Assembly: GCA_031263345.1 (NCBI GenBank)
Contig: JAISFY010000040.1
Coordinates: 1 to 32,787 of the forward strand
DNA: 32,787 bases
Direction of reading: 5' to 3'
Source of the DNA: Holosporales bacterium
GTDB taxonomy: Bacteria > Pseudomonadota > Alphaproteobacteria > RUG11792
Shown here: piece by piece, positions 1 through 32,787 of the stretch
Numbering within the stretch: position 1 is the stretch's first letter
Layout: every line of letters begins with the position of its first letter
Notes under the pieces: model-generated
What the model saw: the letters and a program-made list of their open reading frames with translations, nothing else
Database searches by the model: none
What the model was told of the DNA's origin: nothing
Position numbers and translations under genes: made by a program

Positions 1-677
1 CCGCCCCACTGCTGGCCCATTCCCTGCTGTTGTGCATTGTAGTATTGTGCCTGCTGTTGTTGGTATGGGTGAATTTCCATCCCCGGCTGCTGCTGTCCCC
101 GATTTGGTTGCCCGCCCCACTGCTGCGCCCCTATCTGCGGATAGTACTGTCTCTTCTCCCACCCGTTAGATAGTTGCTCTGGTGATCCTAATCTCACGGC
201 CGGTTGATTCCCCTGCGACGCATTGCCAGGATAGCCGTTTGGATATGCAGAGTTACCATGTTGAGGATAATTCTGATTTTGGGGATAATTCTGATTTGGG
301 AATCCAGAATTTGGATTTACTGGATAGCTCGAACCATATGCCCCTCCTCCTGGGTTACTAGTCTGAGGATTTCCTGGATATTGCCCTGAAGGATATTGGA
401 ACTGTCCCAGTTCCTGAGCTGCTCGGTGTTTGTTTTTTTCATTTTCAACCTTATTACGTAGAGTCTCATTATTTACATTGAAATACTCCCCCATAAGACT
501 CCTGTACTCTCCTATTAAATTCCTGGCAGCCTTACTTGCATCTCCAACCCCGTTAGAAAAACTATTGATCGCTGTTCCTTGAGATTTCACAGTATATAAT
601 ACAAGTACCATGATTACGCTTGATGCTATTGACAAGATACGAAGACGATTTCTTAATGAACATATATCCAAATTCAT
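1..677 (-). CDS. Signal-peptide/signal-anchor protein with a Q/N/Y/P/G-rich low-complexity (prion-like) region; the 3' end runs off the left edge of the window
   Basis: It is absent from the track because its stop lies outside the window. The minus-strand frame opens at ATG 677..675, preceded by AGGAGGG (688..682, 5-nt spacer from the GGAGG core), and stays open to position 1 (225 codons, checked by hand). Translation begins MNLDICSLRNRLRILSIASSVIMVLVLYTVKSQG (basic n-region plus hydrophobic segment), followed by about 60 ordinary residues. It then reads QFQYPSGQYPGNPQTSNPGGGAYGSSYPVNPNSGFPNQNYPQNQNYPQHGNSAYPNGYPGNASQGNQ...GAQQWGGQPNRGQQQPGMEIHPYQQQQAQYYNAQQQGMGQQWGG. Confidence 0.6.
   Translation of the reverse strand, partial: MNLDICSLRNRLRILSIASSVIMVLVLYTVKSQGTAINSFSNGVGDASKAARNLIGEYRSLMGEYFNVNNETLRNKVENEKNKHRAAQELGQFQYPSGQYPGNPQTSNPGGGAYGSSYPVNPNSGFPNQNYPQNQNYPQHGNSAYPNGYPGNASQGNQPAVRLGSPEQLSNGWEKRQYYPQIGAQQWGGQPNRGQQQPGMEIHPYQQQQAQYYNAQQQGMGQQWG
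265..300 (-). repeat. Exact in-frame 18-nt tandem duplication (2 copies) inside the low-complexity CDS, encoding NQNYPQ-NQNYPQ
   Basis: On the plus strand, ggataattctgatttt-gg is followed by ggataattctgattt-ggg (period 18, 265->283). A second longer-range repeat, ccgccccactgctg, occurs at 1..14 and 112..125 and encodes QQWGG twice. Confidence 0.8.
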
Positions 678-729
678 CCTGCCCTCCTGACCGAAGCACT
701 TAACTTCGACTGATCCTACTCCGATTATA
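678..729 (-). promoter_or_regulatory. Candidate promoter -10, 5'-UTR hairpin and SD for the 1..677 gene
   Basis: On the minus strand there is a perfect TATAAT at 729..724. A small hairpin CGAAG-N7-CUUCG (plus coordinates 692..708) follows. The AGGAGGG SD lies at 688..682. No convincing -35 was found (TAAACT at 17-nt spacing, 3/6 match). Confidence 0.3.
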
Positions 730-789
730 AGGGCAAGATATTTAACAGTTTATTAATCAGTTTGTTAATTACTGTTCTTTTACTATTTT

Positions 790-963
790 TTACTTTTCCT
801 TTATCATTCTTTTCTCATGAAAACACTTACGTTCCTGGTATTCACTTTTTTTCCCTTTATTAAACGCAGCCGTAGGGCGATAATACCCCATGACTCGTGT
901 CCAAACCTCACATACAGTCCTATCTTCGTTTTTAATTTCTATAACACTATCTTGTTTATCCAT
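790..963 (-). CDS. Small ORF (57 aa) encoding the NrdD C-terminal glycyl-radical motif, separate from and out of frame with the NrdD body
   Basis: It falls below the 60-aa track cutoff. Hand translation gives MDKQDSVIEIKNEDRTVCEVWTRVMGYYRPTAAFNKGKKSEYQERKCFHEKRMIKEK, ending at TAA 792..790. TRVMGYYRP...FNKGKKSEYQER matches the class III RNR C-terminus (E. coli NrdD RRVCGYLGSPDARPFNAGKQEEVKRR). The ATG 963..961 overlaps the NrdD stop (ATGGATAA) and is preceded by AAGGAGGT (976..969) with a 5-nt spacer. Confidence 0.7.
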   Translation of the reverse strand: MDKQDSVIEIKNEDRTVCEVWTRVMGYYRPTAAFNKGKKSEYQERKCFHEKRMIKEK

Positions 964-2995
964 TAGCTACCTCCTTTTCTCCGAGCACTCTAGATGCTAG
1001 TACCATCTGCCGCTTAATTTCTTCATCGCATTTCGGGCAGTACCGATGCTCTCCCTGTAGATACCCATGCTTCGGACAAACCGAAAATGTCGGTGTTATA
1101 GTTATATATGGTATCTTATACTTTGTCAAGACTCGCCGGACGAGTTCCTTACAAACTGAGTAGTCTGATATGCGTTCCCCGAGATAGATGTGAACCACAG
1201 TCCCTCCCGTGTATTTTCTCTGTAATTCTTCCTGGTGATCGAGTGACTCAAAAAGATCATCTGTATAACCGGCTGGTAATTGAGATGAATTCGTATAATA
1301 CGGGGATTCCTTCGAGCCAGCCTGGATAATATCCGGATACCTCTTTGCATCCTCTTTCGCAAATCGATACATACATCCCTCCGCAGGAGTCGCCTCTAGG
1401 TTGTACAAATGCCCGGTTTCAACTTGAAATTCTATGAGACAACCTCGAATATGGTCTAACACTCTCATCGCAAATTCCTTTCCTTCTGGAGCTGCAATAT
1501 CGATTACATCATCCGTAAAATTTCGAATCATCTCATTTAGCCCATTAACACCAATTGTCGAGAAATGATTCTTGAAAGTTCCGAGGTACCGCTTTGTAAA
1601 TGGATATAATCCATATTCCATCAGTCTAGCAACCACCTTCCTCTTAGTTTCCAAGCTATTTTTCGCCAACTTTAAAAGCTCATCTAAATGAATAATTAAC
1701 CCGGTTTCGTCTTTTTTATGAAGATAACCAAGACGTGCGCAATTTATCGTTACGACCCCGATCGAACCGGTCTGTTCCGCCGACCCGAACAAACTATTTC
1801 CTCGCTTTAGTAGTTCTCGTAAATCGAGCTGTAATCTACAACACATCGATCTAATCATATTTGGGCTTAGATCAGAATTTATAAAATTCTGGAAATATGG
1901 AATGCCATACTTTGCCGTCATCTCGAATAAAATGTTTACATTCTCTCCGTTCCAATCGAAATTCTTAGAAATGTTATAAGTAGGAATAGGGAACGTAAAA
2001 ACTCTTCCATTATTGTCCCCTCGGGTCATGACCTCAATATAAGCCCTGTTAATCATATTCATTTCTTCCTGGAGAACGCCGTAAGTAAATTCCATTTCCC
2101 TGCCGCCAATTATGGGATGCTCATCCGTAAGGTCCTCCGGGCAAACCCAATCGAATGTAAGATTAGTGAATGGCGTTTGAGTTCCCCATCTCGTCGGAAC
2201 ATTCAAATTGTAGATGAAAGACTGCATCTCCTGATAAACTTGCTCATACGTCAGGTTATCAATTCTAATAAAAGGAGCCATATAAGTATCAAACGAGCTA
2301 AACGCCTGCGCACCGGCCCACTCATTTTGCAGGGTCCCTAAGAAATTCACGACCTGGGATAAAGCCGTCGATAAATGTTTCGCCGGTGATGCCTCAGCCT
2401 TTCCACTAACACCATTAAATCCTTCCTGAATGAGCATTTTCAAAGACCATCCGGCACAATATCCAGATAACATGTCCAAATCGTGAATATGTACAAAACC
2501 ATTGATGTGTGCCTCAGATACTTTTGATGTATAAATTCTATTTAGCCAATAGTTTGCGATGACCTTCCCAGATAGATTTAGAATGAGTCCTCCCAGAGAA
2601 TATCCTAGGTTCGCATTTGCTTTTACCCTCCAATCGAGCTGATCAATGTAATCATCTACGCTCGCAATGGCATTGACGAACGACTGATGCTCTGCCCTCA
2701 ATTTGGCGTGTTGCTCACGATAAAGAATATAAGCCTTCGCCGTTTCTACGTATCCGTTTTCGATGAGAATCCTCTCAGCTATATCCTGAATATCCTCAAT
2801 ACTCGGGGATGACTTAAGATACCTTTTCGCTAGAACAGATGTTACTTTAAAGGCGAGCATTCTGGCCTCGCTGATACCAAATTCGTCGGTCACACTCCCC
2901 GCACCAGCAATCGCCTTCGTTATCTTTTCGGTATCAAACGGAGCAAACGTTCCGTCTCTCTTAATTACAAAATTTAGAATTGTATCATTCGACAT
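956..2995 (-). CDS. nrdD: Anaerobic ribonucleoside-triphosphate reductase (class III RNR) large body: ATP-cone, catalytic core and zinc ribbon, lacking an intact glycyl-radical tail
   Basis: The 679-aa ORF has an N-terminal ATP-cone (FVIKRDGTFAPFDTEKITKAI...). It carries typical NrdD blocks (HIHDLD, NEWAGAQAFSSFDTY, SMCCRLQLDLREL, YNLEATPAEG). The C-terminal zinc site is CPKH-x10-CPKC. The ATG at 2995 overlaps the lysyl-tRNA synthetase stop by 11 nt. Confidence 0.93.
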   Translation of the reverse strand: MSNDTILNFVIKRDGTFAPFDTEKITKAIAGAGSVTDEFGISEARMLAFKVTSVLAKRYLKSSPSIEDIQDIAERILIENGYVETAKAYILYREQHAKLRAEHQSFVNAIASVDDYIDQLDWRVKANANLGYSLGGLILNLSGKVIANYWLNRIYTSKVSEAHINGFVHIHDLDMLSGYCAGWSLKMLIQEGFNGVSGKAEASPAKHLSTALSQVVNFLGTLQNEWAGAQAFSSFDTYMAPFIRIDNLTYEQVYQEMQSFIYNLNVPTRWGTQTPFTNLTFDWVCPEDLTDEHPIIGGREMEFTYGVLQEEMNMINRAYIEVMTRGDNNGRVFTFPIPTYNISKNFDWNGENVNILFEMTAKYGIPYFQNFINSDLSPNMIRSMCCRLQLDLRELLKRGNSLFGSAEQTGSIGVVTINCARLGYLHKKDETGLIIHLDELLKLAKNSLETKRKVVARLMEYGLYPFTKRYLGTFKNHFSTIGVNGLNEMIRNFTDDVIDIAAPEGKEFAMRVLDHIRGCLIEFQVETGHLYNLEATPAEGCMYRFAKEDAKRYPDIIQAGSKESPYYTNSSQLPAGYTDDLFESLDHQEELQRKYTGGTVVHIYLGERISDYSVCKELVRRVLTKYKIPYITITPTFSVCPKHGYLQGEHRYCPKCDEEIKRQMVLASRVLGEKEVANG

Positions 2996-4568
2996 TCGCC
3001 AACTCCTTGTTTTTTATTAAATTTATGGTGTTGTTAACTCCGTAAAGATGAATAAAAGATCCCAGTTTGGGACCACTTTCAAACCCAAACAGAAAACCGT
3101 ATAACGTCTTAAACCAGCCCCTCATATCATCTTTGAAAAATCTTTTACCGATCTCGAAAACTTTCGTCTGAAAATCATCAGCATCCGCACGACAATCCAT
3201 CCTTTCGAGCTCATTTCGCAATTCGGTAATTGCCCTTCTTTGCAAATCATCTGGGACTATGAATTTCCTAGTATTCATAACAAAATCTTTATAATACGTA
3301 ATCGCAAATTTAACCATCTTTCTAAGGAACCCCATCGTTTCATCAGATTCACTGCTCTCATCAACGTATTTTCTTACGAATTCCATTAAAACATTTTCAT
3401 CTGCCGTGTTACATGCTTGTACCAAATTTAAAAGCATCGAAAATTTTAAACAATTTGAAAAACGAGGCGGATTTCCATTATGTATGTGAAATACGGGGCT
3501 ATCCAAAATCTTATTATCATTCCCGGAAGCATAATAAGACCTGACGGAATCTATATAATCATCCATCGCGCTCGGGATGACGTCAAAATACAGGCGTTTT
3601 GCACGTTTTGGAGATTGGTACATATAGTATGCCAGACTTTCGGGTGAAGCATACTTCAACCACTCATCCATCGAAAGGCCATTCCCTTTAGATTTAGAAA
3701 TCTTCTTTCCACCTTCGTCGAGGAAGAGTTCGTACGTCAAGTTTTCTGGTGGCCTCCCTCCAATAATTTTGCAAATCTTCGATGATAGTTTGAATGAATC
3801 GATAAGATCTTTTCCATTCATCTCATAATCCACTCCGAGGGCAGCCCAACGCATCCCCCAATCGGCTTTCCACTGCAACTTACAGTAGCCATCGAGAATT
3901 GAAATTTCTTCGAGATTTCCGGTCTCTGGATCCTCGTACACTATCGTACACCTATTCGGATGCATCTCAATGATTGGAACCTGTAAAACCTTCCCAGTTT
4001 TCGGACAAATTGGAAGAAATGGGCTATATGTTTTTTGACGCTCCTCTCGTAATGAAGGCAACATAATATTCATAATTTCTTCGTAATGTATTAATATTTT
4101 TGAGAGATACTCGTTAAAAACTCCAGATTTATACATTTCTGTTGAACTTTTAAATTCATACTCGAATTCAAACGAATCGAGAAATCTTCGCAACATTGCA
4201 TTATTGTGGTGGGCAAAGCTCTCATATTGACCAAATGGATCCGGAACGGAAGTTAGCGGTTTTTCCAGATGAGCTTCGAGTTGCTCACTATTCGGCACAT
4301 TTGCTGGGACCTTTCGCAACCCATCCATATCATCCGAAAAAACGAATAATTTTGCCGGATTATTGGACAATCTCCTAAATGCCCGCATGACCAATGTTGT
4401 TCTTAGAACTTCACCAAATGTACCGATATGAGGCAATCCAGACGGCCCATACCCAGTCTCTAAGACTACGCAATCCTTACCAGCTAAAGTCTTAAGTCGT
4501 TCGATAATTTTCCTAGCCTCTTCAAATGGCCAAGACTTTGCATTACTAAAATGATTATCAGAAAACAT
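2985..4568 (-). CDS. lysS: Lysyl-tRNA synthetase, class I
   Basis: The 527-aa ORF has the class I LysRS layout, with a HIGH-type motif (LPHIGTFGE) and a KMSKS-type motif (KISKSKG). This length and architecture are typical of alphaproteobacterial, spirochaetal and archaeal class I LysRS. Confidence 0.92.
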   Translation of the reverse strand: MFSDNHFSNAKSWPFEEARKIIERLKTLAGKDCVVLETGYGPSGLPHIGTFGEVLRTTLVMRAFRRLSNNPAKLFVFSDDMDGLRKVPANVPNSEQLEAHLEKPLTSVPDPFGQYESFAHHNNAMLRRFLDSFEFEYEFKSSTEMYKSGVFNEYLSKILIHYEEIMNIMLPSLREERQKTYSPFLPICPKTGKVLQVPIIEMHPNRCTIVYEDPETGNLEEISILDGYCKLQWKADWGMRWAALGVDYEMNGKDLIDSFKLSSKICKIIGGRPPENLTYELFLDEGGKKISKSKGNGLSMDEWLKYASPESLAYYMYQSPKRAKRLYFDVIPSAMDDYIDSVRSYYASGNDNKILDSPVFHIHNGNPPRFSNCLKFSMLLNLVQACNTADENVLMEFVRKYVDESSESDETMGFLRKMVKFAITYYKDFVMNTRKFIVPDDLQRRAITELRNELERMDCRADADDFQTKVFEIGKRFFKDDMRGWFKTLYGFLFGFESGPKLGSFIHLYGVNNTINLIKNKELANVE

Positions 4569-4752
4569 ACGGTATTCCCAGCTATTCGATAGATAAAAAC
4601 TTATAAAAACGATAACTCATGATAGCACTTCTCCTGCCCAATTAAAACGTCTGTGTTGTTAGGCTTCGTTATGGAAAATTTCAACGAAACCAGACCATTG
4701 TGCAAGCAAAGTACATAAACGGTAAATACTTGAAAAATTTTCCTCACGAGAC

Positions 4753-7293
4753 CTAGTATCTTTTATTCCATCCAAGCCCACATCCCAGTGAATTTTTTCC
4801 AGATAAATCTAATGCTAGCTTAGCTTTTTTAGTAAGTTGCTTTTCTACCACCACTTTAGTCGTATCTTTTCCAACTCCCTGATCAATTGATATTTTCATT
4901 GTTCCTATGCTCTTCCCAACACTCACCGATGACCTCTCACCCGATACCGCATCTGTACTCTTTTTGATTTCTAACGCATCTATGCCGAATACTGATTGAA
5001 GTTTATCGACAATATCAAATCCTCCATTGTTGGATAATTTTCCCATCATTGAAAATAAAATGAGAGCTTCTCCAGTCGAAATTTCGGAAGATCTTTTATT
5101 GAACAGTAGATACGAAAGAATATCAACATTCGATACATACGGTTTTGAAAAAAACGTAACCCTCGCTCCATCTGCATTTTGAATAAACTTGGCCCCAACC
5201 TTAATATTATCCAGACTTTTTACGGCAGAAACTTGGACATTAATCACATCAGGCTGAGAACTATCAGTCCAAATTTTCCCATCTTTTAAATTAAATTTTT
5301 GCCCGGAAACTTTTACGAATCCTTTTGTCATCGTAATCTCTGCTTGATACTTAGGCTCCGAGGTATCACCAAAAACTGAAGCTCCCCCATCCCAACGGCT
5401 ATTTATCCCGAATTCGGATACCATCTCTAATCCGTTTTTGAAAGTAAACTTGATGTCTATAGGCCACTGTATTAAAACATTTTTCTTCTGATTTTTCGTG
5501 CCAGATTGTTTCTTCGGTTCGATGATTTCCATCGATCTGGAAGATTTTGTTATTAATCTCGAAACGTCCACTTTGGTATCTTTTGAGTATAAATCACCGG
5601 ATATCTGGAGACTCCGTAATATATCGCCTTTCGCTGTAATTTTCCCATTTAACTTTCCGTAGAGCTCATTGAGTTCGACAATATTAAAATCATGGAAATC
5701 GACAGAAACATCTGTGTCTAATTTATCTTTGCTGAAGACGATCTTTCCGCCACCCGTTATCGTTCCACGAGGTGTTCCATCATCCGTTGCGTATATCTTA
5801 TTAATTATAATACAATTGTTCCTAATGGTAGCCAATATCGTACCGCCCTTAATGAAAGTACTGCATTTCGGATTCATATATGCCAAATTCTTTAGTACCA
5901 GACTCCCGGAAAAAACTGGCTGCGATATAATTCCAGCAACATCAATATCATACTTCAGATGACCATCGGCAAACTGTCGATTACCTACTCCATAATTTTG
6001 CATCATAAACTCTCCACGAGCTTTTGCCTTAATAATGCTTTTCGAAGACGGGATCCAGTTTTCTATCACTAGCTTACAGTCGATAGTGCTCCATTTTTTC
6101 AGAAGATTGTATCGCAATGTAGCAGCAATACCATTTTCCCGCCAAGTAGCACGTATATCAAGAACTGGCATTTTTATTTCTCCGAGATCCCAATCATGTA
6201 ATTTGGCCGTAAAATATCCAGTGCCATTTGCGTAAGTTCCTTTCCCATCTATCACCCCTGCACCCATTCCCTGCCACCTCAGAATCTCCGATAAAAGAAC
6301 ATTTTTAATTTCTATCTGTCCAATCGAAATCGTTTCTGAAAATAGATCTACATCTTTTATATCGATACTACCATCCTTTATTAGTATTTGTATTTTCGGA
6401 ATAATATCACCGATTCGCAGTATAAATGGTTTAAACGCAATTTTATCATTAAAAAGCATCTCATTGATCCAAAGTAATTTATTCGATATATCAAAATCCA
6501 AATCGACAAAGAGACCGATATTTTTCGCATATGTCTTGGCCTTTATTTGCCCGTTCGTCATAGATAATTGACATGATAATTTCTGATTATATTCTGGTAG
6601 ATCTATAATACCGTTTACGAAGTTACCAGAATAGACTCCATCAAATGAAAATACTCCGTGGAGCTTGAATCGGCAACTTAAGCTTAAATGCTGATCGTGT
6701 AACCCATACATTACATCTATCCAGAAATCTGAGCTAGCCAGATTGAGAATAATATTCGAATTCTGAACTTTGATATGTGTTTCATAGGTTTTTTCGTTAA
6801 TCACGCAATTAAAAACCCGAATACCTAAGGCGTTATCCAGTAAAAAAGAAATATCTCGAATCTTTAAGCCATTAAACTCCAATTCATCGATCGTAGCCCT
6901 TTTCACGACTTTCTGACAAGCTATCTGGAAAATTTTTTGAACATCGGAAAAGTCGGGCCCCTGAACGTTATTAGAAATTACAGTCATTTTGCCAATTTTG
7001 ATATTACGAACATGGGTCATTTTTTTGCTGAGAAGAACGGTAATATTTGATATATCAATATCAGGTATCGAACGGCTCTCTACGAACTTAATTTGAAGTC
7101 GATCAATTGAGAAAGAAAACGGGAAAAATCCAGTCGAATTGACTATAACAACTTCGATTCCTTTACCAACTATCATATTGACTAATACATTCTGAATTTT
7201 AGCATTTTGTAACAATAAGACGATTAAAGTAAAGATAATGGCTATCCAAAAAGCAACTTTTAATGCTCTCCTAATCAGGAACCGAATAACCAC
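4753..7293 (-). CDS. tamB: Translocation and assembly module protein TamB (DUF490 family), short form
   Basis: The N-terminal signal anchor is (V)VIRFLIRRALKVAFWIAIIFTLIVLLL. The body is long and beta-rich. The TamB/DUF490-type C-terminus is ...LALDLSGKNSLGCGLGWNKRY. The track ORF starts at ATG 7341 and would overlap pepF by 71 nt. GTG 7293 is preceded by GGAGG (7304..7300, 6-nt spacer) and is my preferred start. Confidence 0.8.
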   Translation of the reverse strand: MVIRFLIRRALKVAFWIAIIFTLIVLLLQNAKIQNVLVNMIVGKGIEVVIVNSTGFFPFSFSIDRLQIKFVESRSIPDIDISNITVLLSKKMTHVRNIKIGKMTVISNNVQGPDFSDVQKIFQIACQKVVKRATIDELEFNGLKIRDISFLLDNALGIRVFNCVINEKTYETHIKVQNSNIILNLASSDFWIDVMYGLHDQHLSLSCRFKLHGVFSFDGVYSGNFVNGIIDLPEYNQKLSCQLSMTNGQIKAKTYAKNIGLFVDLDFDISNKLLWINEMLFNDKIAFKPFILRIGDIIPKIQILIKDGSIDIKDVDLFSETISIGQIEIKNVLLSEILRWQGMGAGVIDGKGTYANGTGYFTAKLHDWDLGEIKMPVLDIRATWRENGIAATLRYNLLKKWSTIDCKLVIENWIPSSKSIIKAKARGEFMMQNYGVGNRQFADGHLKYDIDVAGIISQPVFSGSLVLKNLAYMNPKCSTFIKGGTILATIRNNCIIINKIYATDDGTPRGTITGGGKIVFSKDKLDTDVSVDFHDFNIVELNELYGKLNGKITAKGDILRSLQISGDLYSKDTKVDVSRLITKSSRSMEIIEPKKQSGTKNQKKNVLIQWPIDIKFTFKNGLEMVSEFGINSRWDGGASVFGDTSEPKYQAEITMTKGFVKVSGQKFNLKDGKIWTDSSQPDVINVQVSAVKSLDNIKVGAKFIQNADGARVTFFSKPYVSNVDILSYLLFNKRSSEISTGEALILFSMMGKLSNNGGFDIVDKLQSVFGIDALEIKKSTDAVSGERSSVSVGKSIGTMKISIDQGVGKDTTKVVVEKQLTKKAKLALDLSGKNSLGCGLGWNKRY

Positions 7294-9049
7294 ACAACGC
7301 CTCCAAATACTGCACTTGATCGGCGATGGATCGTATGCCATCCTTCCAGAATTCTATCTGTAGAGGGTTAAGGTTAAATTCGGCTGCGGCAACATCGTAT
7401 CTGTCGATACCGCCACGGGACAACATTCGAATATACTTTTCGATAAACTGTTTGCCAAGAGCTTGCCATCTATTGAACAGTGCATTTACGAAAATTTCCC
7501 CGAAGGCATATGCATAGACATAAAATGGAGCATGAAAAAAATGTGAAATATATCCCCAGTAATAAGATATACAATCGTCGATGTGCACGCATTCACCGAG
7601 ACATTCTCTCTGAGTTTCGATGAATACCTTCGACAATACTCGTGTTGAAAAAACTTCTCCATTCCTCCCGATTTCATGCGCCATTCTCTCAAATTTGAAA
7701 AATGCAATTTGTCGAATGACAGTGTTTATAGTATTGTCTAGCCTAAAACAAAGAAGATCTATCTTTTCTAAGTCATTCGAAGAAGATGCGAAAATTTTCT
7801 CGAATAGAAGCTTTTCGGCGAATAGGGAAGCTACCTCTGATAGAGTTATCGGCGTAGCCGCAAGGATGGGACCGTTCGAGTTACTCAACGTCTGGTGAAT
7901 TCCATGACCAAGTTCGTGGATCATAGTAAATACATCCCTTATTCCGTCGAAATAGTTTAAAAGGATGTATGGATGTACATCTGAAGAACATCCGTGCGAA
8001 AAAGCTCCTGATGTTTTTCCCTCTCTTGGATAGACGTCGATCCATCCTTTCGAAATGAAATCATTCGCTATCTTTTCGAAAATTTCAGAAAAAGAACCGA
8101 GGGTTTCCAAAACGAGTCGAGTCGCCTCACGGTATTCAAATCTTCTTTCAAGAAATCCACTGCGATTAATTTGAACATTACGATCCCAGTACTCTAATTT
8201 CTTTTTTTTCAGAAGGCGCGCCTTTAATGCATAATATTTATGAGATATATTTTTATATTGCTCGATAACAGAATCAGTTAAAAAATCCACAACTTGTTGT
8301 TCAATATTATTTGCCAAATGCCTAAAAGATTCCGGTTTATCATACCTCCTCAATCTATCTTCCGTCGATCGATCCAGAAGGATACTGCCATATATATGAT
8401 TTATGTAAAAACCGTTCTCATCGAGCTTGGCGCTGATTATTCTCGATGCCTTCTCTCTTACTTCGGATTTTACAGAATAATTGGCTATTTCCAAAATCTC
8501 TGGAAGCTTCTTCGTCTCACCATCGAATAAGAACTCCATCCGAGCCAAAAATTCGTCGTATAAGCGTATCCATGAATCGTTGGAAGTCAATCGCTTCTGA
8601 AGAAGGGCCTCCTCCGTCTCGTCGAGTAGCATGTGATCTTTGTACTTAAAACAGTCAAGTAGCCACGACTCATACTCTTTAAGTAAATGGTTGCTCTCAC
8701 ACTCATTCCTGATGGCCGCCTCATCAAGCTCAGGTATCGCATTCTTGAAGAACACCACCTGAGACTCGATTTTAGCAATCGATTCGACGATGCGTCTGTA
8801 AAATGATAGCGAGTTGTCATCATTTAAATTAATCTGAAGGTGCAAAAAGGCATACGATTCTAGACGTAGAACGAGCCCGATAATTTTTTCATATGCCAGT
8901 ATAGCACCGTACAGATTTTCTGTGGAAATGCATCCCTTATAAGAATCTCTAAACTTTACAGTGAGAGCTTCAGCCGTATCCAGATCTGCAACTAAACGCT
9001 GATCATCTGGCGCTCCATATATATCCTCTAAACCCCAGATCGTACGCAT
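7271..9049 (-). CDS. pepF: Oligoendopeptidase F (M3B metallopeptidase)
   Basis: The 592-aa ORF has the HELGHGIH zinc-binding motif in the expected position and M3B-like length and layout. The start is an ATG. Confidence 0.85.
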   Translation of the reverse strand: MRTIWGLEDIYGAPDDQRLVADLDTAEALTVKFRDSYKGCISTENLYGAILAYEKIIGLVLRLESYAFLHLQINLNDDNSLSFYRRIVESIAKIESQVVFFKNAIPELDEAAIRNECESNHLLKEYESWLLDCFKYKDHMLLDETEEALLQKRLTSNDSWIRLYDEFLARMEFLFDGETKKLPEILEIANYSVKSEVREKASRIISAKLDENGFYINHIYGSILLDRSTEDRLRRYDKPESFRHLANNIEQQVVDFLTDSVIEQYKNISHKYYALKARLLKKKKLEYWDRNVQINRSGFLERRFEYREATRLVLETLGSFSEIFEKIANDFISKGWIDVYPREGKTSGAFSHGCSSDVHPYILLNYFDGIRDVFTMIHELGHGIHQTLSNSNGPILAATPITLSEVASLFAEKLLFEKIFASSSNDLEKIDLLCFRLDNTINTVIRQIAFFKFERMAHEIGRNGEVFSTRVLSKVFIETQRECLGECVHIDDCISYYWGYISHFFHAPFYVYAYAFGEIFVNALFNRWQALGKQFIEKYIRMLSRGGIDRYDVAAAEFNLNPLQIEFWKDGIRSIADQVQYLEALCGYSVPD

Positions 9050-9066
9050 CTCTGCTTTATTTTTGT

Positions 9067-9324
9067 TTACGAAAGCGGCTCGACACCGACGTAAGTTCTA
9101 TCGTCCTTGCCATGCTTGAAGAAAACGGTCCCATCGATTAAAGAATAGATCGTGTGGTCTCGTCCAAGACCGACATTATTACAGACTCTATATTTCGTCC
9201 CCCTCTGTCGCACGATAATCGATCCGGCCAAAACAAACTCGCCCCCGAATCTTTTGACTCCAAGCCGTCGCCCAATCGAATCCCTTCCATTTCTAGAACT
9301 CCCTCCCCCCTTTTTTGTTGCCAT
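9067..9324 (-). CDS. rpmA: 50S ribosomal protein L27
   Basis: [44 protein letters not shown] is the canonical L27 N-terminus. It lies 4 nt downstream of rplU. Confidence 0.97.
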
Positions 9325-9328
9325 TTGC

Positions 9329-9652
9329 TCATGCTCCTTTGGATAAAGAAATATCGATAACCTTCAGGACAGTCATCGGCTGCCGATGTCCATTTTTCCT
9401 TCTCGAATTGTGGCGTCTACGCTTTTTGAAAACGATAATTTTATCATTCTTGACGTGCTTGATGACCTCAACACTAATGGAGGCTCCAGCGATGAAAGGA
9501 GATCCAATCGTAATGACATCCTTATCAGAAATCATGAGGATGTCGGTCATAGAGAGAACATGGGATAGATCCCGATCAATCTTTTCGACCTTAATACAAT
9601 CCCCGGGCTTCACGCGATACTGCTTTCCACCACTCTTGACTACAGCAAACAT
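9329..9652 (-). CDS. rplU: 50S ribosomal protein L21
   Basis: [18 protein letters not shown] is the canonical L21 start. The rplU-rpmA pair is conserved. Confidence 0.97.
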
Positions 9653-9701
9653 AATTCAACAAAAAAAAAGAAAAAAACGCCGATAGCGCTCATGCACGGG
9701 C

Positions 9702-9731
9702 AGGATATCACGCTCCATTAACGTGTGTCAA
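9702..9731 (-). promoter_or_regulatory. Candidate sigma70-type promoter for rplU-rpmA
   Basis: On the minus strand there is a perfect TTGACA (9731..9726), an 18-nt spacer, then TATCCT (9707..9702). This would give a 5' UTR of roughly 45 nt ending in a U7-C-U10 tract (plus A9-G-A7 at 9661..9677) just upstream of the ATG. Confidence 0.35.
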
Positions 9732-10030
9732 TGTTCCGTTCTTTTCAAACCCGGATAAATCGGAAAGTGCAGTACAGGTGATCCATAGAGGTACCAAGAC
9801 TAATATTAAACTACGACAATAGACTTCCTCCCAACCCCTCCACAATCAGGTTCCTGCTGCGTCGATCCGGTGCTCGAATGCTTGTATACCTCCTTGTACA
9901 CTGTGCTTCTCCGCTCCGTGTCTCCTAGCAATAACTCTGATTCTGGTAGTTTGGAAAGAAATTTAATGAACACCACCATCAACTTCTAAAACTGGAATAC
10001 TAACACCAATTCGCTATTAAGAAATCTAAA

Positions 10031-10408
10031 TCAACCATCAGCAGGTAATTCGAGTCTCTTCCTCTCCGCTATCCTCGTCCTCTTACCCGTTCGATCCCTC
10101 AGGTAATACAACTTCGCCCGCCGGACTCTCCCGTGCTTAGTGACTTCAATCTGTATGTTCGGAGAATATAAATGAAATAGCCTCTCAACTCCCTCGCCAT
10201 TAGAAATCTTTCGAACCTTAAACGACGAACTGATACTACGGTTCTTCTTAGCAATAACGACGCCCTCAAATGATTGCATCCTCTCCCTCGTTCCCTCAAC
10301 AACCTTAATCAAAACCTTCACCGAATCACCAGCTCGGAAACCAGGAACCCGCCTCTCAGCCGTTAACTTTGAGATTTGCTCCGCATTTATCTGTTCTATC
10401 AAATTCAT
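10031..10408 (-). CDS. rplS: 50S ribosomal protein L19
   Basis: [11 protein letters not shown]...[13 protein letters not shown] is typical of L19. The track start at 10426 is a TTG that adds 6 residues, so I prefer the ATG at 10408. Confidence 0.95.
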
Positions 10409-10437
10409 CGTCCCACAACGCCACAAACCGAAATGGA

Positions 10438-11160
10438 CTAACTTCCATTCCGTTTATAACGCTCCCACAAATCCTGGCGCAACTTCTTCGTCAATTCTTC
10501 CGACCGCGCCAACTTCCACCGTTCGATTTCTCCGTGATTCCCGGATAATAAGACGGACGGAACACTCTCGCCATTCCATTCACGGGGTTTAGTATATTGC
10601 GGGTACTCCAGAAGATCAACAGAAAAACTCTCGGTTTGGGTCGAGGATTCATTATGCATTATCCCAGGAATTTGCCTCAAGCAAGCATCGATGATACACA
10701 TCGCCGGTAACTCACCCCCAAACAGGACGAAATCCCCGACGCTAACCTCATTCATATCATGGTTTTTTCCCCAGAAATCGATGACACGCTGATCGATACC
10801 CTCGTATCGACCGCAAAGAATGATGAGCTCATCCGCCTCCTCCTCTATAAATTCACGCACCATGGCCTGTGAAAAAGGTATTCCCCTGGGCGACATAAAT
10901 AAAATCTTTTGCCTACGCCCGGAAGGGTGTAACATTAGCGCATGCAATAATGCATCGTGAACTACATCCGGTTTCATAATCATACCGGCTCCTCCTCCGC
11001 ACGGCGAATCATCCACCTTCCTGTGCTTATCAACTGCGAAATCACGGATATCGACAATATGCAGTTCCCATAACTTCCCCAGTCCTTTGCCACTGAGTCC
11101 ATATGCTAGTGGCCCAGGAAACATTTCAGGGAAAATCGTGACGACCGTTACCGAGAACAC
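10438..11160 (-). CDS. trmD: tRNA (guanine37-N1)-methyltransferase
   Basis: The N-terminus (M)[17 protein letters not shown] is TrmD-like, and trmD-rplS adjacency is conserved. The start is GTG at 11160, overlapping the eno stop by 13 nt. Confidence 0.93.
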
Positions 11161-12419
11161 TTCTCTCCGACCGCATTTTTTGATGATTTCCTGAGATTCT
11201 CTTCAATCCTGATCAATTGATTATATTTTTCAACTCTCTCGCCTCTGGCTGGAGCTCCGGTTTTGATGTATTCGGCCGAAACAGCGACGGCCAAATCGGA
11301 GATCGTCGAATCACACGTCTCGCCAGATCTGTGAGAAATTATAACTCGTAATCCATTGCGTTGCGCTAGAGATACCGTCTCAATGGTTTCAGTTAGAGTT
11401 CCAATTTGGTTCGGCTTAATGAGGATAGCATTCGCGGCTACTTTGTCGATTCCTTTTATCAATCTCCTTTTGTTCGTAACAAACAGATCATCTCCGACGA
11501 TCTGAATACTTTTCCCTAAACGTGTTGTCATTTCAGTAAACCCATCCCAATCTTCCTCAAATAATGGATCCTCAATCGAAATGATAGGATAATTTTTTAC
11601 GAGATTTTCATAATATTCTATCATCTCGCGATTATCTTTTGTCGTCCCTTCAAGATGATATCGTCCATCTTTAAAAAGTTCTGAGGCGGCAACATCCAAG
11701 GCGAGATTGACATCTACTCCCGGAGAGTATCCACAATTCTCGATGGCCTGCATAATCAAATCCAAAGCTTCCCGCGTGGATGTCAAGTTCGGAGCTACCC
11801 CTCCCTCGTCTCCTATATTCGAGTTTAGTCCATTAGCCTTCAATGTCCTTTTGAGATTATGATATATGCTAGTGCATATCTCTAAATACACCATGAACGA
11901 CTCTTCCTTAGCGGGAACTAACATAAACTCCTGTATATCAACTCTGTTATCGGCATGTGCACCTCCATTTAATATATTCATCATTGGGCGAGGTAATTTA
12001 TTCGATCCTATGATTCCCGATATGTATCTATAGAGCGGCATCTCGAAATAACCGGCAGCAGCTCGGCAAACCGCCAGACTTACAGAAAGAATCGCATTGG
12101 CTCCGAGGGCTGCCTTATTATCGGTTCCATCGAGCTCGATCAAAACGGAATCGATCTGCTCTTGATTGATTGACTCGAGCCCTACCAACATTGAGGCAAT
12201 ACATCCGTTTACGTTTTCGACGGCTCGTTTTACTCCCTTTCCGGAGAAACGGCTACCTCCATCTCTCAGCTCGACGGCCTCAAATGACCCAGTCGAAGCA
12301 CCAGACGGAATCGAAGCTATTCCTTTAACTCCACATTCCAAGATTACCTCAGTCTCAATCGTCGGAAATCCACGAGAATCAATAATTTCCCTGGCTCTAA
12401 TATCTTTAATTAAACTCAT
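11148..12419 (-). CDS. eno: Enolase (phosphopyruvate hydratase)
   Basis: [25 protein letters not shown] is the canonical enolase N-terminus. The second ATG (12419) is preferred over the track ATG at 12437. Confidence 0.96.
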
Positions 12420-12516
12420 AGCTCGATTGCAGATCATGCTTTGTTAACAATACGAATCGGATTATAGCAGTCTAATTATCATAAAGGCTAGAAAGACATC
12501 TCAAAAAAAACACCAA

Positions 12517-13608
12517 CTATCTGATCTTCAAGGTGCCAAGGGCTAGTATACCTAAAACGATCGATATAATCCAGAATCGGAACACTACCATCGATTCGGA
12601 CCATCCTTTCTTTTCAAAGTGATGATGAATGGGGGCCATTAGGAATATCCTTCGCTGGGTCATTTTATAAAACCCAACTTGTAGAATCACAGATATCGTT
12701 TCCAGAACGAAGATGCCACCAACTATTGCATAGATCATCTCATGTTTTGATAAAACCGCTACAAATCCCAGAGCTGCGCCAATAGAAATCGATCCCGTAT
12801 CTCCCATAAAAATTTTTGCTGGTGGAGCGTTAAACCACATAAAACCCAGACTTGCCCCAACTAATGCGCTCAAAAAGACGCAAACTTCTGCCAAGCCTGG
12901 AACATAAGTAATGTATAGGTAATCTGCAAAGGGAACGTTACCACCCAAATAACTTATAACCGCTAAACATATTGATGACATTATAGTCGGGCCCATCGCG
13001 AGACCATCAAGACCGTCTGTTAGGTTGACGGCATTGGAACTTCCGATCGTGACGAACATGGCCCAAAGGATGAATAGACTCCCGAGTTCAATGCTACAAT
13101 GCTTAAAAATTGGGAAAAAAACGGAAGTAGCCCCCTCATAATTAGAAATTTGTACTGCAAAATACCAGCACACTAATGCCACAACAGATTGCAGAAATAG
13201 CTTTTTTTTCCCAGAAATTCCGTGATAGTCTTTTGTCCTTAATTTACAAGTATCATCAATCGCTCCAATCGCTCCGAATCCAATTAAAACGCCCAGGCAA
13301 AGCCATACCTTCGCGCTTTCTAGATCTCCCCACAATAGAGTTCCCAACAGAATCGAAGCCAGTATCATAGTCCCTCCCATCGTCGGGATTCCCTTTTTAG
13401 ATTCGAGATGAGACTTTGGGCCATCCTCGCGAATCGGTTGCCCATCCATCTGATTTTTTTTTAGAATATGTATGATCTTGTGCCCAAACAGAAGAAGAGC
13501 GATAAACGATGTGAAAAAAGCGCAAATTGACCTAAAAGTAATGTACTTAAAGATATGACAAAATGAAAAGTCTGAACCGTAAAATTTATAAATAAAATTA
13601 TAAAACAT
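12517..13608 (-). CDS. mraY: Phospho-N-acetylmuramoyl-pentapeptide transferase
   Basis: The 363-aa polytopic membrane protein has the MraY motifs NAVNLTDGLDGLA and APIHHHFE. No other dcw-cluster genes flank it. Confidence 0.95.
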   Translation of the reverse strand: MFYNFIYKFYGSDFSFCHIFKYITFRSICAFFTSFIALLLFGHKIIHILKKNQMDGQPIREDGPKSHLESKKGIPTMGGTMILASILLGTLLWGDLESAKVWLCLGVLIGFGAIGAIDDTCKLRTKDYHGISGKKKLFLQSVVALVCWYFAVQISNYEGATSVFFPIFKHCSIELGSLFILWAMFVTIGSSNAVNLTDGLDGLAMGPTIMSSICLAVISYLGGNVPFADYLYITYVPGLAEVCVFLSALVGASLGFMWFNAPPAKIFMGDTGSISIGAALGFVAVLSKHEMIYAIVGGIFVLETISVILQVGFYKMTQRRIFLMAPIHHHFEKKGWSESMVVFRFWIISIVLGILALGTLKIR

Positions 13609-13725
13609 TTGATTTGTTTAAAAAGATATTAAATAATTGAATGCTCATGTGAAATTCTATCAAAGATACTCCATGTTAACAAGTCGCGAAAAAGGAAGCT
13701 ATCAGCTGAGTCCCTGAGATCGCGG

Positions 13726-15327
13726 TCAGGAGATTCCTTCGATTGCCCATGCTATACTTGCCTCACGCCGATCCATTACTGAGTAACGAATCTCTATCGT
13801 CGGATAATTACCCTCTAAATTTCTAGCAATGAATACTTCGCAATCTTGCGATTGCTGAAAAATACTGAGAATATACTCTGAACTCTTGTGATTTATCAAT
13901 ATGCTCTGCGAGTGTATTTCTTTTGTAATCGTTTGGTGATCGAAGACAAACCTAGGAAATGCTTGAAAGGGATCAGATGCACGAATAAAGTCCCTACCTC
14001 TTACCCCTTCCGTGCTAAGGTTAATCGTGATTTCTCTTTGCATATCAAAATTAAAGTAACGGCTTTTTTGTTGAACCTCACCGACGAAATGTAGTTCCCC
14101 CCTTTCGTGTTTGATTTTAGAAAAATATTTTGCATTTTCTCTGATTTTAATACGAAACCCATTAAGCAATACTGTAATATCGGCTCTATTAATCATTCTA
14201 TTCAAACCAAAACTTGCTTCAAAATCAAAAATATTAAGACCTGGCTCTAATGGGGTACTAAATCGAGACCTTATGCAGCAAGGTTTGGTATTAACTATTA
14301 AAACGATCTTCTTCGTAGATAACCTCGTAAATCCCGAAATCGTAATCGGTCCACTATTTTTTGATTCGACGACGGAAAGGGCTGTATCGATCATTTGCCG
14401 AGTAGGAGCTAACCCAGAATTTAATAAAGGTCCATCTCCTACGTGCCCAGAAATTTCTCCGTCTCCAAGTCTCAAAAATCTAATACATGCCGCCATCCTA
14501 CCCAAGCAATCAATAAAAACTCTATTGGGTAGTTCGATTCCAGAGTTCTTAAAAATAAATCTTATTTCGATAAGACTCTTAAACATATTAAAGTGATCGT
14601 TCGGATTACGGTTTATTATCATTCCTGAAGAATCGAGCGAACTCTCAGTAATCCCGGTAATTTCTTTAATGATTCGCCTGATCTTAACGAATTGAGTATT
14701 TCTCATTGAGCAAAGGCATGCTACAATCGCCTTTAGTGCGATTAAGCGCGCTTGTGGATTCAACTCAGCCTTGTAGCATCTCCAAAGATGAGAAAATTGC
14801 TCCGCTATTGATGATAGGATGATTTTCTGGAACGAATCGTTAGAGCCGGATGCGAAAAAGGAGTAAGAAAACATCCAATTGATAAGACGCTCTCCGACAA
14901 TCGGAAGTGCCCAGCTACTTTGATGTAACCAAAAACCCTTCATCTTCCGGTAATTATTTATAAAGATCAGTATAAGATCGCGGGTGAGCCTCATACTTCC
15001 GTTGCCACCAACTGCCTGAAGATGCCGGATCCATTCAAAATTATAAGCATACTCATTGCCCATATTATTAATTAGGTTTTCCATCAGATCCAATGAAAAT
15101 CCAGGTTTATTGGAAATGCTATTAAGAATATCCTTCCCGATTGCTGAGTTCCCAGACCAAGGATCAGTCAGAAATTTATTTGGATTTAAAGTATTATCGC
15201 GTTTTTCAAGAGAAAATCTGTAGAAAATACTATTCTGCATAATGCCGATTTTATGAGAGTAGTATGCTTCTATGAACTTTTTTAACATGACATAAAACGA
15301 TAGCACTACACGAACGATAGTATACAC
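13726..15327 (-). CDS. Heparinase II/III-like family protein (function unknown)
   Basis: The 533-aa ORF resembles, by recall, the conserved alphaproteobacterial heparinase II/III-like proteins (N-terminal ...DPWSGNSAIGKDIL... block, all-alpha N-half and beta-rich C-half). The start is uncertain: GTG at 15327 or the first ATG at 15288. Confidence 0.6.
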   Translation of the reverse strand: MYTIVRVVLSFYVMLKKFIEAYYSHKIGIMQNSIFYRFSLEKRDNTLNPNKFLTDPWSGNSAIGKDILNSISNKPGFSLDLMENLINNMGNEYAYNFEWIRHLQAVGGNGSMRLTRDLILIFINNYRKMKGFWLHQSSWALPIVGERLINWMFSYSFFASGSNDSFQKIILSSIAEQFSHLWRCYKAELNPQARLIALKAIVACLCSMRNTQFVKIRRIIKEITGITESSLDSSGMIINRNPNDHFNMFKSLIEIRFIFKNSGIELPNRVFIDCLGRMAACIRFLRLGDGEISGHVGDGPLLNSGLAPTRQMIDTALSVVESKNSGPITISGFTRLSTKKIVLIVNTKPCCIRSRFSTPLEPGLNIFDFEASFGLNRMINRADITVLLNGFRIKIRENAKYFSKIKHERGELHFVGEVQQKSRYFNFDMQREITINLSTEGVRGRDFIRASDPFQAFPRFVFDHQTITKEIHSQSILINHKSSEYILSIFQQSQDCEVFIARNLEGNYPTIEIRYSVMDRREASIAWAIEGIS

Positions 15328-15392
15328 CCGCCTCGCTCATGAATACCTAGCCACTAATAGCGGGTTTAAAAAAAGTTTTGGGAAAAACCGGA

Positions 15393-16619
15393 CTACTTCT
15401 TCTCGGAGATGAAGGGGCTATAATCTCCTCGCGGATTCCAAAAAGTCCAGCCTTTAAGTCCGGCTTCGGTGACAGCTAAACTTTGATCAATGACCTGTTT
15501 TCGCGAATAAATCATATACACTTTCTCTGGAAGCCAGTTCGCCGTAAAAGCCTGTAACCACGGCCTGATGATTGCGCGCGCTTCCGGATCTCGTTTTATA
15601 GCCGCAATGGCTAGATTCATCGTAACCTTAACAATGTGATACGGATTATGATCAGGATATTTAATACCAAATGATTCTCTTGGCCAGTGCGACGGATAAA
15701 TCATCGGACATATGTAGTCCACTTTTCGTGCGATATGACCCCAGTCCTGCCCAATATTTGCAGCGCCAACAATCGTATCCTCTCCCAATGATCCTGGGAT
15801 AATACACCCAAACACATCAACAGAAATTTTTACTCCCAATGGATGCAGTATTTGGACAGCATAATCTAAGAATCTGTTAATAATTTCTGATTTAGAAATG
15901 GATTTAGATTGTGGGCCTAAATCTACGTTTGGATTTTTGTATGGCGAGAATCTGATATAATCGAACTGAATTTCGTCAAATCCAACTTTAGCGGCAGCCT
16001 TAGCAACCTGGATAATATAATCCCACACGTTTTTAGCAGGATTATTCATGTTGTATGGGTTCAACCATGAGGACTTTTCTTTATCTACTACAACCGAGCC
16101 ATCCTTATTTTTAATCGCAAAATCGGGGAATCTCAGGACTGCATAATGATCTCTAAACGTAACTATTCGAGCAATCGTGTAGATCCCATGGTTTCGTAGG
16201 GTCTCGATGACCTTCTTAATATTACGTACTCTGATGTTTTTCTTGTATATTGGTGGTAAATCCAAATCACAGGTTATATTGCCAAATTCATCCTTAACGT
16301 CTATCACGACCGCATTGATGCCGAGGCTCTGCGCGGATTTGACTAGCGCTAGAATGTTATTGGAGGTTCCAGCATAAATTCCTCGGATAGGTTTATCGCC
16401 AGTAATAGGGTTGGGTGAAACTAGCCCCTTCTGAGGGGCAGCAATATTATCTCGATCTCCAATGTAAACCTCTCGAACTGGTGTATTACTGGTAACTGAC
16501 TCTGGTAGAGTCTCCTTTTTTTGAAGATCTTTAATGCCATCGCATGATGTAAACAGTGCTAGCGATAGCATCAGAATGAAACGAATCACTCCTCCCTTAA
16601 GAGCAATAAAATTACACAT
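15393..16619 (-). CDS. Putative TIM-barrel glycoside-hydrolase-like lipoprotein (DUF4015/GHL-type)
   Basis: A signal peptide ends in the lipobox-like LFTSC. The GIYAGTS...GINAVVIDVKDEFGNI block and FDEIQFDYIRF are typical of the GHL/DUF4015 putative glycosidase family (recalled, not searched). The start is uncertain: TTG 16652 in the track, ATG 16619, GTG 16589 or ATG 16571. Confidence 0.6.
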   Translation of the reverse strand: MCNFIALKGGVIRFILMLSLALFTSCDGIKDLQKKETLPESVTSNTPVREVYIGDRDNIAAPQKGLVSPNPITGDKPIRGIYAGTSNNILALVKSAQSLGINAVVIDVKDEFGNITCDLDLPPIYKKNIRVRNIKKVIETLRNHGIYTIARIVTFRDHYAVLRFPDFAIKNKDGSVVVDKEKSSWLNPYNMNNPAKNVWDYIIQVAKAAAKVGFDEIQFDYIRFSPYKNPNVDLGPQSKSISKSEIINRFLDYAVQILHPLGVKISVDVFGCIIPGSLGEDTIVGAANIGQDWGHIARKVDYICPMIYPSHWPRESFGIKYPDHNPYHIVKVTMNLAIAAIKRDPEARAIIRPWLQAFTANWLPEKVYMIYSRKQVIDQSLAVTEAGLKGWTFWNPRGDYSPFISEKK

Positions 16620-16810
16620 CAGCAAATACGCGTGATAACAACATAATTTCAACGTCCGAAATCTTACAGTAAAGTCGGTATAAAAGTATAGGATTTTAAC
16701 GCTAGCTGAGGCAAAAAAAATGATAAACTTAGTGTCGTTATCCTTTCATTCGATGAGAATTGTGTGATATTGTCTCATCGTGTCTCAGAATGTTAAAATT
16801 AGATTACGAA

Positions 16811-18310
16811 ATGAAGAACAATTTAACGATATCTGCAGCACGAAAAGGGCTCGCGTCCGGAGAATTCAGCTCCTTCGAGTTGACAAAGTATTATCTCGAT
16901 AAGATAGAGCAGAATGTAGATTTGAATGCATTCGTCACGATCGATCGAGAAAAGAGTCTGCTTGCCGCACAAAAAGCGGATAAAGAGATTGCTGGCGGGA
17001 CTGATCTTCCTCTTTTAGGGATTCCGATTGCCATCAAAGATCTGTTTTGTACGAATGGCATCAGAACGACGGCTTGCTCAAAAATGCTTTATGATTTCGT
17101 TCCGAGGTATGAATCGACGGTTACTCAAAATCTATTAAATGATGGGGCCGTTTTTCTTGGCAAAACGAACATGGACGAGTTTGCAATGGGGTCAGCAAAT
17201 ATTACGAGTTGCTTTGGCCCTTGTTTCTTACCATTCAGAAAAAAGTCCAATCCTACAAGTAAATTGGTACCAGGAGGGTCTTCGGGAGGGTCTGCATCGT
17301 CCGTCGCCTCTGACCTTTGTGTAGCCGCGACGGCTTCTGATACCGGTGGATCGATTCGGCAACCGGCCTCTTTTTCAGGTCTCGTAGGAATCAAGCCCAC
17401 TTACGGTCTCTGCTCGCGATGGGGAATGATATCCTTCGCCTCCTCTTTCGATCAGGCGGGCCCAATCACGAAAACCGTTGAGGATGCAGGAATCATGCTA
17501 AAATCGATGGCTGGGTTCGATCCGAAGGACTCGACTTCAGCAAATACCAATATTCCCGATTACCAAAAGTGTTTGGGACGGCCGATTAAAGGTCTAAAGA
17601 TTGGCATCGTAGCCGAATTTATGGACGGTCTTTCTCAAGAAAACCTGGAATTGATCGAGAGGGCTTGTAGTTGGCTCAAGGACAATGGGTGTGAAATTAT
17701 CGATTTGTCGCTTAGGACTATCCCATACGCTCTACCAGCCTATTATATCATAGCGCCTGCTGAAGCCTCCTCTAATCTCGCTAGATACGATGGGGTAAGA
17801 TATGGATATCGGGCTGATGGGTGTAAGACCGTCGATGAACTCTTCGTAAAATCTAGGTCTGAGGGGTTTGGGGAAGAAGTAAAACGACGTATTATGACCG
17901 GGACTTATGTACTATCCGCCGGCTGTTATGACGCTTACTATTTGAAGGCTTTGAAGATCAGGGAAATAATCAACATCGATTTACAAACTAATGCATTTTC
18001 AAAGGTTGACGCCATTCTATTGATAACGACCACGAGGACAGCATTTAGCATAGAAGAATCCAATAATATGACTCCCATCGAAATGTATCTATCTGATGTT
18101 TTTACTGTAACTGCAAACATAGCCGGTTTACCAGGAATTTCGATTCCGGTCGGATTATCTGATGATGGACTACCAATGGGGGTTCAGTTGATCGGGAATA
18201 AATTTCAGGAAGAAATCCTGTTTAGGATTGCTTACGTTCTTGAAAAATGCGCAAATTTCAGAGAATTAAAAAAATCTATATTGGTGGAGGATACAGTCTA
18301 CAATGAATAA
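16811..18310 (+). CDS. gatA: Glutamyl/aspartyl-tRNA amidotransferase subunit A
   Basis: It has the amidase signature (GGSSGGSASSVA, DTGGSIRQPA). The MKNNLTISAARKGL... start matches the usual GatA N-terminus, whereas the track start at 16760 is a TTG. It overlaps gatB by 8 nt. Confidence 0.94.
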   Translation: MKNNLTISAARKGLASGEFSSFELTKYYLDKIEQNVDLNAFVTIDREKSLLAAQKADKEIAGGTDLPLLGIPIAIKDLFCTNGIRTTACSKMLYDFVPRYESTVTQNLLNDGAVFLGKTNMDEFAMGSANITSCFGPCFLPFRKKSNPTSKLVPGGSSGGSASSVASDLCVAATASDTGGSIRQPASFSGLVGIKPTYGLCSRWGMISFASSFDQAGPITKTVEDAGIMLKSMAGFDPKDSTSANTNIPDYQKCLGRPIKGLKIGIVAEFMDGLSQENLELIERACSWLKDNGCEIIDLSLRTIPYALPAYYIIAPAEASSNLARYDGVRYGYRADGCKTVDELFVKSRSEGFGEEVKRRIMTGTYVLSAGCYDAYYLKALKIREIINIDLQTNAFSKVDAILLITTTRTAFSIEESNNMTPIEMYLSDVFTVTANIAGLPGISIPVGLSDDGLPMGVQLIGNKFQEEILFRIAYVLEKCANFRELKKSILVEDTVYNE

Positions 18311-19841
18311 ATTAGCTTTGCGTCGTATAGAAAACTATCACTTTACCGAAGATCAGCGCAGAAATCTTCAAACATCAGGAGCGGCCGGTTTTCGCAACGA
18401 TGGATGGGAGATCGTTATCGGGCTTGAAGTTCATGCACAGATTTCTACCAAATCGAAGCTATTTAGCGAGAGTCCGACCGATTTTGGATCAGATCCGAAT
18501 TCGCAGGTCTCATTTTACGATGCCGCCATGCCAGGAACGTTACCAGTTCTGAATGGAGCGGCCGTCGATTTAGCGATAAAGACCGGTCTTAGTATCAATG
18601 GGACAATCAATAAAATATCACAATTCGATAGAAAAAATTATTTTTATCCAGATCTCCCTGCCGGATATCAAATATCACAACTATATTTCCCGATCATTTC
18701 CAATGGCTATATCGATATCGAGCTTGCCGATACTACCCGGTCCCTGAAGCGCATCAATATCGAGAGAATTCATATCGAACAGGATGCTGGTAAAAGCAAC
18801 CACGATTTATCGGCAGACTTTTCGTATATCGATTTGAATAGAGCTGGCATTCCACTCATGGAGATCGTTTCTAAGCCAGATATGAGATCATCGACCGAAG
18901 CAATACAATACGTCAAAAAGCTGCGGACAATCCTTCGGTACATCGAGACGTGTGACTGCAATATGGAGAAAGGGAACCTTAGAATAGATGCCAACATTTC
19001 GATTAGGAAATCTGGAGATCCACTTGGAAATCGAGTTGAAATCAAGAACATTAACTCCATCAAATTTCTAGGACAGGCCCTGGATTACGAAGCAGAACGC
19101 CAAATCGCTGCTAGAGAACATGGAGAGGAAGTAGCTCAGGAAACGAGATTATTTGATGCAGGAGCTGGAATGACACGTTCGATGAGAATCAAAGAAAATT
19201 TTGCGGATTACCGATATTTCCCAGATCCAGATCTAAAACATCTAGTTCTAACGGATGAGAGAATCGATAAAATTAGAAGAGAATTACCAGAGCTACCAGA
19301 CGCCAAGAAGGCTAGATTCGTTGAAAAATACGATCTATCTGAATCGGATGCTACCGTTTTAACTGAAGATAGAATAATGGCCCAGTATTTTGAGAAGGCA
19401 GTTACAGCTTCCAAATTCAAAGGATCCTCTAAATTGATTGCAAATTGGGTAATTGGAGAATTGTTTGCTTTTTTGAATAAAACTGGGCAGAATATTTATG
19501 ATATTAAGTTCCCGATCGAATATATCGGTGAGCTGGTTGATCTCATCCTCGATAAGACAATTTCAGGTAACATCGCAAAATCTGTTTTCGCCAAGATGGT
19601 AGAAATTAATGAAAGTCCTTCAAAAATAGTTGCAGATCAGGGATTAGCTCAGATTCGTGATGACTCATTAATTAAAACAATTGCAGAAGACATCATCAAA
19701 AATAACCCGAATCAGGTCGCTGAATATAAATCAGGGAAAAAACAGCTATTTGGATTTTTCGTAGGGCAATGCATGAAAGCTCTACAAGGTAAGGGAAATC
19801 CGGAAATGATCAATGAAATCCTGAAGGCAATGCTAGATTAA
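18303..19841 (+). CDS. gatB: Glutamyl/aspartyl-tRNA amidotransferase subunit B
   Basis: It has WEIVIGLEVHAQISTKSKLFS and a C-terminal YqeY-like/GatB domain. The ATG 18303 overlaps the gatA stop (ATGAATAA). About 35 residues precede the conserved WE(I/V)VIGLE block. Confidence 0.94.
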   Translation: MNKLALRRIENYHFTEDQRRNLQTSGAAGFRNDGWEIVIGLEVHAQISTKSKLFSESPTDFGSDPNSQVSFYDAAMPGTLPVLNGAAVDLAIKTGLSINGTINKISQFDRKNYFYPDLPAGYQISQLYFPIISNGYIDIELADTTRSLKRINIERIHIEQDAGKSNHDLSADFSYIDLNRAGIPLMEIVSKPDMRSSTEAIQYVKKLRTILRYIETCDCNMEKGNLRIDANISIRKSGDPLGNRVEIKNINSIKFLGQALDYEAERQIAAREHGEEVAQETRLFDAGAGMTRSMRIKENFADYRYFPDPDLKHLVLTDERIDKIRRELPELPDAKKARFVEKYDLSESDATVLTEDRIMAQYFEKAVTASKFKGSSKLIANWVIGELFAFLNKTGQNIYDIKFPIEYIGELVDLILDKTISGNIAKSVFAKMVEINESPSKIVADQGLAQIRDDSLIKTIAEDIIKNNPNQVAEYKSGKKQLFGFFVGQCMKALQGKGNPEMINEILKAMLD

Positions 19842-19930
19842 TTTTTAGAGAATTTTCAGCTAAAGATAGATGAAAGGCTATCACTTAACTATAATAGACA
19901 AGAAATATACCAAGGCAGTCTATCAAACGA

Positions 19931-19991
19931 TTACGTAAGATTGCTGGATGAAATATCGCTGTATTGCCTTACATCTTATCGTAAATTTTTT
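19931..19991 (+). terminator. Candidate intrinsic terminator downstream of gatAB
   Basis: The inverted repeat ttacgtaagat (19931..19941) / atcttatcgtaa (19973..19984) forms 11 bp with one bulged U. It is followed by a T6 run at 19986..19991. The stem is AU-rich and the loop is large (about 31 nt), so this call is weak. Confidence 0.35.
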
Positions 19992-20088
19992 CATGAGGCG
20001 GCCCTGGAGATAGGTCGAATCACGATTGATATCAGCCCACCATGATGATAGAATACGATTTTAAATCGAATGTACCCAATCTACATTT

Positions 20089-21297
20089 ATGCGCTGCACG
20101 GATAGATTATTCGCGGCTCTGAGAGAGGCCATTCCCGGAGCCGTATGGGCCGTTGGATTTGCATCTCTTTTGGCCAATGTGTCGACTTCAGTAGCATTCG
20201 CCGGATCAGCATTGTATCTCAAGACGGTCCTCGGAGTATCGGTCGCAACTATCGGTATGTTAGAGGCTTTGGTAGAAGCTGTCGCTTATGGAGTAAGGAT
20301 ATTTTCTGGAGTTTTGAGTGATTACCTTCGAAAACGAAAAGCGTTCTTAATCTTGGGATTTGCTATGCTTGCTGTCGCGAAACCTATTCTTGCCCTATCC
20401 AGATCCTTCGGAGAGGTTCTTATCGCGAGGGCAACCGATAGGATTGGGAATGGAATTCAGGCGTCTCCTCGGGAGGCACTGATTAGTGATCTTGCCCAAA
20501 AAGAACATAAAGGAGCTTGTTTTGGTCTAAGGCAATCCTTGGCCGTTATCGGCTCTACCCTTGGAGGGCTGTTCGGAATTGTCGTTATGCAGATGACAAA
20601 TAACAATTTTAAGATTATGTTTATGCTAGCTGGGCTACCGGCCATTGCCTCCGTTTTGATCCTAATTTTCTTTGTACACGAAAAAATCGATTCCAAAAAA
20701 CGCAAAAGAGAAAAACGAAAAATCAGAATACATGATCTAAAATTGCTAGGCAAAAAATTCTGGTTATTGATGATCATCGTAATCGCTACTATGTCAGCTC
20801 GATTCAGCGAAGTCTTTATATCATTATTCGCTTATAGTAGTTTTGGAATGGATGTATCGTACTGCACATCCGTGACAGTTGTCTATAACCTACTATCCGT
20901 TTTCGTATCATATCCGATGGGGAAATTGTCCGATCGGATGAGTCGGACGGCCATTCTATTTATCGGAATAATTTTCCTTGCCATGGCGCACTTAGCAATC
21001 GGATTCGCACACAGTCTAACTATGGTTTTCATAGGAACAATTTTTTGGGGAATTCAGAGAGGAATAACGGAGGCCATGTTTGCTACCTTAGTATCCGATT
21101 ATATCCCAAAAGATCTACGTGGGACTGGATTTGGAGCGTACTATCTCATCGTTTCCGGATCGACAGCAGGTGCGAGCGCCATGGCCGGTATTATATCTCA
21201 ATCACTCGGTGAAGGGGCTGCCTTTCTTGTGGGGGCGTGCATTTGCTGTTTCGCTCTCGTTTTGTTTCTATTTTTCAGGAAGCCCTTGTCCATCTGA
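20089..21297 (+). CDS. MFS-family transporter (substrate unknown)
   Basis: The 402-aa protein has about 12 predicted hydrophobic segments. It has an MFS-like loop motif (DRIGNG after TM2-3, and LSDRMSRT in the second half) and a central basic loop (KKRKREKRKIR). Confidence 0.75.
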   Translation: MRCTDRLFAALREAIPGAVWAVGFASLLANVSTSVAFAGSALYLKTVLGVSVATIGMLEALVEAVAYGVRIFSGVLSDYLRKRKAFLILGFAMLAVAKPILALSRSFGEVLIARATDRIGNGIQASPREALISDLAQKEHKGACFGLRQSLAVIGSTLGGLFGIVVMQMTNNNFKIMFMLAGLPAIASVLILIFFVHEKIDSKKRKREKRKIRIHDLKLLGKKFWLLMIIVIATMSARFSEVFISLFAYSSFGMDVSYCTSVTVVYNLLSVFVSYPMGKLSDRMSRTAILFIGIIFLAMAHLAIGFAHSLTMVFIGTIFWGIQRGITEAMFATLVSDYIPKDLRGTGFGAYYLIVSGSTAGASAMAGIISQSLGEGAAFLVGACICCFALVLFLFFRKPLSI

Positions 21298-22050
21298 CTT
21301 GATTATGTTTGCCGCCATCCGAATTGCGAAGTATATTGCGATTGAAAACAAGAAAAATCTCAGTTGTCCAAATACTATTCTCAATTGGATACTTGCAATC
21401 CCATTAAGTAAATATATCATAGTCACGATCCCTGTCCACAGTAATAATGCAAGGCATTTCTGAGACCATTTCGTGAGACTGATCCAGCACAATTCCCTTC
21501 CGACCGTAATGCCCGAAAAAATGTAAAGAGCCATCCAATTATAATCCTTTGCTCCATATATCAATTGAAGTGTATAAAATGCTGTAATTACTGGTAAAAT
21601 GAATATGGCAGGAGTAGGCATCGTCTTATACTTTTTTCGCAGTATATGGTATATCGCGATTTCTGAGAACGCGAAGGCGATGGCCCCGGCAATGTCGTAC
21701 CAGTCGTGAAAATGACAATATACTATCGCTGATGCTATGCAACCCAAGATAGTGGCAAAAATCACTTTCTCAGTATAATTCTGCGCTCTATAAAAAAAAT
21801 AACCGTAAAAAATTGTGGCAACATGCATATGGCCGCTCGGAAAAGCATAACCGGGGCCAAGATTTGGAAATAGCGGAATCTTAAAGAGATTCTTAAGCAA
21901 AGTATTAAAAATTATAACGAAACACACAAAACAGGCACTTTGCTCAAAATCCTCTTTACGGTAGTGAAACAAAATTCCTAACACGATGGCGAAAGCGATA
22001 ACATCTCCTTGCCCCATCTTTAGGGCAAAATAGACGAGATTATCAACCAT
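21268..22050 (-). CDS. PAP2-superfamily membrane protein (phosphatase-like) with extra C-terminal TM segments
   Basis: PSGH (FPSGHMH) and HxxxD (HDWYD) motifs sit in the expected order in a polytopic membrane protein. The Arg residues of the KxxxxxxRP and SR motifs are not evident. The 3' end overlaps the convergent MFS gene by 30 nt. Confidence 0.6.
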   Translation of the reverse strand: MVDNLVYFALKMGQGDVIAFAIVLGILFHYRKEDFEQSACFVCFVIIFNTLLKNLFKIPLFPNLGPGYAFPSGHMHVATIFYGYFFYRAQNYTEKVIFATILGCIASAIVYCHFHDWYDIAGAIAFAFSEIAIYHILRKKYKTMPTPAIFILPVITAFYTLQLIYGAKDYNWMALYIFSGITVGRELCWISLTKWSQKCLALLLWTGIVTMIYLLNGIASIQLRIVFGQLRFFLFSIAIYFAIRMAANIIKSDGQGLPEK

Positions 22051-22065
22051 TTATGAAAACTTTGC

Positions 22066-24663
22066 TTAGAATGTCGTACTGAAACCTATCAAAAATCTAT
22101 ACGGCTCGTCATATTTCTCTTTCCGAATCGGGAAAGCGTACGTAAACCTCATTGGCCCCAATGGAGTTACGAGGGAGATACCGAAACCGAGAGAAGCCCT
22201 GATCTTTTTCGTATCGCGAATCCTATGGCTCACCATTATGGAAGTAGAATCCTGATCGAAAGCGCATTCGATGTGTTCCAGCTCAGATGAAACGGAATTT
22301 GGATTCTCAGCCGTTTTTCCAACAGCCAACAAAGCGACATTATTCTGCTTATCGATAACAACCTTCTTTCCAGACTTTTTCAAAAAATTCTTTCCATTTT
22401 CCGGCGGTCCCCACAATGTTCCGAAATCTGAAAATACGAACCCTCGCATCCCGAGTTCCTCTGAGAGACCGACCGGGAAAGTGAATTCAACGGTCCCTTT
22501 CCAGTATTTGGTAGCCCCAACATAATCTCTAAAAGTAGCCGATTTAATAATAGCTTGTCCAGTTAATGGATTGAGCGATTGCATGGCTCGCACCGTTTCG
22601 GCCACAGGCCCACACCCGCAGTCATCGAATCCCCTAAACGTGTCTAATCCTAGTGCAAAGCTATCGCTGATATTCGGTTTTATACTGCCAAGCTTGCTGA
22701 GTAACCCGCAAGATACTGAAACTCTCACGTTCGTTTGCCTATTAATTGGCATAATATATGTTCCAGAAAGTTCATTTTTCAGATGCCGAGCATCCCCTCC
22801 AAGGCCAGCCACCGTCGTCGAAAGCCAAGTTTTAAATGAGCCTTTTAGCCCGGTCAAAAAAGAAGTCCCATAGCTTATCGTGTGCTTAATCGCAGAAGAA
22901 TTACATTTTCCTGGGCGTGTCGTACTAATCTGATCCCCACTCTTTTCCATGGTTTGATACTTTATGATCGGAGTTGCGTGAGGCATGACATCTTCGAATT
23001 TCCTGCCAGTTAAAGTATAATCCCAGCTCTGGGAAATTTTAGAGCTCAGGGAATACGCTGCTCCCAAAGATCCGCTAATTTCCTTTGTCGCAAAGGCATC
23101 CCATCTTGAATTTTGATACCTAGAGGCTCCAACCGTCCCGATAATATCTTTACCAAAAATGTGAGGATCGGATACGCTAACACTTACGTGGTTCAAGATC
23201 CTAAATTTACTCTTTCTGGGAACTCTGCGTTCTCTCTTAGTTACCGGGTCAATCTCAAAGCTTCGTCCCGTTCTCGATCTACTGGATCCGAGGCATACGC
23301 TGAGTGATTTTCCAGTTCCAAGGAAATTAATTTCGCTATAAGACAAATCAAGACCAATTCCTTCTTGCGTCGAATAATTTGCTGCGACCATTGCCTCACC
23401 CGTTGATCCTTCTTCGAGAGAAACCTGCAGAATACATTTGTCCGGAGCATTTGGATCCTGGATTGTTTCAATATTTACGGATTTAAAGTATCCGAGACTT
23501 CGCAGGTTAGCTTCAGCTAGCATTACCATAATTTGACTATAAGCATCACCTTCCTCGATCGCGATTTCCCTTCGAATGATATGATCGCGAGTCCTAGTAT
23601 TGCCCTTAATTATAATTTTCGAGACGTAAACTCCATCTCCCTCCAAAACGTTGAATGTAACTCTAACTACTCCATTCCCCGGCGATTTGTGAAACTTTGG
23701 CTCAATTTTAACAGAAGCAAACCCATTGTCATTTGCGCGCTTAGCAATCTTCGCTGAGTCAGCATTCAAGAGATTAATGTTAAATCTACCACCCTTTTTA
23801 CAATCCAGATCACACGATAGGTCAGCATTTCCAAGATTTTTAATATGTGACTTTATATCGATATCACCGAAATTGTATAGCTGCCCCTCGTTGATAACGA
23901 ACGTTAAAATGAATTCCTTCTTGTCATTAGATAATTCAGCCGTCGCGGAAATAACATTAGCATCAGCATACCCGCGCTCCTGATAGAATTTGACGATAGC
24001 CAGTTTATCCTCAGCCACGCGCTCAGAATCGTATGTGTCATCATTAACAAAGAACCTGTACCATCTCTTTACCCTCGTGTAAATGACATCTCTCAACTCG
24101 CTCGCAGAAAATGAATTATTACCAACAAAAACGATTCGTCCAATTCCAGCTACATCTCCCTCGTTAATTTCAAATACCAAATTTACCTGATTATTCGGAA
24201 GGCGAATAATCTTTGGCTCAATCTTAGCATTGTATCGCCCCATCTTACGATAAGCATCCAGCAACCCCTGCTGAATTTCCTTCACTTTTGCTGGAGATAA
24301 TGTCTGCTTGGCCTTTATCATGATGACCTTATTGATGTCTCTGTCCGGTAGCTTACTGTTGCCCTCAAAAGAGATTTTGTTTATAATTGGCGCCTCTTTT
24401 ACCTTCACGATCAATACCGAGCCGCGCATTTCGATAGAAACTTCCTCGAAGAACCCGGTTGCATCCAGGGCCTTTAGAGCTTCATTGATGGAGTTCGAAT
24501 CTACTTCATCTCCCACACTCAGGGGCAAATATGATTCAATCGTCTCCGGTTCAACGCGCTTATACCCGATATACTCTATCTTCGAAACGTGCTCCGCCAA
24601 TGATGACGAGGTAATGGAAACTTCAACAAGGGTACACAACAACAAATAATGCAATACTTTCAT
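22066..24663 (-). CDS. bamA: Outer membrane protein assembly factor BamA
   Basis: The 865-aa protein has a signal peptide (MKVLHYLLLCTLVEVSITSSSLA), POTRA repeats and a C-terminal beta-barrel ending in the beta-signal ...FLIGFSTTF. rseP-bamA adjacency is conserved. Confidence 0.93.
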   Translation of the reverse strand: MKVLHYLLLCTLVEVSITSSSLAEHVSKIEYIGYKRVEPETIESYLPLSVGDEVDSNSINEALKALDATGFFEEVSIEMRGSVLIVKVKEAPIINKISFEGNSKLPDRDINKVIMIKAKQTLSPAKVKEIQQGLLDAYRKMGRYNAKIEPKIIRLPNNQVNLVFEINEGDVAGIGRIVFVGNNSFSASELRDVIYTRVKRWYRFFVNDDTYDSERVAEDKLAIVKFYQERGYADANVISATAELSNDKKEFILTFVINEGQLYNFGDIDIKSHIKNLGNADLSCDLDCKKGGRFNINLLNADSAKIAKRANDNGFASVKIEPKFHKSPGNGVVRVTFNVLEGDGVYVSKIIIKGNTRTRDHIIRREIAIEEGDAYSQIMVMLAEANLRSLGYFKSVNIETIQDPNAPDKCILQVSLEEGSTGEAMVAANYSTQEGIGLDLSYSEINFLGTGKSLSVCLGSSRSRTGRSFEIDPVTKRERRVPRKSKFRILNHVSVSVSDPHIFGKDIIGTVGASRYQNSRWDAFATKEISGSLGAAYSLSSKISQSWDYTLTGRKFEDVMPHATPIIKYQTMEKSGDQISTTRPGKCNSSAIKHTISYGTSFLTGLKGSFKTWLSTTVAGLGGDARHLKNELSGTYIMPINRQTNVRVSVSCGLLSKLGSIKPNISDSFALGLDTFRGFDDCGCGPVAETVRAMQSLNPLTGQAIIKSATFRDYVGATKYWKGTVEFTFPVGLSEELGMRGFVFSDFGTLWGPPENGKNFLKKSGKKVVIDKQNNVALLAVGKTAENPNSVSSELEHIECAFDQDSTSIMVSHRIRDTKKIRASLGFGISLVTPLGPMRFTYAFPIRKEKYDEPYRFLIGFSTTF

Positions 24664-24680
24664 CGTACTAACCTCTCAGC

Positions 24681-25778
24681 TCATTTAAATAAGTAACCTG
24701 ATAAATCATTCCAAAGACCGAGTAGCATCAAGGTGGCCACTAGAACGAGCCCTATCATAAAAATTATCTCAACAACCTTCTTGGGTAAAGGACGACCTGC
24801 TACCCATTCTATTGCTGATATCAATATTGTACCTCCATCTAAAACCGGAATTGGAAGTAAGTTGATAGAACCAAGGATAATAGATAATATCGCCAACATC
24901 CATATAAAATTTGGAATCCCAGACTCTGCACTAGCGATCGATATCTTTGCTATCGATATAATTCCACCGACATTTTTTGGACTCATTTGCCCAGTTGCGA
25001 TTTTGAAAATTGAAGTTATATTATCAACTGAAGAATTATAAGTTGTAGTCAAAGCAAATACAATGCCATCGGCAGGATTTAGCTTTTTGTACTTAATGTT
25101 TTTGAGATTAGGAGTTACTCCTAGGATCTTGATTGGTACAATTTCTCCATTATTTTTAGAGTACATCTTAATTTCGACATCCTGTATCTGATCATCACCT
25201 CTTTTAACCTTAAGTTTCAAGATCTTCCCCTGAGATACAGATATTTGATCCTTAAGATCAGTGAAGGTTTTCACTCTTTTACCGTTCGCCTCGATAATAG
25301 TATCTCCGTCCCGTAAACCTGCTGTGTACGCGAGGGATAATTCATTTTGGACGGAAATCGAGTTACCGTCTTCAGGAATTCCATTAATCGTAGAAAAAAA
25401 GAATAACACGACTATCGCAAAAATGAAGTTTAAAAGAGGTCCACCAAGAGCTACAAGCAATTTTTGCCAAGGTTTCTTGCGATGAATGGACATTCGATCC
25501 ATATCTTCACTCGAATATCCGTCTGGAATTACCTCCTTTATGCTACTAACATCTGAGTCTCCAAACATCTTGACGTAGCCACCAACTGGGAAAAGAGAAA
25601 TTCGCCACTTCAGACCATTTTTACCCACTCTCTCCCATACAACCGGGCCAATTCCTACAGAAAAAGCTTCGACAAATACACCATTTTTACGCGCAATGAT
25701 GAGATGCCCAAATTCGTGTACGACGACCAAAACAAAAATAACGATTAGCAAAGAAACAACCGACCCAATAAAACCCAT
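24681..25778 (-). CDS. rseP: RIP site-2 zinc metalloprotease RseP
   Basis: It has HEFGHLIIAR (HExxH), a central PDZ region and NLLPIPVLDGG. The start at ATG 25778 (MGFIGSVVSLL...) is preferred over the track start at 25835. Confidence 0.93.
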   Translation of the reverse strand: MGFIGSVVSLLIVIFVLVVVHEFGHLIIARKNGVFVEAFSVGIGPVVWERVGKNGLKWRISLFPVGGYVKMFGDSDVSSIKEVIPDGYSSEDMDRMSIHRKKPWQKLLVALGGPLLNFIFAIVVLFFFSTINGIPEDGNSISVQNELSLAYTAGLRDGDTIIEANGKRVKTFTDLKDQISVSQGKILKLKVKRGDDQIQDVEIKMYSKNNGEIVPIKILGVTPNLKNIKYKKLNPADGIVFALTTTYNSSVDNITSIFKIATGQMSPKNVGGIISIAKISIASAESGIPNFIWMLAILSIILGSINLLPIPVLDGGTILISAIEWVAGRPLPKKVVEIIFMIGLVLVATLMLLGLWNDLSGYLFK

Positions 25779-26010
25779 ATACCTCGAAACCGATTGATAA
25801 AACATTAGCCAATAATAGGCAGCATAGCACAACAACCAGGATTAAAAAATATCAAAGGGAAAGTCAGCAAATTAAGCAATTACACCTTTAATGAGAAAAT
25901 CTTAAGTATGCTCGCCTATTTTGTTAATGAGCTGATATATAAAACTCGGTTTTAGTTTATCTTTAAGTATGGTTATAGCTTGTGAAGAGTATTTTTGTAT
26001 ACGTTGCAGA

Positions 26011-26038
26011 GGCACCAGGCGGTCCGCTGCTGAGCGCC
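26011..26038 (-). terminator. GC-rich imperfect stem-loop 16 nt downstream of the spoT stop (possible terminator or RNA-stability element)
   Basis: The minus-strand RNA GGCGCUCAGCAGCGGACCGCCUGGUGCC folds by hand into about 11 bp with two small bulges. It is not followed by a U tract, so it is not a canonical intrinsic terminator. Confidence 0.25.
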
Positions 26039-26053
26039 TTTCCATTCCAATTT

Positions 26054-28186
26054 TCAGTGCCATTTTCTATTAACGCCGTGGGTGAAGCTGGCTTTATTAA
26101 GATTCGATAAGATGATCGTTAATTGTGTAATGTCGTGGACTTCGATTTCGAGTTGAATTTTAACTAAACTATCTATTTTTTCACCTATTTTTAGGTTGAT
26201 AATCGTTGCTCCTCGATCCTCGATAATGCTGGCAATTTTTGACAAATTTCCCTGTTCGTAGATTGTAATGATGGAGATTTTCGTTAGGTATTTTCTTGAT
26301 GCCTCAAAGGCCGATTTTTCCCATGATAACTCGATGGCCTTCGCGTATGTATTAGCTATTCGTTCCGGTAGTATGTTACACTCATCTATATGAATTTCGA
26401 TCTCCTGATTCTCCAGTATTACCCCAGTGATCTTATCTCCAGGAACCGGAGTACAGCAATCTACCTGTAGAACATTTTCTTTATTGATACCAACGATGGG
26501 GAACGGTTCATTGCTATCACCGTTATCAGATTCAGGGAGTAATTCTATTTCCTCACCGCTGCAGACTGAATTATAGCACACTAGGATTTCCTTTATATGA
26601 ATCGATCCATTACCGATAGCCTGAAACATGGCTACCTTACTATCGAATTTCATCTTAGATGCCATACGGTTTATATCATTCTCAGAGACTACACGATTAA
26701 CTTTTTTAAAAAATTCATCAAAAACACTCTTACCTATCATTTCTATCTTTTCTTTTTCGATTCCGTTGATCGCCTTCCTTAAGTTTACCTTTGCCTTCAT
26801 AGAAATAACGTATTCTTCCCAGTGTGGCTTGGGAACATGATTCGGATCGGTCGTAATATCAACCTGATCACCGTTCGAAAGAATAGTTTTCAGAGGCACG
26901 ATCTGTCCATTAACTTTCGCGCTTATGGCATGATTTCCGATATCTGAGTGAATGGCATATGCAAAATCCAGAGCCGATGCCCCAATTGGGAGCGAGATAA
27001 TGGTTCCCTTTGGAGTAATACAAAAGATATGATCCGTCAGGATTTCAGTCTTAGAATTTTCCAGAAATTCATCCATCCCGGATGTATTTTCTAAAATTTT
27101 GACGAGGCTTCTCAACCATCTTTGTTCCTCTGACCTTTGGGATTTTGGACCTCGCTCTTTATAATCCCAATGAGCGGCAATCCCGTATTCGGCTACATCA
27201 TGCATATCCTTCGTTCTGATTTGTATTTCGATTCGTTTGTTAAGTGGTCCTATTATGCAGGTGTGTAATGATTGATAGCTATTATTCTTGGGAGTGCTAA
27301 TATAATCTCTAAATCGTCCTGGAACAACGAGATAATTTCTATGAATACAACCGAGGGCCTGATAACATAGTTGAACGTTGCCCACTATAATTCTGAATGC
27401 CATAATATCCGATAATTGTTCGAATGAAATGTTGCGAACATTCATCTTACTCCAGATAGAGTATGGACTCTTCAGTCGTCCTGTAATTGAACAATTGATA
27501 TCAACACTTTTAGCGAGTTCATGAAGCTTAAATGTTATCGTATTAATTATTTCCTCTGAAGAATCATAAAGATTTTTAAGTCTAGATTTAATAGAATCAT
27601 AAATTTTTGGATGAAGTTCTAAAAATGCTGTATCCTGTAATTCGTCTTTAATACTGGTAATACCGATCCTGTCGGCGAGTGGGGCGTATACCTCTAAAGT
27701 CTCTCTCGCTATCAACTTCCTCCTGTCTTCTCTTCTTTTATATTGCAGTGTTCTCATATTATGCAATCTATCGGCCAATTTGATGATAAGAACCCTAATA
27801 TCAGAAGCAGCGGCTATAAGTAGTTTTTTAAAATTCTCTGCCTGTTTTACTGCGAGTGGTCCGCATTCGAATTGAGATAGCTTCGTAACTCCATCAACAA
27901 TCTTCGAGATTCCAGATCCAAAATTCTCCTCGATCTCAGCAATTGATGTGTCAGTATCCTCCACCGTATCGTGCAGCAATCCGGCAATGACCGTCTCTTG
28001 GTCCGTCTTTAAGGAAACGAGGATTTCTGCGACCTTAATTGGGTGTGAGAAAAAGGGATCTCCGGATTCTCTGAGCTGTGTCCCATGCCTGTCAATAGCG
28101 AAAATAAACGCCTTTTCAACTAAACCGGCATCGACGTTTTTGGAGTATGCCATGAGTCTTGAAGTAATCTCTTGCGGCGTAATCAA
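26054..28186 (-). CDS. spoT: Bifunctional (p)ppGpp synthetase/hydrolase (RelA/SpoT homologue)
   Basis: The 710-aa protein has an HD hydrolase domain (HPIKVAEIL...LLHDTVEDT), synthetase blocks (RLKSPYSIWSKM, YQSLHT, EIQIRT), and TGS and ACT-like C-terminal domains. The TTG start at 28186 aligns with alphaproteobacterial Rsh N-termini. Confidence 0.93.
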   Translation of the reverse strand: MITPQEITSRLMAYSKNVDAGLVEKAFIFAIDRHGTQLRESGDPFFSHPIKVAEILVSLKTDQETVIAGLLHDTVEDTDTSIAEIEENFGSGISKIVDGVTKLSQFECGPLAVKQAENFKKLLIAAASDIRVLIIKLADRLHNMRTLQYKRREDRRKLIARETLEVYAPLADRIGITSIKDELQDTAFLELHPKIYDSIKSRLKNLYDSSEEIINTITFKLHELAKSVDINCSITGRLKSPYSIWSKMNVRNISFEQLSDIMAFRIIVGNVQLCYQALGCIHRNYLVVPGRFRDYISTPKNNSYQSLHTCIIGPLNKRIEIQIRTKDMHDVAEYGIAAHWDYKERGPKSQRSEEQRWLRSLVKILENTSGMDEFLENSKTEILTDHIFCITPKGTIISLPIGASALDFAYAIHSDIGNHAISAKVNGQIVPLKTILSNGDQVDITTDPNHVPKPHWEEYVISMKAKVNLRKAINGIEKEKIEMIGKSVFDEFFKKVNRVVSENDINRMASKMKFDSKVAMFQAIGNGSIHIKEILVCYNSVCSGEEIELLPESDNGDSNEPFPIVGINKENVLQVDCCTPVPGDKITGVILENQEIEIHIDECNILPERIANTYAKAIELSWEKSAFEASRKYLTKISIITIYEQGNLSKIASIIEDRGATIINLKIGEKIDSLVKIQLEIEVHDITQLTIILSNLNKASFTHGVNRKWH

Positions 28187-28310
28187 TTTCGCCTCTGGGA
28201 AAAGCTAGTTATCATAAACTCATAAGAATATTGTAGAACGTTATAGTTTGAAATTCCTACAAATTTTAACAGTACTTTTTATTATGGTAACAGCATGACC
28301 GATCTGTTTA

Positions 28311-28622
28311 TCAGGGTTTAAATTTAATTGCTCCGGACTTGCACACTGATCGACATAACCCACAGTAACAGCATTTCCTAGGGGCATATCGATGGTTCCC
28401 GGGGCCTATAATCTGTATTGCTCGACATGGGCAAACTTCTGAACATATCCTACATCCAACGCATTTTTCGCTATCAAAAGTAAAAACCCTCCTAAATTTA
28501 GGCGATCTTTTTATACTATCCAGATTTTTCGTAACCGGTTTTTTAAAGCAATATTTGACTCCAATCGCCAAAGCTGATAGAATATCGACGAACAGGGTGG
28601 TTTTTAGAAACTTTCTAATCAT
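28311..28622 (-). CDS. Small NuoI/EchF-like 2x[4Fe-4S] ferredoxin-domain protein with a hydrophobic N-terminus
   Basis: The 103-aa protein has two cluster motifs, [12 protein letters not shown] and [12 protein letters not shown]. The N-terminal [17 protein letters not shown] resembles the NuoI N-terminal block (..LKYFFKxKVT..). The ATG 28622 overlaps the lepA stop (ATGATTAG). Confidence 0.7.
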
Positions 28623-30408
28623 CGGATATCTTCAAGGCTTCGATGAAGGCCTTTTGTGGGATTTCGACGCTGCCGAATTGTCTCATGCGGCTCTTGCCCT
28701 CTTTCTGTTTCTCCAGCAGTTTCCGTTTCCTGGTTATATCTCCCCCATAACACTTAGCTAACACGTCCTTTCTGTAAGCAGAAACGGTTTCTCTGGCTAT
28801 GACTCTACCGCTGATCGCAGCCTGAATCGCAATCTTAAATAACTGTTTAGGAATGAGGTCCTTTAACTTCACACATAAGGCTCGGCCCCGCTTTTCGGCC
28901 TTCCCTCTATGAACGATAATGGATAGCGCGTCAACCGGCTCACTATTCACCAAAATCGTAACCTTTACCAAATCTCCGATTCTGTATTCGGTCATCTGAT
29001 AATCGAAGGAAGCATATCCTTTAGTCGATGATTTCAATTTATCATAAAAATCGAAAACGATTTCGTTGAGTGGAAGGTGATACCACACGATCACCCTGTT
29101 CCTCATAAACTGAATATCAACTTGCTCTCCACGTTTATCCTCACATAACGCCAAAACATTTCCTAGATACGTTTCTGGAACGACAATGGTTGCCTTAATC
29201 CACGGCTCCTCCATTTTATCGATTTTAACTTGCTCCGGCATTTCGGCTGGATTGTGAAGGCTAACGGTAGCTCCATTCGTAAGGTAAACATTATAAACCA
29301 CGCTCGGTGCCGTCGTTATGATATCAACATTAAACTCTCTTTCCAACCGCTCCTGAATGATTTCGAGATGTAGAAGACCGAGGAATCCACATCTAAATCC
29401 GAACCCGAGTGCTGCAGACGTTTCCATTTCATAACTAAAACTCGAATCGTTGAGGTGTAATTTTTGGATACTCTCTTTTAATTTCTCAAATTCAGAAGCG
29501 TCTACCGGGAAAATACCACAAAAGACGACGGGAACGGATGGCTTAAACCCTTTTAGCGAAGCGTCGCACGGTCTTTTGTCCTCCGTTATCGTATCACCAA
29601 CCCGACAATCTGAAACGTCCTTAATACTGGCGGTTATAAATCCAACCTCTCCAGCAGATAATTTTTCGGTTACCGCTTTTTTAGGAAGAAAGTATCCAAC
29701 ATTATCAACGGTATACGTCGCTCCATTCGACATCATCTTAATCTTCGTTCCTGAGCTTATAACTCCATCAAAAATTCTAACTAAAATGACGACCCCGAGA
29801 TATTGATCGTACCAGCTATCGACCAACAACGCCCGCAGCCTGTCCGACTTAGAATCGGTCGGCGATGGTAATTTATTGACGATTGCCTCAAGGACATCGA
29901 TTATTCCAATTCCATTCTTCGCAGAAATTGGAATAGCATCGGAAGCATCAATTCCTATTAACTCCTCTATCTGGCTCTTTACGGCTTCCACATCAGACGC
30001 TGGTAAATCGACTTTATTTAGGACGACCACGATTTCGTGATCAGAGTCGATCGCGTGATAGACATTGGCCAGGGTCTGCGCCTCCACTCCCTGTGAAGCA
30101 TCAACGACCAAAATCGAGCCTTCACAGGCGGTTAGTGATCGGCTTACCTCATAGGCGAAATCGACATGCCCTGGAGTATCAATCAGATTTAAAATATATA
30201 TTTCACCATCGATGGCCCTGTATAAGAGCCTGACAGTTTGAGCCTTTACGGTAATTCCTCGTTCGCGTTCAATATCCATAGAATCCAATACTTGATCTTT
30301 CATTTCCCTTTTTTCAAGACCACCACATATTTCTATAATTCGATCGGCTAAGGTGGATTTCCCGTGGTCGATATGAGCAATAATTGAAAAATTACGTATT
30401 TTATACAT
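28615..30408 (-). CDS. lepA: Elongation factor 4 (LepA)
   Basis: The 597-aa protein has [28 protein letters not shown] and NKVD GTPase motifs, plus the LepA-specific C-terminal domain. Confidence 0.96.
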
Positions 30409-30414
30409 ACGGTC

Positions 30415-30663
30415 TTATGATTCCAGAGCTCTCTTATAAATTTCGAGAAGTTCTTCCTCTACCTCAACATCCTCTTTCTTCATTTTTCTCATTTTTACAA
30501 GTTTCCGCAAGATGGCAGTATCTAATCCCTGTGCCTTCGCCTCAGCAAACGTATCTTTTATATCAGTTAAAACTTCCGCCTTTTTTTCTTCCAGATTTTC
30601 GAGGCGCGCTACGGCCTGCTTTATTAAACTCGCGGAAACGTTAAATCTATCAAAATTACTCAT
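30415..30663 (-). CDS. gapR: GapR-like nucleoid-associated protein (DUF2312)
   Basis: The 82-aa protein contains ...IKQAVARLENLEEKKAEVLTDIKDTFAEAKAQGLDTAILRKLVKMRK... This parallels Caulobacter GapR (...[44 protein letters not shown]...). Confidence 0.88.
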   Translation of the reverse strand: MSNFDRFNVSASLIKQAVARLENLEEKKAEVLTDIKDTFAEAKAQGLDTAILRKLVKMRKMKKEDVEVEEELLEIYKRALES

Positions 30664-30666
30664 CGT

Positions 30667-30822
30667 TTAAGAATCTCCATTGTTTTTATCATCTTTTAAC
30701 CCGTCCTTAAAGGCTTTTATACCTTTAGCTAGGTCATTCATTACTTTTGGCAGTTTCCCGGCCCCAAAAACGATGAGAACGATCACCATCACAATTAGCA
30801 GATGACTGACACTAATCCCCAT
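30667..30822 (-). CDS. tatA: Sec-independent protein translocase subunit TatA/E
   Basis: [41 protein letters not shown] is a canonical TatA. The track ORF (to 30933) adds 37 non-homologous residues and would include the candidate promoter. GGAG lies 2 nt upstream of ATG 30822. Confidence 0.88.
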
Positions 30823-30868
30823 ATCTCCAATTCCACCATGCAAAAACGGCATGAAAAACCGCATCGGT

Positions 30869-30898
30869 ATTCTACATCGAGTAGAGCAACCCCAGCAA
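30869..30898 (-). promoter_or_regulatory. Candidate sigma70-type promoter for tatA-gapR-lepA
   Basis: On the minus strand, TTGCTG (30898..30893) is followed by an 18-nt spacer and TAGAAT (30874..30869), about 45 nt upstream of the tatA ATG at 30822. Confidence 0.35.
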
Positions 30899-30953
30899 AC
30901 GAATTCTCGATAAGTATCCAAACTCTGGAACATAGATCTCGGATTAATCGTAG

Positions 30954-31802
30954 TTAGGTAGGATTTATCGATGAACTTTTGAATCCCAGAACAAAAATAC
31001 CCGAAGAATTGGCAGCCGCGATGGTTTCTTCATAATCTATAATCTGGGAATCGCCGGCTCCTATGGCTATCCCATTTAGCCCGCAGTTGGACACATCCGA
31101 TATCGTCCATTTCCCTATAGAAGGGAGGTCAACGACCTTATCTTGATCTCGCTTGGAAGTCTTAACCAATACTCCTCCACGTTCTCTCAATTTTAAATGT
31201 TTACACCGAGAAACGAGTTCGGCTGTCCCCTCGGCCGCTTCCACACCAAGGACGACCCCCTCCTGGACGATAACCGCCTGACCGACATCCGCATTCGATA
31301 ATGTATTCAAAACGAAAATCCCTCTAGCCATATCTTGCAAATCTGTTTCGCTCGGTTTGCGATTAGCAGTAAGGATTCCTGGAGGTGTCAACAATGTGGA
31401 AAGAATACTCTGAGGACCGATTATCTTAATGCCCTCACGTTCGAGCAGTTTTTTTATCCCACTCAAAAGAGCATTATCTCCTAGGAATGCTCGAATTCCA
31501 AGGACTGCAAGCCACCTTTTACCAACCGAATCTAATTTTAACGAAAAGAAGCTGGGTCTCTTCACATTTCCGCAAAATACAACCTCAGTCGCCTTAAAAT
31601 TCTTGATATACGCCAACATCTTTCCGATCGAACCCAGCTCAAACTTACGGTATCCCGACGGTCCGAATCCATCAATCGACAAAACGGCAAAGTCCCGCCT
31701 TAGCTTAGATAACTTTTCGATAATCAGTAGTGGCAAATTTCCTCCCCCGGCTATAACAGCTATATTCCGATTAGAGTCCGATTTCCCCACTGTTACGCCC
31801 AA
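30954..31802 (-). CDS. lpxI: UDP-2,3-diacylglucosamine pyrophosphatase LpxI (DUF1009)
   Basis: [13 protein letters not shown]..., [34 protein letters not shown] and VDLPSIG parallel Caulobacter LpxI block by block. The start is uncertain (TTG 31802 or GTG 31790). Confidence 0.88.
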
Positions 31803-31836
31803 GTTAAATATCTACAGTATGCCCTTTTTTACATTT

Positions 31837-32787
31837 CTACTCTACCGGAGATAAGATATCATCTGCCGATTCTTCGATCGGCAAATTTTTCCCAATCATC
31901 GTATCTGCTACCGTTCCAGAATTTTCCCTTACGACCATTTCAATATCGTTTGAAATATTTGGATTTTCCTTTAGAAAAGATCGTGCCGCCTCTTTCCCCT
32001 GCCCCAATTTTGTTCCCTTATAAGAATACCATGATCCCGCTTTCTCTACGACTCCAGCCCTGACACCGAGATCTATCAGTTCCCCGGTTTTCGACACTCC
32101 CTCCCCATACATAATGTCGAACTCGACGACCTTGAATGGAGGAGCTACTTTATTCTTAACGACCTTGACACGAGTTTGATTCCCAACCACATCATCACGT
32201 TCCTTAATCGATCCAATTCTACGAATATCGAGCCTAACAGAGGCATAGAATTTCAAGGCATTTCCACCCGTCGTGGTTTCCGGGTTCCCAAACATTACCC
32301 CAATTTTCTGACGAATCTGGTTGATAAAAATTACCATACAATTTGTTCGAGAAATAGATCCCGTTAGCTTCCGAAGAGCCTGGCTCATTAACCTTGCCTG
32401 AAGCCCCATATGGGAATCTCCCATGTCTCCTTCGAGTTCAGCCTTTGGAACCAAAGCTGCAACACTATCAACAACCAGGACATCGATAGCTCCACTGCGG
32501 ACCAAAGTATCGGCGATCTCGAGGGCCTGTTCACCAGTATCTGGCTGAGAAATAATTAAATTATCGATATCTATATGGAGTTTTTTGGCATAAACTGGGT
32601 CTAAGGCGTGCTCAGCATCGATAAAAGCGCAGTTCCCGCCAAGTCTTTGAGCATTCGAAACGACATGTAAGGCAAGAGTTGTCTTCCCGGAAGATTCAGG
32701 ACCGTAAACTTCAATAATGCGGCCCTTAGGAAAGCCACCAATCCCGAGAGCTATATCCAATCCCAGTGACCCGGTCGAAATAGATTC
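31837..32787 (-). CDS. recA: Recombinase RecA (5' end beyond the right edge of the window)
   Basis: It has the Walker A motif [16 protein letters not shown], plus FIDAEHALD and [38 protein letters not shown]. The reading frame remains open to position 32787 (...[18 protein letters not shown]...), so the track M at 32760 is internal. Confidence 0.96.

Follow-up and report, generated by a model that had tools for sequence, protein, structure and literature searches.

A class III ribonucleotide reductase locus in a Holosporales bacterium that probably encodes its glycyl-radical domain as a separate small subunit

The nrdD locus of the window, which is the whole 32,787-nucleotide stretch of DNA that was analyzed, very probably specifies a class III (anaerobic) ribonucleotide reductase (RNR) that is naturally divided into two chains, with the radical-bearing domain as a separate small subunit. 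The original prediction had offered this reading as one of its options, and it is supported by conservation of the split in 66 of 80 related loci, by purifying selection and by the existence of an unlinked small gene. The gene anatomy, the homology of the two pieces, their conservation, the selection acting on them, the unlinked arrangement and the occurrence of fused relatives are direct observations. No description of a split NrdD arrangement was found in the literature searched, and RefSeq annotates the pieces. The locus comprises the following features.

956..2995, minus strand: nrdD body, 679 aa, the catalytic subunit of a class III RNR, lacking the glycyl-radical domain (Pfam NRDD 585 bits, ATP-cone 75 bits).
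2705..2971, minus strand: ATP-cone, the allosteric regulatory domain, body residues 9-97 (PF03477, E = 4.9e-21, 75 bits).
1838..1843, minus strand: Cys385-Cys386 of the finger-loop motif RSMCCRLQLD, presumed thiyl radical site (invariant in an alignment of 21 family members).
1028..1078, minus strand: zinc ribbon C640-x2-H643-x9-C653-x2-C656 (read directly; 4 of 4 residues invariant in the family alignment).
959..1027, minus strand: body tail, residues 657-679 (DEEIKRQMVLASRVLGEKEVANG), with an RVLG look-alike (conserved only in the closest clade).
969..976, minus strand: Shine-Dalgarno sequence AAGGAGGT inside the body coding sequence, with a 5-nt spacer to the small-ORF ATG (read directly; invariant in L002, L003 and L004).
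790..963, minus strand: small ORF of 57 aa, encoding the glycyl-radical domain on its own (Pfam NRDD 35.1 bits, profile positions 530-562 of 562).
814..921, minus strand: conserved core, small-protein residues 15-50 (invariant or near-invariant columns in an alignment of 50 small proteins).
886..888, minus strand: Gly26 codon, the predicted radical glycine (aligned to the glycine in RIVGY of T. maritima NrdD; present in all 50 small proteins compared).

The body, whose 5' end shares 11 nt with the 3' end of lysS, has the two hallmarks of a class III RNR NrdD, catalytic-domain scores above the curated cut-offs and a zinc ribbon. Its NRDD domain spans residues 127-672 and covers positions 2-541 of the 562-position Pfam profile with a score of 585 bits against a PF13597 cut-off of 26.2. 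The body scores 476 bits against TIGR02487 (cut-off 326) and 1104 bits against the NCBIfam model NF006126 (cut-off 548), where it covers model positions 4-661 of 684. The RSMCCRLQLD motif is presumed by homology to form the finger loop, and the zinc ribbon reads C640-P-K-H643 and C653-P-K-C656 with a histidine replacing the second cysteine. Every invariant catalytic residue of the family is retained, and the protein is 90% identical to its counterparts in L002 and L003. The RVxG[YF] glycyl-radical motif that marks a single-chain NrdD is absent from this chain; a motif scan of the whole 679-residue body found no match to R-[VIL]-x-G-[YFWH]. Solved NrdD structures align to the body only up to the second CPxC knuckle (query residue 658).

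The complete radical-glycine motif resides on its own 57-codon ORF, as the original prediction had proposed. The small protein contains the sequence CEVWTRVMG26YYRPTAAFNKGKKSEYQERK and its NRDD score of 35.1 bits exceeds the gathering cut-off (26.2). Three NCBIfam NrdD models are matched as well, over their final ~30 positions, and the profile-HMM check returned a significant match to the NrdD C-terminus. NRDD is the sole Pfam match at E ≤ 1, and a PFL-type glycine-radical domain was not found in the small ORF. The small protein aligns to T. maritima NrdD residues 614-646 and the body reaches residue 610; on the Pfam NRDD profile, positions 2-541 fall to the body and 530-562 to the small ORF. 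This complementary coverage of both the profile and the T. maritima protein places the break just past the zinc ribbon.

The small protein belongs to a family of short proteins. The 50 homologues collected are all 40-91 aa long, and a profile built from the small proteins matched 4542 representative clusters when the limit was E ≤ 1e-3 and 1170 when it was E ≤ 1e-10; the 150 best all have lengths of 54-152 aa. The core pattern is R-T-V-C18-E-V-W-T-R-V-M-G26-Y-Y-R-P-x3-F-N-K-G-K-K-S-E-Y-x-E-R-x-C-F-x-E. The cysteine five residues before the RVMG arginine (C-x4-RVxG) is present in 187 of 189 members and absent in fused outgroups. The dN/dS of the small ORF is 0.01-0.11 with synonymous sites near saturation, and the ORF is under strong purifying selection. 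Its naming is inconsistent ('nrdD' or 'hypothetical protein'), and some gene tables omit it.

The small ORF lies in the +1 frame relative to the body, and its ATG (963..961) overlaps the body stop (958..956; ATGGATAA). The perfect Shine-Dalgarno sequence, the 5-nt spacer and the ATG over the body stop were all claimed in the original prediction and are all read in the sequence. Alignment with the three closest relatives, L002-L004, shows that the two-ORF layout is kept and that the internal Shine-Dalgarno sequence and overlapping start are invariant. Together with the split in 66 of 80 loci, purifying selection and the unlinked small gene, this conservation supports a translationally coupled second cistron. 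A scan for promoters and terminators around the locus gave nothing beyond the shuffled expectation.

The distribution of the split was determined in the 80 best related loci, taken from one genome per GTDB species. In 66 of them the body ends soon after CPKCDEE and an RVMGY ORF lies downstream. These loci come from Holosporales, Betaproteobacteria, Flavobacterium, Campylobacterota, candidate-phylum (Patescibacteria) lineages, Verrucomicrobiota and Actinomycetes. The downstream ORF may follow a TAA, TAG or TGA stop; all three frames relative to the body are represented, and the gap ranges from -83 to +390 nt. The split NrdD family is defined here by a body that ends ~10-60 residues after CPKCDEE and a separate ORF of 55-70 aa with the motif C-x4-RVMGY-x-RP-x3-FN-x-GK; the window has this layout and this consensus. 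A homing endonuclease at the split was rejected because the gaps in the relatives are too short to hold one. An intron or mobile-element origin was likewise rejected: there is no Rfam match and no tRNA in the window, and no phage match to the small ORF was found.

Cultured organisms with complete genomes show the split as well, and 161 plasmid or chromid records matched. Plasmid pHG1 of C. necator H16 carries three genes, one for a body of 676 aa, one for an 'nrdD' of 66 aa and one for the activase, a Bradyrhizobium plasmid carries the same three genes, and R. solanacearum has a body with an overlapping small ORF. Anaerobic growth of H16 by denitrification reportedly depends on its nrdDG locus (PMC2864759, citing Siedow 1999), and on that report a split enzyme therefore works in vivo. 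In 61 of the 66 split relatives the gene directly behind the small ORF is nrdG. Tblastn searches that used two NrdG proteins as queries found none in the 32.8-kb window or in L002-L011, none lies within 4 kb of the locus in the three closest relatives, and the window consequently has no adjacent activase gene. A protein search for a Holosporales NrdG gave no hit with a Holosporales name among the matches listed. P0344 (306 aa), which looked like a radical domain fused to NrdG, was discarded as an artefact, because the gene caller had ignored an in-frame stop on its contig.

In other Holosporales and in rumen Alphaproteobacteria the small gene is far from any nrdD, beside grpE or among regulator genes. 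A body without an adjacent small ORF comes from the same sequencing run as an unlinked small gene, under a neighbouring NCBI accession number; the assignment of the pair to one genome is based on the shared run and the neighbouring accessions rather than on a closed genome. The separation of the small gene from the body in some Holosporales indicates that its product acts in trans. Natural single-chain relatives also exist at 67-68% identity (P0252, P0253, P0283, P0289 and P0287), two of which were confirmed on contigs. Given these fused proteins, covalent and non-covalent attachment of the radical domain look interchangeable.

Two explanations would restore an ordinary single chain. The first is an ordinary single-chain nrdD disrupted by an indel from sequencing or assembly or by a recent pseudogenizing frameshift; the original prediction kept a recent frameshift or an assembly error as its alternative. 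In its favour, a one-base change near 956..968 would fuse the ORFs, and endosymbiont-like genomes do accumulate pseudogenes. The junction is without a homopolymer, and Logan contig L001 (run SRR14710921), the product of a second assembler that may have started from the same reads, is identical to window 262..4766 and has the same two ORFs. The same layout in three relatives whose synonymous sites mostly differ, a small-ORF dN/dS of at most 0.11, the split in 66 of 80 species and the unlinked small gene in Holosporales effectively exclude this explanation. Programmed +1 frameshifting at GGA-UAA, stimulated by the Shine-Dalgarno sequence as in prfB, would instead produce one fused NrdD and leave the small ORF without separate translation. 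A one-base skip at the stop would indeed join the frames in the window and in L002-L004, a strong Shine-Dalgarno sequence does lie upstream of the stop, and the natural fused relatives tolerate a long linker. The spacing is wrong for this purpose, however, since the Shine-Dalgarno sequence is 5 nt from the ATG, which is ideal for initiation, and ~10 nt from the stop, and GGA offers no slippery +1 re-pairing. In relatives the small ORF is found in frames 0, +1 and +2, as far as 390 nt away, or on another contig, arrangements that frameshifting could not bridge, and it is highly improbable as the explanation here.

The origin of the split and the role of the small protein admit two further alternatives. 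The body stops 23 residues past the zinc ribbon, and R669-V-L-G672-E, found at 12 residues, is followed by KEVANG. This SRVLGE tail was originally taken as a decayed copy of the radical motif, suggestive of a partial tandem duplication of the C-terminus; the split would then stem from duplication of the 3' end of the gene. Its position fits, given that the span in fused relatives (L046, P0287) is 8-13 residues and the Pfam alignment of the body stops exactly at the RVLG glycine, roughly where the profile has its radical glycine. The shared EIK and (S/T)RV(L/M)G are real, yet they amount to no more than chance expects: the similarity of the tail to the small ORF is no better than that of shuffled tails (p = 0.44 for protein, 0.51 for DNA), RVLG contributes only ~2 bits to the Pfam alignment (14.1 versus 11.7), and the tail alone has no Pfam match. 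The glycine is absent even from L004 (RVICD) and L007 (GILRD), and the expected conservation of the RVLGE copy in close relatives fails there. Tails are unrelated in more distant split relatives, and other split clades, among which the Holosporales clade is nested, hold no trace of the motif. The tail has a dN/dS of 0.04-0.11, and part of it is constrained because its final codons double as the Shine-Dalgarno sequence and start codon of the small ORF. A degenerate remnant is thus unlikely. The small protein could also be a true GrcA-like spare that rescues a full-length NrdD encoded elsewhere, with the 679-aa body inactive or in another role. PFL and YfiD provide the precedent (PMC13450708), and the window is the part of this genome seen here. 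This alternative is very unlikely, because the body keeps all of its invariant catalytic residues and its 90% identity to L002 and L003, because body, small ORF and nrdG form one operon in 61 loci, and because the locus reported as needed for anaerobic growth of C. necator H16 is itself the split nrdDG on pHG1.

The working proposed for the two-chain enzyme follows that of single-chain NrdD. The body would supply the ATP-cone, the catalytic barrel with the finger-loop cysteines and the zinc ribbon, and the glycyl-radical loop that it lacks would be provided by the 57-aa protein as a separate polypeptide, its translation coupled through the internal Shine-Dalgarno sequence and overlapping start. 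A NrdG radical-SAM activase, presumably encoded elsewhere in the genome, would take a hydrogen from Gly26. The small protein would dock beside the zinc ribbon with its glycine loop inserted into the barrel, the radical would move to the finger-loop cysteine, and NTP reduction would proceed as in the single-chain enzymes. Subunit exchange after oxygen cleavage would then cost only the 6-kDa subunit and not the 77-kDa enzyme, and cheap replacement after cleavage at the radical glycine is the likely benefit of the small subunit. Single-sequence AlphaFold2 modeling of the concatenated window body and small protein gave a mean pLDDT of 37. The model of the fused relative P0253 had a mean pLDDT of 75, with the zinc ribbon, linker and CEVWT strand at ~90 and the glycine loop, C-terminal helix and finger loop all below 50. 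A broader, tentative extension, which is possible and on balance doubtful, is that a large class III RNR clade of wide phylogenetic range uses a free, exchangeable 'radical cartridge' of ~60 residues that is activated by NrdG, plugged into a radical-less body and replaced after oxygen cleavage, perhaps anchored through the near-invariant cysteine beside the Cys/His zinc ribbon.

These results describe a class III RNR clade, genetically tractable members included, in which the radical domain is a separate gene product maintained by selection. The action of NrdG on a free domain, peptide docking and radical hand-over, and repair by small-subunit exchange are now directly testable. If the cartridge proposal is true, it would be the first spare-part equivalent outside pyruvate formate-lyase, and an obligate one, and it would give a cheaply repairable anaerobic RNR to facultative or micro-oxic Cupriavidus, Ralstonia, Bradyrhizobium, Flavobacterium and Sulfurimonas and to protist-associated Holosporales. 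There is also a consequence for annotation, where the body is routinely labelled a complete reductase.

The closest known systems are the single-chain NrdD enzymes of E. coli, phage T4, T. maritima, P. copri and S. thermophilus with their NrdG activases. The NRDD domain, ATP-cone, zinc ribbon and RVxGY...FNxGK glycyl-radical motif are common to both, and comparison of a modelled fused family member with the solved structures gave TM scores of 0.6-0.76. An adjacent nrdG is shared by most split relatives, whereas none is nearby in this window. The split family differs in that its glycyl-radical domain is its own gene product of ~55-70 aa and in the cysteine before RVMG that fused outgroups lack, and the second zinc ligand here is a histidine instead of a cysteine. 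In the literature searched, a glycyl-radical enzyme consists of one chain that bears its radical glycine close to the C-terminus, the PFL spare part YfiD being the named exception. According to a 2026 review (PMC13450708), formate lyases are the only enzymes known to have spare-part proteins, and a partner for any other glycyl-radical enzyme is posed there as an open question. The analogy to GrcA/YfiD in the original prediction holds in part: both are small, free-standing counterparts of the radical domain at the C-terminus of a large glycyl-radical enzyme, and both would need the activase of that enzyme and insertion in trans. YfiD is homologous to PFL and not to NrdD, whereas the 57-aa ORF matches NRDD only. 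PFL keeps its own radical domain, which YfiD replaces after oxygen cleavage; the body in the window and in the 66 relatives has none, and the small protein is therefore an obligate subunit and not a spare. Splitting of RNRs was treated as specific to class II in a 2022 survey of RNR extensions (PMC9669993). NrdJa and NrdJb of Pseudomonas aeruginosa are likewise a catalytic subunit that two neighbouring genes encode in nature and that is interrupted in its C-terminal region, but they form a B12-dependent class II enzyme, a different class from NrdD. Class I RNR with NrdB also has its radical on a polypeptide apart from the catalytic barrel and delivers it to the active-site cysteine. NrdB is an unrelated ferritin-like metalloprotein that works by long-range radical transfer, whereas the carrier described here is homologous to the NrdD C-terminus and presumably enters the barrel directly.

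The nrdD locus was read directly on the minus strand across window positions 700..3200, which confirmed the gene layout of the original prediction. Its features are:

2985..4568, minus strand: class I lysyl-tRNA synthetase gene (lysS), overlapping the nrdD start by 11 nt
956..2995, minus strand: nrdD body, 679 aa, with the ATP-cone at residues 9-97 and the NRDD domain at residues 127-672
C640-P-K-H643 ... C653-P-K-C656 of the body: zinc ribbon
969..976, minus strand: Shine-Dalgarno AAGGAGGT, 5 nt upstream of the small ORF ATG
790..963, minus strand: small ORF, 57 aa, sequence MDKQDSVIEIKNEDRTVCEVWTRVMGYYRPTAAFNKGKKSEYQERKCFHEKRMIKEK
910..912, minus strand: C18 of the small ORF, the family-wide Cys before RVMG

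The body ends in DEEIKRQMVLAS-RVLG-EKEVANG, and its TAA (958..956) is overlapped by the start of the small ORF (ATG, 963..961), which is read in the +1 frame. The products of the two genes together constitute a complete NrdD and are co-conserved. The body covers positions 2-541 of the Pfam NRDD profile, and the small ORF alone matches positions 530-562 of 562 with 35.1 bits against a gathering score of 26.2. The NCBIfam models are divided between body and small ORF in the same complementary way. Solved NrdD structures can be aligned with the body no further than its second CPxC knuckle (residue 658 of the query, 610 of Thermotoga maritima), and the small ORF aligns with T. maritima NrdD residues 614-646, including RIVGY. 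This puts the break directly behind the zinc ribbon.

A frameshift or assembly error had been the alternative to a two-chain enzyme, and it is ruled out by the recurrence of the split in relatives; a Logan assembly of run SRR14710921 also has exactly the sequence read at the locus. Scanning GTDB at one genome per species gave 569 relatives, of which the best 80 were examined. In 66 of these the body terminates shortly past CPKCDEE, and the motif (C)E(V/I)(W/Y)TRVMGY(H/Y)RP...FNxGKKxE is carried by a radical-domain ORF of its own downstream. One of the 80 loci encodes a single chain (L046, Gemmatimonadota; CPRCGGETEVYARIVGYYRPV), six lack a small ORF although their contigs extend 1 kb or more past the body, and seven are uninformative on layout with the contig end too near. 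Relative to the body, the small ORF is in the +1 frame in 35 loci, +2 in 17 and in frame in 14; it is preceded by TAA, TAG or TGA at a spacing of -83 to +390 nt. With three frames, three stop codons and varied spacing, a single recoding signal cannot account for the split. The hosts are Holosporales and other Alphaproteobacteria, Betaproteobacteria, Flavobacterium and other Bacteroidota, Campylobacterota, Verrucomicrobiota, Actinomycetes and candidate-phylum (Patescibacteria) lineages. Within the window's NrdD clade the split is the norm and not an error. When translated with table 11, the body of the Candidatus Peribacteria locus L054 is interrupted by an internal stop; an alternative genetic code with UGA as a sense codon is suspected, and the locus was excluded from alignments.

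The 50 homologues of the small ORF found in the database all measure 40-91 aa. A profile built from them matched 4542 representative clusters with E<=1e-3, 1170 of them with E<=1e-10, and every one of the best 150 matches is 54-152 aa. Compared with the three closest relatives (L002, L003 and L004, whose bodies are 87-90% identical to the window body), the small ORF has a dN/dS of 0.01-0.11 with synonymous sites near saturation, and its Shine-Dalgarno and overlapping start are unchanged in all three. Other Holosporales and rumen Alphaproteobacteria carry a lone small gene that adjoins grpE or is flanked by genes for transporters and regulators; neither nrdD nor nrdG occurs within 5 kb of it. 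One Holosporales relative (L092, 3452..7058) shares the window's lysS-nrdD synteny and has ffh directly after the body; its small gene is on a separate contig from the same sequencing run. The NCBI protein accessions of two body/small pairs are only ~400-450 apart, which is taken to mean that each pair comes from the same MAG. Since the small gene has been relocated yet remains 63-72% identical, it must encode an independent product, and its lack of linkage in some relatives means that this product must act in trans.

Body, small gene and nrdG form one operon in most relatives, and nrdG lies downstream of the small ORF in 61 of the 66 split loci. No nrdG was found within the 32.8-kb window, and this is a weak point of the two-chain reading for the window itself. 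The usual place of nrdG is taken by an ORF (1..677, minus strand) that starts at 677 and runs past the window start. The encoded protein has a hydrophobic N-terminus, continues as low-complexity sequence rich in Q/N/G/P and is unrelated to NrdG. Two further window ORFs, 13726..15327 (minus strand, 533 aa) and 21268..22050 (minus strand, 260 aa), match no Pfam family at E<=1e-5 and are surrounded by otherwise ordinary housekeeping genes.

The RVLG of the body tail had been read as a decayed copy of the radical motif, suggestive of a partial tandem duplication. The positional coincidence is real: RVLG starts 12 residues past CPKC, the corresponding spacing is 8 in L046 and 13 in the fused protein P0287, and the body's Pfam alignment terminates at G672, close to where the profile has the radical glycine. 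However, when aligned locally with the small ORF the tail scores no higher than its shuffled versions (protein p = 0.44, DNA p = 0.51), by itself it hits nothing in Pfam, and in the zinc knuckle plus tail RVLG is worth about 2 bits over a relative's RVLG-less tail (14.1 versus 11.7). Another residue stands in place of the RVLG glycine in L004 (RVICD) and in the related locus L007 (GILRD), and the tails of other split clades are unrelated and mostly charged. The low dN/dS of the tail arises at least in part because the Shine-Dalgarno and start codon are embedded in it. Evidence for homology between the tail RVLG and the radical motif is nil, leaving the duplication an unsupported and rather unlikely possibility.

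A few relatives whose bodies share 67-68% identity with the query are single-chain proteins. P0252, P0253, P0283 and P0289 are single chains of 732-743 aa whose linker (...CEKCDDEIRAQKGLPMDAHLPDDQRQKCEVWTRVMGYLRPV...) resembles the body tail plus the small-ORF N-terminus, which suggests gene re-fusion; P0287 (700 aa), whose linker CPTCAEQGVETNCEVWTRVMGYHRPV is compact, has nrdG downstream. The contigs of P0253 and P0287 translate correctly into these proteins. A rough neighbor-joining tree of limited robustness nests the single-chain NrdDs within the split clade (related loci L089 and L090) and suggests that they are secondary re-fusions. Whatever their origin, covalent and non-covalent modes of holding the radical domain seem to be interchangeable. 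P0344 (306 aa, 25 cluster members), a candidate radical domain-NrdG fusion, is a gene-calling artefact with an in-frame stop between a 68-aa small ORF and nrdG (L094, 1634..2554).

By analogy with single-chain NrdD and PFL/YfiD, NrdG would place the radical on the small protein's Gly26. The small protein would dock beside the zinc ribbon with its loop inserted next to finger-loop cysteines C385/C386, and oxygen cleavage would then sacrifice this small subunit alone. The AlphaFold2 model of fused P0253 has a mean pLDDT of 75 and a TM of 0.6-0.76 to solved class III RNRs. The zinc ribbon, tail helix, linker and CEVWT strand are modeled confidently (pLDDT about 90), and the glycine loop, last helix and finger loop poorly (below 50), so that the model speaks neither for nor against docking. 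A Cys five residues before the RVMG arginine (C18 in the window) is present in 187 of 189 free-standing small proteins and kept in the nested fused forms. L046 and T. maritima NrdD, both fused outgroups, lack this Cys, which may serve as a ligand for docking or for a metal. The second zinc ligand of the family bodies is His instead of Cys, and both features may be relevant to docking. Cysteine-pair tails (CC, CxC or CxxC) resembling the redox-shuttle tails of class I and II RNRs terminate 39 of 189 small proteins (about 20%) and 20 of 116 bodies (17%, mostly Holosporales-like) among the related proteins P0001-P0314; neither the window's body nor its small protein has one.

The split is also found in complete genomes of cultured bacteria, with 161 matching plasmid or chromid records in all. 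On the Cupriavidus necator H16 megaplasmid pHG1, RefSeq places a 676-aa 'ribonucleoside triphosphate reductase', a 66-aa 'nrdD' and the activase consecutively; a Bradyrhizobium plasmid carries these three genes too, and the small ORF of Ralstonia solanacearum overlaps like that of the window. The C. metallidurans genome paper assigns NrdDG to Rmet_5137 and Rmet_5139, passing over the intervening gene (PMC2864759). That paper also notes a requirement for the H16 nrdDG genes in anaerobic denitrifying growth, and a split enzyme is therefore functional in vivo.

The openly accessible full texts that were searched held no description of a split NrdD, and RefSeq already annotates the pieces separately in C. 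necator H16 and Bradyrhizobium; the arrangement may be known informally among RNR specialists. The window is one family member, unusual mainly for its overlapping start and lost nrdG linkage. According to a 2022 analysis of extensions in RNRs, the class III radical domain lies at the C-terminus; the paper mentions splitting for class II NrdJa/b only (PMC9669993). The proposed likeness to GrcA/YfiD holds in that this is the closest functional analogue, but GrcA/YfiD is PFL-type and only replaces a damaged domain that PFL itself normally carries.
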